Positions 1-64,000 of a DNA stretch of 64,000 bases are shown piece after piece (positions within the stretch are counted from its first letter, which is position 1; the number at the start of each line of letters is the position of its first letter). Under the pieces are notes generated by a model. The model saw only the letters and a program-made list of their open reading frames with translations, had not been told where the DNA came from and ran no database searches. The stretch is from an uncultured Spirochaetota bacterium. Lineage in GTDB: Bacteria > Spirochaetota > Spirochaetia > SZUA-6 > Fen-1364. The stretch covers positions 192,001 through 256,000 of the forward strand of contig CAWAHW010000001.1 of NCBI GenBank assembly GCA_963781885.1, given 5' to 3'. The translations under genes were made by a program, and so were the position numbers.

Positions 1-714
1 GGCGGCGTGTCCTTCAGGGGAGACGCGGTCCTTTCCCACCTCGTCGACGGCAAAATCGTCATCGGCGACCTCCAGACATCGCCCTCTTCGACGGGGCTTA
101 TGCCGGACGTCATGCTTCCCTCCGCGTTCCTTAGCGGGTGGACCATCGAAGGGCCGCAGCCGACCTACCTGACGTGGACCAACTTCCGCGAGGATCCGGG
201 GACTCAGACGCTGTTCTACGACGAATATCCGGGCGACTGGAGCACGCAGACGCCCAAGCAGCATCCGGTCTCCTCCGGTTCGACCCAGTACAACCTGGCG
301 GGGGTCTTCACGGATCCCACGGACGGCAACAACAACACGGCGCTGATGGCCTTTTCCGAAAACAACACCCAGCAGGACACCATTCATTTCATCCAGGTCC
401 CGAAGAACGCCGATTTCATCAACCAGTTTCCCGGGCCTCCCATCATGGAAAACCCCGCCTACACGAGCGCGCAGTTCGTGAAGAACGGTCTTGAAAGCGA
501 TGCCTTGTGGGCCACCGCCGACAGCATCATCGGCTACGATTCAAACGACGGGGAGCTCGTCCGTTTCAGCCCGACGGACCCCAGTGTCGAGGCGAGGCTG
601 CGGGTCTCCGCGCACGTGCAGAACGGGCACCTTGCCTTCAGCTTTGCCGGCGGCTACTACTGCACGTGGGATCCTGATACAAGGGTGCTCACCCGATACG
701 AGAAGTGGTGGTAG
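1..714 (+). CDS. Hypothetical exported/lipoprotein-like protein, probably 5'-truncated by the window edge
   Basis: Open frame from the window start to TAG at 712-714; beta-rich Ser/Thr/Gly/Asp/aromatic composition; no recognised domain. Confidence 0.6.
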   Translation, partial: GGVSFRGDAVLSHLVDGKIVIGDLQTSPSSTGLMPDVMLPSAFLSGWTIEGPQPTYLTWTNFREDPGTQTLFYDEYPGDWSTQTPKQHPVSSGSTQYNLAGVFTDPTDGNNNTALMAFSENNTQQDTIHFIQVPKNADFINQFPGPPIMENPAYTSAQFVKNGLESDALWATADSIIGYDSNDGELVRFSPTDPSVEARLRVSAHVQNGHLAFSFAGGYYCTWDPDTRVLTRYEKWW

Positions 715-717
715 CCC

Positions 718-3700
718 TTATTCGACCGTGGGGAGCCAGACCCGGAACGTCGTCCCCGCGCCTGCTTCGCTTTCCACCTCGATCCTTCCCCCCGATTCGG
801 ACACCGTGCTGCGGCAGACCGAGAGGCTCAGGCCCACCCCCTTGACGCGCGCCTGCGGCGAGTCCGCGGCAGCCCACTCCCCCTTTGTTGTGAAAAATGG
901 CGTGAACAGCCGCGGGATATCCTCGCGGGGAATGCCGCAGCCGGTATCGCGCACTTCCACGAAGGCGGCGTGGGGACCCGTGCCCGTCCGGATCGAGAGC
1001 GTGCGGATTGGCCGGTCGAGCATGGCATCGAGCGAGTTGCCCAGGAGCGACGTGAGCACGAACGTGGCCCGCGACTTGTGGACGCGCACGGGCGGCGTCT
1101 CTGGCATGTCGAGAACCACCTTCACGTCCATCTCTTCAAACCTGTGCTCGAAAACGCGGAGGAGGGGCCCGACGAGCAGATTGAGCTGGCACGTCTCGCT
1201 GCCCGACTCGGAGGAAACGGTGAGCCCCTGGAGCTGCGCGGTGATGTCGACGAGCCGGTCGACGCCTTTCAGGGCTTCTTCCGCGAAAGAGCGCGCGACG
1301 GTGGAAAGCCCGGGGGCCTCCAGAAGCATGTCCAGGTAGCCCTTGACGACCGTATTGATGTTGTTGAACTGGTGGGCGATTCCGCCGGCAAGGGTGCCGA
1401 GGCTTTCCAGGCGTTGCGCCTGGATGAGCCGCGCCTGGATCGCCTTTTCATCCGTCATGTCGCGCGCAATGACGGCGACGCCGACAGTCCGTCCCGTCTG
1501 GTCGCGAATGGGCGCGAGCGCATAAGCGACCGCGATCGTCGCGCCGTTCCGCTTCCGCGCGCTCGCTTCGAAGAACTGGCCCTCCTGCCCGTCCCGCACC
1601 TTTTCCCAGAACGGCCGCGTCGTCTCAAACACCTCCCCGCTCATGAGGGCGGCAACCGGCCGGCGGAGCATCTCCTCCGCGGCATAGCCGAACACCTCCT
1701 CCGCCCCCCTGTTCCAGCTCGTGACCAGATCCTCACCGTCCACGCCGAATATCGCCTCCCGCGCCGATTCGACGAGCGTGGCAAGCCGCAGGATCCTCTC
1801 CTCCGCGCGGCGATGCTCGGTGATGTCCTTGGAAAGCCCGAAGGTGCCGATGATGTGGCCTCGTGCGTCGCGCAGGGGCATCTTCGTGGTCGATACCCAC
1901 GTCTCGTGACCGTCGGGCCACGTCTCCTTTTCCTCCAGGTCGATGATCGGCACCCCTGACTGGATGATGGCCTGCTCGGCATCCATGGCCGGCTGGGCGT
2001 GCACGGGCGTGTAGAAGTCGAAATCGGTCTTGCCGATCGCCTGGGACGGATCGCTCAGGCCGAGGGCGCCGGCCATGGACTTGTTGATGAGCACGAAACG
2101 GCTGCGCTCGTCCTTGAAGTAGATGTGGTCGGGAAGCGTGTCCATCAGGATGGCGCTCAGGGCGCGCTCGCGCTCCAGCGTGTCGATCACGCGCTGGCGC
2201 GCGCTGGAAAGCAGGGAGCTGTTGAGCAGGCCGCTCAGCTGCACGCAGAACGACTCGTAGATCGTGGGATCGCGCTGCCCCGGCTCGAAGGCGAGGTAGC
2301 CGATCTGGTCTTCGCGGAAGTACGTCGCCGTGGCAATGAGCGTGCGCCGCCGGTCGCGGGGCAGGAAGCGCGCCGGCAGGAAAGCTTCCGCGGGGGAAAA
2401 GCTCCGTTCGTCGTCCGCCACGGTCACCGGCTTCCCGTCGACCCAGGCGAGGGTCGCCTCGGCGCGATCCGGCACCACCCAGGCGTCCCCATGGAGATGG
2501 CGTTTCCACCCGGGATAGCAGACGATGAGGCAGGTCCCTATGTCGAGGAGCGGCAGCTGCACCGCCAGGTCGTTCATCAGCTCGCTCATGGAGGCGCCGG
2601 ACGCAAGACGTTCCGTGACACGACGAAGAAGCGCCAGGTGCCGCAGCAGCTCGTTGAAGCGCTTGCCCTGCTCCAGGCGCAGCGAGTCCGACAGAAGCAT
2701 GAGGGCCTTTTCGAACCAGGTCTGCAGGTTCTCCACGACTTCCCGCGACCGCGCCGCGGCGAGGAGCTCTGCCTGCAGCGCCGTGATGAGGGTCTGCCAT
2801 GCGGTGAGATCGATGCCGCCGGTCAGCTCGTCGTTCAGGATTTCCTGGAAGCCCTCCAGGAATGTCGCCGTGCCGGCATTCTCCGCCAGCCGCAGGAGCG
2901 CGCGCCCGACAGCGTCGGGTGAATGCTCGGGCAGCCGCGGCTCAAGCCCCGCAAGGCACCTCTCCACGATCTGGTCGGGGCGGAGCGGCGCGCCCGCGGC
3001 GCGCCCCGGGCGCGTCGGAAGGGCGTCAAGGGCGACGACCGCCCGCGGGAGGCAGCCGCACGACGTCCGCAGCACGAGCTCCGCCGGCAGCACCAACTCC
3101 ATGGCTGCCGGCTTCCCGTCGGCAAGCCCGGCGGCGAGCGTCGCGGCTGTCTTGCCCTGCTCGATCAGCCGCTGGCCGACGGTCGTGATGGCAGGCACGA
3201 CGAACTGCGAGTCGGGGATGTCGTCGAAACCGATGAGGGAGACGTCCCGGGGAACGGCGTATCCGCGGTCGCGGAGCTCTTCCAATGCGCCAATGGCCAT
3301 TTCGTCGTTTGCGGCGACGAGGGCCTGGAAATCTAGCTTTTTGCGGCGCTGGAAGTGTTCCGCGACGGCCCGGCGGCCGCCGGCCCGGGAGAAATCTCCG
3401 GCAAGCCACAGTGCGGGGTCCTCCTCGAGGCCCCGTTCCCGCACGACCTCGCGATAGGTCGCGAATCGCTCCTGCGCTTCCTTGTTCGCCTCGGGGCCCT
3501 TGAGGAAGGCGACCCTGCGCGGCCCGTGCGCGGCCACGAGGTGCTCCATCGCGGCGCGCATTCCGGCGCCGTTGTTCGCGAAGATGCTCGGCACCCCCTC
3601 GATCTTGACGCCAATGCTCACGCGCGGCATCCCCTCGAAGCGCGCCAAGAGGGCCAGGAGACGCTCGTAGGTGATGAAGGACCCCTGGGTCCCGGTGGCC

Positions 3701-3915
3701 ATCACCAGCGCATCGATTGCCCCCGTGGTGATGTAGTCGAAGATGACATTGCTCTGGTATTCGTGCCCGACCGGTGTGCCAAGGACCCGGCCCGAGAAAA
3801 CGATGAGGTTCGCGTCCAGGCTCTGCGCGCCGATGGAAACCCCATCAATGATCTGCCGCGCATATCCTGAAACGAGCTGGTCGATAAGAAGACCCAGGGT
3901 GATGCGCTTCCTCAT
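718..3915 (-). CDS. Soluble sensor histidine kinase: LacI-type sugar-binding (PBP) domain + 2 PAS + HisKA + HATPase
   Basis: ATG at 3915 with GAGGAG upstream. N-terminus has LacI-like motifs (AANDEMAIG, GFDDI, TTVGQ, LVLRTSCGC). Two PAS domains (IYFKD..., VTSWNRGAE), H-box GGIAHQFNN, G-boxes DTGCGI and GLSLS/GAGTTF. Confidence 0.9.
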   Translation of the reverse strand: MRKRITLGLLIDQLVSGYARQIIDGVSIGAQSLDANLIVFSGRVLGTPVGHEYQSNVIFDYITTGAIDALVMATGTQGSFITYERLLALLARFEGMPRVSIGVKIEGVPSIFANNGAGMRAAMEHLVAAHGPRRVAFLKGPEANKEAQERFATYREVVRERGLEEDPALWLAGDFSRAGGRRAVAEHFQRRKKLDFQALVAANDEMAIGALEELRDRGYAVPRDVSLIGFDDIPDSQFVVPAITTVGQRLIEQGKTAATLAAGLADGKPAAMELVLPAELVLRTSCGCLPRAVVALDALPTRPGRAAGAPLRPDQIVERCLAGLEPRLPEHSPDAVGRALLRLAENAGTATFLEGFQEILNDELTGGIDLTAWQTLITALQAELLAAARSREVVENLQTWFEKALMLLSDSLRLEQGKRFNELLRHLALLRRVTERLASGASMSELMNDLAVQLPLLDIGTCLIVCYPGWKRHLHGDAWVVPDRAEATLAWVDGKPVTVADDERSFSPAEAFLPARFLPRDRRRTLIATATYFREDQIGYLAFEPGQRDPTIYESFCVQLSGLLNSSLLSSARQRVIDTLERERALSAILMDTLPDHIYFKDERSRFVLINKSMAGALGLSDPSQAIGKTDFDFYTPVHAQPAMDAEQAIIQSGVPIIDLEEKETWPDGHETWVSTTKMPLRDARGHIIGTFGLSKDITEHRRAEERILRLATLVESAREAIFGVDGEDLVTSWNRGAEEVFGYAAEEMLRRPVAALMSGEVFETTRPFWEKVRDGQEGQFFEASARKRNGATIAVAYALAPIRDQTGRTVGVAVIARDMTDEKAIQARLIQAQRLESLGTLAGGIAHQFNNINTVVKGYLDMLLEAPGLSTVARSFAEEALKGVDRLVDITAQLQGLTVSSESGSETCQLNLLVGPLLRVFEHRFEEMDVKVVLDMPETPPVRVHKSRATFVLTSLLGNSLDAMLDRPIRTLSIRTGTGPHAAFVEVRDTGCGIPREDIPRLFTPFFTTKGEWAAADSPQARVKGVGLSLSVCRSTVSESGGRIEVESEAGAGTTFRVWLPTVE

Positions 3916-4011
3916 GCTCCTCGGCCTCTCTGCCTCGGCGCATCCACTGTAGGCGCACGCCGGCTGATCCGTCAAGCGCGGAAACAACCCCGATGAGGAC
4001 GGCTGGCGGGT

Positions 4012-5172
4012 TTACTGGAACGCCATCACGGACGCCTTGTTGCCGTTCGAAGGATCGCGGAAGGCAACATAGGGGACGTCCCCGGGACCGATGGCAATGG
4101 AGAGGTAGTCGACCGCGCCGGTTGTAAAATCAGGAGCTCCCACGACAGTCCATTGTGTGCCGTCGTATTTCATAACCGTGACGCGGTTGCTGGACGTGTT
4201 GTCCGCGAACGCGACAAAAGGGGTGCCTTGGGAATCGATGGCGATCACGGCGCCCCCGAATGTGCTTCCGGGTGAAAGGGGGCGCGAACCGACGAGCAAC
4301 CACGTCCCTGACGATTGTGAGAACTGCATGACAACAGCCCCGTACCCCACCGCGGGGTCGGAATAGACGATGAATTGCGTGCCATTCGGAGATACCGCTG
4401 AATGCAGGTTGTACACCGATGCAGGGGTGAATCCCGGCGATCCGCGCTGCACCCAGGCTCCGCTGTAGCGAAGCTCAGAAGCTTCGTTGCCTTGCGAGCC
4501 GTCTTCGAAAGCAATGGAAAGCTGGTCGTTGGAATCCACGTTCATCGTGATTTCACCGGCGCCAGAAGGAACCGAAATAGGAGCGGGATACATCGACCAT
4601 GGGCCGCCATTCGAGGTCATGACATCGAGGTTGAAGCCCGTGCCATCGTAGATACCCACATAAAGGTTGCCGGAGGAATCTATGACGATGGGTGTATTGT
4701 CGGCGCTGGGCGTCGGCGAAAAGCCCTGTCCTCCTATATAACTCCATGAACCGCTATAGCGCGCAACTGACGCTCTTCCCGCTGCCGCGCTGTCCGTGAA
4801 TGAGACATATACCTGCGTGCCGGAGGAAAACGCGAGATTGACCATGTCCACATTGCCGCTTGAGAACGGCCCCCCCACTTGTGTCCAGCTTCCCTGCAAA
4901 AAACGCCAGAGAGTGCCCGCGCCGGCATTCCAATCCTGAAACGCTACATAGGGTGTGCCCGAGGTGGGCTGAAACGCCATTGTCAGGGACCCAACCCCCC
5001 CTGGGGAAAACCCCGACTGCCCGACATATGACCAGCCGACGTGATTCGCCCATATCGATTTGTCCTGCGTCACCGTGGTCGGGCATCCCGCCATCATCGC
5101 GAGCGCCACAACCAGGACCGCTGCCCCGGTAAGACGGGCACGCCGAACGGAAATTCCAATACCCTTCTGCAT
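4012..5172 (-). CDS. Lipoprotein with repeated beta-propeller-like blades
   Basis: Hydrophobic signal ending in MMAGC lipobox; ~48-aa repeats W-x-x-[VI]G-x-x-[GD]F...PYVAF-x-D. Start at 5172 lies 7 nt below TTGAAT-N18-TAGAAT. Confidence 0.75.
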   Translation of the reverse strand: MQKGIGISVRRARLTGAAVLVVALAMMAGCPTTVTQDKSIWANHVGWSYVGQSGFSPGGVGSLTMAFQPTSGTPYVAFQDWNAGAGTLWRFLQGSWTQVGGPFSSGNVDMVNLAFSSGTQVYVSFTDSAAAGRASVARYSGSWSYIGGQGFSPTPSADNTPIVIDSSGNLYVGIYDGTGFNLDVMTSNGGPWSMYPAPISVPSGAGEITMNVDSNDQLSIAFEDGSQGNEASELRYSGAWVQRGSPGFTPASVYNLHSAVSPNGTQFIVYSDPAVGYGAVVMQFSQSSGTWLLVGSRPLSPGSTFGGAVIAIDSQGTPFVAFADNTSSNRVTVMKYDGTQWTVVGAPDFTTGAVDYLSIAIGPGDVPYVAFRDPSNGNKASVMAFQ

Positions 5173-5270
5173 GTTTACCATTCTATATATCAAGAATGCT
5201 GCCATTCAATGCCCAAAGCAAGATGAAAAACATTGACATCGAGGCCGGCATTCAACAGAATTGAGGAAAG

Positions 5271-6512
5271 GTGACGGGATCGATGAAATCCGCCGGGGTC
5301 GTCTGTGCGCTGTTCCTCCTCTTTGTCTTCTCGGCGGGTGCCCAGAATGCGGGTCCGCCGGAAGGACAAGCGGCGCGCCGGCTCCTGCTCGTCGTCACGA
5401 AGGATGCCGGCTCCACCCTCTCCACCAACGACGTGCAGCTCCTTTCCCAGTCCATCCTCATGCAGGTGCAGAAGGCCACCGATGAAGTCATCGTCGTGGA
5501 GTCCCCCGGCCCGGGGGACCTCTCCGCCGCGGGGTTGGAGGAGGCCGCGAAGGCCGCCGGCGCTGACAGCTGGCTGACCGTTGATGCCACCGGGAGCTGG
5601 ACCGCGCTGACGCTCGCCGTACGCTCCTTCGACCTCATCTCCAATGCAACGGTCATGGACGTCTCCGTGAGCAGGGCGCAATGGCAGTCGGCACTCGATC
5701 TCGCGCAGGAAGCGTGGGAGGAGATCGTGCAACCCGTCGCGGGTCACTATCACTTCGTGACTGCCGCACCCCCTCCCGCGGCCACGACGATGGCACGCCT
5801 GACCGTCAAGGCGATTCCGGGAACGACGATCGACGGCCTGGGAAAGACGGCGCTGGTTGCCGATCAAAACGGCACCGCCTCCCGTGACGTGCCGGCGCCG
5901 CACCAATACACGCTCCTCTCGAGCCTGCGCGGATACTCCTTGTCGAGCACCACGATCTTCGTCGCGGGCGACCGTGCCGTGCAGCTCGACCAGCGCCCGC
6001 TGTCGCATTGGGCCGCGGAGCTTTCCCTGCAGGACCAGGCCAACCCCGGCTTCGCACTTTCCTGGTTTCCCGTCCCGGGCATCCTGGCAATCAGACTCCA
6101 GGTCACGTCGTACCTCGTCGGCCTCTCGCTTGGCTCCGCGGATCCGTTCTCCAGCGTACCCGTGACGGACGTCCTGCTCGAGGCGGGGGTGTATGGACCT
6201 CTTGAGCCGCGCCTCATCCGCGTGTATGCGATGCTGGGCGTCTCCCTGAGGATCGACAGTCCCGCGGATTCCTCGCCCACACTCGATCCCCTGTCGCTCG
6301 TCGGGTTGAAAGACATCATGGGCGCGGAGCTCTCGCTCTCCCCGCGGACGGGCCTTTTTGCCGAGTGGGCGCCGACGCTGTACTTCACGGCCGTGCCCAC
6401 GCTGATGGAGGCCGCCCTCGGACCGGGCAACACCCCGACGGGCTGGGTCTTTACGTCGGGGGCCGCCATCAACATCCTGGAATTTCGTGTCGGCTTTCGG
6501 TGGCAGCTATGA
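5271..6512 (+). CDS. Exported protein with probable C-terminal outer-membrane beta-barrel
   Basis: Signal peptide; C-terminal alternating beta strands ending ...EFRVGFRWQL; alternative ATG at 5283. Confidence 0.65.
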   Translation: MTGSMKSAGVVCALFLLFVFSAGAQNAGPPEGQAARRLLLVVTKDAGSTLSTNDVQLLSQSILMQVQKATDEVIVVESPGPGDLSAAGLEEAAKAAGADSWLTVDATGSWTALTLAVRSFDLISNATVMDVSVSRAQWQSALDLAQEAWEEIVQPVAGHYHFVTAAPPPAATTMARLTVKAIPGTTIDGLGKTALVADQNGTASRDVPAPHQYTLLSSLRGYSLSSTTIFVAGDRAVQLDQRPLSHWAAELSLQDQANPGFALSWFPVPGILAIRLQVTSYLVGLSLGSADPFSSVPVTDVLLEAGVYGPLEPRLIRVYAMLGVSLRIDSPADSSPTLDPLSLVGLKDIMGAELSLSPRTGLFAEWAPTLYFTAVPTLMEAALGPGNTPTGWVFTSGAAINILEFRVGFRWQL

Positions 6513-7640
6513 AGAAACTGATTCTCGGCCTCGCAATGGCTGCCCTTTTGATCTCCTGCTCGCCCATTCCCTATGATGCCGGGCTTGCCCGGATCCGCGC
6601 GCGCCGTGGCGAGAATGAACCAGGACAATCCCTCCCTGGTCACCGTGGATTTCAACCACAATATGAGCTCTTCCGAGCAGATTCTTGCCTTCTATCCCCG
6701 GGTCACGGCATCGGGATTCGACTACAGCACGGGATTCGTGCTGACACAGGAAGGCATCGACATCGGGGTCCACGGGGTTGCCGCCAATGCAAGCACGGGC
6801 CTGCTCAGCGGTTTCGGGGACACTTTTCCCACCATTCCCAACCAGGACCCGCTGTACCCGTCCTGGCTTGCCTGGCCGACAAAAGACGTCCCCGGTTCCA
6901 ATGCTTGGCTCTCCCTGCTCACATTCGACTCCCTCGAGCCAGACTTGAACAACCAGGCGATGCAATTCATGGTCCAGCCGGGAAGTCCCCCGCTGTTCTC
7001 GACCGGGACTCAAAGCAAGTTGAGCACCGTGATCGCCCCCATTTTTCCCGGGTACGTCATCGGCGGATCGGTGGATGCAGATACCCTCCCGGGCAACGAC
7101 GACACGTATTGGCTTGCCCGAGATTCCGGGGGCCAGTTCGCCGAGGTCTGGAGCCCGCTCTCGTCCACGGCGCCCGCCTTTGCGCAGCTGCGCTCCTCGG
7201 GCTCGTACACGCTGAGCTTCATTCCCTCTGGAATCGCGCACGTGCAATATTTCTACGATGAGAACCAGGCGGGCGACCCTTTGCGGCAACCCAACGCGAG
7301 CTTCGCATCGTGGAACGATGGCGCGGGCTGGGTCTGCTATCGATGGACGGAAAACCCTCCGGGCTCGTTTCCCTTCGTGAAGATCCCCATCGATCACCGC
7401 GTCGACGCCCTGTTGAGCACCGGGCAGCTCTTTTCCACGGAAGGGGGCACCGGCCGACTGTATAGCCGTGACGGCGATCTTCTTGCAAGCTTTTCGCTGG
7501 GAAATCTGCGGTTCCTCTCGGAGGAGTACGTCGGCGGGCAGCCGCGGATGTACTTCTCCCAGTTCCTGTCCTTCAATCAGCAGACGGGTTTTAACGTGTA
7601 TTGGATTCCCACCGCCTCACTTGCAACGCTGGGAGACTGA
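6509..7640 (+). CDS. Hypothetical lipoprotein (1-nt frameshift near 6590)
   Basis: MKKLILGLAMAALLISC lipobox starts at an ATGA overlap with the upstream gene; the body continues in the 6573..7640 frame. Confidence 0.7.
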
Positions 7641-7657
7641 TCGGGGGAGCGGCGGCC

Positions 7658-10208
7658 CTACTTTGCCGAGATGAGCTTCTGCAGGGACTGCAGGAGACTC
7701 TTCATGCGCGCATCTTTTTCGGCTGAAATCTTCGTGCTGAGCCAGGCATTCTGCGCGTCCGCGCCCTTCTGGTTTGCAAGCCCCGTCATCAGTGTCGCAA
7801 GCTGATCCATCGCGCTGCGGCGTCCGGTGGTGATCCCGTCGGTGGAAAGCTGCGCGTCGTAGCGGTTCACGCGGCCCAGGATGCCGGAGAAGACCTTGTC
7901 CAGCGTCGAGTAGAATCCCTGGCGGCTGCCCCCCGAGGCGAAAAGCGCCTTGCCCTGGTCGTCCTTGAACTTCGCAAGGTTGTCGTCTTCCTGCTTCGCG
8001 TAGGTGATGTAGGCGGCAACAATATCGTTGAAGTCCGCAAGGTTCTTCTGGTCTTCAGCGGAGAGCCCGGTGCCGTTTGCCGCGGCCGTGGGGGTTGCCG
8101 CGCCAGTCGATGCCACCGACGCTTGCGCCGTTTTCAGCGCCTCGGCGGCGCGATCGGCGAGCTGCCTCTGCCGGTCGGCCTCCTGCCGGGCAGCGGCCAG
8201 GTCCGTCGTGAGCCGGGCATTGTCGGCGCCCAGCTTCGTGACCTGTGCCGTGAGGTCGGCGGCCTTCCTGGTGGCCGCATCGAGGTTCTTCTGCAGATCG
8301 GAGGAAGCAGCCGAGGAGGCGCTGGAGGCATTCGCAATGTCCCCGAACCTCTGGTTGAGCGCGCGCAGGAGCGTCGCGCTGTCGGCCTTTGCCCGGGTCC
8401 TGCGTGCTGCCCAGGAGCGCGATGATGCTCTTCTTGACGGCAAGGATCTCCGCGAGCCCCGCGTCGAGCTGCTTCTGCACACCCGCGAGCTGCGCCGTGA
8501 GAGCGCTCACCTGGTCGGTCTCCGCCTTGAGCGCGGCGGCCGCCCCGTCGTTCATCGCGGCCACGCTGTCGGTGATCCCCTTGACGGCGGCGAGGTTCTG
8601 CTGGCTCTGGGGATAGCCCTGGAGGATGCCGAGATACTGCTGGAGCGCGTCGGGATACTGCCCCTGCTTCTGGAGGGCCGCCGCCTGTGTGAGGAGCGGA
8701 GCCGCCGCCTGGGTCTGATCGTTCTGGCTCTTCTGCGCCGTCAGGGACGCGGTTGCGTTGCCGATGTTGGCAAGCGTCGTGGCAAGCCGCGCGGAGGTCT
8801 CGGGGAGGTAGGTGAAGGCATCCCGGTAGGCCTGGAGCGCATCGGGGAGGCGGCCGGCCGCGAATGCCGCCTCGGCGCGCGCGAGGCCGGCATGGAGGGC
8901 GTCCTGCCGCGCGGCCTCCGCGTCGCGCGCCTTGTTCGTGAAATAGGCGTAGCTCTTTGCGACCTCGGGGATTACCGCCAGCGACTGGCCGTACAACGTC
9001 TCCGCGTCGGCCACCTTGCCGGCGCGCAGCAGGGTGTCGGCATTGGCCACCCGGCTGCGGATGTCGGCAAGCTTTCCCGCGGCATCCACGAGCGAGGCGG
9101 TGTCCACCTTGCCCTTGTCGATCTCGTTCTGCACGAGCGTCGTGAGGGAATCCACAATGAAAAGGTCCACGGTGCGCCGCTTGGCGATGCCGGGAAGCGT
9201 TGCAACGTCACTGGAGTTGACATAGGTGGATATCGCCTGGAGGCTCACAAGAGCCTTGGGGTAATTCTTCGCCGCGATGTCCGCCTGCGCGACGCCGTAC
9301 AGACCGGTGATCTGCTGCGTGACGAGGTCTTCCTGCTGCTTCTGGGAAGTGAGCGCCGTGAGCTGCGCCTGCGTCTGCGCCTCTGAGCTTTGCAGCTCTT
9401 TCGTCTTCTGTGCGAGCTGGGTCTGGAGGTCCGCCTCGCGCTGCCGTGAATCCGCGAGCACCTGCTGACGGTCCGCATTCGCCTTGGCGAGGTCTGAGTT
9501 GAATTGGGCCTGCAGATTCTGCAGCGTCGCTTCCGACTTCTTTCGGTCCTCGTCGGCCTGCGCCTTGAAGGCATCGAGCTGCGTGTTGAACGCGGCGTTC
9601 TGCTGCGCCGACAAGTCGTTGAGCTTCTTCTGGATGTCCGCGTCGGAGAGGCCCTGCTTCTGGAGGCGCGCCTTCTCCGCGTCCAGCTCCGCCTGCAGGG
9701 AGGCCTTCAACTGGCTCTCCTTCTCCTGGACCTTGGCGTCCATGTTCGCCTGAAGGTCCTGTCTCTGCTTGTCGATCTGGGAGAGCTGGGTCTGGATCTG
9801 GCTGATCTGGTTGTTCTTCTCCTGGAGCTTCGCGTCGGATTCCTTCTTCACTTCCTCGATCAGCTTGCCTTCCGCGGTGATGGTGCCGGTGTCCTCGCGT
9901 GAGGCCTGGGTCTCACCCCGCTGGAAAAGGAAATAGAAGAGCGCGAGACCTGCGGCAAGGACCACGACCGCGCCGACGATGACCATGACGGGGAAGAGGA
10001 CGCCGCGCTTGGCAGCCTTGACGGCGAACATCTCGGGGCTCACCGCGATGCGGCTGCCGGTTGCCACCTTCTCGATTTCCGCCCGGATCTCCTTCTGCTC
10101 CTCCCGGGTGATGCCCGAGTCGGGATCGAAGGCGAACTCCTCCCGGTCGTCGGGGGCGAAGCCGAGGGCTTTCCTGAGCGTCAGAGCCTTTTCGAGGAGT
10201 CCCAGCAT
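7658..10208 (-). CDS. Single-TM membrane-anchored long coiled-coil/TPR-like protein (frameshift near 8393)
   Basis: TM VLFPVMVIVGAVVVLAAGLALFYFLF followed by Q/K/E/L heptads and helical repeats. 8055..10208 joins 7658..8482 (…QDP|AKADSAT…) by removing one base in a G run. Confidence 0.75.
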
Positions 10209-10273
10209 GCGCGCTTACCCCGATCCGATTCTCGACAGCGGTGCCGCCAATCTTGAATGATGGCCCCGTTCCG

Positions 10274-11929
10274 TCATTTGTGCGTCATCACTTCCACCCC
10301 GTCCCAGGCCTCCGGCGGGGGCGTCTTCGCGTAACCCCTGCTCCTCTCCAGGAGCATCGCGGCGATCGGGTCGCGCGGCATGAGCTTCAGCGCGTCCTTG
10401 AAATACCCCGCGGCCCGGGAGAAGCTCCTGTCATAGTACTCCGCCATGCCAAGATTGTGCAGACCCCACGCCTCCTTCTCCGCGGCGGAGAGGTCTCTCC
10501 GGGCGGTGTAGATCTTCACCCCCTGCTTCTTGCCCTTCACCGCGACGGTGTCGAGCAACCGGCAGGGGACGGACTCCTTGATGGAGCGGTGGAGGCTTTC
10601 CGCGAAAAGCAGGTCCTGGTAATAGGTCTTCGTGAGCCCGGCAAGCCGGGAAGCGAGGTTCACCGGGTCGCCAATGACGGTGTAGCTCATCTTCGTTTCG
10701 GTGCCGATGGTCCCGAACGTGACGAGGCCCCGATTGATGCCGACGCTCACGGAAAAGGGACGGTGGCCCGCCGCGGTGCGGCGTCGGTTGAAATCGCGCA
10801 GCGCCTCGGTCATCTCGATGCCGGCAAGCACCGAGCGCAGCGCGTCGTCCTCCCGCTTGACCGGGGCGCCGAAGAACGCCATGACCGCATCCGTGATGTA
10901 CTTGTCCACCATGCCGCCGCGCGCCTGAATGGTGTCCACCATGGCACGGAAGTACGGCTCCAGGGACTGGACGAGCTCGTCGGGCCGCAGCGCGGTGGAG
11001 ATCTCCGCGTAGTTGGTGATGTGGGAGAACATGACGGAGAGAATGCCTTCGTCGCCGCTTACCTTGCTCTCGTTCGCCTGCACCTGCTTGATGACGTCTT
11101 CGGGCACGTACTGGCGGAAGACCTCCTTTATTTTTCGTTCGCGCATGCGCGACACGGCCGCCTTCAGCGCGTACGCCTTGATCTGCCGGTAGGCCGCGTC
11201 GAGGCCGTCCACCATGATGTTGAATGTCTGCGCGAGCTGACCGATCTCGTCGTGGTATTCCACCACCACCCGCTTCGACAGGTCGTTGGTGGAGATGATG
11301 TCCTGCATGGTCGATGCGACGCGGCGCAGCGGCCGGGTGAGGTAACCGGAAAAAAGCAGCACGAGGATCACCCCGCCCAGGATGGCCGCCGCGAGGATGA
11401 TGCCCGTGCGGATGGCGATCTGGTTCACCTGGTCGTAGAACGCGGCCCGCTCCTCGCTCACCACCATGTACCAGCCAAAGGGATCGAACCAGAAGCCCTG
11501 GGCCACGCGGGCCTTTCCCCCGATGGAGACCGTGACCAGGTCGGCGCTCTTCTTCGCGGCAAGCGCGGAAAGCCGCTGCTGCTCGCCGGGCTGGAGCGTC
11601 ACGTCGCTCGTGCTCATCAGCACGGCGCCATCCGGTCCCGTGGCAAGGATGAGCTCCGTGGCGCTCCGCACGATGCTGCGCGCGTAGCCTTCCACGGCCT
11701 GCTGGGTGGCGGAGACCATCTCGGGTTTACCCGTGAGGTTGTTGTCCACCAGGAGCCGCCACTGGCTCTGTGCCTGGGTCTGCAACTCCTCCGACTTGAA
11801 GCCGAGGAAGTCTTTGGCGATGCGCGTGATCCCGTTGGATGCGGAGAAATAACTGCTCACGCCGGTGAGGGCGAGGGTTGCCACGACCAGGGGCACGACG
11901 ATCAGCACGATTTTCAGCCGTATGCTCAC
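10274..11929 (-). CDS. Membrane class III nucleotidyl cyclase, copy A (2TM-sensor-HAMP-cyclase); C2-like half-site
   Basis: TM-periplasmic-TM-HAMP (DEIGQLAQTFN); cyclase motifs FSHITNY (Asp lost), VDKYITD, YTVIGDPVNLASRL, VKGK. GTG start overlaps the TGA of copy B. Confidence 0.9.
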   Translation of the reverse strand: MSIRLKIVLIVVPLVVATLALTGVSSYFSASNGITRIAKDFLGFKSEELQTQAQSQWRLLVDNNLTGKPEMVSATQQAVEGYARSIVRSATELILATGPDGAVLMSTSDVTLQPGEQQRLSALAAKKSADLVTVSIGGKARVAQGFWFDPFGWYMVVSEERAAFYDQVNQIAIRTGIILAAAILGGVILVLLFSGYLTRPLRRVASTMQDIISTNDLSKRVVVEYHDEIGQLAQTFNIMVDGLDAAYRQIKAYALKAAVSRMRERKIKEVFRQYVPEDVIKQVQANESKVSGDEGILSVMFSHITNYAEISTALRPDELVQSLEPYFRAMVDTIQARGGMVDKYITDAVMAFFGAPVKREDDALRSVLAGIEMTEALRDFNRRRTAAGHRPFSVSVGINRGLVTFGTIGTETKMSYTVIGDPVNLASRLAGLTKTYYQDLLFAESLHRSIKESVPCRLLDTVAVKGKKQGVKIYTARRDLSAAEKEAWGLHNLGMAEYYDRSFSRAAGYFKDALKLMPRDPIAAMLLERSRGYAKTPPPEAWDGVEVMTHK

Positions 11930-13590
11930 GAGGCCCTCGGAAGGTCCATGCCGTTCCAGCTCTCCGGGGGAGGCGATTTTTCGAACCGCGCGCAGCGCTC
12001 CAGGAACATCGCGGCAAGCTCATCCCCCGGCAGGGCCTTCACCACGTCGCGGAAGTACCCCGCGGCGCGGGAGAAGTTCCTGTCGTGGTATTCGGCCATG
12101 CCGAGATTGTGCTGGCCCCAGGCGTCGATCTGCCGCGCGTCGAGCGTCCGGCGCGCCGTGTAGATCTTGATCACCCCCGCGGAGGAGACCGGCACCCAGT
12201 CGAGGAGACGGCAGGGGATCTGGTCATGGACGGAGCGATGGAGGCTCTCCGAGAAGATGAGCGGCTGGTGGTAGATCTTCGTGAGCCCCTCGAAATGCTC
12301 GGCGAGCTCCGCCATGTCGCCGATGACCGTATATTCCTTCTTCTTCTCCGTCCCGATGTTGCCGATGGTCACCATGCCGTAGTTGACCCCGACGCCGATG
12401 CGAAACTCCGGCATGCCCGCCGCCTTCTGCCCGACGTTGAAGCCGTCCAACGCCTCGATCATCTCCACGCCCGCACGCACCGATTCCAGCGCGAAGCTCG
12501 ATTTCGCGGCCGGATCCGCCTGCGCGCCGAAGAATGCCTTGATGGCATCGCCGATGTATTTGTCCACGATGCCGTCGCGCTTCATGATGATCGCCACCAT
12601 GGTGTCGAAGTAGCGGTTGAGGGAATGCACGAGCTCGTCGGGCTTCATGCTCTCGGAGATCGTCGTGAAGCTGCGGATATCGGAGAAAAGCACGGAAAGC
12701 ACGCGGTTGTCGCCGACCAGGGTGTCCTCGGGGTTGGCGAAGTACTGGTGGATGACATGCTCGGGCACGAACTTGCCGAACAGGGTCTGCGTGCGCTTCT
12801 CCTGCCTCTGTGCCACGACTGCCTTGAACGCGAATCCCTTGATCTGCCGATAGGCCTCGTTCAGGCGCTCGATCATGAGGTTGAAGGTCTGGGCGAGCTG
12901 TCCGATCTCGTCGTCGTATTCGACGACCACCCGCGCGGAGAGATCGTTCGTGGAGATGATGTCCCGCATCGTCTTCATCACCCGCCGCAGCGGCCGCGTG
13001 AGGTAGCCGGCAAAGACGAGCACCAGGAGCACGCCGATGAGGATGGAACCGGCCAGGATGATGCCCGTGCGCACGGCGATCTGGTTCACCTGGTCGTAGA
13101 ACGCGGCGCGCTCCTCGCTCACGACCACGTACCAACCGAAGGGATCGAACCAGAACGGCTTCGCCACGCGCGAGGCTCCGCCGATGGAGATATTCACGAG
13201 GTCCGTGCTTTTTGCCGCCGCCAGGGCGGCGAGTGACTGCTGCTCACCGGCCTGGTAGGAGACCGGCGAGCTGCTCATCGCGAGCGTGCCATCCGCGGTG
13301 ACCGCGACGATGAGCTCCGTGCGGCTGCGCACGATGCTGCGGGCATAACCTTCCACGGCGGCCTTTGTCGCCGCCACCATCTCCGGCTTGCCGGTGAGAT
13401 TGTTGTCCACGAGCAGGCGCCACTGGCTTTCGGCCTGGTTCTGCAGCTCGAGCGCCTTGAAACCGAGGAACTCTTTTGCGATGCGGGTGATGCCGTTGGA
13501 TGCGGAGAAATAGCTGCTCACCCCCGTGAGGGCGAGGGTGGCGACGATCAGGGGCACGACGATGAGGATGATCTTGAGACGGATGCTCAT
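11926..13590 (-). CDS. Membrane class III nucleotidyl cyclase, copy B (2TM-sensor-HAMP-cyclase); C1-like half-site
   Basis: Paralog of copy A; FSDIRSFT and DKYIGD are intact; YTVIGDMAELAEHF lacks Asn/Arg; KGK is replaced by VSSAG. Confidence 0.9.
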   Translation of the reverse strand: MSIRLKIILIVVPLIVATLALTGVSSYFSASNGITRIAKEFLGFKALELQNQAESQWRLLVDNNLTGKPEMVAATKAAVEGYARSIVRSRTELIVAVTADGTLAMSSSPVSYQAGEQQSLAALAAAKSTDLVNISIGGASRVAKPFWFDPFGWYVVVSEERAAFYDQVNQIAVRTGIILAGSILIGVLLVLVFAGYLTRPLRRVMKTMRDIISTNDLSARVVVEYDDEIGQLAQTFNLMIERLNEAYRQIKGFAFKAVVAQRQEKRTQTLFGKFVPEHVIHQYFANPEDTLVGDNRVLSVLFSDIRSFTTISESMKPDELVHSLNRYFDTMVAIIMKRDGIVDKYIGDAIKAFFGAQADPAAKSSFALESVRAGVEMIEALDGFNVGQKAAGMPEFRIGVGVNYGMVTIGNIGTEKKKEYTVIGDMAELAEHFEGLTKIYHQPLIFSESLHRSVHDQIPCRLLDWVPVSSAGVIKIYTARRTLDARQIDAWGQHNLGMAEYHDRNFSRAAGYFRDVVKALPGDELAAMFLERCARFEKSPPPESWNGMDLPRAS

Positions 13591-13758
13591 AGACGATACT
13601 CACAATTTCGGCACATCGAAGGCAAAGGTGGAGGCGCGCCCATCCCGGATAAAAATACCCGCGCTGTCGCGGGCGCGCAAGGGCTGGCGCGGGCGCCGGC
13701 GGACCTTGCGCGATTCCCCTTCCCGGGCCATCATGGCTCGCCCGGAAAGGATGGTGCC

Positions 13759-16700
13759 ATGCGTGCGCGCCCGATCGTCCTGACACTCGCAATGCTGGTC
13801 GTCTTCGACCTGACGGCACGCGTGAACGCCGCCGACCGTATTGCCTTCACGCCGCCCGTGGTCTCATCCGAACCGACGGGTCTCGCCGCAACCGTGGGTG
13901 ACATCATCGATCGCGCAACGGAGCTGATGGCCAGGGTCTATGCGCCGAGCTTCACGGTGCAGGCGGACGCGCGTCAGGCCGACTATGCCGCGGCCACCAT
14001 CGCCACGCAGGACAAGGAAACACTCACGATCGTCGTCTCCCTGAAGCGCGCGTCGGACGCCTCGACGACCCCCACGCTGGTCTGGAACGGACCCGAGACG
14101 CCGGATACGCCGCTCTGGCTCGCCCGCGCGGTCTTCCTGCTGTGGAGCTCCTTCCATGGTTTCCTCGCCGACCAGAAGGGCGCGCCCCCGGTCTTCGTCG
14201 ACGAGCTGCCCGTGACGGCGGTGAATCCGCTCGCCACGCCGCTGGGCATCGCCGTCACTCCGTCCGGCACCATCGGCGCCGCGCTCGCGCTGACCTGTGT
14301 GGAGCTCGACAGCACCTTCCGCCTGATGAGCGAGCCGGGCAGGTCGCTCGCGGAGCGCGCGACACCGATCTATATCGGCAGCGTGGCGACCACGCCCGGG
14401 GGTTCGTTCCTCATGAAGCCGAGCACCGGTCGCGACCTCTACCGGCTGCAGCCCGGCGCCGCCGCTCCCCAGCGCATGCCGACCGGCATGGAGCTTTCCA
14501 CCACGTTTTACTGGGCGGCGTACCCCGACGGCAGCGCCCTCCTCATCGACGCCATGAATCACAAGGCCTGGCGCGTGGCCCCGGGCAACAAGCGCCAGGA
14601 GGTTCCGCTCTTCAGCTCGCCCAACTCGTACCCGACCGCTTATGCAATCGGTCCCGAGGGATCTATCTGGGTCTACGACCCGCTCCTTCGCGGCGTGCAC
14701 GTCTACACGGGCGAAGGCAAGCCGCTGGACATCGTGCTTCCCCTGGCCGATCCGTCGACTGCCGTTGCCGCCACCTCCATGGACGTGGGCCCGGACGGCA
14801 GCTTCATCCTGTTCGCGAACAAGACCCTCACGAAGTACCGGCGCGACGGCCGTCTGGTCTGGTCGCTCACGACGCTCGAAGGCTCCGAAGAGCCCGACAT
14901 GCCGGCCACGGCAAGCATCGCGGTGGACTGGTCGCGCGGGCTGATCTACCTCTGCGACGTGCTCGGGAGGCGCATCGTGAAGCTGCTCGACCGCGACGAG
15001 GCTGCCGCGCGCGGCGCGCACGACGATTTCGAGGAAAGGCTGATCGCGCTGCGCGCGGCCGGGCCGGGCGAGGAAGCGCAGGAGGCGGCGGTGGCGAGGC
15101 TCTATGCCGCCGCGGACTCGCCGATCATGGCAAAGACGTGGTGGCAGAAGGTGGCCGACGCGGACCCCGACGACGCCGAGGCCGCGGCGCAGCTTCAGGC
15201 CATCGAGGTGGCGGATCTGCGGACCGCCGCGCAGGCGCTGGACGCCAGCGCGCGCGCCACCCTCGCCACAATCGGCATTGAAACCGCGCGCCTGAGCTAC
15301 ATGCAGGCGATACAGAAGTACGAGCTTCTGCTGAGCAAGGCGCCGGCGGACGAGCAGGCGCGGACGGCGATGAACGCCCTGAAAGACCTGTTCAGCGAAA
15401 ACGGTCAGGGCGCCGTCCCGCAGAAGCCCCTCACCGTGGGCGACATGAAAATTGCCAATCTTTTTCCTTCGCTCATGCAGTGGTACGGGTCGCATCCGCC
15501 CGGCACCGTGACGGTGTCCAACCCGCTTGCCGACCCGGTGGAGAAGGTGCAGGTGAGCTTCTTCATCCCTCAATTCATGGACCTGCCGGTGGAGTCACGG
15601 ACGGTCCCGCGGCTCGGCCCGGGGGAGAGTGCGTCATTCAACCTGGCGCCGGCCTTCAACCAGAAGGTCCTCGAGCTGCAGGAGGACATGACGACGCAGG
15701 TGCAGGTGACGGTGAGCTGGACGGCAGCAGGCGCCGCGCAGTCCACGACCCGCACCGGCAGCGCCACGATCTACCGCAATACCGCCCTCACCTGGACCGA
15801 CACGCGCAAGATCGCCTCCTTCATCACGCCCAACGAATCCACCGTGAGCGGTTTTGCCGCGCGTGTCTTGGCGTCCAGCGACACCGCTCCCCCCGCATTC
15901 CTTTCCAAGACGATATTCCAGGCCATGCGCATCTGCGATGCGGTTGGCGCCTACGGCATCGCCTATGTCCCGGATCCCGATTCCCCCTTCTCCAAGGCCC
16001 TCGGCAAGGCGGAGATCGTGGACACGGTGCGTTTCCCCCGTGTCACGCTCTACAACAGGACGGGCGACTGCGACGATACCACCGCGCTGCTCTGCTCGCT
16101 CTTGGAATCCGCCGGCGTGCGCACGGCGATCCTCACCACGCCGGGCCACATCTTTCTTGCATTCGACACCGGCGAGCCGGGGAGAATGCCCCCTACCTCA
16201 CGGGCGGCGCCTACGAAGCCATGACGCGGGCCGGGGAGGCGTGGATCCCCGTCGAAACGACCATCCTGTCGCAGGGCTTCATGGCGGCGTGGGCATCGGC
16301 ATCGGACCTCGTGCGGAAATACGGCCAGACGGACGGCTTCGAGTTCATCCCCGTGGCAGGCATGCGCGACGCGTATCCCGCGCTGCCGCTTCCGCCCAGC
16401 GCCCTCACCGTCGCGGAGCCGGGACGCTCGAGCGTGGACCATGCCTACGCCGCGTCGCTTGCCGGCTTCACCGATACCCTGTACACCGGCAGGCTTGGCA
16501 GCTTGAATACATCGCTTGCATCCCTCTCCGGCAGCGCGGCGGTCAAGGCGAGGGTGCAGATCGGAATCCTCGACGCTCTTTTCGGGAAGCTGCCGGAAGC
16601 GGAAGTCTCTTTCCGTAAGGCCATTGCCGATGAACCGGCCATGGTGTCGCCATACGTGAACCTGGCGAACGTCCGGATCCTGTCGCACGATCAGGCCGGA

Positions 16701-16970
16701 GCACTCCAGGCGGTGCAACAGGGCCTTTCGAAAAACGCCGGTTCGGCGCTCCTCAATCTGCTCGCGGCGCGCATCTACTCCGACAAGGGGGACACGGCGA
16801 GCACGAGCACCTTTTTCGCAAAGGCAGTGAAGGCAGCTCCCGACCTTGCCGCGCGCTACGCCGCCATGGTGCCGGGCCTTGCGGCAGCCGCCCGGGGTGG
16901 AGATTCCGGCATTCAGCGCGCCGCGCAGGCGGATGCATCGCCTGCGGTCCTGTGGGGAACCGATCAATAG
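13759..16970 (+). CDS. Large exported protein: NHL-like beta-propeller, TPR, Ig-like and transglutaminase-like domains (frameshift near 16180)
   Basis: Signal peptide; NHL-like repeats (GIAVTPSG, YAIGPEGSIWVYD, IAVDWSRGLIYLCD); motifs TGDCDD, PGHIF, WIPVETT; C-terminal TPRs in the 15480..16970 frame. Confidence 0.75.
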
Positions 16971-17034
16971 TTGACAGATTGATTTTTCAGAGCTACTATT
17001 GGATTAGTCCAATATCAATTGGATCAATCCAATT
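16971..17034 (+). promoter_or_regulatory. Sigma70 promoter with two tandem palindromic operators (putative GntR sites)
   Basis: TTGACA(16971)-N17-TACTAT(16994); TATTGGATTAGTCCAATA (16997-17014) and AATTGGATCAATCCAATT (17017-17034). Confidence 0.85.
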
Positions 17035-18051
17035 ATGGTCAAGCTTGTCAGTATCAACAGGAAATCGAAAACACCCGCTTACCGACAGATCGTCCAGCAG
17101 ATAGAGCTCGCCATCAAGCAGGGAAGGCTGAAACCAGGCGAAAGGCTGCCGCCGGAACGGGAGCTTGCAACAGGACTTGAGGTTGCGCGCGGCACGGTGA
17201 CACGGGCATATGCCGAGCTTGTCCGCCTGTCGCTCATCGACGTCGCGCAGGGCCGGGGCAGCATCGTCATTGCCGGCGACACCAAGGATGCCGTGGGGAG
17301 AAAGGAGCAGGCAGAGGGCCTGATCCGCCGGCTGATCGACTCGCTTGCACGTCTGAAATTCGGCTACCCCGAGATGCGCGCCATGGTGGACCTTGCAATC
17401 GCCGGACAGGAGGAGGCGCTTACCGGCCTGAATGTCGCCGCGGTGGACTGCAACCCCGAAACACTCGGTATCTTCCAGCGGCAGATCGGGCTCCTCTCCC
17501 GCGTCAGCATCCGCGCGTACCTTCTTTCGGACATTGCAGGCGATCCCGCTCCCGCGGAGCGTCTCCGCGATTTCGACCTCCTCCTCACCACGTCCACCCA
17601 CTACGGCGATCTTTGCGCGCTCGCCCCGGGCCTCGTGCGGCGCATCCTCCAGGTCACGGTTGCACCGAGCCAGGAGACGGTGATGCGTCTGGCGTCGGTG
17701 CAGCAGGGCGCCCGGATCGGCGTGCTCTGCGAGAGCGCGAAATTCCTCGCCATCGTCCAGCAGCGCCTGGCAGGGATGCACGTGAGCGGTTCGGTGGACG
17801 CGCTTTTCTGGCCGCGCGCGCCCGGGGCGCTTTCGGATTTTGCCTCGAACAGGCAGGTCCTCATCCTTCCGCCCGGCGGCCACGGCTCGCCGTCGCGCGA
17901 AGAGGCGCGCGCCCTGCTTTCCTTCTCCGAGCAGGGGGGAACGGTCATCGTCTTCGACTACCAGATCGAGAAAGGATCGCTCGTGTACGTTGAAGAGCGC
18001 GTGCGCGATCTGCTGGAGAGCCGGGCCGGCGCCGGAAGGGATGCCCGATGA
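17035..18051 (+). CDS. GntR-family transcriptional regulator
   Basis: N-terminal wHTH PAYRQI...LKPGERLPPERELA...VARGTVTRAY...QGRGS; long C-terminal effector region. Confidence 0.9.
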   Translation: MVKLVSINRKSKTPAYRQIVQQIELAIKQGRLKPGERLPPERELATGLEVARGTVTRAYAELVRLSLIDVAQGRGSIVIAGDTKDAVGRKEQAEGLIRRLIDSLARLKFGYPEMRAMVDLAIAGQEEALTGLNVAAVDCNPETLGIFQRQIGLLSRVSIRAYLLSDIAGDPAPAERLRDFDLLLTTSTHYGDLCALAPGLVRRILQVTVAPSQETVMRLASVQQGARIGVLCESAKFLAIVQQRLAGMHVSGSVDALFWPRAPGALSDFASNRQVLILPPGGHGSPSREEARALLSFSEQGGTVIVFDYQIEKGSLVYVEERVRDLLESRAGAGRDAR

Positions 18052-18485
18052 ACGCCCCCACCATCGTACTGGGCGTCATTGGCGCCGACTGCCACTCCGT
18101 CGGCAACAAGATCCTCGATGCGTTCTTCACGGACAAAGGCTTCCGGGTGGTGAATCTCGGGGTCATGGTGTCGCAGGACGAGTTCATCGACGCCGCCATT
18201 GAAACAGGGGCTGCCGCGATACTCGTCTCGTCGCTGTACGGGCATGGCGAGATCGACTGCGAAGGATTCCGCGGCCGGTGCGTGGAGCGCGGGCTGGAGG
18301 AGATCGTCCTCTACGTCGGGGGCAATCTGGTCGTGGGCAAGACGCCGCGCGCGGCGGTCGCGGAAAAGTTCTCCGCCATGGGTTTCGACCGCGTTTTTTT
18401 CCCCCGCGACGACCTGGAGGAAGCTGCCCGGCTTCTTGGCGAAGACATCCGTGCCCGACGTCAGGCAGTGGCGGGCCCTGCGTGA
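18048..18485 (+). CDS. glmS: Glutamate (methylaspartate) mutase subunit S, B12-binding
   Basis: GVIGADCHSVG (DxHxxG), VSSLYGHGEIDC, YVGGN. Confidence 0.95.
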   Translation: MNAPTIVLGVIGADCHSVGNKILDAFFTDKGFRVVNLGVMVSQDEFIDAAIETGAAAILVSSLYGHGEIDCEGFRGRCVERGLEEIVLYVGGNLVVGKTPRAAVAEKFSAMGFDRVFFPRDDLEEAARLLGEDIRARRQAVAGPA

Positions 18486-19899
18486 AACGCGTCCTCAGCG
18501 TCGACATCGGCTCCACGTGGACAAAGGCCGCGCTTTTCGGGCTTGACGGGGCTGCCCCGGTGCTGGGCACGACCCAGGTGCCGACCACGCAGGACGACCT
18601 TTCCCGGGGGTTCACGGCCGCCGCCTGCGCGCTGTTGGGGCTCGCTCCCGACACCCCTGCATCGCGCATCGGCGCGGAGCTTCCCGTCCACGTCTGCTCG
18701 TCGGCAAAGGGAGGGCTTGCAATCGCGGCCGTGGGCATCGTGCCCGACCTCACGGTGAGCGTTGCGCGACTCGCCGCGGCCTCGGCAGGCGCGCGGATCG
18801 CCGCCACGACCGCGTACAAGATCGGCGCGGCCCAGCTCGCGGAGATCGAGGCCGTGAAGCCCGACATCGTGCTTCTTTGCGGCGGTACCGACGGAGGCAA
18901 CGAGAGCTGCGTCCTGCACAACGCGCGCGCCCTTGCCGCAATGACGGGAAACGCGGCCATCGTCTACGCCGGCAACGCGGCACTGGGAGCGGAAGTACGC
19001 GGCATCCTTGCGGGCAGGTCGCTCCAGGTCGTGCGGAACGTGATGCCCAATGTCGGGGTGCTCGACATCGAGCCGGCGCGCGCCGCGATACAGTCCATTT
19101 TTCTGGAGCGCATCGTGGAGGGGAAGGGGTTGGAGGAAGTGCGCGCCACGAGCGCGGGGGATCTCCGGCCCACGCCCCTTGCCGTCTACGAGCTTCTGGA
19201 AGCAGTTGCGGCATCCGGCGCGGCGCCCCCCCTGCTCCTCATTGACATGGGGGGAGCCACCACTGACATCTACTCGCTCTGCCCTTCCTTCTCCCCGGAG
19301 GAAGGCACCGTGCTGCGCGGCATCGAGCCCCCCGGCTCATGCGGACCGTGGAGGGAGACCTTGGTCTGCGCGTGGGCGCCGCAGCGGCCGCGGAGACCGG
19401 GAGCGCCTATATTGAAACGCGCCTCAAGGAAACAGGGACACCGCCAGAGGCATTCGCAGCGTGGGTGCAGCGCGCCACCGGAAGCCCCGAGGTCCTCCCG
19501 GGGAACGAGACCGAACAGATGTTCGACGACATACTCGCGGAGGCATGCCTCTTCCATGCCCTCTGCCGGCACGCCGGCACCATGGAGGAAGTCTGGACGC
19601 CGGGAGGCAAGGTGCGCGTCCAGCGGGGCAAGGACCTGCGCGGCGTCGCCCTTATCGCGACAAGCGGCGGCTGGCTTTCCCGCCGGGGATCCAACGCGCC
19701 GCTCCTGCGCGCCCTTGCCGCGGCGCGGGGCGACACGCGCGCCGTGCGGCTTCTTCCCGCCGCGCCCCGGGTCGCGGCCGATGCGCGCTATCTCCTGCCC
19801 CTGCTGGGCAACGTCGTTTCCGCGTACCCGACGGAGGCAACCCGACTCGCCGCGGAGTGCATGGGAGCGCTCATTCCCGAGGAAACGCATGCGCGATAG
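18482..19899 (+). CDS. glmL: Glutamate mutase reactivating factor GlmL/MutL (frameshift near 19330)
   Basis: DIGSTWTK, CSSAKGGL, GGTDGGN, DMGGATTDIYS; continues as RTVEGDLGLR…RHAG in the 19339..19899 frame after a C homopolymer. Confidence 0.9.
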
Positions 19900-21334
19900 G
19901 AAGATGCCCCTTGCAGACCTTCTTGCCGCGCGCCCGGCCGTTCTTTCATCCTGGCCCACGGGCGCCGGGGTGGACCTCGACGAAGCCTGCGCGTGGCAGG
20001 CGAAAATCCCCGCGGAAAAGCGCTTCTCCACGGCGATGCGCGCGGCGCGCGACGCCCGGCGCGTGCTCATCCAGCCGCGCGCAGGTGTGGCCCTCATCGA
20101 CGAGCATATCAGGCTCCTGAAGTACCTCGAAACAGAAGGGGAAGCGGATCTCCTGCCGACAACGATCGACGCCTATACCCGGCAGAATCGCTACGAGGAG
20201 GCCGCGCGGGGCATCGAGAAGTCGATCAACGCCGGCACCTCGCTTCTGAACGGCTTCCCCGCGGTCAATCACGGGGTTGCCGGCTGCCGGCGGGTCACGG
20301 AGAGCGTCAATCGACCGGTGCAGGTCCGCCATGGCACCCCCGATGCGCGCCTGCTCGCGGAGATCACCCTGGCAGGCGGATTCACGAGCTTCGAGGGCGG
20401 CGGCATCTCCTACAACATCCCCTACACCAAGAACGTGCCGCTCCCGAAGTCGCTGCAGGACTGGAAGTATGTCGACAGGCTCTGCGGGCTGTACGAGGAG
20501 AGGGGCTCGCCGATCAACCGCGAGCCCTTCGGTCCGCTCACGGGCACGCTCGTGCCGCCGTGCATCGGGCACGCCGTGGCGATCATAGAAGGCCTCCTGG
20601 CGCTGGAGCAGGGCGTGCGCTCGATCACGCTCGGCTACGGCCAGGGCGGCAACATGGCGCAGGACGTGGCGGCGATCGCGACCCTCCGCGAGCTTGCGGA
20701 GGAGTACTTCCAGGACGCCGGCTTTTCCGACTATGAGCTCAGCATCGTGTTCCATCAATGGATGGGGGGGTTCCCGGAGGATGAGTCGCGCGCATTCTCC
20801 ATCATCTGCTGGGGCGCCGCGGTGGCGGCCTTCGGCGGGGCCGACAAGGTGATCGTGAAGACCCCGCACGAGGCGATGGGCATCCCCACCCGGGAGGCGA
20901 ATGCACAGGGTCTGCGGGCCACGCGGCAGACAATCGCCATGCTCGCCGACCAGCCGCGCATCGAGACGCCGGAGGTGCTTCGCGAGAAGGAGATCATCCG
21001 CCGCGAGGTGGACTGCCTGCTGCCGCGCGTGCTCGCGCTCGGCTCGGGCGACACCGCCGCGGGCGCCGCGGCCGCATTCGAGGCCGGCATCCTCGACGTC
21101 CCCTTCGCCCCGTCGGTGCATACGCGCGGCAAGATACTTCCCATGCGCGACAACGAAGGGTGCATCCGCATCTTCAACCCCGGCGCCGTGCCGCTCGATG
21201 ACGACATCGCGGCGCTGCACCGGGAAAAGCTGGCAGAGCGCGCCCGGGCGGAAGGCCGGATCGTTTCCTTCCAGATGGTGACGGACGATATCTACGCCGT
21301 CAGCAAGGGCAGGCTCGTCGGGAGGCCCCGATGA
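19889..21334 (+). CDS. glmE: Glutamate (methylaspartate) mutase subunit E
   Basis: QPRAGV, LPTTIDAYTRQN, LNGFPAVNHG, RHGTPD, EGGGISYNIPY, HQWMGGFP, KTPHEAMGIP. Confidence 0.95.
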   Translation: MRDRKMPLADLLAARPAVLSSWPTGAGVDLDEACAWQAKIPAEKRFSTAMRAARDARRVLIQPRAGVALIDEHIRLLKYLETEGEADLLPTTIDAYTRQNRYEEAARGIEKSINAGTSLLNGFPAVNHGVAGCRRVTESVNRPVQVRHGTPDARLLAEITLAGGFTSFEGGGISYNIPYTKNVPLPKSLQDWKYVDRLCGLYEERGSPINREPFGPLTGTLVPPCIGHAVAIIEGLLALEQGVRSITLGYGQGGNMAQDVAAIATLRELAEEYFQDAGFSDYELSIVFHQWMGGFPEDESRAFSIICWGAAVAAFGGADKVIVKTPHEAMGIPTREANAQGLRATRQTIAMLADQPRIETPEVLREKEIIRREVDCLLPRVLALGSGDTAAGAAAAFEAGILDVPFAPSVHTRGKILPMRDNEGCIRIFNPGAVPLDDDIAALHREKLAERARAEGRIVSFQMVTDDIYAVSKGRLVGRPR

Positions 21335-22581
21335 AAATCAGACGCGCGCTCTTTTCTCCCGGTCGCTCGGCTTTCTTCTTCGACGATCAGCGCGCCATCA
21401 AGGCCGGCGCACCTCACGACGGCTTCGACTACGAGGGAGCGGCTGTCACGCCCGGCTTCCGCCGGGTCCGGGTTGGCGGGGAATGCATCTCCGTGATGTT
21501 GATGCTGGATGATGGAAGCGTCGCGCTGGGAGACTGCGCGGCCGTGCAGTATTCGGGCGCCGGGGGCAGGGACCAGCTCTTCCTCGCCGCGGATTTCATC
21601 CCGGTCCTGGAAAAGCACGTGCGGCCGCTGCTGGAAGGCGCGAGGGTGGACGGGTTTCGCGCCATGGCGGCCCGCATCGAGGCGGTGCGCGTGAACGGGC
21701 AGCCCCTGCACACGGCCATCCGTTACGGAGTGAGCCAGGCTCTCCTGGATGCGCGCGCGCACGCGGAGCGCTGCACGGCCTGTGAAGTGATCTGCCGGGA
21801 GTGGGGACTGCCCGTGGATGCCTCACCCGTGCCGATATTCGGGCAGTCGGGCGACAATCGCTATGAGAACGTGGACAAGATGATTCTCAAGGCAGTCGAC
21901 GCCCTGCCGCACGGCCTCATCAATTCCGTGGATGAGAAGCTGGGCCGTGATGGGGAAAAGCTGCGCGAGTACATTCGGTGGCTCGCGGCAAGGATCGGGA
22001 AGCTTGCGCCGCATCCCGGATACCTGCCGGACCTCCACATCGACGTGTACGGGACAATCGGCCTCATCTTCGACGACGATCCCGTGCGCGTCGCCGCGTA
22101 TCTCGCCTCTCTGCAGCGGGAGGCAGGTCCGCATCGGCTGTACATCGAGGGGCCGGTGGACGTCGGGGAAAAGGCGCATCAGATGGAAGCGCTGCGCGCC
22201 ATCAAGGCGGAGCTTGAGCGCCGGGAGTCCCCCGTGCGCATCGTGGCCGACGAGTGGTGCAACACCCTGGAGGACGTGCGCGACTTCACGGATGCCGCTG
22301 CCTGCCACATGGTGCAGATCAAGACCCCGGACCTCGGCGGCATCCAGAACATCGTGGAGAGCGTCCTGTACTGCCGGGCGCACGGCATGGAGGCCTACCA
22401 GGGCGGCACGTGCAATGAGACGGATGTCTCGGCGCGCTGCTGCGTGCAGCTTGCCCTTGCGACCCGCCCGATGCGCATTCTGGCGAAGCCCGGCATGGGT
22501 TTCGACGAGGGATACATGATCGTGAAGAACGAGATGGAGCGCACGCGCGCGATCATCTCCGCCCGGGAGGTGAAAAAGTGA
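21331..22581 (+). CDS. mal: Methylaspartate ammonia-lyase
   Basis: FFDDQRAI, GDCAAVQYSG, HTAIRYG, LPHGLIN, HIDVYG, VADEWCNT, QIKTPDLG, GGTCNETD, KPGMG. Confidence 0.95.
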   Translation: MKIRRALFSPGRSAFFFDDQRAIKAGAPHDGFDYEGAAVTPGFRRVRVGGECISVMLMLDDGSVALGDCAAVQYSGAGGRDQLFLAADFIPVLEKHVRPLLEGARVDGFRAMAARIEAVRVNGQPLHTAIRYGVSQALLDARAHAERCTACEVICREWGLPVDASPVPIFGQSGDNRYENVDKMILKAVDALPHGLINSVDEKLGRDGEKLREYIRWLAARIGKLAPHPGYLPDLHIDVYGTIGLIFDDDPVRVAAYLASLQREAGPHRLYIEGPVDVGEKAHQMEALRAIKAELERRESPVRIVADEWCNTLEDVRDFTDAAACHMVQIKTPDLGGIQNIVESVLYCRAHGMEAYQGGTCNETDVSARCCVQLALATRPMRILAKPGMGFDEGYMIVKNEMERTRAIISAREVKK

Positions 22582-23952
22582 GCGTGCACGAGTTCCGGGT
22601 CCTTTCCCCCACGGCCATACTCGGGTACGGCTTTCCCGAGGAGTCCTTCCGAAACGGTATCGCGAAAGAGGCCCGACCTGATCGCCTGCGACGCCGGCTC
22701 CACCGATCCCGGGCCCTACTACTTGGGAAGCGGCAAGTCCTTCACCGACCGCGCATTCGTGAAGCGGGACCTCACCTTCATGCTCGTGGAGGGCGTACGG
22801 CGTGGCGTTCCCGTCGTGGTGGGCACGGCAGGAGGGTCGGGGGCCGCGCCGCACCTGGCGTGGTGCCGCTCCATCATTGAAGAGATCGCAGCGGAGCACC
22901 GCTTGAGCTTCACGATGGGTGTCATTTCCTCTGACGTCAGCAAGCAGACCGTGAAGCAGGCACTCGCGGCCGGACGTATCCAGGCCCTGCCCTTTGTTCC
23001 GCCGCTGGATGAAAAGGCCATCGACGAATCCCCGCACATCGTGGCGCAGATCGGGTGCGAGCCGCTGCAGAAGGCGCTGGCCGCGGGATGCAATGTCGTC
23101 CTGGCAGGTCGCTGCTACGACCCGGCCAACTTTGCGGCCCTTCCCATCATGAAGGGCTTTCCCGAGGGCCTCTGCCTGCACATGGGAAAGATCCTCGAGT
23201 GCGGCGCCATCGCCGCAACGCCGGGAAGCGGAGCCGACTGCGCATTCGCCACGATATACGATGACCATTTCGTGCTGGAGGCGCTTTCGCCGAAGCGGCG
23301 CTTCACGCGCGAATCCGCGGCCGCGCATACCCTCTACGAAAAGTCCGACCCCTACAGGCTGCCGGGCCCCGGCGGCCTGATCGACCTCACGGGCTGCTCC
23401 TTCACCGACCTGGGTGAGGGGCGCGTGGAGGTGCGGGGCAGCCGGCACGAGAAGACGCCCGCCTACTGGGTGAAGCTGGAAGGGGCGCGGCGGATCGGCT
23501 CGCGATCCATCAGCATCGCGGGGGTGCGCGACCCGATCATGGTGCGCGACATCGAGCCCATCCTGGAGTCGGTGCGCCAGCAGGTGCGCGCCATGGCAGG
23601 GAACACGATTGCCGGCGAGCTTTTCTTTCACGTCTACGGCAAAAACGGCGTCATGGGGCCGGGCGAGCCGGTGCGCGCATCGACCTCCCACGAGCTGGGA
23701 ATCGTGATGGAGGCAATCTCGCCCACGCAGGAGCAGGCCGATACGCTCGTGAGCGTCACCCGGTCCACGCTCCTGCATTACGGCTATCCCGGACGCATCT
23801 CCACGGCTGGCAACCTCGCCTTCCCCTTCTCCCCTTCCGACATTCGGGCAGGCGACGTCTACGGCTTCTCGATCTACCATCTCATGCAGGTGGACGACCC
23901 GGCCGGCTTCCCGCTCGAAATGGTGCGCATCAGGAATGGAGCGGCATCATGA
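22578..23952 (+). CDS. AtuA/DUF1446-family protein (frameshift near 22666)
   Basis: LSPTAILGYGFP, then DAGSTDPGPYYLGSG, GTAGGSGA, GRCYD, HMGKILECG, AHTLYEKSDP, STAGNLAFPFSP; one extra A in an AAA run. Confidence 0.85.
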
Positions 23953-24269
23953 AAAAAAGCATCATGGAGGTGGCGCGCGTCATCAGGTCCAAGAACTCGG
24001 GTCCCTACGAGCTCACGCTGGACGTCATGTTCAGCGACAGGAAACACTACGAGCTCTTCCGCGACCGCGGAATAATTTCCAAGGACCTCATCGGCAGGCT
24101 CTACGGCGTGGCGCCGTCCGAGATACTCGGCATCGTCTGGTTCGAGCCCTGCAATGCCGTGAAGGCGACCATCCGCAGGCGCATTGCGTCCGGCGCACCC
24201 GGTGACACCGACATCTACGGCGCGCAGCAGCATGCGCCGCTTCTTTCCATCGAGTTCGAGGAAGGATGA
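23949..24269 (+). CDS. DUF4387-family protein
   Basis: IRSKNSGPYELTLDV and GDTDIYGAQQHAPL motifs; usual partner of DUF1446. Confidence 0.9.
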   Translation: MKKSIMEVARVIRSKNSGPYELTLDVMFSDRKHYELFRDRGIISKDLIGRLYGVAPSEILGIVWFEPCNAVKATIRRRIASGAPGDTDIYGAQQHAPLLSIEFEEG

Positions 24270-25243
24270 CGATGGCAGACAAGCCCGATATCAGCCAGCT
24301 CCAGCAGCAGTTCTCCCACCCGACCTCATCCTCCGAGACGCTGATCTATGCCACGTATTACGCGCCGCGCGGCAGGCAGCGCCTCTACATGCTGGGCGCA
24401 GAGCTCTCCCATCGCTACCTCTACCCCAGCGATCTGCTTGTCGGCATCATAGGAGCGGAAGGCTCGGGAAAGTCCACGCTCATCAAAGGTCTTTTCCCCG
24501 GTCTGGAGCTCACGAACGACGACGACGGCGTGAACATCCGGCCTGCCCAGCTCTACGCCTTCACGCCGGACGACTACTTCGCCCCGCACACCTTCCACAT
24601 CGACGTGCGCTACGAGCGCGCCTTCCATCAGCCCTGGCAGATCGCGGAAGCGGTCACCACGGCGGTGTCCCACGGCCGCCGGGTCATCGTGGAGCATTTC
24701 GACCTGCTCTACGAAACTCTCGGCTACAACGCGCAGATCATCTTCGGCATCGGCGAGGAGGTGATCGTGGCGCGGCCCGGCGTGTTCGGCCCCTTCCCCG
24801 CGTCGATCAAGGCCGTGGCGGACAAGACGATACGCTACCGTCTCATGGCGCACTCGGCGGAGGACATCACCAGCTACGTGCTGGAGCGCGACTACAACTA
24901 CAGGATCCCCGTGCATCACTCCGACGTGAAGCACGGCTTCGTCATCAGCTTCCAGCAGGAACCGCGCATCGACCTCGTGCAGCTGGAGCTGCGCGTGAAG
25001 GAGATCATCGCGGCCGACGTGCCCATCGCGCCGGCAGGCGAGGACCGCATCAGCATCGGCGAGCATCAGATACCCTGCACGGGCACGCGCACGCACGTGC
25101 AGCACTCCGGCCAGATCGAGAACTTCCGCCTGCTGAAGGAGTTCCGCTACCACCCGTTCCAGCGCGAGTACATGCTGGTGGGAATCGTCGGCAGCCACGA
25201 GCCCGCCGGTTACGAAGAAATCACGCGCGTGCCCGAGCTGTAG
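24266..25243 (+). CDS. P-loop NTPase fused to an AlaRS/ThrRS second-additional (AlaX-like) domain
   Basis: Walker A GAEGSGKST; Walker-B-like RVIVEHFD; RLMAHSAED and PCTGTRTHV resemble the HxxxH/CxxxH editing motifs. Confidence 0.75.
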   Translation: MTMADKPDISQLQQQFSHPTSSSETLIYATYYAPRGRQRLYMLGAELSHRYLYPSDLLVGIIGAEGSGKSTLIKGLFPGLELTNDDDGVNIRPAQLYAFTPDDYFAPHTFHIDVRYERAFHQPWQIAEAVTTAVSHGRRVIVEHFDLLYETLGYNAQIIFGIGEEVIVARPGVFGPFPASIKAVADKTIRYRLMAHSAEDITSYVLERDYNYRIPVHHSDVKHGFVISFQQEPRIDLVQLELRVKEIIAADVPIAPAGEDRISIGEHQIPCTGTRTHVQHSGQIENFRLLKEFRYHPFQREYMLVGIVGSHEPAGYEEITRVPEL

Positions 25244-25278
25244 AGCGGCGGCAGCGCGCAGTTTGCCGGGAGGACGAC

Positions 25279-26469
25279 ATGAAACTTGCAGAGCGATTCT
25301 CCAAGCTGGGCACGGAAACAGCCTTTGCCGTCGCGGATGAAAGCAGGAAGCTCGCCCAGACGGGTCTCCGCATCTTCCCCTTCCACATCGGCGACTTGGA
25401 CCTGAAGACCCCGGCGAATATCATGGACGCGGCCACCCGCGCGATGCGGGAAGGAAAGACCGGCTACTGCTCCAACTGGGGCATCCCCGAGCTTCGCGAG
25501 GCCGTTGCCGCGGACATCAACCGCAGCCATGGGACGGGCTACACGGCGGCGAATGTCGCCATCCAGCCCGGCGGCAAGCCGGTCATCCACAAGTTCATTC
25601 TTTCCTTCATGAATCCCGGTGACGAAGTCCTGTACCCCAGCCCCGGCTACCCGATCTATGAGTCTGCCATTGGCTTTCACGGTGGAAGGCCCTTGCCTTA
25701 CAGCTACGTGGAAACGCCGCAGGGTTTCGCGATGAATGTGGCGGACATTGAAAGGAAAATCACCCGTGCAACGCGCCTCCTGATCTTCAACAACCTGCAG
25801 AATCCCACGGGCGCGGAGGCAAGCCCGGAAGAGCTCGCCGAGATCGCCCAGCTGGTGATCCGCCACGATCTCACCGTCTTGTGCGACGAAGCCTATTTCG
25901 ATATCCGCTACGAGGGGCAGTCGCAGTCGCTGGCGTCCCTGCCGGGCATGGAGGAGCGCTGCCTCATTCTGTACACGTTTTCGAAGAAGTACGCGATGAC
26001 GGGGTGGAGGCTGGGAGCGGCGGTCGGGCCGGCGGCCATGGTGGAGGCCGTCGCGAAGCTCAACGTGAATGACGAGTCCTGCACAAACCACTTCGTCCAA
26101 TACGGCGGCCTGGAAGCGCTCACGGGGCCGCAGGATGGCGCCCGGCAGATCATCGAGGTCCTGCGCCAGCGCCGCGACCGCTGCCACGAGCTTGCAAACG
26201 CGGTTCCCGGCATGCGATGCGGCCGGCCCCGCGCGACGTTCTACCTCTTTCCCAATGTGAGCGGCATCATGCGCGCGATGAAAATCGACGACTACGAAAA
26301 GTTCCGCCGCGCGATCCTGGAGGCAACGGGTGTCTCCTTCTGCACTCGCATGCATTTCGGCAGGCCGCTGCCGGGGGAGACCGAGCGCTACATCCGTCTG
26401 TCGTATTCGGGCATCGACGTGCGGAATATCGAGGAAGGGCTGGGTCGGCTGAAAGACTACCTGGGATAG
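25279..26469 (+). CDS. PLP-dependent class I/II aminotransferase (AspC-like)
   Basis: GGAGG RBS; NNLQNPTG, DEAY, TFSKKYAMTGWRLG. Confidence 0.92.
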   Translation: MKLAERFSKLGTETAFAVADESRKLAQTGLRIFPFHIGDLDLKTPANIMDAATRAMREGKTGYCSNWGIPELREAVAADINRSHGTGYTAANVAIQPGGKPVIHKFILSFMNPGDEVLYPSPGYPIYESAIGFHGGRPLPYSYVETPQGFAMNVADIERKITRATRLLIFNNLQNPTGAEASPEELAEIAQLVIRHDLTVLCDEAYFDIRYEGQSQSLASLPGMEERCLILYTFSKKYAMTGWRLGAAVGPAAMVEAVAKLNVNDESCTNHFVQYGGLEALTGPQDGARQIIEVLRQRRDRCHELANAVPGMRCGRPRATFYLFPNVSGIMRAMKIDDYEKFRRAILEATGVSFCTRMHFGRPLPGETERYIRLSYSGIDVRNIEEGLGRLKDYLG

Positions 26470-26534
26470 CAGCGCCGACGGCGCCGGGTCTCCTTGCTTG
26501 TCCCGCACGCCGCAGTCCTTTATGATCCCGCATC

Positions 26535-29237
26535 GTGGCTGTTGCATCCGCGGTACAGGACTATCTGCACGTCACCCCGGCGGGAAACCTGCGCCCCGCC
26601 CCTGACTGGGCCCCGGCCGCGGCGAGCTCACCCGAAACCGTGCCGTCGTCCACGCTTCCGCGCGCCCGGGAGGCTTTCAAGGCCAGCGCCGCTGCCGGCC
26701 TCTTCGAGCTTGCCGCGCATCCCACCAGCGGCGGCCTTCCCCCGCAGCTTGCGTACTGGCGCGATTTCGCCGCGCGCTACCTGAGCGAGCGCTGCCATAC
26801 GCCCACGGGCGTCGCGGAGCTGCAGCCGGTTCCTCCGCCCTCCCCCGCGGACACGATGACCCTGCTCTTCAGCGTGCCGCCCCTGCAGGGCGCCGAGTAC
26901 CTGACGGACGCGGTGCTCCACCGACTCTGGACGGAGCTGGATGAGTGGACCTGCGCGGAGGCCGTGCGCGCCGGCGGCCTGGAGAAGTTCCTGTCCGCGC
27001 GCGCGCCCTTGTGGCGGCAGGTCGGCCGGGTCTGCTTCCACCTGGCGGAAAATAAAAAGGATCCCGAGTTCCCCTTTGCCTTTCTTGCCACGTATGCGCC
27101 GCGCGTCTCCTCCTCCACCGGCATTCGTTACCAGCCCCTTTCCCGCGCGCTCCAGGAGTTTGCCGGGGAAAGAAATCGCAAGGCTTTGATCCATCTCCTC
27201 ACACCCGTCGAGCGCGCGGCAGCAGCGAGCCCCGTCATCCGGCAGCTCGTGGATTCACGCGACATCTACCATCCCCTTGCCTGGACGGCCGACGAGGCTT
27301 ATCGCTTCCTCCAGGAGATCCCCCTGTACGAGCAGAGCGGGGTGCTCGTGCGCGTGCCGGACTGGTGGACCCGGCGGAGCCGGCCGATGGCGGCCGTCAG
27401 GATCGGGTCGCACACGCACGGCGTGCTGGGCCTGGATGCGCTGCTGGACTTCCAGGTCGACGTGGCCGTCGGGGACCAGACGCTCACGGAAAAAGAGATC
27501 AATCGCCTTCTTGCCGGGTCTGACGGGCTTGTCTTCCTGAAGGGCCGGTGGGTCGAGGTCGATACAAAGAAGCTCTCCGAGGCGCTCGCGCACTGGCAGC
27601 GTCTCCGGGAAGGCGCCGGCAAGGACGGCATTTCTTTCGCCGAGGGAATGCGCCTCCTCGCGGGGGCATCTGAAGATCTTGCCGCCCCCGGGGTTGAGGC
27701 GGCGGCATGGTCCTTCGTGGAAGCAGGGGCGTGGCTGAAGGAGATCCTGGAGCAGCTGCGGTCTCCCGAGGCACTGCAGACGGCACTCCCCGGCCGGGAG
27801 CTTCACGCTACGCTCCGCCCCTACCAAGAGGCGGGGGTGCGGTGGCTGCGCCTCCTCACGGGCCTGGGCCTGGGCGCCTGTCTTGCCGATGACATGGGGC
27901 TGGGAAAGACCATACAGGTCCTGGGTCTCCTGCTTCTCCTGCGCGGCCAGAAGGCCCGTCCTTCACTGCTGGTTCTCCCGGCATCGCTCCTTGCCAACTG
28001 GAAGGCGGAGATCGAGCGATTCGCCCCGTCGCTCAGCGTTCGCTTCCTCCACCCGTCCTTCGGGCCGCTTCCCGCAGGTCCCGTCGCCGCCGACGAGCTT
28101 GCCCGCACCGACGCCGTGCTCACGACGTACGGCATGGTGCTTCGCCAGCCCTGGCTGGAGTCCGTCGACTGGACCCTGCTCGTGCTCGACGAGGCACAGG
28201 CCATCAAGAATCCCGGAGCGCGGCAGACCCGGGCGGTGAAACGCCTGCGCGCACGGATGCGTGTCGCCCTGACGGGAACACCGGTCGAAAACCGGCTCAC
28301 CGACCTCTGGTCGCTCTTCGACTTCCTCTGCCCGGGCCTCCTGGGAAGCCAGACGCGCTTCTCTTCCTTTGCAAAGGGGCTGGAAAAAAACCAGACCGAG
28401 CGCTTCCTCCCGATCCGAAATCTCGTGCGGCCGTACATCCTCCGACGGATGAAGACCGACAAGGCGGTCATCGCCGACCTGCCGGACAAGACGGTCGTGC
28501 CGGCCTGGTGCGGCCTCACAAAGGAGCAGGCGGCGCTGTACAAGGGCGTCGTGGACAGGCTGGCCGACAGCCTCAAGGATCGGGAAGGCATCCAGCGCCG
28601 CGGCGCGGTCCTTGCGGCCCTGCTTTCGCTCAAGCAGGTCTGCAATCATCCCTCCCATCTCCGCGGGGATGCGCGCTGGGATCCCGCGGCGAGCGGAAAG
28701 TTCGCGCGGCTTGCCGAGATCGGGGAGGAGATCGCCCAGCGCCAGGACCGCGCCCTGGTCTTCACGCAGTTCCGCGAGATGACCGAGCCTCTTGCGGCAT
28801 TCCTGGCGGGAGTATTCGGCAGGCCGGGCCTCGTCCTCCACGGCCAGACGCGCGTGGCGGAGCGGCAGAAGCTCGTGGAAGCATTCCAGGCCGATGACGG
28901 ACCGCCATTCTTCGTGCTCTCCCTGAAGGCGGGCGGCACGGGTTTGAATCTCACCGCGGCCTCCCACGTCATCCACTTCGACCGATGGTGGAACCCGGCC
29001 GTGGAAAACCAGGCGACGGACCGCGCCTTCCGCATCGGCCAGAAGAGGAACGTCCTTGTCCACACCTTCATCTGCCGCGGCACCGTGGAGGAGAAGATCG
29101 ACGAGCTGATCCGCCAGAAGACCGCCCTTGCCCGCGACCTCCTGGAAGCGGGCGGAGAAGCGCTCCTCACGGAGATGAGCGACGAGGAGCTTCTCTCGAC
29201 GATCTCCCTCGACCTCGAGCGCGCGCGGGCAGAATGA
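26535..29237 (+). CDS. SNF2-family (Swi2/Snf2) ATPase
   Basis: LRPYQ, LADDMGLGKT, LDEAQAIKN, LTGTPVENRL, SLKAGGTGLNLT, DRWWNPAVENQATDRAFRIGQ. Confidence 0.95.
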   Translation: MAVASAVQDYLHVTPAGNLRPAPDWAPAAASSPETVPSSTLPRAREAFKASAAAGLFELAAHPTSGGLPPQLAYWRDFAARYLSERCHTPTGVAELQPVPPPSPADTMTLLFSVPPLQGAEYLTDAVLHRLWTELDEWTCAEAVRAGGLEKFLSARAPLWRQVGRVCFHLAENKKDPEFPFAFLATYAPRVSSSTGIRYQPLSRALQEFAGERNRKALIHLLTPVERAAAASPVIRQLVDSRDIYHPLAWTADEAYRFLQEIPLYEQSGVLVRVPDWWTRRSRPMAAVRIGSHTHGVLGLDALLDFQVDVAVGDQTLTEKEINRLLAGSDGLVFLKGRWVEVDTKKLSEALAHWQRLREGAGKDGISFAEGMRLLAGASEDLAAPGVEAAAWSFVEAGAWLKEILEQLRSPEALQTALPGRELHATLRPYQEAGVRWLRLLTGLGLGACLADDMGLGKTIQVLGLLLLLRGQKARPSLLVLPASLLANWKAEIERFAPSLSVRFLHPSFGPLPAGPVAADELARTDAVLTTYGMVLRQPWLESVDWTLLVLDEAQAIKNPGARQTRAVKRLRARMRVALTGTPVENRLTDLWSLFDFLCPGLLGSQTRFSSFAKGLEKNQTERFLPIRNLVRPYILRRMKTDKAVIADLPDKTVVPAWCGLTKEQAALYKGVVDRLADSLKDREGIQRRGAVLAALLSLKQVCNHPSHLRGDARWDPAASGKFARLAEIGEEIAQRQDRALVFTQFREMTEPLAAFLAGVFGRPGLVLHGQTRVAERQKLVEAFQADDGPPFFVLSLKAGGTGLNLTAASHVIHFDRWWNPAVENQATDRAFRIGQKRNVLVHTFICRGTVEEKIDELIRQKTALARDLLEAGGEALLTEMSDEELLSTISLDLERARAE

Positions 29238-29247
29238 GGGAACGAGC

Positions 29248-30097
29248 ATGAGATACGGTTGGAAGCCATACGTGCCGGTCGGACAGCGCAGAAAGAGTGC
29301 CGAGCAGGCAATGGGGCGCCTGCGCAAAAGCGGCGTGTCCCTCCAGCCGGTGCGGATCGAAGGACGGCTCATCGCGCGCACCTTCTGGGGCAAGGCATGG
29401 TGCGATCACCTGGAATCCTACAGCGATTTTGAGAACAGGCTCCCTCGGGGAAGGACGTACGTGCGAAACGGCTCGGTCTGTCACCTGGAGATCCTGCGCG
29501 GCCGGGTCAATGCGAAGGTCCAGGGCAGCAGCATGTACACCGTGGCCGTCGACATCAGCCCACTGCCCGGTCCCTCCTGGAAGGCCATCAAGAAGCGCTG
29601 CACCGGCAGAATCTCCTCCCTGCTCGATCTCCTGCAAGGCCGGCTTTCCGCGGGTGTCATGGAGGTCGTGACCGACCGCGACGCGGGGCTTTTCCCGTCC
29701 CCGCGCGAGATCAGGATGCAATGCTCCTGCCCGGATTGGGCAACGATGTGCAAGCACGTGGCGGCCGTGCTCTACGGTGTCGGCGCGCGTCTGGACGCGC
29801 AACCGGAGCTTCTCTTTCCTGTTGCGCGGTGTCGACCACGAAGAGCTGATCGATGCGCGCGCGGAGGCTGCCGTGCGGGAAGTGGTGAGCGGCGGCAAGG
29901 GCAGGCGCATCGCGGAGAAGGACCTGGGCGCGATATTCGGCCTGGACGTGGATACCGGCGCGACGCCGCGGCGGAAACGCGCCGGAAAGGCGCCCCAAGA
30001 GAAAGCTGCGCCGCGGGCGAAGAGCAAAGTGAAGGGCACGCCTGCGAAGCAGGCGAAGAAGCCGCGAACAAAACCCCGACGGCCGGCCCGGAAATAG
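29248..30097 (+). CDS. SWIM zinc-finger protein (frameshift near 29817)
   Basis: RLPRGRTY, CSCPDWATMCKHVAA; continues LF-LLRGVD in the 29777..30097 frame, with a Lys/Ala/Pro-rich tail. Confidence 0.9.
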
Positions 30098-30194
30098 GCC
30101 CGGAAAATTGAGTTGCGATATTTACGTTTCGCATAAACCGCACATTTCAGCAGCGATTCGCAAAGGCGAATTAAGTTTCCAGTCGTTTACAGGA

Positions 30195-30870
30195 CTAGAT
30201 GCGGCGTCGTGCCGCGTCAAATCGTTGGCGCAATTGTTCCAGCGTCAGTCCCGCCGTATCGGGGAGCAGCCAGTCGGCGCCGGGAAGCTCCCGACCGATG
30301 CCGACCGCGAACATGCCCGCTGCTTTGATGGCCTGCACGCCCACGGCTGCATCCTCGACGCCGACGCAGTTCTGGATCGGCACGTCGACGCCCGCGGCTG
30401 CCTCGAAGAATATCTCGGGGTCGGGCTTGCCTTTCAGGATCTTCCCGGCGTCCACCAGGTAATCGATGGACCCTTCGATGCCCAGGTGCCGGACGATGCC
30501 CGGCGCGCTCCTGCTCGCCGAGGCCACGGCGATCCTGATCCCGCCCGCCCTGAGCTCTGAAAGAAGCTCCGCGATGCCGGGCAGGATGTCGCCCGGGGTG
30601 AGCGTGGCAAGGAGCTCCTGGTAGTACCCGTTCTTGCGCGCCGCCAGTGCCTCGAGCTCCGCGCGCCTCTTCTCGACGCCGGCCGTGCGCAGGATGATCT
30701 GGAGGCTGTCCAGCCGGCCGACCCCGCGCAGGTTCTCGTTTACGGTTCTATCGAAGGGAATGCCCTCTTCCCGGCAGAGCCGATTCCAGGCCCGGAAATG
30801 CAGCTCCGCGGTGTCCGTGAGGACGCCGTCAAGATCGAAGATGACGCATTCCAGACCGGGGCGCGCAATC
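30195..30870 (-). CDS. pgmB: Beta-phosphoglucomutase (HAD); possibly the C-terminal domain of the GH65 gene
   Basis: IFDLDGVLTDTAELH, ASAS, GKPDPEIF, VEDAAVG; no convincing own start codon or RBS. Confidence 0.88.
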
Positions 30871-33201
30871 GACGGACACGGAAGCCCCGGGCGCAAGTGA
30901 AAGCTCGCGGCCCCGATGCGCGATGGAGAGCTGCTGACCCTCAATGAGACGGTAGGTGGCCGCGTCGCGGGTGAAGACGGCTTCCAGGAGCCTTCCTTTC
31001 CAGCGCAGCCGGAAGCAGAGCCTTTCCCACGCGGCGGGAAGCAGGGGGGAAAAGCCCAGGCGGCCGTCAAAATCGCGCATGCCCGCGAAGCCCTGGACGA
31101 TGGAGATCCACGTGCCCGCCATGGCGGCGGTATGCACCCCGTCCTCCACGTTGCCGTTCAGGTCGTCCAGGTCCATGCGGGCCGTGCGGGAGAAATAGGC
31201 GTAGGCCGCCTCGGTGTAGCCGAGCTCCGCCGCCGCGACGCTCTGGATGCACGGTGAAAGCGAGGAATCGCCAGTCGTGAGCGGGTCGTAGAAATCGAAG
31301 TTGCGCTTCTTCTCCGCAAGGGAGAAACGGTCGCCCAGGAGCACCTGCGCGAGCACGACGTCGGGCTGTTTCAGCACCTGGCGTCTGTAGATCACCAGGG
31401 GATGATAGTGGAGAAGAAGCGGATAGTTTTCCGCCGGGGTGCCTTCAAAATCCCAGGGAACGCGGTCCAGGAAGGAGTCGTCCTGCACGTGGATGCCCAG
31501 CGCCGGATCGAATGGCATGCACATGCGTGACGCGGCGCGGCGCCATTCCGCCGGCTCGCCGTCCCCGAGATGGATGGCCGCCGCAATGCGTCGGAGGGTC
31601 TCGGGCTCCTCGGCGGCCAGCGTGTCGGCGACCCGCGCGGCATACGCGAGATTTTCCTGCGCCATGATATTCGTGTAAAAGTTGTTGTTCACGAGCGCCG
31701 AATATTCATCGGGGCCCGTCACCTCATTGATGCAGAACGCATCCCCCTTGCGGGGCACGTAGCTTCCCAGGTCCACCCAGAGGCGCGCCGTCTCGAAAAG
31801 AAGCTCGGCGCCGCGCTCCCGCAGCAGCTCGCGGTCGTCCGTTGCCGCGACGTAGACGCGAAGCGCGTGGGCGATGTCGGCGTTGATGTGATACTGGGCC
31901 GTGCCGGCAGGGTAGTACGGCGACGTTTCCTCGCCGCCGATGGTGCGCCAGGGAAAGAGCGCGCCCTTCTGGCTCATCTCCGCCGCGCGCGCACGAGCCT
32001 TGTCCAGGATGGAGCAGCGGTAGCGCAGGAGCGCATGCGCGATCCCGGGATGCGTATAGGTGAAAAAAGGCAGGACGTATATCTCCGCGTCCCAGAAGTA
32101 GTGTCCCTCGTAGCCTTCACCCGTAAGCCCCTTGGCGGCGATGCTCGTGCGGCCGTCCCGACCCGCTGATTGGAAAAGGCTGTAGAGATTATAGCGCAGG
32201 CCCTGTTGGAGCAGATCGTCCCCGTCGATCTCCACGTCCGCCGCGTGCCAGAAATCATCCAGGACCGCGCGCTGCTCCGCCAGGAGCGTCTCGAAGCCCG
32301 CCCTTTCCGCGTCCTGCGCCTCGGAGGCCGCGCGCACGGCGCATCCGGCCTGCGCGGTGTCCCGCGAGGAGCAGTAGCCGATGAGCTTGGTCATATGGAT
32401 GCTCGGTGCGCCCGGAGCCGCGGCTGCGTCGGACAGCTCGATGACCGTCTCGATCTCGTCCTGCCCCTCGCGGGAAGTGACTGTCGGGTCGCGCGCCCAT
32501 GTCCGGGCGTCGAGTGCATGGACGACGGCGCAGGCAACGGTGAAGCCCGTGTTCCGCGTCTGCTGCACCACGTGGCCTCGCAGCCCATCGACGCCCCGGT
32601 CCGTCGTCGTGAGCGGCCTTTCGCGAAAATGCGACCCCTTGCGCGGGTCGTCGCCCATTGGCTGATTGTGCACGTCGCCGTCGATGCCGGAGCGGATGAC
32701 CATCTTGCCGTGGCCGTCGAGCAGCGTCATGGACCAGTCGATGGCCGCCACGCGGGGCCTGCGGAAGCTTACCAGACGCCGGGTCGAAAGCTCGATGCGG
32801 CGGCCCCCGGGCGACCTCCACTGGACGACGCGCTGGAGCGTGCCTGCCCGCATGTCCAGCGTTCGCTCGAAAGAAAGGATCGTGCCGGTGGAAAGATCGA
32901 AGGGCTCGCCGTCCACGGTGAAGCGGATCGGCGTGCCGTCCAGGACATTGAGCATCACCTGCCGATTCTTCGCGTACCCGTAGGCCACCTCGCCGTAGAC
33001 GATGGGCGTCTCGTCGAAGAAGCCGTTCAGGTACGTGCCCCTCACGCTGGAGGGAAAGCCCTCCTCGAAGCTTCCGCGGATTCCAAGCCCTCCATTGGCG
33101 AGCGCGAATATCGTCTCATTGCGCACGGCGAGCGCGGGATCGAAGGAAGTCTCGCGGATGCACCACGGCTCGGGAGCATAGAGGGTGCGTGCGCTGCCCA
33201 T
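30829..33201 (-). CDS. GH65 alpha-glucoside phosphorylase (maltose/trehalose/kojibiose type)
   Basis: KGLTGEGYEGHYFWDAE, GALFPWRT, GPDEY, KQPDV, GDSSLS. Confidence 0.92.
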   Translation of the reverse strand: MGSARTLYAPEPWCIRETSFDPALAVRNETIFALANGGLGIRGSFEEGFPSSVRGTYLNGFFDETPIVYGEVAYGYAKNRQVMLNVLDGTPIRFTVDGEPFDLSTGTILSFERTLDMRAGTLQRVVQWRSPGGRRIELSTRRLVSFRRPRVAAIDWSMTLLDGHGKMVIRSGIDGDVHNQPMGDDPRKGSHFRERPLTTTDRGVDGLRGHVVQQTRNTGFTVACAVVHALDARTWARDPTVTSREGQDEIETVIELSDAAAAPGAPSIHMTKLIGYCSSRDTAQAGCAVRAASEAQDAERAGFETLLAEQRAVLDDFWHAADVEIDGDDLLQQGLRYNLYSLFQSAGRDGRTSIAAKGLTGEGYEGHYFWDAEIYVLPFFTYTHPGIAHALLRYRCSILDKARARAAEMSQKGALFPWRTIGGEETSPYYPAGTAQYHINADIAHALRVYVAATDDRELLRERGAELLFETARLWVDLGSYVPRKGDAFCINEVTGPDEYSALVNNNFYTNIMAQENLAYAARVADTLAAEEPETLRRIAAAIHLGDGEPAEWRRAASRMCMPFDPALGIHVQDDSFLDRVPWDFEGTPAENYPLLLHYHPLVIYRRQVLKQPDVVLAQVLLGDRFSLAEKKRNFDFYDPLTTGDSSLSPCIQSVAAAELGYTEAAYAYFSRTARMDLDDLNGNVEDGVHTAAMAGTWISIVQGFAGMRDFDGRLGFSPLLPAAWERLCFRLRWKGRLLEAVFTRDAATYRLIEGQQLSIAHRGRELSLAPGASVSVDCAPRSGMRHLRS

Positions 33202-33214
33202 GCGAACGTCGGCC

Positions 33215-34234
33215 TCAGACCGGACCGCAGCTATCCCGCAGGGCGAGCGCGGTATGCAGGAGCTTTCGCGGGCAGGGGGCGGGCCTACCCCGGAGCTTGC
33301 CGATGAGGAGGCGGGCCGCCTCCGCCCCGAGCCCCGGTGCGGGGTTTGTCACCGTGGTGAGGGGCGGATTCACGTAACGGGAGAGCAGGTCGTCGTCGAA
33401 ACCGATGACCGACACGTCCCCGGGTATGGAAAGACCCGCGTCCTTGATCGCCTGGATGGCGCCATACGCCACGACGTCGTTGCCCGCAAACAGCGCCGTC
33501 GGCCGCGGCTTGCGCGCGAGGATCTCCCGCATGGCGCGGTACCCGCTTGCCTCGGAGAGATCCCCTTCCCGGACCCACGCGGACCGCACGGGAAGCCCCG
33601 CGTCGCGCAGCGTCTCGCGAAAACCCTCCAGCCTCTCGCGCGCGGCGTAGAAGGAGAGCGGCGCATGGCCGATCATGCCGATGGCGCGGTGCCCGAGGGA
33701 GATGAGGTGGCGCACCGCGGATGCCGCCGCGGCCTTGTTGTCGATGTCGATCTGGCAGACGTCGGGCCGGGACACCGTGCCGATCACGACAAGGGGGAAT
33801 CCGGAATCGATCACCTCGGTGAGGCCCTTGTCGTCGTCGTGCGTGTTCATGAGGATGATGCCGTCCACGTTGTCCTGCCGCGCCAGGTGCAGGTAGTCCA
33901 TCTGCTTCAGCTTCAGGGGCTGGAGCACGAGCTGGAAGCGCGCCTTGTTGAGCACGGGGGTCATGCCCTCCAGGATGCGGATGACGTACGCATCGGAGGA
34001 GACGTAGCCGGAATGCGGGATGAAGAAGCCGATGGAATTGTGCTTCACCATCGCCACGCTGCGCGCCTTCTCGTTGGGCGTGTAGGAAAGGGCGCGCGCC
34101 GCCTCCAGCACCTTCTGGCGCGTCTCCTCGGGGATGGCCTTCCCCGGCGTGCTGTTCAGCACGAAGGAAACCGTGGTGCGGGAGACGCCGGCCTTGAGCG
34201 CGACGTCGGAAGAGGATGCCCTTTTCCCTTTCAT
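33215..34234 (-). CDS. LacI-family transcriptional regulator
   Basis: DVALKAGVSRTTVSFVLN HTH; NDVVAYG; GFDD; PPLTTV. Confidence 0.95.
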   Translation of the reverse strand: MKGKRASSSDVALKAGVSRTTVSFVLNSTPGKAIPEETRQKVLEAARALSYTPNEKARSVAMVKHNSIGFFIPHSGYVSSDAYVIRILEGMTPVLNKARFQLVLQPLKLKQMDYLHLARQDNVDGIILMNTHDDDKGLTEVIDSGFPLVVIGTVSRPDVCQIDIDNKAAAASAVRHLISLGHRAIGMIGHAPLSFYAARERLEGFRETLRDAGLPVRSAWVREGDLSEASGYRAMREILARKPRPTALFAGNDVVAYGAIQAIKDAGLSIPGDVSVIGFDDDLLSRYVNPPLTTVTNPAPGLGAEAARLLIGKLRGRPAPCPRKLLHTALALRDSCGPV

Positions 34235-34235
34235 C

Positions 34236-35123
34236 TCATCCCTTGACCGAGCCGGCGAGGATGCCCTTCACGAAATACTGCTGGAGCGCGAAGAACACGA
34301 CCAGCGGCAGGAGCATGGAGAGGAAGGCCGCCGCGGTGAGGAACTCCCATCCGCCGCCGTAGGAGTTCACCATGTTGCTGATCGTCACGGTCATGGGTGC
34401 GACCCGGGGCGTTCCCCCCAGGTAGATGAGGGCCACCAGCAGGTCGTTCCACACCCACATGAACTGGAAGATTGCAAGGGAGGCCAGGGCAGGGACGGAG
34501 GTGGGGATCACGAGCTGGAAGAATATCTGCGCGTGGGTCGCCCCATCCAGTCCCGCGGACTCCATCATTTCCCCGGGGAGCTCGCCGATGAAATTGCGCA
34601 GGAGGTAAATGGCAAAGGGCAGGCCGTAGGCGGTATGCGCGATCCAGACGGCGGGGAACGTTCCCGTGATGCCCATGCCGTTGAAGAGCCTGAGCACCGG
34701 GATGAGCGTGACCTGCAGAGGCACGACCAGGAGCCCGACGACGATAAGGAAGAGCACGGTCCTGCCCCTGAACTTCATCCAGGCGAACGCGTAGGCGGCA
34801 AACGCGGCGATGAGGATCGGCATCACCGTGGCGGGGATGGCGATGAGGAGGCTGTTGAGAAAGCTCTGCCCCATGTTCGCCTGGCCGATCACGTGACCGT
34901 AATTCTCCAGCGTGAAGCGGAAGGGCGTCGTGAATGCCCGCCACCAGCCGGTGGTGGAGATGAGGGAGGCGGGCCGCAGCGACGAGACGAAGAGCCCGAC
35001 AGTGGGAAGGAGCCAGAAGAGGCTGATGACGATGAGCACGAGATGGAGGACGCCTCGCCCGGCGAGCTGGGCGGCGAATGTCGAGAGCCTGTTCCTTCGC
35101 GGTGCGATCTGCATGGCGTCCAC
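34236..35123 (-). CDS. Carbohydrate ABC transporter permease (AglG-like)
   Basis: Multiple TMs; EAA motif ESAGLDGA; WNDLL. Confidence 0.93.
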   Translation of the reverse strand: MDAMQIAPRRNRLSTFAAQLAGRGVLHLVLIVISLFWLLPTVGLFVSSLRPASLISTTGWWRAFTTPFRFTLENYGHVIGQANMGQSFLNSLLIAIPATVMPILIAAFAAYAFAWMKFRGRTVLFLIVVGLLVVPLQVTLIPVLRLFNGMGITGTFPAVWIAHTAYGLPFAIYLLRNFIGELPGEMMESAGLDGATHAQIFFQLVIPTSVPALASLAIFQFMWVWNDLLVALIYLGGTPRVAPMTVTISNMVNSYGGGWEFLTAAAFLSMLLPLVVFFALQQYFVKGILAGSVKG

Positions 35124-35124
35124 T

Positions 35125-36093
35125 CTAGCCCCCTGTCCGGCCGAAGCGGCGGATATTGAGCACCATCACCGGGATGATGGCCAGCAGCAGGATCACCGCG
35201 AATGCGCTGGCGCGGCCGAAATTCTGGTAGTTGAACATTTCCTTGTACATCCTGTTGGCAATCACGTCCGTATCGAGGCTGCCATTCGTCATCACGTAGA
35301 CGACATCGAAGATCTTCAGCACCGTGATCACGAGCGTGGTCGTCACCACCGTGAGGGTGGACCGCATGAGGGGGAGGATGATGCTGAAGAAGATGCGCCC
35401 TTCCCGAGCGCCGTCGATGCGCGCCGCCTCGATGAGGGACACCGAGATGCCCTTCAACCCGGCGGAGAGGATCACCATCGCGAAGCCCACCCACATCCAG
35501 ATGCCGACGATGATGAGGGCCCAGTTGTTCTCTGACTTGTTGAAGAGCCACGCCTGGGGCTTGAAGTTGTGGGACAGCGCGCTCAGGATTGCATTCACCG
35601 TTCCCACCTGCGCCGCACCGGCGGGCTGGTACTGGTACATGAATTTCCAGATTACACCCGCCGCCACGAATGATATCGCCATGGGCAGGAAGATGAGCGC
35701 CTTCACCGCCTTTTCATAGCGCACGCGGTCGGTGAGAACGGCGATCAGGAGCCCGACCGTCACGGTCACGAGCGTGAAGACGACGAGCCACACGAGATTG
35801 TTCCGCAGCACCACCAGCATGTTCGGGTCGGTGAAGATGTAGCGGAAATTGGCAAAGCCGGCGGGCTTCGTCGAATTGGCATTGAAGAAGCTCAGGACGG
35901 CCGTGTTCACGGTGGGATAGACCAGGAAGGCGGCCAGGAGCACGAGGGAGGGCGCCAGCCACAGCCATGGCCGCGCGCCGCCGTGCGCGCGGGAGGCCCT
36001 GCTTTTCAGCGCCGCCTCGACGGCGAAGATGTAGCCGCCGAGCACGAGCGGCACGCCCGCGATGGCGACAATGGCCCACAAGACATTCGTCAT
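35125..36093 (-). CDS. Carbohydrate ABC transporter permease (AglF-like)
   Basis: Multiple TMs; EAARIDGA; LKIFDVV. Confidence 0.93.
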   Translation of the reverse strand: MTNVLWAIVAIAGVPLVLGGYIFAVEAALKSRASRAHGGARPWLWLAPSLVLLAAFLVYPTVNTAVLSFFNANSTKPAGFANFRYIFTDPNMLVVLRNNLVWLVVFTLVTVTVGLLIAVLTDRVRYEKAVKALIFLPMAISFVAAGVIWKFMYQYQPAGAAQVGTVNAILSALSHNFKPQAWLFNKSENNWALIIVGIWMWVGFAMVILSAGLKGISVSLIEAARIDGAREGRIFFSIILPLMRSTLTVVTTTLVITVLKIFDVVYVMTNGSLDTDVIANRMYKEMFNYQNFGRASAFAVILLLAIIPVMVLNIRRFGRTGG

Positions 36094-36109
36094 GGTGTCC
36101 TCACAGGAA

Positions 36110-36134
36110 TCGGGGGGCCGTCATGGCCCCCCGA
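36110..36134 (-). other. Strong intercistronic stem-loop after the solute-binding protein gene
   Basis: TCGGGGGGCC-GTCAT-GGCCCCCCGA, a perfect 10-bp stem. Confidence 0.7.
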
Positions 36135-36146
36135 AAAACGATCAGG

Positions 36147-37451
36147 TCACGATCCACTGTAGGCGTCCTGCCGGACCTTGTCGAGGTCGGCGAGGATGCT
36201 GTCCAGCTGGTCCGGGTTCGCGAGATAGCTCATGATGGCCGACCAGAACGCGGTGTTCATCTTGCTGGGCATCATGTCGGATGCGTCGAACACGGCGATG
36301 TCGGCGGAGGTGAGGATCTGCGCGGCGCCCTTGCTGAGCGGGTCCGGGTAGTCCGTGAGCGGGACGGCACGGTTGGGCGAGATGCCGTTCGCCGGCTTCA
36401 CCCAGAAGTCCTGCGCGTCGGCGCTCGTCACATAAGTGATCAGGGCGGTGGACTGCGGGGTCTTCTTGAACATGCCGAACAGGTCACCGGCGATCTCCAC
36501 CGCCTTCGCGTATTTCGGGTCGATGGAGGGGAAGCCGAAGAAGTTGAAATCGTCCACCGGCTTCAAGTCGGGATACTGCTTCTGGATGAAGCTCTGGATG
36601 AACGTGGCCTGGAAATGGAAATAGGCGGCGGGCGGCGTCTGGAAGACCGGCGTGAAGGCGCTGCCGAAGTTGGTGGAAAGCTCGTACTGGCTTCCGCCGT
36701 AGGTCATCTTCGGATCGGCGACGATCTTGCCCCACGCCTGCCAGACGGACTTCATCTCAGGAGAGCTCCAGGCGAGCTTCCCGTCGTACCATGCCTTGTA
36801 CTTGTCGGGCCCGTACATATGCAGGAATATGTTCTCCAGCCAGTCGGTGCCCGTCCAGCCGCTGGCCGCGCCGCTTTCCACGCCAACGGCCCAGGGCGTC
36901 GCGCCCTTTGCCGCGATGGCCTGCGACGTGCTCAGGAGCTGGTCCCAGGTGGTCGGGAGCTTCACACCCGCCGCCTGGATGTTCTTCGGGTCATACCAGA
37001 TCAGGCCCTTGAGCGATGCCTTGGTGAAGATGCCCACCAGCTTGCCATCGACGCTTCCCAGGTCCAGCCAGCTCTGCGCGTAGGCCTTCTTCATGGCCGC
37101 CAGGTCCAGCACGCCGGAGAGGTCCACCATCTTGCCCTGGCGCGCGAACTCCGCCATCTTGCCCGGCCCGGGCAGGGCGGCGAGGTCCGGTGGGTTTCCC
37201 GCCGCGACGCGCGTCGTGAGCACGGCGTCCAGGTCCCGGGTCCCTTCGAATTCGACCTTGATGCCCGTCTTGTCCTGGAAGGGGGCGATCATGGAGTTGA
37301 AGATGTCCAGCTCCTGGCCTCCCCAGACTCCCAGCACGGAAACGGAGCCTCCTACTTTTCCACCTGTCTGCGTGCTTTCGCTCGAACCGGCGGCATAGAG
37401 CAGCGCACCGGAGGCGAAAAGCACCATGAGAGTCAGCACAACCCGTCTCAT
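36147..37451 (-). CDS. ABC transporter sugar-binding protein (AglE-like, alpha-glucosides)
   Basis: Signal peptide; AGNPPDLAALPGPG, KGLIWY, ESGAASGWTGTDWLE, FDASDMMP. Confidence 0.9.
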   Translation of the reverse strand: MRRVVLTLMVLFASGALLYAAGSSESTQTGGKVGGSVSVLGVWGGQELDIFNSMIAPFQDKTGIKVEFEGTRDLDAVLTTRVAAGNPPDLAALPGPGKMAEFARQGKMVDLSGVLDLAAMKKAYAQSWLDLGSVDGKLVGIFTKASLKGLIWYDPKNIQAAGVKLPTTWDQLLSTSQAIAAKGATPWAVGVESGAASGWTGTDWLENIFLHMYGPDKYKAWYDGKLAWSSPEMKSVWQAWGKIVADPKMTYGGSQYELSTNFGSAFTPVFQTPPAAYFHFQATFIQSFIQKQYPDLKPVDDFNFFGFPSIDPKYAKAVEIAGDLFGMFKKTPQSTALITYVTSADAQDFWVKPANGISPNRAVPLTDYPDPLSKGAAQILTSADIAVFDASDMMPSKMNTAFWSAIMSYLANPDQLDSILADLDKVRQDAYSGS

Positions 37452-37478
37452 GTATTTCTCCTTTCCTTGTCGTTCTGT

Positions 37479-37531
37479 GTAACTAACAAGAGTTACTAAC
37501 GCAGAGTAGCACGGGTCGTTTCACAACGCAA
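37479..37531 (-). promoter_or_regulatory. Promoter and putative LacI-type operator of the alpha-glucoside operon
   Basis: Minus strand TTGCGT-N17-TACTCT (37531..37503) with TG extension; inverted repeat GTAACT-N6-AGTTAC at 37479-37496. Confidence 0.6.
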
Positions 37532-37668
37532 GAAGAATTTTCATTGTCCCAGACGGCGCTCTTCATCATCTGACGGACGGAAAATCGCCGCCGACCTGAG
37601 TCACTGACGGAACACCCCGGCAGACAAATGTTTCCCGGTTCGCCGCATGCGGGACGACCCGGCGCTCC

Positions 37669-38703
37669 TCAGGGGGAGACCGCTGGGTCCCGCTCCCTCG
37701 GGTAGCGATGCTCGCGGCCGTCGGGGCCGCGCAGGATGTAGGCATCTTCCTCGATACGCAGGAGGGAGGATTCTATCGGCACCTTCCCGGCGCCATGCGG
37801 CAGATCGACCGCGTAGGTGGGCAGGGCGAGGCCCGAGACGCGGGCGCGCAGCTCCCGCATCAGCTCGATGCCCCGCTCGATGGAGACGCGGAAATGCGAG
37901 GTGCCCGCGGCGAGATCGCCCTGGAAAAGGTAGTAGGGCTTCACGCCGGCCCGCGCCAGGCCGCGGAAAAGCTCCTCCAGCGTGTCGGCGTCGTCGTTGA
38001 TGCCGCGCAGGAGCACGGTCTGGTCGAGCACGGGGATGCCCGCGGCGAGCAACCTCCGCACGGCGGCGCGGAAATCGTCGGAGAGCTCGCGCGGGTGGTC
38101 GGCATGAATCACGGCCCAGATCGAATCGAACGAGCCCAGCATGCGCGCAAGCGCTTCCGTCACGCGTAAGGGAAGAAAGACCGGCATGCGCGTGCAGATC
38201 CTCACGATGTAGCGGGCATCGACCTTTTTCAGCCGGCCGATGATGGCCTCCAGCTCCTGGTCGGAGAGCATGAGCGGGTCCCCGCCCGACAGCAGGATCT
38301 CCTTGATGCCCGGGGCGGCCGAAAGATACGCGCAGGCGTCCTCGAGCTGGCTTTCGGTGATGCGTCCCCCGCCGTGCCCGGTGAAATGGCGACGGAAGCA
38401 GAATCGACAGTAGGTGGCGCAGCGGTCGCTCACGAGCAGGAGGGCGCGGTCGGGGTAGTGGTGGACGAGCCTTTCGGTTGCAAGGTAGCGCGTGTCGCCG
38501 ATGGGATCGTCGGTTTCGTAGGGAAGCGTCACGCGCTCGGCATCGGTGGGCACGTACTGCGCAGCGATCGGATCGCGCCGAGGATCCTCGCTTCGTGCGA
38601 GTCGCGCGAAGGCAGGAGTCACCCCGTAGGGCAGGCGCGTGACCGGCTCGATTTTTTGCTTCGTCTGGCCGGCAGGATGAGGACCGGCAACCTCCTCGTG
38701 CAT
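37669..38703 (-). CDS. KamA-family radical SAM enzyme (lysine 2,3-aminomutase-like)
   Basis: HHYPDRAL, CATYCRFCFRR (CX3CX2C), SGGDPL, YYLFQGD, VDLPHGAGK. Start at 38703 lies 7 nt below TTGCCC-N17-TATCTT. Confidence 0.9.
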   Translation of the reverse strand: MHEEVAGPHPAGQTKQKIEPVTRLPYGVTPAFARLARSEDPRRDPIAAQYVPTDAERVTLPYETDDPIGDTRYLATERLVHHYPDRALLLVSDRCATYCRFCFRRHFTGHGGGRITESQLEDACAYLSAAPGIKEILLSGGDPLMLSDQELEAIIGRLKKVDARYIVRICTRMPVFLPLRVTEALARMLGSFDSIWAVIHADHPRELSDDFRAAVRRLLAAGIPVLDQTVLLRGINDDADTLEELFRGLARAGVKPYYLFQGDLAAGTSHFRVSIERGIELMRELRARVSGLALPTYAVDLPHGAGKVPIESSLLRIEEDAYILRGPDGREHRYPRERDPAVSP

Positions 38704-38779
38704 GCAGATCAAGATAGAGGAGATCGACAGGCAGGGCAATGCGCGCTCCACAACCGTGGCGGCCGGCCTGAAACAGACC

Positions 38780-39886
38780 TCATGCCGGGCGTCCGTAGCG
38801 CGCGTTGTGCCGGAAGAGCTCCCGCATGATGCCGCTGAGGGCGTCGCGCGGCATGCTCTCCTTCTCCACGAAGTAGCGGCCGATCAGCCGGTGCCGCGCG
38901 CGCTGGAGACGGAGAATGCGCTCCACGTCCTTGGCCGAAAGGAGACGAAGCCGCTGCGCCGTCTGGCCCGTTTGCTCGTGACGCAGACGGGAGCCGAGTA
39001 TCTTCGCCAGGTCCTGGCCCGAGATGCTTTTCATCTCCCGCGCGAGCTCGCCGAATTTCGGCTGCGTGGCGCGCTGCCAGACGATGGCGCTGATCAGGCT
39101 CTGCCAGGAGATCCGGCCCGTATAATAGAGAAACTCCGCCAGACGCAGCTTGCGGCGGGGAACCGGGCCGTGATAGAAGAGAGCCGCGCCGCGGGAGCTG
39201 CCGGATGCATTTGCCTGGCCGCCGCTGCGGGGCTGGCCCGGACCGCGTGCTTGTCCGCCGGCTCCCTGACCCGTGCCGCGCGCTTGTCCGCCGCCGCTTG
39301 CCTGACCCGTCCCACGCGCCTGCCCGCTGCGGGGCTGGCCCGTGCCGCGCGCCTGAGCGCTGCCTTCTGCCCGCCCTGCCCCGCGTGCCTGGCCCGGCTC
39401 CGCGGCCCGGCCCTTTTCTTCGGTCTTACGCTTTTCCCCCGCGCGCTTCTGCTCCGTGTGCCGCTTTTCGCCGGCGGTGCGTTTGTCGCCCGGCTTCTGC
39501 CCCTCCCCCGGTCCCTGCCGCTCATTCGTCTTCGATTTTTCGCCGGCCTTCGGCTTTTCCCCTGCGCCGCGGCGGTCCGGCCCGGGGCGTCGCGTGCCCT
39601 GGCCGCGCGGCGCGTCGGTGCGGGAGCCTGCCCCGCGGCCCGCCGGCGAAGGATGCCCGAGGAGATAGCCCATGAGAAGCTCGTAAGCGCGGGAGGCCTC
39701 GATGAACAGGCGGCCGTCGGGGCGCCCGCCGCCGCGCCGCGCGGCGTCCGGGTGCGTGGAAACCGCAAGCACGCGGTAGGCGCGGCGGACGACTGCCACG
39801 TCGAGCTGTTGGAGGATCGCTGCCCCCTTGGCGCGCGCCGTGGGCCCGAGCAGGAGGGCGATGGCGTCGAGCAGTTTTGCATTCAT
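38780..39886 (-). CDS. J-domain (DnaJ-like) protein with a long low-complexity linker
   Basis: VRRAYRVLAVSTHPD…FIEASRAYELL; repetitive linker; C-terminal domain with repeated (K/L)(F/I)G(E/R) motifs. Confidence 0.75.
   Translation of the reverse strand: MNAKLLDAIALLLGPTARAKGAAILQQLDVAVVRRAYRVLAVSTHPDAARRGGGRPDGRLFIEASRAYELLMGYLLGHPSPAGRGAGSRTDAPRGQGTRRPGPDRRGAGEKPKAGEKSKTNERQGPGEGQKPGDKRTAGEKRHTEQKRAGEKRKTEEKGRAAEPGQARGAGRAEGSAQARGTGQPRSGQARGTGQASGGGQARGTGQGAGGQARGPGQPRSGGQANASGSSRGAALFYHGPVPRRKLRLAEFLYYTGRISWQSLISAIVWQRATQPKFGELAREMKSISGQDLAKILGSRLRHEQTGQTAQRLRLLSAKDVERILRLQRARHRLIGRYFVEKESMPRDALSGIMRELFRHNARYGRPA
39205..39570 (-). repeat. Coding tandem repeats: GQARG(T/A/P)GQ units and 6-aa xEK/GEK units
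   Basis: About five GQARGxG units and about eight 18-nt GEK-type units visible in DNA and protein. Confidence 0.75.
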
Positions 39887-39954
39887 GCGCGTCGCCGCCG
39901 CGGCGGCTCAGGAACGATACAAGCGCCGGCAGCGCTTTGCAAGGCCCGCGCCGA

Positions 39955-40115
39955 CGCAGGGACTTATCGACAACCGTTCGACGGTATATGCTACGCACAT
40001 CAATCCGCACCAGGGGCTCTCTCATCACGAGATCCAGGAGCGTTTGGAGGAGCGTCGCCCGGGGACAATTGCGGCATACGATGGCCTGAGAGGCGTGGTA
40101 GAAGGAAAAGAGTGA
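39955..40115 (+). pseudogene. C-terminal remnant of an MBL-fold (PhnP-like) metallohydrolase
   Basis: GLIDNRSTVYATHINPHQGLSHHEIQERL…IAAYDGL; its TGA overlaps the GH2 GTG start (GTGA); no N-terminal part. Confidence 0.55.
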
Positions 40116-42424
40116 CAGACAGCATCGACCTGTGCGGAGGCTGGGAGCTCCTCTTCGGACCGGAAGAGGCGCAGAATCCCGCCACATTCGCGGAAGCCGC
40201 AAAAAAGGGATGGCGGACGATCGAGGCAGAGGTGCCCGGCAACGTGGAGCTGGATCTCGTCCGCGCCGGCCTGGAAAAGGATCCCTTCTTCGGCACGAAC
40301 CTGTATCGTTTCCGAACCTACGAGTTCCACCAGTGGTGGCTGCGCAAAGTCTTCACCGCACCCGCCCGGCCCGCTCCCTCGTCGGATTACCTGCTGCGGC
40401 TGGAGGGCCTCAATACATACGGCACCATCTGGCTGAACGGCGTCGAGGTGGGGAAAACCGCCAACATGCTCGTCGAGCACGATTTCGACGTTTCGTCGAT
40501 TCTCGCGTGGGGGAAGCGCAACGAGCTCACAATCCGCATCGAGTCCCCGATGAACAAGGCGCGGGCGCGGCACTACCCCGTCCACGTCGTGGGAAACGAA
40601 TGGCGCGATGAGATGGTGGCGTTGCGGATGCCCGCGCACTCCTTCGGCTGGGACATCATGCCGCGTCTGCTCTCCGCGGGGCTCTGGAGGCCCATCCATA
40701 TCGATGCCCTGCCGCGGGACCGGCTCACCGATGTCTATTACGCCACTGCACGGCTCTCCGCCAAAGGGGCAGAGCTCGCCGTCCGCTACCGGTTTCAGGC
40801 AACGGATCCGCAAATCGCCGGCTACACGATCCGTCTCCGCGGCAACTGTGGAACGAGCGGCTTCGAGAAGACGGCCGTCGCGAGCTTCGTGTCCGGCGGT
40901 TTCGTCGTGAAGATCGCCGCGCCCGCGCTCTGGTGGCCGCGCGGCTACGGTGAGGCGAAGCTGTACGACGTCGAGCTTGCCCTGCTCAAGGACGGGAACG
41001 TCGTCGACGCGCGGCGCGAGCGCATCGGGATACGCAGGACGGCCATCGAGAGGCGCTACGAAGAAGGCGACGCGGGGGAGTTCAAGATCCTGATCAACGA
41101 CACGCCCATCATGGCGATGGGTTCCAACTGGGTTCCCCTGGATGCGCTGCACAGCAGGGACGCCGGGCGGCTGGCGCGCGTCTTCGAGCTGGTGAACGAC
41201 ACGGGGTGCAACATCCTGCGCTGCTGGGGCGGCAATGTCTACGAGGACCACGCCTTCTTCGACCTGTGCGATGAGAACGGGGTGATGGTCTGGCAGGATT
41301 TCAGCTTCGCCTGCGGGTCCTATCCCCAGGACGAAGGGTTCCTGCGGGAGGTTGCCGTTGAAGCGCGGGAGATCGTGCGCAAGCTGCGCAATCACCCCTC
41401 CCTTCTTCTGTGGGCCGGCGACAACGAGATCGACCAGACATTCCGCAATGTCGGCTACGACGAGCCGCACGCGCGCACGAACCGCATCTCGCGTGACGTC
41501 CTTCCCCAGGCGACGCGCGATCACGACCCCTACCGGCCGTACGTCGAGTCCTCGCCGTGCATTCCCTACGACGTGCAAAGCGAGTTTTCCGTCCCCGAGC
41601 AGCACAACTGGGGACCCCGCGACTATTTCAAGGGCGAGTTCTACCGGCATACCACGGCGCACTTCATCAGCGAGATCGGCTACCACGGGTGTCCCGCCGT
41701 CTCGTCGCTGGGGAAATTCATCCCGAAGGATCGTCTGTGGCCTATGCCTAACGACGAGTGGGACACGCACAATACCGCGTACGTTCCCTGGGAGCAAAGG
41801 GATTACAACAGGAACGTGCTGATGCGAAACCAGGTGCAGGCGCTCTTTGGCGAGGTGCCGGACAGCCTGGAAGACTTTGTGCTTGCATCGCAGATCTCGC
41901 AGGCGGAGGCGAAGAAGTTCTTCATCGAGATGGTCCGCGGCCGGAAATGGCGGCGCACGGGCATCATCTGGTGGAACCTCATGGACGGGTGGCCGCAGAT
42001 CTCCGATGCCGTGGTGGACTATTACCTCAACAGGAAGATTGCCTATCACTACATCACGCGGTGCCAGGCTCCGGTCCTCCTCATCATGCAGGAGCCCGAG
42101 AACTGGAAATACGAATGCATCGTCGACAACAACACCCTCGCGGACCACGTGGTCGAATGGACCATCGAAAACGGCGACACGGGGTCGCCGGTGGCCCGTG
42201 GAAGGACGCTCGCGCGTGCGAATGCCAACACCCCGGTCATGGCACTTCCCATGATCCCGAGCAGCCAGGAGTTTTTCATCATGCGCTGGACGGTGAACGG
42301 CGAGCCGCACGCGAATCACTACGTGGCGGGCGCCGCCCCCCTGGATTTCTCCCTGTATCGCAAGCGACTGGCGAGTATCGAGGCGCTGCCGGCAGCCTTC
42401 CACGTCAGCGACTGCATCCGGTAA
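40112..42424 (+). CDS. GH2 beta-mannosidase-like glycosidase
   Basis: GTG at 40112; VPGNVELDL, FGWDI, LWWPRGYG, GSNWVP, LRCWGG, VWQDF, RNHPS, WAGDNE, FISEIG. Confidence 0.9.
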   Translation: MTDSIDLCGGWELLFGPEEAQNPATFAEAAKKGWRTIEAEVPGNVELDLVRAGLEKDPFFGTNLYRFRTYEFHQWWLRKVFTAPARPAPSSDYLLRLEGLNTYGTIWLNGVEVGKTANMLVEHDFDVSSILAWGKRNELTIRIESPMNKARARHYPVHVVGNEWRDEMVALRMPAHSFGWDIMPRLLSAGLWRPIHIDALPRDRLTDVYYATARLSAKGAELAVRYRFQATDPQIAGYTIRLRGNCGTSGFEKTAVASFVSGGFVVKIAAPALWWPRGYGEAKLYDVELALLKDGNVVDARRERIGIRRTAIERRYEEGDAGEFKILINDTPIMAMGSNWVPLDALHSRDAGRLARVFELVNDTGCNILRCWGGNVYEDHAFFDLCDENGVMVWQDFSFACGSYPQDEGFLREVAVEAREIVRKLRNHPSLLLWAGDNEIDQTFRNVGYDEPHARTNRISRDVLPQATRDHDPYRPYVESSPCIPYDVQSEFSVPEQHNWGPRDYFKGEFYRHTTAHFISEIGYHGCPAVSSLGKFIPKDRLWPMPNDEWDTHNTAYVPWEQRDYNRNVLMRNQVQALFGEVPDSLEDFVLASQISQAEAKKFFIEMVRGRKWRRTGIIWWNLMDGWPQISDAVVDYYLNRKIAYHYITRCQAPVLLIMQEPENWKYECIVDNNTLADHVVEWTIENGDTGSPVARGRTLARANANTPVMALPMIPSSQEFFIMRWTVNGEPHANHYVAGAAPLDFSLYRKRLASIEALPAAFHVSDCIR

Positions 42425-42455
42425 TGATCCCGGCATCGACAAGAGGAGCTCATCA

Positions 42456-44597
42456 ATGATGACGGTGCACATGATCGGCAACGCGCATCTCGACCCGGTG
42501 TGGCTCTGGCGTTGGCCCTCCGGTGTCGCGGAAGCCCTCGCCACCTGCAGGACCGCCTGTGATCTGCTGGACGCCTATCCGCAGTTCATCTTCACACGGT
42601 CCGACGTCTGGGTGTACGAGCGCATCGAAGAGCTCGACCCGGGCCTTTTCGCGCGCGTCAGGCGTCACATGGAATCGGGCCGGTGGGCGGTCGTCGGCGG
42701 GTGGTACATACAGCCCGACTGCAACTTCCCCCGCGAGGAATCGTTTCGACGGCACATGGAGACGGGGAGGCGTTTCGGGGAGAAGCTCGGGCTTCCGCCG
42801 GTCACCGTGGGCTACAATGTCGACAGCTTCGGGCACGCCGGCTCGCTGCCCCGGCTCCTCGCGGAGCACGGCTACGACAGCTACGTCATGATGCGTCCCA
42901 AGCAGGAGGAGAAACAGCTTCCGACCACCCTCTTTCGCTGGCGCTCGGACGAGGAGGCGGGGGGGGTACGGGAGGTGCTCACGTGGCGCATCCCTGCCAG
43001 CTATTGCTCCTCCGACGACGGCATGACGCCGGACGTGGAGGCCGTCCTGGCGGCGGCGACCCCCGGCGTGGACCACGTGATGTGTTTCTACGGCGTGGGC
43101 GATCACGGCGGGGGACCCACTCGCGCGCACATCGAATGGATACTCGCCAACCAGGACGCGTTTCCCGGCGCCCGGCTCGTCTTTTCCCATCCCCGCGCAT
43201 TCTTCGATGCGGTTGCCTCCAGCCGGGAGAAGCTGCCGGTCGTGACCGGGGAGCTGCAACATCACGCCATCGGCTGCTACAGCGTCGAGCACCGGCTGAA
43301 AAAGGCAGTCCGCGCCGCGGAGCATGGCCTCCACATGGCACAGGCGGCCGTGGAAGCATTTCCCGCGGACTCTCCCGCGGGCGCCCGGGAGATGATCGAC
43401 CGTGCGTGGAACAAGACACTCTTCAACCAGTTCCACGACATCCATGGCGGCGCGAGCATTCCCGCCGCGGGCGATGACGCGCTGGCCCAGCTCGGCGGCG
43501 CGCGCGACAGCGCGGATTCGATCGCCTATTCCACGCTCTTCCGCCACGCGGCGGACCTTCCGCCCTCCCGCGACCAGATCATGTGGGTCTTCAATGCATC
43601 GGACCAGCCATTCGAAGGCTACATCCATTGGGAGCCCTGGGTGGGCTGGAAAGACTTCAGCGGACAGGTGAGGGATGGCGACGGCCGGCAGGTCCCGTTC
43701 CAGGTCCTGCCCGCCGCTTCGATCACCTGGCTCTGGGGCTCGCTCCTGTGGCCGGCATCGCTTCAACCGCGCCAGCTCAAGCCCTTCCTGATCGCGAAAG
43801 ACCCGGTGAGAGAGGCTTTTGCCACGGATCTTTCAACGGGGTCCGCAGCGGTCTCCAACAGCTTCTGGGAAATACGCGGGGGAAAAGACGCGCAGCTCGC
43901 TTCTTTCAGGTCTCTGACGGGCAAACGCGGCGCAACGGGGCCCGAAGGGCTCGCCGTCCTTGTGCGCGACGATCAGAGCGATACCTGGTCCCACGGAATC
44001 GACCGCTATGCCGGCGCGCTCATCGGACGCTTTACAGTGCGGGCCGTCGTGATCGAAGAAAAAGGCCCCCTGCGTGCGAGCATGCGGGTGGACGCGCTGC
44101 TCGGATCGAGCGCCCTCTCCCTGTGGATGCGCCTGTACAGAAACGATCCGCGCATCGAGATGGAGCTTCGGCTGGACTGGCGGGAGAAGGCGCGCGTTGC
44201 GAAGCTCCTTCTCCCGCTGGATGCACCGGTCATCAAGCGGGTGGACGGCATTCCGGGCGGCGGCGCGCGGCGGCCGCAGGATGGCAGGGAATGTCCGCTT
44301 GTCGATTGGACCCTGGCCCAATTTTCCGATGCATCAAGCGTGGGGATCGCCTCCCCTGACTGCTCGGCTCTCGACGGGGCAGGAAATACAATCGGGTTCA
44401 CGCTCGTGCGGTCCCCGGCATTCGCATGGCATTTCCCCACGCCGCTTCCCGTCGATCGTATCTACCGATTCACCGACCAGGGCGAGCACGTCTTCCGATT
44501 CACGCTGCTGCCCGGCGCGGACACGCAAACGCTCGACAGGATCGCTTTGGCCGCGCATCGGCCGCCGCTTTGCATCGATTCGACAAGGGGAATGTGA
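42456..44597 (+). CDS. GH38 alpha-mannosidase-like glycosidase
   Basis: GNAHLDPVWLW, GGWYIQPDCN, DSFGH, YGVGDHGGGP, NQFHDI. Confidence 0.9.
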   Translation: MMTVHMIGNAHLDPVWLWRWPSGVAEALATCRTACDLLDAYPQFIFTRSDVWVYERIEELDPGLFARVRRHMESGRWAVVGGWYIQPDCNFPREESFRRHMETGRRFGEKLGLPPVTVGYNVDSFGHAGSLPRLLAEHGYDSYVMMRPKQEEKQLPTTLFRWRSDEEAGGVREVLTWRIPASYCSSDDGMTPDVEAVLAAATPGVDHVMCFYGVGDHGGGPTRAHIEWILANQDAFPGARLVFSHPRAFFDAVASSREKLPVVTGELQHHAIGCYSVEHRLKKAVRAAEHGLHMAQAAVEAFPADSPAGAREMIDRAWNKTLFNQFHDIHGGASIPAAGDDALAQLGGARDSADSIAYSTLFRHAADLPPSRDQIMWVFNASDQPFEGYIHWEPWVGWKDFSGQVRDGDGRQVPFQVLPAASITWLWGSLLWPASLQPRQLKPFLIAKDPVREAFATDLSTGSAAVSNSFWEIRGGKDAQLASFRSLTGKRGATGPEGLAVLVRDDQSDTWSHGIDRYAGALIGRFTVRAVVIEEKGPLRASMRVDALLGSSALSLWMRLYRNDPRIEMELRLDWREKARVAKLLLPLDAPVIKRVDGIPGGGARRPQDGRECPLVDWTLAQFSDASSVGIASPDCSALDGAGNTIGFTLVRSPAFAWHFPTPLPVDRIYRFTDQGEHVFRFTLLPGADTQTLDRIALAAHRPPLCIDSTRGM

Positions 44598-44638
44598 GAA
44601 GCGGGGACCGGGAAAGTGCGGACCCTTCCGCCGGCATT

Positions 44639-44908
44639 TCAGGCAGGCAGCCGCGAGGCCTCGTATTCCAACTTCAGCACCAGATGATCGAGCTTGTCGA
44701 GCTTCTGAGTGCGGGATTTTTCCTGAATGCTTTGCAGGGAAGGCAAAACGGTCTGGGTGTAGCGATGGACGGCCGCGCGCGCTTTTTCCATGGAACTGGC
44801 TCCCGAGGCCTCGTTGACGTAGGCGATGATGAGTTTTTTGCTTGTTGTAGGCAATTCTGACTTGTTCAGATGCTCGACCACCGCAAAAATCGCCAGGAGA
44901 TAGCTCAT
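44639..44908 (-). CDS. Small hypothetical protein
   Basis: Natural-looking helical composition; promoter TTGACA-N17-TAGCAT at 44963..44935 on the minus strand. Confidence 0.6.
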   Translation of the reverse strand: MSYLLAIFAVVEHLNKSELPTTSKKLIIAYVNEASGASSMEKARAAVHRYTQTVLPSLQSIQEKSRTQKLDKLDHLVLKLEYEASRLPA

Positions 44909-45005
44909 TTCACCCACGTTATCGCCTGCCCAGCATGCTACGCGGGGGCCATCCCGCTGTCAAGAAAGCACGTCGGAAGCCTCCGCGGTGCCCGGATTCT
45001 TTCTC

Positions 45006-45034
45006 TTGACGGCACCCCTTCTTTCATATATGAT
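45006..45034 (+). promoter_or_regulatory. Near-consensus sigma70 promoter
   Basis: TTGACG(45006)-N17-TATGAT(45029). Confidence 0.8.
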
Positions 45035-45040
45035 TCACAA

Positions 45041-45394
45041 CGTATTCGGGCGCTCTTGGGATGGTTTCGTTGAAACAGGACTGACTGGCGCAGGAATACC
45101 GCGTTCTTGAGGACTGGCGCGCGGAGAGATGATCTGGCACACGCGGGATTGCATCTGATTCGATGAATGCCGCCCAGGGGTGAATCTGGAAGAATCTCGA
45201 GTGGTCGAATTACTGGCCCATAAAGTAATCCCTTCCCTTCGAATCAATTCATTTCCCCCCGTTTCGACAAGCCGCAGATATTGCCCGACCGTGCCGCATG
45301 CCGAGTCGACAGGGGCGTCGTGAGTCTGTCGTCGACAGGCTCTGCTTACATCTAGGGAAGCGGGGGAAAGCCCCGCTCGAAAAGGGGGATCGAC
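45041..45394 (+). ncRNA. Candidate structured 5' leader or small RNA upstream of the RRM gene
   Basis: Hand-folded ~27-bp G-U-rich helix 45051-45079/45154-45182, inner stem 45099-45104/45141-45146, further hairpins at ~45296-45346 and 45359-45377; no credible + strand ORF. Confidence 0.5.
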
Positions 45395-45694
45395 ATGGCA
45401 AAGAAAATCTATGTCGGCAACATGAACTATAACACGAGCGAGGACACGCTCCGGCAGCTCTTCGCCCAGTACGGCGAGGTGGTGTCCGTCAACGTGATCA
45501 CCGACCGTTACACCGGCCGCGCAAAGGGCTTCGGCTTCGTCGAGATGGCGTCGGAAGACGCCGCCCGCGCCGCCATGACCGCCCTGAACGGCAGGGAGCT
45601 CGACGGCCGGCAGCTGAAGGTCAACGAAGCGAACGACAAGCCTCGCGACAGCAACCGCAGCAGCGGCGGCGGCGGAAAGAGCCGCTACTACTAG
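45395..45694 (+). CDS. Single-RRM RNA-binding protein (Rbp type)
   Basis: RNP2 IYVGNM, RNP1 KGFGFVEM, Gly-rich tail. Confidence 0.95.
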   Translation: MAKKIYVGNMNYNTSEDTLRQLFAQYGEVVSVNVITDRYTGRAKGFGFVEMASEDAARAAMTALNGRELDGRQLKVNEANDKPRDSNRSSGGGGKSRYY

Positions 45695-45709
45695 GCCCTT
45701 GTCCGAAAC

Positions 45710-45760
45710 AGGGAGGCGTGGGTCCGGATGCACGTCCGGGCCGCGCCTCCCTTTTCTCTT
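45710..45760 (+). terminator. Rho-independent terminator
   Basis: AGGGAGGCGTGGGTCCGGA…TCCGGGCCGCGCCTCCCT followed by TTTCTCTT. Confidence 0.75.
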
Positions 45761-45818
45761 CCGCCTTCTCCCGTTGATTCATGCCCGCGCACGGGGAGTA
45801 CGCAGAGAGGAGGACCTC

Positions 45819-46067
45819 ATGGGCAGATCGCCGTATCAGAGCGAAAAGCGCCGCAAGGAGCTCGCCCGTCTGAAGAAACAGGAAGAAAAAAGGCAGCGCC
45901 GGTTCAACAAGAAACACGAGGGCGAGCCGGGAAGCACGGCGGACGACGGGACCCCGGGGGAAACCCTGGAGCCCGGCGAACAGCCTGCTGACGCCGCTTC
46001 ACCCGATGCAGCACCGACGGGCCCCGCTCCCGCAGAGGGAGAAACCGGGACCGAAAGACCTTCCTGA
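45819..46067 (+). CDS. Small protein with basic N-terminus and acidic disordered tail
   Basis: GAGGAGG RBS; MGRSPYQSEKRRKELARLKKQEEKRQRR…. Confidence 0.7.
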   Translation: MGRSPYQSEKRRKELARLKKQEEKRQRRFNKKHEGEPGSTADDGTPGETLEPGEQPADAASPDAAPTGPAPAEGETGTERPS

Positions 46068-46182
46068 AAAAGTGATGACCTGAAAGCGGCAGCGCGCTCT
46101 GCCCGGTTTGGCAGCGTGCGCGGGCCGCGCGTCCGACATCCGCCTCCCCCATCGCTCTATTCTTCCTGATGCCACGATTCTT

Positions 46183-47919
46183 TCAGGCACCTTTTTTTTC
46201 GATGCGTGCCCAGGTGTCCTTCAGCGACACGGTGCGGTTGAGAACGAGCGCGCCGGGACGGGCGTCCGGGTCGACGGAGAAATAGCCCAGCCGCTCGAAT
46301 TGAAACCTTTGCCCCGGGGTGGCCCCTTGGAGCCCGGGCTCCAGGCGCGCGGCGTCCAGGACCTCCAGGGATGCCGGGTTGATCGTGTCCTTCCAGTCCA
46401 CCCCTGGTGCGACCTCCTGGGGAAAGTCCGACAGGAAAAGATGGTCATAGAGACGCACTTCTGCCGACAGGGCATGAGCAGCGGAGACCCAGTGTATCGT
46501 CGCCTTCACCTTGCGATTGTCCGCCGCGTTTCCCCCCCGGGTCGCCGGGTCGTAGGTGCAGAGGACCTCGACCACCTGGCCGGTGGAGGGGTCCTTGCGT
46601 ACGCCCGTGCACGTGACGATGTAGCCGTAGCGCAGCCGCACCTGGTTGCCCGGGAAAAGCCGGTAATACTTCGGCGGCGGCGCCTCGCGGAAATCGTCCT
46701 GCTCGATGAAAAGCTCGCCCGAGAAGGGGATCCGGCGCGTGCCCGCCGCGGGATCTTCGGGGTTGTTCACCGCCTCGAGCTCCTCCACGCGGCCGGCGGG
46801 CCAGTTCTGGATCACGAGCTTCAGCGGCCGGAGCACCGCCATGGCACGCAGGCAGCGGCGGTTGAGATCCTCGCGCAAACAGTGTTCCAGGAGCGCGATG
46901 TCGACCGTGCTCACGGTCTTCGACATGCCCACGCGCGAGATGAAGTCCCGGATGGCTTCGGGCGTGTAGCCGCGCCGGCGAAGCCCGACCAGCGTCGGCA
47001 TCCGCGGGTCGTCCCAGCCGCGGACCCTGCCGTCCTTCACCAGCTCCAGCAACCACCGTTTGCTCATCACCATGTGGGTGACATTCAGCCGCGCGAACTC
47101 GATCTGCCGGCTGTGGAAGATGCCGAGGTTCTCCAGGAACCAGTCGTACAGCGGACGATGGATCTCGTACTCCATGCTGCACAGGGAATGCGTGACCCCC
47201 TCGATGGAGTCGGAGAGCGGATGCTGGTAGTCGTACATCGGGTAGATGCACCACGCATCGCCCGTGCGGTGGTGCGCGGCGTGGCGGATGCGGTACATCA
47301 CCGGATCACGCATGTGGAGGTTGGGATGGGCCATGTCGATCTTTGCGCGTAGCGTCCGGGCGCCGTCGGGAAACTCGCCGGCGCGCATCCGGCGGAAAAG
47401 GTCCAGGTTCTCCGCCACGCTGCGGTCCCGCCACGGGCTGTTGCGCCCGGGGGGCGTCATGGTAATGGGGCCCTTGTCGGCCACGTCCGTCCCCCGATAC
47501 TCGCGGATCTCCTGCTCGCTCAGGTCGCAGACGTACGCCTTGCCTGCCGTGATGAGCTGTTCCGCCCAGGAGTAGAGCTGCTCGAAGTAGTCGGAGGCAA
47601 AGAGCTCCTTGCCCCCCCAGGTGAAGCCCAGCCAGCGCACGTCCGCGGTGATCGCATCGACGTACTCCTGCTCCTCTTTCTCGGGGTTCGTGTCGTCGAA
47701 ACGGAAGTTGCAGTTCCCGCCGAACTCCGCGGCGATGCCGAAGTCGAGGCAGAATGCCTTTGCATGCCCGATATGCAGGTACCCATTAGGCTCGGGGGGC
47801 CAGCGCGTCCGCACGTAGGTGAAGCGGCCTTCTGCGAGATCCTGTTCGACGGCGTCGCGAATGAAGTCCGAGGGCGCGGCCCTCTCAGGCCCGGACGCGG
47901 GATTTGCGGGATCGGTCAC
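46183..47919 (-). CDS. glnS: Glutamine--tRNA ligase
   Basis: [33 protein letters not shown]; GTG at 47919 with AGGAGA RBS. Confidence 0.97.
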
Positions 47920-48111
47920 GTGATTCTCCTTCCGCCGCGCTTCAGAGGCGCGGTTGCGCCACTGTGGGCCGGGTGGCGGGCAGGTGTCAAGTTGCGCGGC
48001 ACGGTCCGCGTGCAATTGATTCATTGCTTTCCGGCCGGGCGCACACGCATATTATGGATACATCCCGGACGGACAATCGATTCGGCACGCATTGCAGCGC
48101 AGGAGGAATGA

Positions 48112-48423
48112 ATGGCGAAAAGTATCGATCAGGCGAAAATCGACGAGGCACTGGAGCTCCTCAACGAGGTGGCCAAGGGCAAAGAGGCCGAGCTGAAGAG
48201 GATGATCTCCGAAAAATACGGCAACCTGAAGTCAGCCTTCGGCGGGATTGCCGAAAAGATCGAGCACCGGGCGCATGACACCTATGAGCAGGGCAAGGAA
48301 AAGGCCGAGGAAATGGCATCCCGCGTGGACGGCAGCGTGCGGAAAAATCCCTGGCCCTTTCTCGGCGGCACGGCGATCGGGTTCCTGATCCTCGGATACC
48401 TCTTCGGCAGGTCAAGGAAATAG
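48112..48423 (+). CDS. DUF883/ElaB/YqjD-family membrane-anchored protein
   Basis: Helical N-terminus; VRKNPW followed by a C-terminal TM and basic end. Confidence 0.8.
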   Translation: MAKSIDQAKIDEALELLNEVAKGKEAELKRMISEKYGNLKSAFGGIAEKIEHRAHDTYEQGKEKAEEMASRVDGSVRKNPWPFLGGTAIGFLILGYLFGRSRK

Positions 48424-48435
48424 CGGCGCCCCGCC

Positions 48436-48798
48436 ATGAGCTTCTGGAAAGATCTGCTGGACACGGTGCTGGGCCTGACGCTGGGAAAGGTTTTCGCGGT
48501 CCTCAAGATACGGGGTGCCCTTCTTTACGTCGACGTCATCAAGAAGGCCCGTCTGGTGACGTTGCTGGCCTGCCTCCTGATTCTCTGCGTCGTCGTTCTT
48601 GCCTGCGGTTTCCTCCTGGTCCCCATCGCGCTCTGCCTCTTCATGCCCTGGGCTCCTGAGACGAAAGCGATCGTTGCCCTCTCCTTTGGCGTGGCGTACG
48701 TCATTGTCCCGCTCATCGCGGTGCTCATTCTGCTTTCGAAAAAACGCTGGATGAAGATGTCACGCGCCTCGCAGTTGCTGAAAGCAGCCCTGAAGTAG
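48436..48798 (+). CDS. Two-TM membrane protein (YqjE-like partner of DUF883)
   Basis: Two hydrophobic helices; position directly after DUF883. Confidence 0.65.
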   Translation: MSFWKDLLDTVLGLTLGKVFAVLKIRGALLYVDVIKKARLVTLLACLLILCVVVLACGFLLVPIALCLFMPWAPETKAIVALSFGVAYVIVPLIAVLILLSKKRWMKMSRASQLLKAALK

Positions 48799-48837
48799 AG
48801 GGCATCGGCCCACGTCAGCCCGCGCGAGCGTCTGCTG

Positions 48838-49620
48838 CTACTCTTCCGCCCGCATCGGCAGCCATTCCAGGACGCGTTGGATCGAGGCATCCCAATAGCC
48901 CCATTCATGCCTGCCCGGGGATTCTTCATACGTAAGAGGGACCCCGAGCGCCCGGGCATGATTCCGGAAATGGAGGTTCCCCGCGTGGAGGAAATCCTCC
49001 GTGCCGCAGCACTGGTACAGGGCCGGCAATTCGACACCGGCGGATACTGCAGCGGCCAGTCTTGCGCAAAGATCATTCGGCCCGGCTTTGAAGGTCTTCG
49101 GGCTGCCGAATATACGCTCCATTTCGCGTCCGAGCTCCGTGCCGGGTGCAAAGTCCGGGTCCTCTCGGAATCGCTCCTCCATATCCAGCGCTCCGGAGAG
49201 GCTTGCGGCGGCCGCATAGAGACCCGGGTTCCCAAGGGCGAGCGAGAGAGCACCGTAGCCGCCCATGGAAAGGCCGGCAACGAATGTGTCTTCACGTCGC
49301 GGCGAGAGCCGGAAAAAGCCTCGTGCCAGGGCAGGCAGCTCGTGCGCGAAGAACTCCCCATAGCGCGGCCCGTTGCGCGCGTCGACGTAGAAACCGCGGC
49401 CCGTCGTCGCCATGACCACGGCGATCTTCCTCCTGTCCGCGTATCGCTCGATGGATGTCCAACGGGTCCAGGCGGTGTGGTCATCCGAGAGACCGTGCAG
49501 AAGATAGAGCGTCGGCCAGAGACGGTCCGGCGGAGAGGCGGGATCCTGGGGGATGATGACATCCATGACGGTCTGGATGCGGAGAACCTCGGACCAGAAG
49601 TGGACATTGAAAAGCGCCAC
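48838..49620 (-). CDS. Alpha/beta-hydrolase esterase (tributyrin esterase/FrmB-like)
   Basis: LLHGLSDD, GLSMGG, CGTEDFL, GRHEWGYW. Confidence 0.9.
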   Translation of the reverse strand: MALFNVHFWSEVLRIQTVMDVIIPQDPASPPDRLWPTLYLLHGLSDDHTAWTRWTSIERYADRRKIAVVMATTGRGFYVDARNGPRYGEFFAHELPALARGFFRLSPRREDTFVAGLSMGGYGALSLALGNPGLYAAAASLSGALDMEERFREDPDFAPGTELGREMERIFGSPKTFKAGPNDLCARLAAAVSAGVELPALYQCCGTEDFLHAGNLHFRNHARALGVPLTYEESPGRHEWGYWDASIQRVLEWLPMRAEE

Positions 49621-49773
49621 GTGACCCCTCCCGATTTCGAATGGATGCGCGGATCATACCGATGCAGCCGCTTCGATTCTATGGCCCTTCACGGATTTTT
49701 TACCTGCGCGTGACAGTTCCGTGACACCTGCGCACCACCTTGTATGCGTGAACGATGAAGGAGGATACCGACG

Positions 49774-50862
49774 ATGAATACCCGACCGATCGTACGCGAG
49801 CTCGACGCGCTGATGGCGAAAAACGCCGATGCCTACTACCCCGGCAAGACGCTGGCAGACTGGTTCTCGGCCGCGGGAGACCTCGAGCTCTGGCGGATCA
49901 ATACGCATGCCCTGGCGGCGACGCTCAGCGTGGACCGCACCCGGCTCCTGACGACGTTCGTCCGGCTCGTGAAGGACGGGGTGCTGGACCTCAACTGGGA
50001 CTACCATTGCACTGAATGCAATGCGGTGGCAGGCTCCCATCGGCATTTGAGCGAAGCAACCGCGGGCAATCACTGCCCCCTGTGCAACGTGGATTTCCGC
50101 AACACGCTGGACCGGAACGTCGAGGTGACGTTCACCCCTGCTGTGCGGCTGTGGTCGGTCTCCAAGGGATTCCTCGCGGAGCAGACCCGGCAGACCGTCG
50201 AGCTTCATGCAAAGAAGGCCATCAGGCTCCCCGCGACATTCGTGTCCGGCATGGATTGCCTCCACGTCCCTCTCTTCCGCGAGATATTCGAGACGGAGAC
50301 CCTCTCCTTCCGGGAAAGCCTGCAGGTGGGCCAGGTCTGCATCATGTTCACCGACATCAAGGGCTCCACGGCCCTGTACGAGAAGCGCGGCGATTCCGCG
50401 GCCTACGGGCTGATCCGGGACCATTTCGACATCCTCTTCCGTATGGTCGAGCAGAACGACGGCGTCATCGTCAAGACGATCGGCGACTCCGTGATGGCCT
50501 CCTTCAAGAGGCCGGTCGACGGCGTGGCGGCGGCTCTTGCGATCCAGAAGGCATTCGCCGCGTTCAACCGGCGCGAGAATCTCCGCGACCAGATACTCGT
50601 GAAGATCGGCCTGCACGCGGGCGCCACCATCATGGTGAATCTCAACAATCGGCTGGACTATTTCGGACAGGTCGTCAATATCGCCGCGCGGATCCAGGGC
50701 ACCGCGGAAGGCGGCGACATCGTGATCTCCTCCGAGATCCGCAAGGACCCCGCGTCCGTCCAGCGCATGCGGGGCGCGGTCAGGGGTCTCGCGAAGCGCT
50801 TTGAAAACCTCAAGGGAATCACCGAAGCGAAGGAGGTCTACAGCCTCACGTTCGCTTCCTGA
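49774..50862 (+). CDS. Soluble class III adenylate cyclase with N-terminal double-CxxC (DUF5939-like) domain
   Basis: CTEC and CPLC; MFTDIKGST, VKTIGD, DYFGQVVNIAARI, LKG - a full catalytic set. Confidence 0.9.
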   Translation: MNTRPIVRELDALMAKNADAYYPGKTLADWFSAAGDLELWRINTHALAATLSVDRTRLLTTFVRLVKDGVLDLNWDYHCTECNAVAGSHRHLSEATAGNHCPLCNVDFRNTLDRNVEVTFTPAVRLWSVSKGFLAEQTRQTVELHAKKAIRLPATFVSGMDCLHVPLFREIFETETLSFRESLQVGQVCIMFTDIKGSTALYEKRGDSAAYGLIRDHFDILFRMVEQNDGVIVKTIGDSVMASFKRPVDGVAAALAIQKAFAAFNRRENLRDQILVKIGLHAGATIMVNLNNRLDYFGQVVNIAARIQGTAEGGDIVISSEIRKDPASVQRMRGAVRGLAKRFENLKGITEAKEVYSLTFAS

Positions 50863-50934
50863 TCGGGGAAGGCTGCTTTCCGGCTGCGGACGAGGCGCGG
50901 CCGTGCTATACTTCTCCGCGGAATCAGGGGCTCT

Positions 50935-51144
50935 ATGAAGCAGAATGATGGCGCACCGAGGCGGTGCGCCGCGTGCTCATCCTATCTCCCACAGCATGAG
51001 ACGGGCGTGCGCGTGCCGCTCATCTTGCAGCAGGTGCTTTTTCCCGCCGAGCGCAGGCTCGTGAGCGATACCTGCATCATCACCAACCGGGAAACGCACG
51101 CGAATCGCACGTGCCGTCTCTGGTCGGGCGGCGGCGCGGGCTGA
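50935..51144 (+). CDS. Small Cys-containing hypothetical protein
   Basis: CAAC…C…C pattern; TG-N-TATACT upstream and a GGGG RBS-like site. Confidence 0.45.
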   Translation: MKQNDGAPRRCAACSSYLPQHETGVRVPLILQQVLFPAERRLVSDTCIITNRETHANRTCRLWSGGGAG

Positions 51145-51165
51145 ATCGCGGCTCGGGCGCGCCCG

Positions 51166-51585
51166 CTATGCGCCGGCGAACGCCGCGAGGGCGGGCGCGA
51201 TCATCGTGAGGATCTTGGGCCAGCCGCCGCCCATGCCTTCGAAGGCCGCCTTTCCCAGCGGCGAGTCGAGGTCGAAACCCTTGTGCTCCAATGACAAGCG
51301 CGTCCCGTTGCCTTCGGGCTGCAATCGCCAGGTGATCGTCGTGTCGAGGGTCCCGGGCGCAAAGGAATAGGACAGGAGCCGCTCGGGTTCCACCGCGATG
51401 ACCTCGCACTGCTGCTTTCCGAATCGACCGCCCATGTCGAGTGAGAAGCGATGCCCGACGACGGGGCGCACGTCACCGGCAGCCCACCATTTGGCGTGAA
51501 GGACGGGGTCCGTGAGTGCCTTCCACACCTTCGCAGGCGGATAGGCGATAAACTCTTCCAGTTGGATGACACCGGGTCGTATCAT
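51166..51585 (-). CDS. SRPBCC/AHSA1-domain protein
   Basis: KVWKALTDP, GTRLSLEH, GGGW. Confidence 0.9.
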   Translation of the reverse strand: MIRPGVIQLEEFIAYPPAKVWKALTDPVLHAKWWAAGDVRPVVGHRFSLDMGGRFGKQQCEVIAVEPERLLSYSFAPGTLDTTITWRLQPEGNGTRLSLEHKGFDLDSPLGKAAFEGMGGGWPKILTMIAPALAAFAGA

Positions 51586-51899
51586 TTCTCCTCTTCCTCT
51601 CTGAGAGCCTTCTTCAAAGCCCGCATGCGCTGCGCCCAGTAGTGTTCAAACGGGCGCAGCCAGTCGCTCACCTCCGCCAGTGGGGCCGCTTCCAGGTGGT
51701 AGAAGTTCTGCCTTCCCCGCGCTTCTTCCGACACGAGGCCGAGTGAGCGCAGCACCTGCACGTGCTCGGATATTGTCGGCCTGTTCAGCGGGAACGCGGA
51801 GGCGATCTCCCCTGCGGAGCGCGGACCGTCGAGAAGCAGCTCGAGAATGCGCCTACGGGCGGGATTCGCCAGGGCCCTGAAAACCGTTGCGGCCGGCAT
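51582..51899 (-). CDS. ArsR/SmtB-family regulator
   Basis: FRALANPARRRIL, TISEHVQVL, GLV…RG…Y; ATG at 51899. Confidence 0.9.
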   Translation of the reverse strand: MPAATVFRALANPARRRILELLLDGPRSAGEIASAFPLNRPTISEHVQVLRSLGLVSEEARGRQNFYHLEAAPLAEVSDWLRPFEHYWAQRMRALKKALREEEEK

Positions 51900-51905
51900 G
51901 GAAAA

Positions 51906-51935
51906 ATAATATGTCGGAAATTCCCGACATGTCAA
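51906..51935 (-). promoter_or_regulatory. Promoter with a palindromic operator in the spacer
   Basis: TTGACA-N18-TATTAT on the minus strand; ATGTCGG-N6-CCGACAT at 51911-51930. Confidence 0.8.
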
Positions 51936-51978
51936 GCCGGCCGCGAGCGTGTGCTCTCGCGCGGCCGCGCGCCGCCGG

Positions 51979-52737
51979 TCAGACGATGAGAAGCTCGATG
52001 CCGGCGGCCCTTATTTTGTCACGGGCGTCTTCGGGAAGCCCGTCGTCGGTGAGCACCATGCTCACGTCGGTGAGCTCCATCATCTTGATGAGACTGCATT
52101 TGTTCCACTTCGACGAGTCGGCGACGAGGACGCATTTCTCCGACCTCTGCACCATCTTGCGGGGCACTTCCGATTCGTCGTACATGTGCGCCGTGATGCC
52201 GCTTTCGATGCTGAACCCGGCCGTGCCGATGAACGCATACTTCACGAAGTAGTTGTCAAGCTCCTTGATCGCCATCGATCCGACAATGGCCTCGGTATGG
52301 GGGTGGAGCAGCCCGCCGAGAAGGATGATATTCAGCGAGGGGTTTGTCTTGGCATAGGGCACCACCAGGGTCGAGTTGGTGATGATATTCACATTCTCCT
52401 TGTCCTGGAGGTACTTCAGGATGAGCGCGCCGGTCGTGGTGGCATTGATCATGATCGAGTCGTTGCTCTTCACGAGCCCCGCGGCCTTCTCCGCGATACG
52501 GTTCTTCTCATCAATGCGTATTCTCTGTCGCAGCGTGATTTCAGGGTGGAAGGCGAGCGTTGCGCCGCCGTGCTTCCGGATGATCAGCCCCTTGGCCTCC
52601 AGGATGCTGAAGATGCGACGCGTCGTGACGGAGGAGACGCCGAGCAGCTCGCTCGCCTTCGACACCGAGATGGCATTCTGCTCGGCGAGCAATTGCAGGA
52701 TATGTTGTTCACTGTCCGTTAGCTCCATCGACGACAC
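51979..52737 (-). CDS. DeoR/GlpR-family regulator
   Basis: GVSSVTTRR…KHGGA, EKNRIA, ITNS, LLGG, VADSSK. Confidence 0.92.
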   Translation of the reverse strand: MSSMELTDSEQHILQLLAEQNAISVSKASELLGVSSVTTRRIFSILEAKGLIIRKHGGATLAFHPEITLRQRIRIDEKNRIAEKAAGLVKSNDSIMINATTTGALILKYLQDKENVNIITNSTLVVPYAKTNPSLNIILLGGLLHPHTEAIVGSMAIKELDNYFVKYAFIGTAGFSIESGITAHMYDESEVPRKMVQRSEKCVLVADSSKWNKCSLIKMMELTDVSMVLTDDGLPEDARDKIRAAGIELLIV

Positions 52738-52867
52738 AGCCTGCTCCTTTGATTCGTGCGGACCCCGGGAAGAACACGAGCCTAATTTCTATTCATACCG
52801 CTGTCAATGCGTGATCGTTCCACCTGGAAAGGAAATCACTTCCGCCTCCACGCGTCGCATTGCCCTC

Positions 52868-54037
52868 CTATGGCACGCCCGCGGCCGGGCGGGAAAGCGT
52901 CACGACCTGCGCGCAATCATTGGACTGCAGGGCGGCGGTAAAGAGCTGGTGGCTCAAGGCTGCTTCGCGCGGTGTCGCGCAGCCGGAAAAGCGCGTCCGC
53001 GGCGCACCCTCGGAAAGCTCATGGATGAAGGCCGCCCACATCTGGAGGATTGCATCGGAAAACCCGAACTGGAAAATGGTTCCCGTGATTGTTCTGAATG
53101 TGGAGGAATAACCAATCTCGACTTTCTGCCAGCTTTGCTCGGGCCCCGGGCTGTAGCGCATGACCTCGAGGTACCCCGGGTCCTTCGTGCTGAATCGGGC
53201 GCTTGCACGGGTGCCCAGCACCGTCATGAACCACGTGTTGAGCTCCCCCGGGGCGATACGCTGCATTTTCAGCGTCATGGGAAAGCGCTCCTGCCCGACG
53301 CCCGCCGTCTCGCACAGGAGGGTCGCATTGTCCCAGGTTTCGCACGGCGCGCTTCCCCCTTTGCCGTCAGGTCGCTCGGTGACGATCTTGCTGAGGATGG
53401 CCCTTACATTCAGAGGAAACCAGCCCGCCCGAAAGGGCACGTGGCAGACGTGGAGTCCCAGGTCACCCATGCACCCGTAGCGGCCATTGGTGGCGATGCG
53501 CCGCTTCCAGTTGATGGGCTTCAACGGGTCAAGGTCACTGGAGTGCAGAAAGCCTGCGTCCACCTGGATGATGGAGCCAAAGGCATTCGTCTCGATCATG
53601 CCGCACAGCGCCTGCACCGCCGGCACGAAGGGAAACTCGGAAGAGCAGCGCACGAAGACATCGGGGCGCTCGGCGATCGCTTCCATGATGAGCGCGTTGG
53701 CTTCCTGGTCGATGCCGAACGGCTTCTCACCCATGAGGTGCTTGCCCGCGCGGATGATGTCGCAGTAGACCCCGGCGTGCAGGTTGTGCGGCAGCGCGCA
53801 GTAGACGGCGTCGACGTCACCAGAGGCGATCAGCTCCCGGTAGTCGCTCGTGGCCAGCGTGACCGAGGAAAAATTGTCCGCGAACCATTTCACGGCGGCG
53901 GCGTTTGAGTCGCAGACGGCAGTGAGCACGGGCTTCGGCAGGTCGTCCGTGAGGTGACACCACCGCGCGATCGCGCTGCCGAACTCCCGCCCCATGAGCC
54001 CGCACCCGATGATGCCGAACCTCACTTGTTTTTTCAT
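52868..54037 (-). CDS. Gfo/Idh/MocA-family oxidoreductase
   Basis: GIIGCGLMG, GKHLMGEKP, DLGLH. Confidence 0.9.
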   Translation of the reverse strand: MKKQVRFGIIGCGLMGREFGSAIARWCHLTDDLPKPVLTAVCDSNAAAVKWFADNFSSVTLATSDYRELIASGDVDAVYCALPHNLHAGVYCDIIRAGKHLMGEKPFGIDQEANALIMEAIAERPDVFVRCSSEFPFVPAVQALCGMIETNAFGSIIQVDAGFLHSSDLDPLKPINWKRRIATNGRYGCMGDLGLHVCHVPFRAGWFPLNVRAILSKIVTERPDGKGGSAPCETWDNATLLCETAGVGQERFPMTLKMQRIAPGELNTWFMTVLGTRASARFSTKDPGYLEVMRYSPGPEQSWQKVEIGYSSTFRTITGTIFQFGFSDAILQMWAAFIHELSEGAPRTRFSGCATPREAALSHQLFTAALQSNDCAQVVTLSRPAAGVP

Positions 54038-55164
54038 GCGCGGCTCCCGGCTGCGGATCTGCTCTTCTTCATGGCGTCGAACATGCTCATGATATTCTCG
54101 ACTGGCGTGTCCTCCTGGATGTTGTGACCGGGCGCAAGCACGTACCCGCCTCCGGGAGAAAGTGCGGCTGTCACGTTCTCCACCGCGGCGAAGATGTCCT
54201 CACGGCTGCCGCGCGGAAGGACCTGCTGCTCGTCGATTCCTCCCCAGAACACGATCCTGTCGCCGAATGCCTCTTTCAGCCTTATAGGATCCATGTCCTT
54301 TGCCCGGGTCTGGACAGGGTTCAGGATATCGACGCCCGCATCGATCAGATCTTCGATGAGCGGGAATATCGCGCCGCACGAGTGGAGAAGAATCTTGACA
54401 TCCGCCTGCTCGTGGATGAAACGGAATATGCTCTTGTGGTAGGGCTTCAAGATCTTCCGATAGAGCTCGGGTGACATCTGCGGCCTGTCCTGCATGCCAA
54501 GGTCATCCGCGTAGCCGATCACCTGGACATAAGCACCGAGCTCCCCAAGATATCGTTTGAAATACCGCTTCTGCAGCTCCAACAGCCGATCGTAGAGAGC
54601 CTTCACGAACTCTTCATCGACAAGAAGGTCACAGGCGAGATTCTCATAGCCGCGCAGCTTTTGCGATGTCTCATAGAAGCCGGGCACGCCGAAATCGGCG
54701 ACAAGCGCGTAGGGGCTGTTTTCAAAGAGGTCCCGCGCCCGGTCCTTGATGCCGTGGTAAAGCGCGGGATCGTCGGGATCCGGCAGGCGCATGTTGGCCA
54801 GGTCCGCGATGCCGGCGTCCGCCAGGGGACTGTAGATGGTGTCGAAGTACAGGTGTGGGTCCGCTCTGCGCAGCTTGTTGCCGAATCCATTCTCATAAAC
54901 GCCGTCGACGATTGCGGGCACGCCGACATTCATGCCGACCCTGCGGACGTCGGACTCTGCCAGAAGCATGATGCGCTCGCAGGGCTCGACGGTTCCCATG
55001 GAGTAGTCAATGATGGCGGTGTCTTCGTGGATGCCCAGGAAGCCTTTCAGCTTTTCATGGGCGTGGTAGTCCATGCAGGTGACCACCGTGCCGCCGAAAT
55101 CCACCGGCACCCTGTCGGTCTCCTCGTGACGCAGAGCCCGCGCGACCCGCTCGCGGGACGTCAC
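54034..55164 (-). CDS. Uroporphyrinogen-decarboxylase/MtaA-CmuA-like family protein
   Basis: DRVPVDFGG, ADDLG, LHSCG, LNPVQ, FWGGID, PGHNIQ; GTG start overlaps the upstream TGA. Confidence 0.85.
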   Translation of the reverse strand: MTSRERVARALRHEETDRVPVDFGGTVVTCMDYHAHEKLKGFLGIHEDTAIIDYSMGTVEPCERIMLLAESDVRRVGMNVGVPAIVDGVYENGFGNKLRRADPHLYFDTIYSPLADAGIADLANMRLPDPDDPALYHGIKDRARDLFENSPYALVADFGVPGFYETSQKLRGYENLACDLLVDEEFVKALYDRLLELQKRYFKRYLGELGAYVQVIGYADDLGMQDRPQMSPELYRKILKPYHKSIFRFIHEQADVKILLHSCGAIFPLIEDLIDAGVDILNPVQTRAKDMDPIRLKEAFGDRIVFWGGIDEQQVLPRGSREDIFAAVENVTAALSPGGGYVLAPGHNIQEDTPVENIMSMFDAMKKSRSAAGSRA

Positions 55165-56366
55165 GCGGCGCCCCCAAGGAACGCGCGGGCCGCTTCCCGC
55201 ACGCCGCGGACGACCGCGTTTGCGTGAGCGAAGCGGTCCCATGTCACGGGAATCGATGCCCCCTGCTCCGACATGCCCAGGCCGTCCTCCACGAACGTGG
55301 CGACCATGACGCCGTCCAGGCTGCCCATGCAACCGAAAAGCTTTTTGTAGTAGCCGGGATCTATCGGTGCTGCGTCCTGCAGCTCGATGGTGAGCTTTCC
55401 ACCAAGCGCGGCGCAGAGCGACGTGAAGCTCTCAAAGCCGTACATCGGGGAGTTGTTCACCGCTGTCAGGCCGTCGATCTTCCTGATATTGGCGGCCTGG
55501 TGCGCGCCGTTGCCGCAGAAATGCAAATGGCCGCCGCCAAATGTCGTGAAAATTCTGGAGTAGCGGGGAACGACAAACTTTTCATAGAGATCGGGCCCGA
55601 TCACCACCAGGTCATCGTCGGAGAGCCATACTCCTCCGCGCGGCGTCCACACGCCCTGCAGCCCATTGCTGTACCCCTTGGGCTCCCCGATGTGCTGCTT
55701 CTGAAGCGCCACCCATTTGATCAATGCATCCGTGACGATGTCCATCAGGTCGTGCACGGCCTGCGGCTCGGTGTACATCCAGGTGTAGAGGTTCGTTGCT
55801 CCGCACATCTGGCCCAGCGTGCTGAGAGGGCTGTTGATGTCGGTGAGCCCGACGGGGAGGTCGCTGTGCGCAACCGCGAAGTCGATACAGGAGAGCACCT
55901 TTAGCAATATCGAGCTCGTCTCCGGATCCGGCGGCGCAAGACGCGCGATGTCGCCGACTTCCGCAATGCAGCCGCCCAGGACCGCGGGGTCCTGGCCCGG
56001 GGCGCAGTCCAACCGATACGGGCAGCCGAAAGATGCCGCGGTCACCCCCGTACCGTACCATGGCATGAAGTAGGGCACGTAGTCGTCGTCTATCGCGCGC
56101 AGATGCTCCTCCGCGCTTTTTTCCTGGTAGGCGACCATCACGGCCGGGTCGTCGAAGTAGCCGGCAGGCTTGTCCTGGGACCCGAATGCAAAATAGGTCG
56201 GTGTTCCAACGATGACCGGCACGTCTTGCGCGCGTCTCAACGGCTCGCGTCGAAACGCGCGCGCGATCTTGTCCTTGCGCGGGCCAAGGTCATGGCCTCT
56301 CCACGCCCGCACGTCACCGGCCCGCTTTTCCACTCCGGTTCTTTGCTGTCCGTTCCCGCCTGTCAT
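55161..56366 (-). CDS. Second, divergent UroD/methyltransferase-like TIM-barrel protein
   Basis: TDINSPL, WMYTEPQAVHDL, WLSDDD, LHFCG. Confidence 0.7.
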   Translation of the reverse strand: MTGGNGQQRTGVEKRAGDVRAWRGHDLGPRKDKIARAFRREPLRRAQDVPVIVGTPTYFAFGSQDKPAGYFDDPAVMVAYQEKSAEEHLRAIDDDYVPYFMPWYGTGVTAASFGCPYRLDCAPGQDPAVLGGCIAEVGDIARLAPPDPETSSILLKVLSCIDFAVAHSDLPVGLTDINSPLSTLGQMCGATNLYTWMYTEPQAVHDLMDIVTDALIKWVALQKQHIGEPKGYSNGLQGVWTPRGGVWLSDDDLVVIGPDLYEKFVVPRYSRIFTTFGGGHLHFCGNGAHQAANIRKIDGLTAVNNSPMYGFESFTSLCAALGGKLTIELQDAAPIDPGYYKKLFGCMGSLDGVMVATFVEDGLGMSEQGASIPVTWDRFAHANAVVRGVREAARAFLGGAA

Positions 56367-56372
56367 GCCATC

Positions 56373-57212
56373 CTATCCCTTCACCGCGCCGCTGGTGAGG
56401 CCCTGGACGAACTTCTTCTGCAGCGCCACGAAAAGAATGATGAGGGGGATGATCACCAGCGCCACTGCCGCGGTATACGGACCCCAGGCGATGCGCTGGT
56501 ACGCGGAGAACTTCTGCAGGCCCAGCGGCAGGGTGCGCGGACCGCCGCCCTGCATGGTCACGGCTGCCCACAAGTACTCTCCCCAGAGGATGCAGAACAT
56601 GATGATGGTGACGCAGGCAATGGGTGGCGCGGAAAGCGGCAGGATGATCCTGTTGAGGATGCCCAGCTCGCGCCGCCCGTCGATCCTCGCCGCCTCGATC
56701 AGGTCGGTGGGGAGGATCATGATGTAGTTGTAACAGATGTAGGTGGACAGCGGCAGCTGCCACGCGACGTACGGCAGGATCAGCGTGATGTAGCGCCGCA
56801 TGAGATTCGCCTTGGAGAACATGATGGACATCGGCAGGATGTTCATCTCGCCCGGGAGGAACATCGTGAAGAGGAGCACGGCGATGATGAGATTCGCCCG
56901 CCGCACCCGCAGCCGGGCAAGGGCGTACGCCGCAAGGATCGCCACGTAGATGATGGCGACGGTGGAGGTGACGACCACGATCGAAGAGTTCATGAAGTAG
57001 GTGCCGATGCTCGCCTTCACCCAGGCGTCGCTGTAGTTCTGCAGCGTGGGCGCCTTCGGGAACCACCAGAAATTGGCCAGGATCTCCGCATCCGTCTTGA
57101 AGGAGGTCTGGATGACGAAGAAGATGGGATAGATCACGATGAGGATGAGCACGACGATCAGGACGCGCGGGAGGACCTTTCCCGGTGCGGCACGCAGATC
57201 ACGCCATTTCAT
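56373..57212 (-). CDS. Carbohydrate ABC transporter permease
   Basis: TMs; EAARIDG; WGEYLW. Confidence 0.92.
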   Translation of the reverse strand: MKWRDLRAAPGKVLPRVLIVVLILIVIYPIFFVIQTSFKTDAEILANFWWFPKAPTLQNYSDAWVKASIGTYFMNSSIVVVTSTVAIIYVAILAAYALARLRVRRANLIIAVLLFTMFLPGEMNILPMSIMFSKANLMRRYITLILPYVAWQLPLSTYICYNYIMILPTDLIEAARIDGRRELGILNRIILPLSAPPIACVTIIMFCILWGEYLWAAVTMQGGGPRTLPLGLQKFSAYQRIAWGPYTAAVALVIIPLIILFVALQKKFVQGLTSGAVKG

Positions 57213-58089
57213 GGCTTTCCCCCCGCAGCACGAATGCGCTCACCCCGACGATGGCAAGCACGACGATGGCAAGCGACACACCCATGGAGGCCGCGTAGCC
57301 GAAATTGTTGAAGTTGTAGGCCGTTTCGACCATCCAGATGGGCACCGTCGTCGTGAGCCGGCCCGGCCCGCCCTTAGTCATGATGTAGATGAGGTCATAG
57401 GTCCTGAACCCCAGGATGAAAAGGTAGATCAGGCTCATCTTTATCACGGGCTTCGTGAGCGGAAGGGAGATGCGGCGGATCATCTGCAGACGGCTTGCCC
57501 CGTCGATATGCGCCGCCTCGTAGATGGACGGCGGAATGGTGATGAGAGAGGCGTAGATCATGAGCATCGGCAGGCCCGTGTTCTTCCAGATCTCCACGAA
57601 TGTGATCGACCAGATGGCCACCTTTGGCTCGCTGAGCCAGGCCTTCGCGATGAAGCCCAGCCCCACGACGCGCAGGAGCTGGTTGAGGATGCCCGTTTCC
57701 AGGTTGAAGACGAACTCGAAAAGAAGCCCGACGATCGTGAGCGGGAGGATCACCGGGATGAAAAGGAGCGTGCGGTAGAGGACGCTTTCGGTGCTGCTCA
57801 CCGACTGGAGGCCAAGGGCGATGACCAGCCCGAGGATAAGGGCAATGACCGCCGACACGCCGCCGACGCGCACCGTGTTCACGACGGCCTGCAGGAATAT
57901 CCTGTCGTGGATGAGCAGGTTGAAATTCTTCAGTCCCGCGCCCTTCAGCGCGCCGATGCCTTTCCACGTGGAAAAGGAAAGCACGATGGTCCCAATCTCC
58001 GGGACGAAGACGAAGACCACCATCAAAAGGACCAGAGGGAGCAGGAAGAAATAGCCCGCCCGCCGCTGGGTTGTATCGACACCTCGCAT
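57199..58089 (-). CDS. Carbohydrate ABC transporter permease
   Basis: TMs; YEAAHIDGAS; TKGGPG. Confidence 0.92.
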   Translation of the reverse strand: MRGVDTTQRRAGYFFLLPLVLLMVVFVFVPEIGTIVLSFSTWKGIGALKGAGLKNFNLLIHDRIFLQAVVNTVRVGGVSAVIALILGLVIALGLQSVSSTESVLYRTLLFIPVILPLTIVGLLFEFVFNLETGILNQLLRVVGLGFIAKAWLSEPKVAIWSITFVEIWKNTGLPMLMIYASLITIPPSIYEAAHIDGASRLQMIRRISLPLTKPVIKMSLIYLFILGFRTYDLIYIMTKGGPGRLTTTVPIWMVETAYNFNNFGYAASMGVSLAIVVLAIVGVSAFVLRGESHEMA

Positions 58090-58127
58090 TGATCTTTTCC
58101 CCCGTCTGGTCCGGCGCCACACAAAGA

Positions 58128-58157
58128 GGCCGCCGGCGGCGCAAAGCCCCGGCGGCC
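58128..58157 (-). other. Intercistronic stem-loop after the solute-binding protein gene
   Basis: GGCCGCCGG…CCGGCGGCC 9-bp inverted repeat. Confidence 0.6.
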
Positions 58158-58178
58158 GGTCTTCATAGTAGCACGAAG

Positions 58179-59405
58179 CTATTTGGCGATCGCCTGCTGT
58201 CTGAGCTGCTCGAGATAGGCCAGCTCCGAGTCCACCGTGTTGCTTCCCAGCACGATGTTCATGATCGACTTGTCGATCTCCGAGCCCAGCTCGGGGGAAA
58301 GCGTGGCGACGTCGCGAGGATCGATGTACTGGATCACGTTCGCCGCCTCTTTCGTCACGGGAAGGGTCTTCAGAGCGCCCACGATGCCGAGCTCTTTCCA
58401 GCAGCGCATCTGGAAATCCTGGCCGCCGAACTCCTTGATCAGGGAGACCGCTTCGGCCGGGTGCTTGGTGTTGTAGGGGATGAAGAACCCGTTTGCCCCG
58501 CCATCGATGGAGATGTTGGTCTTCGTGAGCGTGGGCATGTAGGTGATGCCGAGGTCGTTGTCCTTCGTATCCGCGGCATAGAATCCCGCGAGCACGATGT
58601 TGTCGAGGAACATGGCCACCTTGCCCTTGAGATAGGCCGAGGTGAGCTCATCCGCGGTCAGGTTGAAGCAGCCGGGGACCCCGCCGTACCACGCCTCGGG
58701 GTCCTGGAAGAGCTGGGCGACCTTCGTGTAGAAGGTTTTCACAAACGGGGACGTGAAGCTGACCTTGCCCTGGATCCAGTTGTCGAAGACGCCCGCGTCC
58801 TTGGCGGCCTGGCTCAGGTCGCTCCTGGTGATGTGGAAGTAAACGCCGTTCTTCGCGCCCATCAGGGCGATGCCGGTTCCCTTGAGCTTCTTGGCGGCGG
58901 CGATGTATTCATCGATGGTGACGGGCGGCGTGATGTTGTATTTCTTCAATATGGCCTTGTTGTAATACATGATGCTGCCGGAGATGTGGATCGGGATGCT
59001 GTAGTAGTGGCCGTTGACCTTGCCGAGATCCAGGAGCTTCTGGCTGAACGTGTTCTTCCACGCGCCATTGTTGGCTTCCAGGTACGGTGTCAAGTCCATG
59101 GCCATGTTGTCCCGCGTGAACTCCACCATTCTCTCGGGCCAGAAGAACGCCATGTCGTACGGGTTGCCGTTGACGATGCCAGTCTTCACGAGCATCTCGT
59201 GGTTGTTCCAGTCGACGCTCTCTTCCTTCACGGTGTTGCCCGTCTTCTTCTCCCATGCCCGCATCGTTTCGCTCCAGACCTTGTCCCACGACGCGAAGCC
59301 GAACTGCGTCACCGCGCTGAGGGTCACGCCCTGCGCGGCGAGCGTGCCGGTGAACGCCAGCGCGATCACGAGCACGATCAGCCCTTTGACGAATTGCCGT
59401 TTCAT
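58179..59405 (-). CDS. ABC transporter sugar-binding protein (family 1)
   Basis: Signal peptide MKRQFVKG…; DLTPYL, NGHYYSIP, YYNKAIL, GKVAM. Confidence 0.9.
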   Translation of the reverse strand: MKRQFVKGLIVLVIALAFTGTLAAQGVTLSAVTQFGFASWDKVWSETMRAWEKKTGNTVKEESVDWNNHEMLVKTGIVNGNPYDMAFFWPERMVEFTRDNMAMDLTPYLEANNGAWKNTFSQKLLDLGKVNGHYYSIPIHISGSIMYYNKAILKKYNITPPVTIDEYIAAAKKLKGTGIALMGAKNGVYFHITRSDLSQAAKDAGVFDNWIQGKVSFTSPFVKTFYTKVAQLFQDPEAWYGGVPGCFNLTADELTSAYLKGKVAMFLDNIVLAGFYAADTKDNDLGITYMPTLTKTNISIDGGANGFFIPYNTKHPAEAVSLIKEFGGQDFQMRCWKELGIVGALKTLPVTKEAANVIQYIDPRDVATLSPELGSEIDKSIMNIVLGSNTVDSELAYLEQLRQQAIAK

Positions 59406-59466
59406 TTCTCTCTCCTTCATCCTTGAATGTGTTGGAAATAACCGTCGAACGCTCAACCTCCTTCTT

Positions 59467-61037
59467 TCACCTCCTTGTTTGCTCGCGCGCCGTGTGCGGC
59501 GCGGCGCCTGGTACCGGGGCGCCCGCGGACGCATCCAGCGATCGATATCTGGCCAGCCCCTCGTAGAGGGCTGCATAAAGCCGCGCCGGGACCTCGTAGC
59601 GCCCCGCCGCGTCGGCACGGGGCTCAAAGACATCCGCGGGAGGCCGTGTTCCCATCACCGCGTCGGCGAAATCGCGGTAGACACCCGCGCCGACGCCCGC
59701 GAGCAATGCCGCGCCGCGGCACGCCATTTCAGGATCCGCCATCGCTCCAGGCGCCTGCCCGCCACGTCGGCGCGGAGCTGCACACCGCAGTCCCAGCGCG
59801 ATCCACCGCCGTGGATGATGCAGCGCGTCACCGGACCTGCCACCTCGTCGAGGACGCGCAGATTCGTGGCCAGCTCAAAGGCGACGCCCTCCGCAAGGGC
59901 CTTGACGAGGTGGTATCTGCCGTGGTGCGGCCGGATGCCGCTGAGGGAAACCGTGGCGCGGATATCCCAGTACGGGTTGCCCGAGCCGAGGATGTGCGGC
60001 GTCATGCAGATGCCCGTCGGTTCCTCGCCCAGCTTTTCCGCCTCGCGCTGCGCGAGCGCCAGGGCATCGCGCCGTTCGGCCTCATCCTCCGGGTCACGCG
60101 TGAAAATGTTCGCGATCAGCCAGTCCAGGACGATTCCGGAAGGGAAGAAGCCGAGCACGACGTACTTTCCGCTCACCACGTGCGGGTAGCTGTTCAGCGA
60201 CGAGCAGAGCGCGGCGGCGCCGTTCTTCGGTCCATCCGCGACAAGCGTGATGCATTCATAGCTGCCCGCGGAGATGACGGCGCACCCCGGCTCCACGGCC
60301 CCTGCGCCGAAAGCGCCGCAGGGCTGGTCGTGGCCGCCAAGCGCTACCGTGACGCCGGCGTCCAGCGACAGCGCGCGTGCATGCGCCGCGTCCAGCTTGC
60401 CGACGACCGTGCCGGAGGGCCGCGGCTCGCTGAAGGAGGACGGCGTGAGGCCGACAAAGCCGAGCAGCTCGTCGCTCCATTGCAGGCGCCCGATGTCGAA
60501 GCCCATGACACGGGAGGCCATCGTGTAGTCGATGACAGGAGGCAGCGCCATCCGCAGGAGCAGGAAGTCCGCCACGCTCACGAATCTTTTTGCGTCCGCA
60601 AAAACACCAGGGCGGTTCTCTTTCAGCCACAGGAGCTTGGGGAGCGAATACATCGCGTGCAGCGGCAGACCCGTGGTGGCGTAGATTCCCTCCCGTCCGA
60701 ATCGCCTCTCCCAGGCGGGGAGCATCGGCCCGGACCGGTTGTCGCGATTGAGGAGAGCCGGGCCGCAGGCCTCCCCCCGAGCGTCGAGGGGGATGATCGT
60801 CTCACCGTGGCAGCTGACGGCCAGCGCCTCCACCCTGTCACGCCCGACGGCCCGCGCCGTTTTTCGCACCGCCTCGACAAAGGAGCCCCAGAACACGGAG
60901 GCGTCCAGCTCGTTGTCGGAGTCGGCCTGTCCCCGGCGCGCATAGGCAGACGAGCTCGATGCAAGGATCGCGCCGGTGCGGCTGAACGCCACCGCCTTGC
61001 ACGCGCTCGTTCCCATGTCGACGCCGAGCAGGCTCAT
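59467..61037 (-). CDS. FGGY-family carbohydrate kinase (frameshift near 59743)
   Basis: LGVDMGTSACK, GGHDQ, SAGS, GGGSR; …CRGAALLAG tail in the 59467..59742 frame. Confidence 0.88.
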
Positions 61038-62090
61038 GCGTCCTCCGCCGCGACATTGATCATGATCTTGAAGGAGGGCTCCTTGTGCGCATCGATCATC
61101 GGGAAGACCGCGGGGATGTCTTCGAATCCGAAGTGGTGCGTCACGATGCCGTCTGTGCGGATGACGCCGCGCGCCATCATCCCGATCATGTCCCGGTAGT
61201 CGTTCGGCACGTACATGGTCGTGCCGGAAAGTCGGAGCTCGTGCTGGACGAAGTCTGGCAGGAGCGGAACCTCCGTCCCCTTCTGGAGCACGCCGATCAC
61301 GACGACCCGGGTGCCGCGGCGGGCAACCGAGAGGATCTGGTTCAGGACCTGCCCCTTGCCGCCGACGCAGTCGTAGAAGACGTCCACTGCCTTGGAATCG
61401 CCGCAGAGCCCGCGGAGTCCTTCCTCCAGGGGGGTGCGCGCCGTGTTGATGATGCCGTCCGCGCCGCACCGCTGGGCAAGCGCCAGCCGGTCGTCCTGCA
61501 CGTCGGCGATGAATACCTTCCGCGCGCCCAGTGCCTTGCAGCTCTGCATCGTGAAATTGCCGATGGGTCCCGCGCCGATCACGAGCACTGTGTCCTGCCG
61601 CGTCACCTCCCCGCGCTTCGCCCCGTGCAGACGATACGCAGGCAGGCTCGACGAGGGCCGCCTGTTCGAGGCTCATGCCGGCGGGTATGGGCAGCGCCAT
61701 TTCGGCGGGCACGCAGACGTACTCTGCATGTGCGCCGTTGGCCTCGGCACCCATGCAGCGAAGCTTCTCGCAGAAGTTGTAGATCTTGGCCCGGCAGGGA
61801 CCGCAGACCCCGCAGACGAGGTGGGGTATGACGGTGACGCGTGTTCCGGTCTTTGGAGATCGCACGCCGGGACCGCATGCGACGACGCGGCCCGAGAACT
61901 CGTGCCCCATGACCAGCGGGGAGATCGCGTACGGGTGCAGCCCATGATAGATCGTCGGGTCCGAGCCGCAGACCCCGCAGTACATGACCTTGACGAGGAC
62001 CTCGTCCTTCCCGGGGGAGGGCACCGGGACGGTCTCCCGTTCTATTTTTCCCGGCGCGCGGAGGACGAAGCGGACCATATCGCTTTTCAC
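61034..62090 (-). CDS. Zn-dependent polyol/sugar dehydrogenase (frameshift near 61630)
   Basis: CGVCGSD, GHEFSG, CGVCGPC…C, then GAGPIG in the 61034..61606 frame. Confidence 0.88.
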
Positions 62091-62091
62091 T

Positions 62092-63503
62092 TCAGGCGCC
62101 CCTCACCGCTTCGATTCCGGTGAACTTGCAGAACATCTCCAGCGCGGCAGCCACCTTCACGTCGTGGATCAGGGTGCCGTGGTGCACGACGCCGCACTCC
62201 ACCATCTTGCGCTCCCAGTCCTTCAGGTCATTCACCTTCACCCATCCATAGGCGCCGCGGACAAAGGGCGGCATGTCAACGACCTCGCCCGTTCCGTAGA
62301 ACAGGCAGAACTTGCCGTCATACTCGACCAGGCGCGCGCAGGTGACCCCGCCCTCCTTGAGCCGGCCCTCCATCGCGCCGTGACAGGTGGGGCACCACTG
62401 GATCATGCGCTCGTTGCGGGTGAGACGCCGCTCGCCGTTCGGTGCATAGGCGCTCGTCGGGGCATTGCCGCAGTGCCAGGCAAGCCACACGTTTTCCTTG
62501 TCGGGGTGCAGATCGGTCCAATCGATGAAGTCGGGCTTTGCGACGCCAAGGGAAGCGGCATGCATGGCAAGCAGGCTGTCGGCGCCGTACAGGTCGGCCT
62601 CGCACGCGGTCGGGATGCCGCGCTCGGTGAGACGGCCCAGCACCGCGCAGACCGACACGCCCAGCTCCTCCTGCACGGCCGTCCAGCAGTTCACCGCAAG
62701 CGCGTCGAGCTGCAGCTCTTCCTTGATCTTCACGAATGCAAGCTCGCAGCGCGCAAGGTTGGCCAAGGTCATTCGCCTGGTTCTCCGAGAACTGTTGCCC
62801 CGCGCGCGATATCCTTTGCCAGCTCCGTGACCTGCTTCGACGTGATGTCGATTGCCTTGATGGATTTGATGACGTGGAAGAGGTCCACGGGCACAACCAT
62901 CTGGCCGAACTGTCTCTGGAGGGCCTGCTCGCTGATATTCTCAGACTCGAAAAGCTCGGGCCGGGTGCCCAGGAGACCCATGCGTGCTCCCTTGAAGCGC
63001 GCGATGGCGTTGACGGCGCGGGAGAATGTCTCGAGCTTCTCCTTGAATGAATCCTCCTCGGGATTGCAGGTGAGGAGATGCTCGAATGTGAAGCCGCGGC
63101 GCTTCAGGGACGCGGTGGTCATGAACTGCCCGCACCACGTGTCGGTCATGCGCGAGCCGTTGGGCAGATACGGGGCGCTGCGCGTGGCGAAGTGGAGGAT
63201 GGGCATGTCCTTCCGGGTGCCGTTCAGCAGCGTGCCGATTGCCACCTCCATGCCGAAATCCATGTTGCCGATGATGAGCCCCTGGATATCTTCCCCGCGG
63301 AACAGTGCAGCCGCCTTGCGCGCGTCGTCGATGCTGCTCACGCAGCCGATCGGTGTCAGCTCCTTCGAGGGAACGACGAGGTCGATGCCGGGTATCTTCT
63401 GTAAAACTGCGACGCAGCGGTCACGGATGGCCTCGGCGTAGTTGCCGCCATTCCATGAATCCCAGTTCGAAGGGGCAAAACCGATCTTCACCTTCAGCAT
63501 CAC
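62092..63503 (-). CDS. L-fucose/L-arabinose isomerase-family protein (split or frameshifted near 62770)
   Basis: DFGME, DTWCG, AVNCWT, ACEAD, WHCG, VHHG; 244 + 226 aa halves joined at an ATGA overlap. Confidence 0.8.
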
Positions 63504-64000
63504 ACCTCTCCTTTGACCGAATGTGCAACCGCGGGGGCTTCAAGCTCCTCCATCACGTCGCTCTCCGCCATGTGTTGAGCCGCGTACTGGTATTCTGGAT
63601 CCGCGGAAAGCCCGTACTGACGGATGCCGAATCTTCTGAACCTGCAGGAGATGCCGTTCTCCGCGAGCAGAGCGCCGACGATGCTGCCCATGCCGGTGAG
63701 GACGTTGTGATCCTCCCAGGTGACGATGTGACCGGTGGCCGCGGCCGCGCGAAGGTCATCCAATGATATCTCCTTCGGACAGGAGACGTTCAGAACGCCG
63801 ATCCGAAGGCCGCGCGCCGCAAGCGTGTCGGCGATCTCCAGCGCCCGGCAGACCGTCGATCCGTAGGTCATGATGCAGCCATCGGCCCCATTCCGCAGCC
63901 AGTCCGCGTTCCCATACACGAAGTCGTTCGACGCGGCGTAGCAGGGGCTCTTGCGCCCCGCGTCCCAGAGTATCGGCTTCGGGGACCGGCCGAGCGCAAC
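63500..64000 (-). CDS. Transketolase, C-terminal part (runs off the window)
   Basis: LGRSP, IMTYGS, VTWEDHNVLTGMG, YGLSA. Confidence 0.85.
   Translation of the reverse strand, partial: VALGRSPKPILWDAGRKSPCYAASNDFVYGNADWLRNGADGCIMTYGSTVCRALEIADTLAARGLRIGVLNVSCPKEISLDDLRAAAATGHIVTWEDHNVLTGMGSIVGALLAENGISCRFRRFGIRQYGLSADPEYQYAAQHMAESDVMEELEAPAVAHSVKGEV

Follow-up and report, generated by a model that had tools for sequence, protein, structure and literature searches.

Genes A and B of the window (the whole 64,000-nucleotide stretch of DNA that was analysed) probably encode the paired subunits of a single class IIIb adenylyl cyclase of receptor type, which would work solely as an A:B heterodimer. 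The active sites of class III enzymes span the dimer interface, with one subunit supplying the two metal-binding aspartates and the phosphate loop, and the other supplying the base-specifying Lys/Thr, the transition-state Asn/Arg and the Lys of the KGK motif. As B is limited to the first set of residues and A to the second, one complete ATP site would be formed per heterodimer, from B D304/D348 together with A K343/T417/N424/R428/K465. A second, non-catalytic pseudo-site would be composed of A H303/T346/D347 and B K344/T421/E428/E431/H432. The two chains are expected to pair with each other with the mixed dimer alone being active, and the Lys/Thr pair predicts cAMP as the product.

Gene layout and domains

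Both genes are on the minus strand and B is therefore the upstream gene of the pair (Table 1). The junction reads ...GCC TCG TGA at the end of B and GTG AGC ATA at the start of A, and the resulting GTGA overlap represents translational coupling, through which the two proteins would be co-translated. The positions, motifs and overlap reported for the two genes in the first-pass annotation were all found to be correct by comparison with the ORF list, the alignments and a codon check.

Table 1. Features of the A/B locus, given as positions in the window.
Feature	Position	Strand	Details
Gene B (P0002)	11926..13590	-	554 aa, ATG start; ORF list
Gene A (P0001)	10274..11929	-	551 aa, GTG start; ORF list
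B stop/A start overlap GTGA	11926..11929	-	TGA of B over GTG of A
HAMP of B, residues 193-245	12856..13014	-	Pfam 48.9 bits, cut-off 25
HAMP of A, residues 193-243	11201..11353	-	Pfam 46 bits, cut-off 25
Cyclase domain of B, Pfam-matched residues 298-436	12283..12699	-	Guanylate_cyc 59.3 bits
Cyclase domain of A, residues 297-474	10508..11041	-	Guanylate_cyc 65.1 bits
B D304 (GAT)	12679..12681	-	First metal-binding Asp, in FSDIRSFT, kept
B D348 (GAT)	12547..12549	-	Second metal-binding Asp, in DKYIGD, kept
B E428-L-A-E431-H432	12295..12309	-	In place of canonical N-L-A-S-R
B S469-S470-A471	12178..12186	-	At KGK position of A and canonical relatives; gamma-phosphate Lys gone
A H303 (CAC)	11021..11023	-	Replaces first metal-binding Asp, in FSHITNYA; phosphate loop altered
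A T346-D347	10889..10894	-	ITD for IGD; second Asp retained, Gly lost
A K343	10901..10903	-	Substrate-specifying Lys
A T417	10679..10681	-	Second substrate-specifying residue
A N424-L-A-S-R428	10646..10660	-	Transition-state Asn and Arg retained
A K465-G-K467	10529..10537	-	VKGK, retained
Downstream neighbour	7658..10208	-	Membrane-anchored long coiled-coil/TPR protein, 66 nt after A, conserved
Divergent upstream neighbour	13759..16970	+	No family match, TPR-like C-terminus, conserved

The two proteins share the same layout of TM1, periplasmic domain (approximately 145 aa in B), TM2, HAMP, linker, class III cyclase domain and TPR-like tail, with hydrophobic stretches at residues 5-27 and 173-195 (read by eye from the sequence). 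An extracytoplasmic domain between two TM segments, with HAMP and the cyclase domain following in that order, is the arrangement of a 2-TM/HAMP receptor adenylyl cyclase, and in such a receptor a periplasmic signal would be passed through HAMP and the linker helices to the catalytic dimer. The periplasmic part itself gave a weak single-Cache lead (score 0.90). Both proteins are class III nucleotidyl cyclases by their matches to Guanylate_cyc (PF00211; curated cut-off 21.9 bits) and by their top PDB matches, which are to class III cyclases and reach E-values as low as 1e-32. The profile match of B ends at position 139 of 183, where its motifs are lost, and the cyclase fold runs on to about residue 480. 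Class IIIb is defined by a Thr replacing the substrate-specifying Asp, and T417 of A and T421 of B are both aligned to such a Thr in CyaB 3r5g ('...dyTiiG...'). The sensor halves had been described as near-identical, which overstates an identity of 78.8% over residues 1-250; identity is 40% in the linker (residues 251-295), 55% in the cyclase domain, 55% in the tail and 65% overall.

Complementary catalytic residues

Catalytic positions were mapped by HMMER alignment to CyaB 3r5g, Cya2 2w01/6fht and OaPAC 5x4u/4yus, and the mapped residues in A and B were verified codon by codon. In addition to the two Asp residues, B retains the phosphate loop, K344, G347 and T421, and has lost both the transition-state Asn (now E428) and Arg (now H432). 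Judged by these residues, B is a C1-like subunit in which the metal-binding half is intact and the transition-state half is gone, and A is a C2-like subunit in which the first metal Asp has become His and the Lys, Thr, Asn, Arg and KGK are intact. Neither chain carries all six canonical residues (two Asp, Lys, Asp/Thr, Asn and Arg), and the two together hold exactly one full catalytic set, with complementary residues on two domains as is the case in heterodimeric class III cyclases. The first-pass annotation had credited the specificity Lys/Thr to A, where both are indeed kept, but B keeps them too; likewise, it was right that the metal half of A is altered (His for the first Asp and TD for GD), but the second Asp is still there.

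A complex model of the C-terminal halves of A and B had an ipSAE of 0.69 (0.71, 0.69 and 0.68 in separate runs), against 0.00 for the best control; this mark was attained by 58 of the 80 solved complexes and by 2 of the 110 mismatched pairs. The runs agreed in at least 91% of contacts with a partner pLDDT of at least 84, and the modelled interface has A residues 417 and 423-424 facing B residues 345-347. It should be noted that this score reflects resemblance to class III dimers of known structure and, as these include homodimers, it does not tell A:B from A:A or B:B.

Conservation and selection in A-type and B-type proteins

We compared the 58 best matches to the C-terminal half of A (62-90% identity) and the 54 best matches to that of B (62-91% identity), both groups being chosen by rank and not by motif. 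His was found at the first-Asp position in all 58 of the A matches, as were the Lys, Thr, Asn, Arg and KGK Lys (each 58/58), while A's own phosphate-loop Thr position holds seven residue types (A, S, E, D, P, G and R) and the Gly before the second Asp has been lost. All 54 of the best B matches have both Asp residues, the phosphate-loop Phe and Thr, and the Lys after the second Asp. The Asn position is always acidic amongst them (D in 33 and E in 21) and Glu is invariant three residues further on (54/54). The Arg position is mostly His (47/54) and is Arg itself in a single case, the KGK position is occupied by 14 different residues, and the substrate Lys is replaced by Asn in five and the Thr by Ser in four of the 54 proteins. 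The reciprocal breakage of the catalytic motifs first seen in the window is thus real and is conserved in the best 58 A and best 54 B matches, and on this pattern each protein is constrained in only that half which a single shared site would need. Nei-Gojobori dN/dS ratios for the cyclase domain plus tail were 0.13-0.24 for A (four orthologue pairs) and 0.12-0.35 for B (five orthologue pairs), which indicates purifying selection on both genes.

Some findings count against a plain heterodimer model, one being that A still has five of the six canonical residues, along with the second Asp. As His is able to bind metals, an A homodimer may be active in its own right. A could then be a self-sufficient homodimeric cyclase with a His303 and Asp347 metal site, perhaps for Mn or another transition metal, and B an inert paralog which modulates it, for example by forming mixed dimers of lower activity or as the sensor of a second signal. 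The Lys, Thr, Asn, Arg, KGK and second Asp retained in A would all be explained in this way, as would a first-position His which is invariant (58/58) and not variable, His being a good metal ligand in general chemistry. However, a role for B as modulator only leaves its 54/54 Asp, Phe and Thr residues unexplained when the Lys, Thr, Arg and KGK positions drift, and the free phosphate-loop Thr position and lost Gly in A point to a disused metal/phosphate half-site. Other class III cyclases reportedly lose their activity when these Asp are replaced, and we consider a self-sufficient A to be improbable. Another is that the replacement residues are conserved and not random, which simple loss would not predict; the pseudo-site, or the proteins themselves, may do more than the plain heterodimer model says. 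A further one is that the source genome encodes 13 other class III domains, which are conceivable partners of A or B.

Origin of the pair and its genomic context

In all five genomes with a readable flank, the gene immediately upstream of the A-type gene is of B type, with junctions of GTGA in G000 and G005, ATGA in G018 and G017, and a 21-nt spacer in G004. For 12 pairs of A and B matches the longest contigs were equally long, and two of the twelve pairs were each confirmed to lie on one and the same contig (L014 and L015). A single fully canonical gene with the same two flanking genes was found at this locus in seven relatives (G024, G007, G006, G016, G008, G020 and G012), so that both the adjacent reciprocal pairs and the single intact gene which the first-pass annotation proposed looking for in related genomes were recovered. 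The closest canonical relatives of A share 59-63% identity with it, and each has the D, K, G, D, T, N, R and K in one chain. A maximum likelihood (ML) tree placed the A clade (support of 100) as sister to the B clade (99), with a support of 98 for this relationship and with the canonical genes adjoining. The conserved upstream neighbour indicates that the pair locus is orthologous to the single-gene loci of the relatives. The best reading of these comparisons is that one canonical gene at this locus was duplicated in tandem and that its copies, A and B, then underwent reciprocal loss (subfunctionalisation). As judged from the same comparisons, the pair arose recently and locally, in a single group of Spirochaetia, from a canonical gene of the homodimer type.

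Besides A and B, the 15 class III domains of the source genome might include other partners, and each protein could complement one of these or pair promiscuously; complementation between mutant cyclases has been engineered, as with mutants of Rv1625c. We regard this as very unlikely, as A and B are sister proteins with sensor/HAMP halves that are 79% identical, they are adjacent in 5/5 readable cases and mostly translationally coupled, and the identities of their orthologues to the window copies drop in parallel, while the next-closest paralog in the source genome shows only 36% identity over the cyclase half.

The downstream coiled-coil/TPR gene is kept beside almost every family member, including the canonical single-gene relatives. 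It would fit some structural complex, and as neither A nor B has a full catalytic set, both could be pseudo-enzymes which have ceased to make cyclic nucleotide and serve as a receptor, as a scaffold or as a sensor that binds nucleotides, perhaps with this coiled-coil neighbour. Nonetheless, the retention of exactly one full set between the two proteins across dozens of sequences is hard to understand without catalysis, and as the canonical relatives have the same neighbours, these provide no argument for a non-catalytic role, which we think quite unlikely.

We note that the downstream neighbour is present in the window as two overlapping ORFs (8055-10208 and 7658-8482) where G005 has a single frame, and that the upstream neighbour is also split into two overlapping ORFs. 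Both look frameshifted relative to G005 and the assembly may hold indel errors, which raises the question of whether the motif changes are themselves sequencing or assembly errors, or A and B decaying pseudogenes. We give this practically no weight, as the substitutions extend over several codons within open full-length frames and recur in 58 and 54 independent database clusters, and the dN/dS ratios (0.12-0.35) are those of genes under constraint. Sequencing error as the cause of the motif changes is refuted by the recurrence of the substitutions in database sequences and related genomes, in agreement with the first-pass annotation, and all parts of its interpretation that sequence analysis could address were borne out.

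Two further tandem pairs differ in their residues. In G021 (junction ATGA), the upstream gene has lost the Arg alone, which has become Glu, and the downstream gene has lost both Asp residues, while in G022 the His-type gene is upstream and its downstream partner has lost the Lys, Thr, Asn, Arg and Lys with both Asp kept. These suggest that the same logic arose independently with other substitutions. The B-type genes of G018 and G021 are frameshifted in their assemblies, which makes both pairs less clean examples. In G005, a contig end also carries a B-like gene in which the Asn stretch is canonical; this contig end may be chimeric, or the gene may be a canonical variant.

Comparison with known cyclases

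The division of labour between B and A is the same as that between C1 and C2 of the mammalian membrane adenylyl cyclases, which also have one catalytic and one degenerate site, the latter being the forskolin site. The mammalian structures 1cjk and 1azs (AC5 C1 with AC2 C2) are among the PDB matches of B, the best stretch of which matches the C1 part of AC5, AC9 and AC8, whilst the weak matches of A are to AC9 in the C2 part (chain residues 1145-1249) and to AC8 and AC5 in their C1 parts. However, the mammalian enzymes are single chains with 12 TM segments, and here there are two genes, each encoding a full receptor chain with a 2-TM sensor and a HAMP of its own; separate ORFs of 551 and 554 aa do not provide both domains and two 6-TM bundles in one polypeptide. 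Furthermore, mammalian membrane cyclases are class IIIa (Asp) and the A/B pair is class IIIb (Thr), and the dead positions are filled by different residues. The pair appears to resemble the mammalian membrane cyclases in its working and is not a member of that group.

The convergence on a eukaryotic architecture proposed in the first-pass annotation is therefore a fair description of the division of labour, but the gene structure is nearer to that of the two-gene soluble guanylyl cyclase alpha/beta. This and other eukaryotic two-gene pairs consist of paralogous products which form an obligate heterodimer with one active and one pseudo-site. Soluble guanylyl cyclase differs in being eukaryotic, cytosolic, regulated by haem/NO and using GTP, whereas A and B are bacterial membrane receptors in which the Lys/Thr pair points to ATP as the substrate.

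Canonical bacterial 2-TM/HAMP class III cyclases have the same HAMP and PF00211 architecture as A and B, but as homodimers they carry all six residues in each chain and form two symmetric sites, whereas neither chain of the A/B pair is complete. In an engineered case reportedly described by Guo and colleagues in 2001, a metal-Asp mutant and a transition-state mutant of Rv1625c restored one active site as a mixed dimer, which demonstrates the principle for a bacterial cyclase. Those were laboratory mutants of one gene, whereas the complementation between A and B would be natural, fixed in two genes and conserved in the lineage. The chytrid rhodopsin cyclases RGC1 and RGC2 are described as keeping all known cyclisation residues, with heterodimerisation thought to be based elsewhere (PMC8815786), and differ from the A/B pair, which rests on the complementation of missing residues. 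Reviews portray the class III cyclases of bacteria as homodimeric, with two equivalent productive centres, and attribute the asymmetric C1/C2 design to duplication and fusion in early eukaryotes (PMC9552081).

The second site

The first-pass annotation treated the second site as simply dead, but its replacement residues are conserved and the site may have taken on a new role. We tentatively suggest, as a possibility that we hold to be well short of probable, that this site is a rebuilt pocket and not a ruin. Its parts could be the invariant His at the first-Asp position and the second Asp of A, and the invariant acid at the Asn position, the invariant Glu at +3 and the mostly His residue at the Arg position of B. 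Two His and three carboxylates across the interface could make up a divalent metal or small-ligand site, or a direct polar lock. If so, the pocket would be present in the A:B dimer only and would favour A:B over B:B, in which acidic residues would oppose one another. It could also regulate the single active site as a bacterial counterpart of the eukaryotic forskolin/allosteric site, and bacteria would on this view have arrived at C1/C2-type cyclases more than once, given the differing residue solutions of the G021 and G022 pairs.

Significance

We found no description in the literature of a natural two-gene, half-site adenylyl cyclase pair in bacteria. Both genes are called 'adenylate cyclase' in the source databases, though neither should be active alone. 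The A/B locus suggests that the asymmetric single-site design can be reached naturally in bacteria without fusion, and the intact single-gene state persists at the same locus in close relatives. This makes it a young and tractable model for how a symmetric enzyme turns into an obligate heterodimer, as well as for the use of a freed pseudo-site and for the way in which two sensor chains may drive one catalytic centre.

Tandem cyclase genes with complementary catalytic residues

The ORF and junction sequences confirmed the proposal of the first-pass annotation that A and B are tandem full-length paralogs coupled by a GTGA overlap, in which the TGA stop of B shares bases with the GTG start of A. 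HAMP and class III cyclase (PF00211) domains were recognised by Pfam in both proteins above the curated cut-offs, with the PF00211 match of B stopping at profile position 139 of 183, and hydrophobic helices can be read off the sequence at residues 5–27 and 173–195 in each. The stretch of ~145 residues between the helices, the putative periplasmic sensor domain, is without a family match (there is a weak single-Cache lead, 0.90), and the C-terminal part of both proteins runs from the HAMP domain through a ~45-residue linker and the cyclase domain to a 70-residue tail which, in A, gives a sub-threshold Pfam match to TPR. A and B are 65% identical overall, with 78.8% identity over residues 1–250, so that the earlier description of the N-terminal halves as near-identical was overstated, and 55% over both the cyclase domain and the tail. 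The linker (residues 251–295) is the most diverged segment, with 40% identity and many type-specific substitutions.

A promoter and terminator scan of positions 7400–14000 was uninformative: it gave one promoter-like site against 0.6 expected, and neither the B/A junction nor the stretch from A to the downstream gene holds a convincing terminator. A look-up of public sequencing runs that might reveal expression or co-transcription of the locus returned none, and likewise no RNA data set. We note that a GC-rich hairpin followed by a T-run is found ~70 nt upstream of the B start codon, and this could either terminate a transcript that begins farther upstream or form a structured leader.

Features of the A/B locus, catalytic residues and associated loci (window positions unless stated otherwise)
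Feature	Position	Strand	Description
Gene A	10274-11929	minus	Full-length ORF, 551 aa, GTG start, downstream member
A H303	11021-11023	minus	Within FSHITNYA
A K343, T346, D347			Within DKYITD
A T417, N424-L-A-S-R428, K465-G-K			Present
Gene B	11926-13590	minus	Full-length ORF, 554 aa, ATG start, upstream member
B D304	12679-12681	minus	Within FSDIRSFT
B K344, G347, D348			Within DKYIGD
B T421			Present
B E428-L-A-E431-H432			At the site of N-L-A-S-R in relatives
B S-S-A			At the site of K-G-K in relatives
Hairpin and T-run	13657-13677	minus	Strand of B
Coiled-coil/TPR gene	7658-10208	minus	Just downstream of A; overlapping ORFs 8055-10208 and 7658-8482
Divergent upstream gene	13759-16970	plus	Overlapping ORFs 13759-16224 and 15480-16970
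Further class III cyclase domain	50323-50742	plus	G000:C1:242323-242742; 78.5 bits, open frame of 367 aa
Partial B-like gene of G005 (L041)	3-1301 of G005:C116:1-4500	minus	Stops at contig end

In a class III active site, one subunit contributes two Asp residues and the phosphate loop, and these act together with a Lys, a Thr or Asp, an Asn, an Arg and the KGK Lys contributed by the second subunit. We set the residue positions of A and B by aligning them with HMMER to class III cyclases of solved structure (CyaB 3r5g, Cya2 2w01/6fht and OaPAC 5x4u/4yus) and also checked the catalytic residues at the codon level, and the reciprocally broken motifs described earlier proved right in every checkable detail. 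Under the cross-subunit rule, the mapped residues mean that B could supply just the first half-site and A just the second.

Conservation of the two residue patterns

The C-terminal halves of A and B were searched against a large protein collection and the matches then classified, with the A and B groups defined by search rank so that the counted feature did not define them. The A group consisted of the 58 best matches (62–90% identity), which rank ahead of the first canonical sequence, and the B group of the 54 best matches (62–91% identity). All 58 of the best A matches have His at the first-Asp position, and the second Asp, Lys, Thr, Asn, Arg and KGK Lys are each retained in 58/58; the residue before the second Asp, canonically Gly, is Thr in 55, Asn in two and Ser in one, and the phosphate-loop Thr position holds seven residue types. 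Among the 54 best B matches, both Asp residues and the phosphate-loop Phe and Thr are retained throughout and the Asn position is always acidic (Asp in 33, Glu in 21), with the Arg position occupied by His in 47, another residue in six and Arg in one, and the KGK Lys position by 14 residue types. Lys is replaced by Asn in five of these B matches and Thr by Ser in four, and the Met after the second Asp has become Lys in 54/54. From these counts, each protein is constrained precisely in the half needed by one shared site and relaxed elsewhere. Both genes are under purifying selection, with Nei-Gojobori dN/dS values for the cyclase domain plus tail of 0.13–0.24 for A (four orthologue pairs) and 0.12–0.35 for B (five pairs), although the values for the more distant pairs are rough because dS is ~1 or >1 there.

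Distribution and origin of the A/B pair

We searched 41 spirochaetal genomes, the compared relatives being metagenome-assembled genomes of uncultured Spirochaetota/Spirochaetia, and found the 550-aa cyclase family in 39, mostly in multiple copies. Thirty of the 50 non-redundant ORF matches classified, which came from 40 regions, were fully canonical (D, K, G, D, T, N, R and K in one chain). A-type genes, having the residue pattern of A, occur in at least nine of the 21 searched genomes of the window's genus (its own genome G000 plus G005, G018, G017, G004, G019, G010, G011 and G009). In all five genomes with a readable upstream flank a B-type gene lies directly upstream, joined by GTGA (the window and G005), ATGA (G018 and G017) or a 21-nt spacer (G004); in the other four the flank is interrupted by a contig end or frameshift-scrambled. 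The B-type gene of G011 runs to one contig end and its A-type gene begins at another, and 12 A/B match pairs have equal longest-contig sizes, two of which were each confirmed to share a contig (regions L014 and L015).

Upstream of the A/B pair is a divergently transcribed gene and downstream, on the same strand as the pair, a coiled-coil/TPR gene. Seven relatives (G024, G007, G006, G016, G008, G020 and G012) have these two genes on either side of one cyclase gene that is fully canonical. In the maximum-likelihood (ML) tree the A clade (support 100) is sister to the B clade (99; sister node 98), and together they adjoin the canonical genes of those seven relatives. The shared flanks and the tree are the signature left when an intact gene duplicates in tandem and its copies then lose reciprocal residues, and they support the subfunctionalisation after duplication that had been proposed, with related genomes yielding both of the arrangements that had been sought, adjacent reciprocal pairs and single intact genes.

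We rejected gene conversion as the reason for the more similar N-terminal halves, as the synonymous divergence of A from B is similar for the two halves (dS of 0.77 and 0.71). With conversion ruled out, the greater similarity of the sensor halves reflects stronger constraint (dN/dS between A and B of 0.20 for the N-terminal half vs 0.57 for the C-terminal half).

It should be noted that a further G005 locus (L041) encodes the first 433 residues of the B orthologue of G005 (92% identity to B), beside the same upstream neighbour as B has. The last ~33 residues resemble a canonical paralog, with the Asn kept, and the C-terminal piece of B on another G005 contig (L002) has the B-type motif across the same stretch. 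The end of the L041 gene is explained either by chimeric assembly at the contig end or by a canonical variant carried in the G005 population.

Neighbouring genes

The product of the gene that follows A is a long, membrane-anchored coiled-coil/TPR protein. This gene is split in the window, with the matching stretches found in one frame (~845 aa) in G005, and the split reflects either a frameshift or an indel in the assembly. A homologue is found downstream of nearly every family member, canonical or otherwise, which is why we regard this protein as probably a functional partner of the cyclases. The divergent upstream gene has a TPR-like C-terminus and is otherwise without a family match, and it too is split in the window and matched contiguously in G005. 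Pfam searches of both neighbours gave nothing beyond weak TPR matches. That two neighbouring genes look frameshifted suggests indel errors in the window's assembly; the frames of A and B are intact. The window also contains another class III cyclase domain, one of 15 in the 4.64-Mb G000 genome.

Other complementary pairs

Two further tandem pairs follow the same complementary logic with other residues (L034, G021:C1:88000-98500; L040, G022:C400:1-4064). In G021, which belongs to another genus, the upstream gene has both Asp residues, and its one loss is the Arg, replaced by Glu; in the assembly, a frameshift and a stop codon interrupt this gene. The downstream gene, joined to it by ATGA, has lost both Asp and has the Lys, Thr, Asn, Arg and Lys. 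In G022, from a third genus, the gene order is reversed, with a His-type but otherwise intact upstream gene and a downstream gene in which both Asp are present and the Lys, Thr, Asn, Arg and Lys are lost. Eight database clusters (P0059-P0067) have Asn replaced by Asp alone, retaining the Arg and KGK. In six others (P0181, P0182, P0185, P0192, P0200 and P0211), Tyr or His stands in place of the second metal Asp and Glu in place of the Gly, with the first Asp unreplaced. The first eight group with the G021 upstream gene in the FastTree analysis and P0200 joins the G021 downstream gene, and the two sets of clusters may together represent both partners of another lineage of pairs. A scan based on P0181, made to find the partner of this second A-like type, gave no additional gene context for it but recovered 79 further spirochaete loci with 80 family matches, of which 71 were fully canonical, eight differed at the KGK Lys alone and one, ending at a contig end, had the second Asp replaced. 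On this sample, complementary pairs are limited to a few lineages.

Both ML and FastTree trees placed the three kinds of pairs apart, each adjoining canonical genes, but some of the separating branches have modest support and the G022 sequences form long branches. A repeated origin of complementary pairs is suggested by this placement, but one clade uniting every A-like gene (p = 0.09), or every member of a pair (p = 0.44), was compatible with the AU tests. The reversed G022 order could also have arisen through a duplicated array followed by loss, and on these grounds we do not claim convergence.

Structural model and proposed mechanism

We modelled the complex of the C-terminal halves of A and B using a separate alignment for each, and obtained a score of 0.69 (runs of 0.71, 0.69 and 0.68) against 0.00 for the best control; that mark was attained by 58/80 solved complexes and 2/110 mismatched pairs. 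The runs agreed in at least 91% of contacts, with partner pLDDT of at least 84. In the model the chains meet head to tail, as is usual for cyclase dimers, and the linker helices also pair. Within this interface A 343–346 contacts B 344–348 and A 417 and 423–424 contact B 345–347, placing the Thr and Asn of A beside the second Asp of B; B 427–428 are likewise in the interface. As solved dimers of this fold exist, the result indicates likeness to those dimers and not a mutual preference of A and B.

We consider it quite probable that A and B form an obligate heterodimer, and the earlier interpretation to this effect is supported as far as sequence analysis goes. One coupled message would yield two receptor chains in equal amounts, which would dimerise via the TM, HAMP and linker helices as well as the cyclase domains, with the linker a candidate for pairing specificity. 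The A:B dimer would have one complete ATP site, made up of D304, D348 and the phosphate loop of B with K343, T417, N424, R428 and K465 of A, plus one non-catalytic pseudo-site, and the Lys/Thr pair predicts cAMP as the product. An A:A dimer would lack the first metal Asp in both sites, and a B:B dimer would lack the Asn, Arg and KGK Lys in both.

The pseudo-site residues are also conserved, namely the His of A and, in B, the acidic residue, Glu, His and the Lys that follows the second Asp. Plain decay does not explain this conservation, and we take it as the lead for a more speculative reading, in which the pseudo-site would be a rebuilt inter-subunit site.

Comparison with known cyclases

The division of labour in A/B is the same as in the mammalian C1/C2 enzymes, and the two-gene form is the same as in soluble guanylyl cyclase alpha/beta. 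Eukaryotic class III cyclases are described as widely forming heterodimers by complementation (PMC8815786; PMC3591389). Bacterial class III enzymes are described as homodimers with two productive centres, and the asymmetric design is derived from duplication and fusion in early eukaryotes (PMC9552081). We set aside Rhodospirillum centenum gcyB and gcyC as a precedent, as they are called “putative guanylyl cyclase subunits” at one point and “non-catalytic subunits” at another (PMC4681086), and we saw no evidence of a reciprocal class III pair. A search of largely open-access full texts found no natural bacterial heterodimeric class III cyclase. A/B would be a bacterial form of the class III heterodimer with one active site, a two-gene, receptor-type system of recent evolutionary origin whose single-gene ancestor state is still preserved in relatives.

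Follow-up and report, generated by a model that had tools for sequence, protein, structure and literature searches.

A conserved protein joining a TsaE-like ATPase to an AlaX-like domain, encoded in the methylaspartate operon of an uncultured Spirochaetota bacterium

The methylaspartate operon of the window, as we call the whole 64,000 nt stretch of uncultured Spirochaetota DNA analysed here, lies on the forward strand, as do all features described below, and opens with a gene for a GntR-family regulator (17035..18051; Pfam GntR, E 9.3e-17); a GntR-family gene holds the head position in most related loci too. It is followed by glmS, encoding the B12-binding subunit of glutamate mutase (18048..18485; NF002612, E 6e-63), by one open frame that contains both glmL and glmE (18278..21334; Pfam MutL at 72-352, Met_asp_mut_E at 577-1017) and whose real start probably lies near 18490, and by mal, the methylaspartate ammonia-lyase gene (21331..22581; TIGR01502, E 5.7e-169; Pfam MAAL_N and MAAL_C). 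Next comes cmlA, for the AtuA-like large subunit of citramalate lyase (22578..23952; E 4.4e-162 against PDB 9erq_A for the ORF at 22723-23952). Its frame is broken near 22668 in the GCA_963781885.1 assembly, and the contig from run X3 is one base short there; that a second locus, L002, has the same frameshift was rejected on frame analysis. The product of cmlB (23949..24269; Pfam DUF4387, E 6.8e-38) matches PDB 9erq_B, entitled 'Citramalate lyase, subunit B (cmlB)', with E 1.1e-31, and this sequence match gives DUF4387, once a domain with no assigned function, an identity as CmlB, which forms the small subunit of the solved citramalate lyase. Since the AtuA/DUF4387 pair corresponds to the solved CmlAB, the gene directly downstream of cmlB is the only one in the operon left to explain.

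This gene (24266..25243) encodes 325 aa when read from the ATG at 24266, and SADP is our own label for the product of this ORF, whose numbering is used throughout. The ATG at 24266 overlaps the TGA stop codon of cmlB (24267-24269), confirming the translational coupling to the DUF4387 gene that had been claimed in a preliminary description of the locus. An alternative ATG at 24272, 2 nt past that stop codon and with GAGGAAGGA 5 nt upstream, gives a protein of 323 aa; the database copy of SADP, 323 aa long and 100% identical, is consistent with this start, which we consider more likely than 24266. No paper on SADP was found in the literature, and likewise none with 'DUF4387'; SADP is a never-studied, strongly conserved protein. 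The AlphaFold (AF2) model comprises two domains, and its scores (pLDDT 86.6, pTM 0.79) suggest that their arrangement is fixed. SADP is best explained as a soluble two-domain protein, with an ATPase rigidly joined to a domain of the AlaX/ThrRS-editing type, and the three motifs singled out in the preliminary description, GAEGSGKST (residues 63-71), AHSAED (195-200) and CTGTRTHV (271-278), are all found where it placed them.

Structural matches assign the C-terminal domain (residues 185-313; 24818..25204) to the group of AlaX, AlaRS and ThrRS editing domains, whose normal task is to strip wrong amino acids from tRNA. Using VIA-align, ranks 1-18 and 20 (Z 11.2-14.2) were occupied by AlaRS, AlaX or ThrRS entries or by AlaX-S-based designs; AlaX-M 9iuw aligned with Z 13.9 and an rmsd of 2.5 Å over 121 residues, the ThrRS editing domain 1tje with Z 13.2, and AlaX-S entries with Z 12.8-13.7. 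Foldseek recovered AlaX-M 2e1b at E 5.5e-5. A C-terminal match to editing domains had been set as a test of the preliminary description, and 9iuw and 1tje provide it. At the sequence level, Pfam tRNA_SAD (PF07973) covers residues 263-292 of SADP with 16.3 bits (E 0.0095), which is below its 24-bit cut-off, and matches 37 of 41 SADP family members at E≤1, the best at 3.4e-5. A profile of the domain compared with PDB sequences yielded five weak matches, none of them AlaX, of which EF-1beta was the best (E 0.016).

Both metal/catalytic motifs of the editing domains appear in SADP in altered form. The structural alignments begin with model residues 188/189 at AlaX-S residues 1/2 and model residue 187 at ThrRS residue 64; with the HxxxH histidines at what we take to be H9/H13 in AlaX-S and H73/H77 in ThrRS, the AHSAED motif (24848..24865) would probably put the invariant H196-x3-D200 at the HxxxH place. 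In place of the canonical HxxxH, SADP reads H196-S-A-E-D200, with D200 in 51/51 and 41/41 sequences. CTGTRTHV (25076..25099) likewise departs from the canonical CxxxH, reading C271-T-G-T-R-T-H277, that is Cx5H, with a two-residue insertion that carries the invariant R275. In an hhalign comparison with the genome's own AlaX-like protein, C271 and H277 meet its C..H pair across a 2-residue gap, in an alignment that is weak (E 0.009, probability only 4.5%). The earlier wording, 'a variant of HxxxH/CxxxH', was thus right in substance, the variant being HxxxD plus Cx5H, both invariant. R192 and the invariant triad H218-S219-D220 (24917..24925) are also conserved, and the triad falls in the predicted pocket region, where it presumably has a role. 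The metal site and ligand of SADP are predicted from conserved residues only.

The N-terminal domain (residues 26-175; 24341..24790) is a P-loop ATPase domain with a TsaE/YjeE/YdiB-like fold. VIA-align matched it to YdiB 5np9 (Z 10.4, rmsd 3.1, 124 residues aligned), TsaE 6n9a_E (Z 10.3) and YjeE 1fl9 (Z 10.0), the alignments with TsaE-type entries spanning 124-128 residues. Pfam TsaE (PF02367) matches 34/41 SADP family members at E≤1 (best 0.0025); on the window's SADP it does not reach E 0.1. The genome has 16 PF02367 matches at E≤0.1, of which SADP is not one, and encodes a separate true TsaE (E 5.4e-33). Aligned to this TsaE by hhalign (E 0.0011, probability 20.5%), SADP matches it at the Walker A motif, GAEGSGKST (24452..24478), and at H111-x-D113 within HTFHIDVRYE (residues 108-117; 24587..24616), which falls on the H-x-D of TsaE. 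G63, G68, K69, S70 and T71 of the P-loop are identical in 51/51 and 41/41 aligned sequences. The strand RRVIVEHFD (residues 138-146; 24677..24703), with invariant E143, H144 and D146, is presumably Walker B-like, judging from its position and the 'EW' strand of TsaE. All 51 of 51 sequences agree at Walker A, H111-x-D113 and E143, and the ATPase domain, as judged from these residues, appears always to be present with its motifs intact.

Some database records name relatives of SADP 'lantibiotic ABC transporter', and a phmmer search of SADP against the PDB returned P-loop matches only, the best of them to an ABC ATPase (E 8.4e-4). We rejected assignment to the ABC-transporter ATPases: the Pfam ABC_tran match is limited to residues 58-81 (model positions 13-36 of 137, E 0.012), no SGG, and hence no LSGGQ, occurs anywhere in SADP, and ABC chains reach only Z 7-8.

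SADP homologues are numerous, 3402 of 5585 candidates matching with E≤0.001, so that chance cannot account for the gene, and the identity to SADP across 40 aligned homologues from several phyla is 64-89%. H196, E199, D200, S219, D220, C271, R275 and H277 are identical in all 41/41 and 51/51 sequences. The divergence of SADP is about that of Mal and CmlA (mean distances 0.43, 0.42 and 0.44, respectively). Among 185,579 species genomes, the family has 436 matching places in what are, by record titles, at least nine phylum-level groups. Of 1.84 billion representatives searched with a profile, 316 matched at E≤0.001; beyond about seven full-length clusters these were fragments of the SADP family, with no distant relatives among them, and only the family's own clusters were returned from the ESM Atlas.

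In the genomes sampled, SADP is nearly confined to those that encode methylaspartate ammonia-lyase. All seven carriers among 301 Spirochaetota genomes have Mal, and among 87 genomes of a second phylum, 32 have both, four SADP only, two Mal only and 49 neither; the co-occurrence with glutamate mutase and mal that the preliminary description had asked to be checked is therefore borne out in this form (7/7 and 32/36 carriers). The reverse does not hold, as SADP is absent from 12 of the 19 Mal-positive Spirochaetota, including 9/9 complete genomes of one genus. Nor is it present in the E. coli O157:H7 chromosome, despite a complete methylaspartate cluster and mesaconase, or in the cluster of genome G279, which has mesAB and cmlAB; a 314-aa hypothetical gene that heads the E. 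coli O157:H7 cluster was considered and is not a SADP homologue (BLASTP E 5.5). The existence of complete, mesaconase-bearing clusters without SADP indicates that no pathway enzyme strictly needs it, and its absence from E. coli O157:H7 and from the 12 lyase-positive Spirochaetota marks it as an optional helper.

These observations bear on the suggestion that SADP is a trans-editing factor, whose AlaX-like domain would clear 3-methylaspartate from mischarged tRNA(Asp/Asn/Glu) while the ATPase adds regulation or delivery; the premise is that 3-methylaspartate is a free, unusual amino acid made at high flux by the pathway. The well-supported editing fold (Z 12-14) and the near confinement of SADP to Mal-positive genomes speak for this, as do the invariant residues of the predicted pocket, among them two arginines that might bind the carboxylate of a side chain. 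Yet we consider it unlikely: HxxxH and CxxxH are both altered, and the ATPase is always there with intact motifs, whereas we know of no trans-editing factor that carries or needs an ATPase. The protein is also acidic and has no extra tRNA-binding domain, it is missing from the Mal-positive genomes listed above, and its gene follows those for lyase and mesaconase rather than those that make methylaspartate; in one lineage it has left glmSLE-mal and stayed with the fumarase gene. There is a precedent in BesG and AlfB, described in a 2026 paper (PMC13149037) as stand-alone tRNA deacylases of the AlaX family, encoded in biosynthetic clusters for unusual amino acids and protecting the producer from mistranslation, but the main text of that paper contains no mention of methylaspartate, glutamate mutase or an ATPase. 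The window's genome encodes its own AlaRS, ThrRS, a 429-aa AlaX-like protein and TsaE, and the SADP family as a whole is acidic (median pI 5.9, median net charge -8), so that a tRNA-related job should not be assumed by default. Taken as a whole, the interpretation given in the preliminary description is partly supported.

The genes surrounding SADP provide further information. A class I fumarase gene, the putative mesaconase, lies within 1.4 kb downstream of SADP in 63/74 loci, and in 57 of those 63 fewer than 300 nt separate its start from SADP, the gaps often being -4 to +60 nt. The gene directly upstream is cmlB in 63/74 loci; where 3.2 kb or more of sequence precedes SADP (63 loci), Mal is upstream in 58. 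Apparent SADP-fumarase fusions in two loci (L007 and L074) are artefacts, the genes being in different frames and the long frame being open in G+C-rich DNA. SADP co-clusters with three citramalate-cleaving systems, namely CmlAB, a CoA-ligase-like pair with an HpcH-type lyase (locus L010) and CitDEF, and is independent of which type is present; in CitDEF-type clusters it lies between citC and citXG, or is divergent from citD, and in this clade does not adjoin mesAB. One Treponema/Gracilinema lineage has the SADP-fumarase pair alone beside a two-component system, with mal located elsewhere in 3/3 genomes searched; these stand-alone pairs form one clade (support 99), and thus reflect one evolutionary event. 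The sole class I fumarase of the window's own genome is 48% identical to that in the E. coli O157:H7 glm cluster, which we counted in favour of a link to mesaconase; its gene is 42 kb from SADP, which we counted against one.

The proximity of SADP to citramalate-making or -using genes in every cluster type would fit an ATP- and metal-dependent enzyme that acts on a small molecule, either a pathway metabolite or a damaged side-product, as in metabolite repair, and not a helper of proteins; it might, for example, dispose of methylaspartate, mesaconate or citramalate in the form of a wrong isomer or an adduct. Such an enzyme could be expected to be conserved at the level of the pathway enzymes, as SADP is, and to have an invariant pocket like that predicted here, with H, D/E, C, H and two R, and optional presence is typical of repair enzymes. 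We nevertheless think it improbable, as no candidate reaction presents itself, the five pathway steps being already assigned to other genes, as TsaE-type ATPases are partner-activated switches that are not known to act as kinases or ligases, and as there is no kinase among the 50 entries listed by each SADP fold search.

A role as sensor or regulator, in which the editing-type pocket would sense glutamate or methylaspartate and the ATPase would switch a regulator (e.g. GntR) or an enzyme, appears very unlikely. It draws on the GntR-family gene that heads most clusters, on the two-component system that SADP adjoins in the lineage just described, and on the binding of free amino acids by AlaX pockets, for which PDB entry 1wnu, titled 'in complex with L-serine', is an example. 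However, SADP has no DNA-binding or signalling domain and occurs in clusters with different regulators (one with LysR nearby), and high conservation over the whole surface together with translational coupling to enzyme genes would be unusual for a regulator.

Mirror-tree partial correlations across 25 loci proved uninformative: SADP scores 0.34 with GlmL, 0.33 with GlmS and 0.21 with fumarase, whereas known partners reach just 0.12 (GlmS-GlmE) and 0.14 (CmlA-CmlB). A link with glutamate mutase can be imagined in which the TsaE-like domain docks on the actin-fold GlmL, or on GlmS, and aids ATP-dependent exchange or loading of adenosylcobamide. In this scheme the adenosyl group or the lower-ligand nucleotide would occupy the editing-type pocket, whose ancestral ligand is a 3'-terminal adenosine. 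TsaE itself docks on TsaD, which likewise has an actin fold, and the presence in one operon of a TsaE-like fold and a MutL/GlmL domain may be a structural analogue of that pair; SADP is nearly restricted to genomes with glutamate mutase and Mal, whatever their type of lyase and whether their mesaconase is single-chain or split. We regard this role too as improbable, because GlmL is present without SADP in E. coli O157:H7 and in genomes G058 and G279, because SADP is usually at the opposite end of the operon from glmS and glmL and is separated from both in one lineage, and because the genome already has an adenosyltransferase of the PduO type. Given that enzyme (E 1.5e-48), we also rejected SADP as a new cobalamin adenosyltransferase that would take the place of cobO in the E. 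coli cluster.

The reading that we prefer, tentatively and in the knowledge that it is rather more likely to be wrong than right, is that SADP serves as an ATP-driven maintenance factor of one of the pathway's enzymes, with mesaconase the likeliest. The analysis establishes the gene, both folds, the altered invariant motifs, the confinement to the pathway and the gene order, and from these we infer the following mechanism. The editing-type pocket would no longer handle aminoacyl-tRNA; it would instead bind a dicarboxylate or amino-dicarboxylate of the pathway, free or bound to an enzyme, with a metal ion and the two arginines as its contacts. Docked on the partner enzyme, the TsaE-like module would hydrolyse ATP to reset or maintain that partner, much as TsaE resets TsaBD, and the best candidate for the partner would be the oxygen- and iron-labile class I fumarase acting as mesaconase. 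We counted in support of maintenance the two folds, the intact ATPase, the restriction to the pathway, the independence from the citramalate-cleaving system, the adjacency to fumarase, the genome's separate set of tRNA-related proteins with the acidity of the family, and the slow divergence. Counted against it were the complete clusters without SADP, the restriction of the stand-alone fumarase pairs to one clade, the CitDEF clade without mesAB adjacency, and the descent of both SADP domains from tRNA-related families. The documentation of AlaX-type deacylases in clusters for unusual amino acids (PMC13149037) was also counted against maintenance; like that descent, it favours the tRNA reading. 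The alternative offered in the preliminary description, an 'amino-acid sensor or hydrolase coupled to NTP turnover', comes close to the maintenance reading.

In its C-terminal 130 residues SADP shares the fold of the AlaX/AlaRS/ThrRS editing domains (tRNA_SAD, PF07973; PDB 9iuw, 1wnu, 1v7o, 2e1b and 1tje), with an rmsd of 2.4-3.1 Å over about 120 residues, and the places of the editing motifs appear to be taken by a first-helix histidine and by a Cys...His pair on the equivalent loop. Unlike AlaX, SADP has HxxxD, a Cx5H that includes an arginine, an ATPase in front and a place in a catabolic operon, and it lacks C-Ala or any other tRNA-binding domain. With TsaE/YjeE/YdiB (of the t6A complex TsaBDE; PDB 1fl9, 1htw, 5np9 and 6n9a), the N-terminal domain has in common the small P-loop fold, Walker A and the H-x-D motif, at marginal sequence similarity; unlike TsaE, SADP has a long invariant loop, GLFPGLELTNDDDGVN, to which no TsaE counterpart can be aligned, and a fused second domain. 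Accessory NTPases encoded in operons of fragile cofactor enzymes, such as GlmL/MutL, diol dehydratase reactivase and MeaB, are optional in some lineages; the likeness of SADP to these is, we presume, functional only, with no kinship in sequence or fold except for the P-loop of MeaB. With BesG and AlfB, as PMC13149037 describes them, SADP shares an AlaX-fold gene within a cluster that produces a non-protein amino acid, which is the reasoning behind the trans-editing suggestion, and differs in its altered motifs, its ATPase and its setting in a degradative pathway, in which methylaspartate is a mere intermediate.

The methylaspartate pathway is a textbook B12-dependent fermentation that has been under study since the 1950s-60s, and its list of enzymes was regarded as complete. 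With the AtuA/DUF4387 pair explained as CmlAB, SADP is the one conserved cluster gene without an assigned function, and it is as conserved as the pathway enzymes themselves. That it may matter for engineering is suggested by the heterologous methylaspartate pathway, which, according to bioRxiv 10.64898/2026.01.16.699985, worked only after extensive strain evolution. We put at somewhat less than an even chance the broader proposition that SADP is the first member of the editing fold with a non-tRNA job, in which a metal-dependent pocket, rebuilt to HxxxD/Cx5H with arginines and firmly coupled to a TsaE-type ATPase, services an enzyme of the methylaspartate pathway, with the iron-sulfur mesaconase and the B12-dependent glutamate mutase as candidates. 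If SADP does service mesaconase or the mutase, a tRNA-editing fold would have given rise to a new class of ATP-driven helper; if instead SADP deacylates methylaspartyl-tRNA, it would be the first ATP-coupled editing factor, and would extend self-protection by trans-editing from antibiotic-like biosynthesis to central catabolism.

The SADP gene occupies 24266-25243 on the plus strand as a 325-aa ORF that we judge to be real. Its ATG at 24266 overlaps the TGA stop (24267-24269) of the preceding DUF4387 gene (cmlB, 23949-24269, plus strand), and a second ATG at 24272 lies 2 nt past that stop with GAGGAAGGA 5 nt upstream of it; the database copy of the protein is 323 aa long, and 24272 is therefore the likelier start. 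Either start codon implies the translational coupling to DUF4387 that had been proposed in the preliminary description, and the stretch from SADP to the following plus-strand gene showed no terminator-like site. The motifs GAEGSGKST, AHSAED and CTGTRTHV singled out in that description are indeed present, at residues 63-71, 195-200 and 271-278 respectively.

Pfam reported tRNA_SAD alone in the window's protein, at 16.3 bits against a cut-off of 24 (residues 263-292), and NCBIfam and PDB sequence searches gave P-loop-level matches only; across the family, tRNA_SAD is touched by 37 of 41 members (best E 3.4e-5) and the TsaE model by 34 of 41 (best E 0.0025). An AlphaFold2 model built from the 41-sequence alignment (mean pLDDT 86.6, pTM 0.79) gave YjeE (E 4.9e-5) and AlaX-M (5.5e-5) as its top Foldseek matches. 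Comparison with 48,161 representative chains by VIA-align ranked AlaX-M 9iuw first (Z 13.9, rmsd 2.5 Å, 121 residues, model residues 185-309). Next came 3kew, the editing domain of ThrRS (1tje, Z 13.2), AlaX-S 1v7o (12.8), AlaRS and ThrRS. Model residues 25-175 matched YdiB (Z 10.4), YjeE (10.0) and TsaE (9.8), the next P-loop proteins falling to Z ~8; a second VIA-align look agreed with the first. These fold matches therefore bear out the earlier reading of a P-loop NTPase/AlaX-like fusion. Judged from the model, the P-loop half appears more precisely to be TsaE-like, and hhalign against the genome's own TsaE aligned the Walker A motifs and set H111-x-D113 opposite the TsaE H-x-D (E 0.0011, probability 20.5%).

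A word-indexed search yielded 3402 homologues at E≤0.001 among 5585 candidates, named, where the source gives names, as 'hypothetical protein', 'GTPase SAR1 family protein', 'TsaE', 'lantibiotic ABC transporter' and 'alanine-tRNA synthetase second additional domain-containing protein', among others. A filter-free comparison of the SADP profile with 1.84 billion representatives returned just 316 matches at E≤0.001, chiefly fragments of the same family, which on these searches appears to be tight and without detectable distant relatives. Literature searches found no paper about the protein, and PDB sequence and C-domain profile searches found no solved structure of it. The aligned sequences come from several phyla and are 61-85% identical to the window's SADP; the Walker A residues, N84, D86, H108, H111, D113, E117, R138, R139, E143, H144, D146, R192, H196, E199, D200, S219, D220, C271, G273, R275 and H277 are identical in all 41 and in all 51 of a second set, and the constraint on SADP equals that on the pathway enzymes. 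H196, E199/D200, D220, C271 and H277 are also retained in most of the divergent full-length members (31-46% identity); one member, P0143, has lost them.

The editing motifs themselves seem to have been remodelled. Residue 1 or 2 of five AlaX-S entries aligned from SADP model residue 188 or 189, and residue 64 of two ThrRS entries from model residue 187; with editing-motif numbering that we take to be H9/H13 in AlaX-S and H73/H77 in E. coli ThrRS, these ranges would place H196 opposite the first editing His and D200 opposite the second, so that HxxxH would have become HxxxD. A weak hhalign match to the genome's AlaX-like protein (probability 4.5%) set C271 and H277 opposite its C..H across a two-residue gap, so that CxxxH would have become Cx5H, and the two-residue insertion bears the invariant R275. 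The conserved His/Asp/Cys/His site and two invariant arginines suggest a metal and a carboxylate-bearing ligand. That SADP is a small-molecule enzyme seems to us distinctly unlikely, and a role as sensor or regulator very improbable.

The proposal that SADP is a trans-editing factor, clearing methylaspartyl-tRNA, draws on the tRNA-related ancestry of both domains, on a predicted pocket that could suit an acidic amino acid, and on the AlaX-family deacylases BesG and AlfB, which are embedded in unusual-amino-acid clusters (PMC13149037); the main text of that paper makes no mention of methylaspartate, glutamate mutase or an ATPase. We nevertheless consider it unlikely, as both catalytic motifs are altered, the editing-like domain always comes with an intact ATPase, the proteins of the family are acidic, with a median pI of 5.9 and a median net charge of -8, and lack a tRNA-binding extension, and AlaRS, ThrRS, TsaE and a 429-aa AlaX-like protein are already encoded in the genome.

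Upstream of SADP lie genes for a GntR regulator (17035-18051), glmS (18048-18485), a single open frame with MutL/GlmL and GlmE domains (18278-21334) and mal (21331-22581), with an AtuA-like gene and then the DUF4387 gene between mal and SADP. In that single frame the MutL domain spans ORF residues 72-352 and glmE 577-1017, with no intervening stop; glmL and glmE are separate genes in other loci, such as L095. Comparison with the PDB paired the AtuA-like ORF with 9erq_A, 'Citramalate lyase, subunit A (cmlA)', at E 4.4e-162 and the DUF4387 protein with 9erq_B at E 1.1e-31, which identifies the two as citramalate lyase CmlAB; the function of the DUF1446 gene was still listed as unknown by Kronen and Berg (2015; PMC4682846). 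In the assembly cmlA (22578-23952) is out of frame, with a break near 22668, its N-terminus being read from GTG 22578 and the remainder lying in the frame of ORF 22723-23952. In a near-identical contig of run X3, ATCGCGAAA runs straight into 22669 without G 22668, and the frame would stay open; the X1 contig ends at 22667, short of the break, and cmlA is intact in loci L002 and L003. The break could be an assembly error or a genuine frameshift. Directly downstream of SADP, 25210-26547 on the minus strand is a 445-aa ORF without Pfam or NCBIfam match (65% identical to its L002 counterpart), and 26535-30111 holds an SNF2-family helicase (SNF2-rel_dom, DUF3670, Helicase_C; NCBIfam 'SCO1167/SCO6262 family helicase') and then a SWIM zinc-finger protein, a pair conserved with L002 only and unrelated to the operon.

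Mesaconase is the only pathway step without a gene in the window. Only one class I fumarase is encoded in the genome (G000:C1:259340-260173; L082 ORF 1360-2985), and it is the presumed mesaconase. Its gene lies 42 kb downstream of SADP and ~3.3 kb beyond the window end, and the protein shares 48% identity with its class I counterpart in the glm cluster of E. coli O157:H7. The gene is displaced from the usual site after SADP and has a HAD-family hydrolase gene (L082 244-1347) immediately upstream.

Of 301 Spirochaetota genomes, 7 carry SADP and 19 carry Mal, and every one of the 7 SADP carriers is among these 19. The 12 Mal-positive genomes without SADP include all nine complete genomes of one genus, and re-searching five of the 12 (three from that genus) at E≤0.01 gave P-loop-level matches only. 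SADP is likewise missing from G279, whose genes include mesA, mesB, glmS, glmL, glmE, mal, cmlA, cmlB and one for a glutamate symporter, and from an E. coli O157:H7 chromosome that carries glmS, glmL, glmE, mal, AtuA, DUF4387, a symporter, a class I fumarase and cobO. By our own count of 87 genomes, of unstated completeness, from the phylum of G308 and G310, 32 have both SADP and Mal, 4 SADP only, 2 Mal only and 49 neither. SADP is therefore pathway-specific yet dispensable, whatever the type of lyase or mesaconase, and its absence from many methylaspartate-pathway genomes also argues against trans-editing. A SADP match in an 85% complete Spirochaetota genome (G180:C676:2550-3464) has three in-frame TAA codons, which could reflect gene decay or a fault in the assembly. 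In G070, a complete Spirochaetota genome that lacks SADP, a periplasmic-binding-protein/FecCD/ABC transporter set resembling an importer of cobalamin or iron comes after glmE and mal (locus L094); a PD-(D/E)XK transposase gene adjoins glmE, and glmL is not alongside.

For the best 80 of 436 SADP relatives in one-genome-per-species contigs, cmlB is the immediate upstream neighbour of SADP in 63 of the 74 loci that extend at least 600 nt in that direction, and mal is found upstream in 58 of the 63 that extend at least 3.2 kb. On the downstream side, 63 of the 74 loci that extend at least 600 nt have a class I fumarase gene within 1.4 kb of SADP. The fumarase starts less than 300 nt past SADP in 57 loci, the gap to its first possible start codon frequently being -4 to +60 nt; it is absent downstream in 11 (L002-L006, L009, L012, L020, L025, L035 and L055), five of which (L002-L006) are the window's own clade. 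The Pirellulales locus L010 (6322-12820) has the order mal, a CoA-ligase-like pair (ATP-grasp/citrate-binding protein and CoA-binding ligase subunit), an HpcH/CitE-type lyase, SADP and fumarase, and is a third methylaspartate cluster type, with a likely citramalyl-CoA route. In the Treponema/Gracilinema/Breznakiellaceae group a solitary SADP-fumarase pair neighbours genes for a sigma-54 response regulator and a histidine kinase; mal was found elsewhere in four of five searched genomes without mal beside SADP, including all three from this group.

A further 80 loci, drawn from metagenomes with a divergent member as the lead sequence, revealed a CitDEF-type cluster (mal, glmE, glmL, glmS, gntR, mesB, mesA, citF, citE, citD) on one strand, SADP being encoded on the other. 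Upstream of SADP, and on the strand opposite to it, there is a citE-like gene in 37 of the 42 loci of at least 5 kb; citC is the next gene upstream in 28 of 68 loci, and citXG the next one downstream in 21 of 56. In one of these, L131 (6877-10316), SADP sits between citC (lyase-activating ligase) and a fused citX-citG, which are lyase maturation genes. A tree of 160 SADP sequences separates a Cit-type from a Cml-type clade (support 100 each), and the SADP-fumarase pairs that stand alone group in a single clade (support 99) and are therefore counted as one event.

We tentatively favour the reading that SADP is an ATP-dependent helper of a pathway enzyme, because TsaE-type ATPases are partner-activated switches, because its constraint matches that of the enzymes, and because in one clade its neighbours are the accessory genes citC and citXG and in the other it is coupled to the gene for mesaconase. 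A helper specifically of the B12 enzyme glutamate mutase is, in our estimate, quite improbable; GlmL/GlmS would be the second candidate partner, by analogy with TsaE, which binds the actin-fold protein TsaD. Gene order makes mesaconase the best candidate for the enzyme that SADP may assist.
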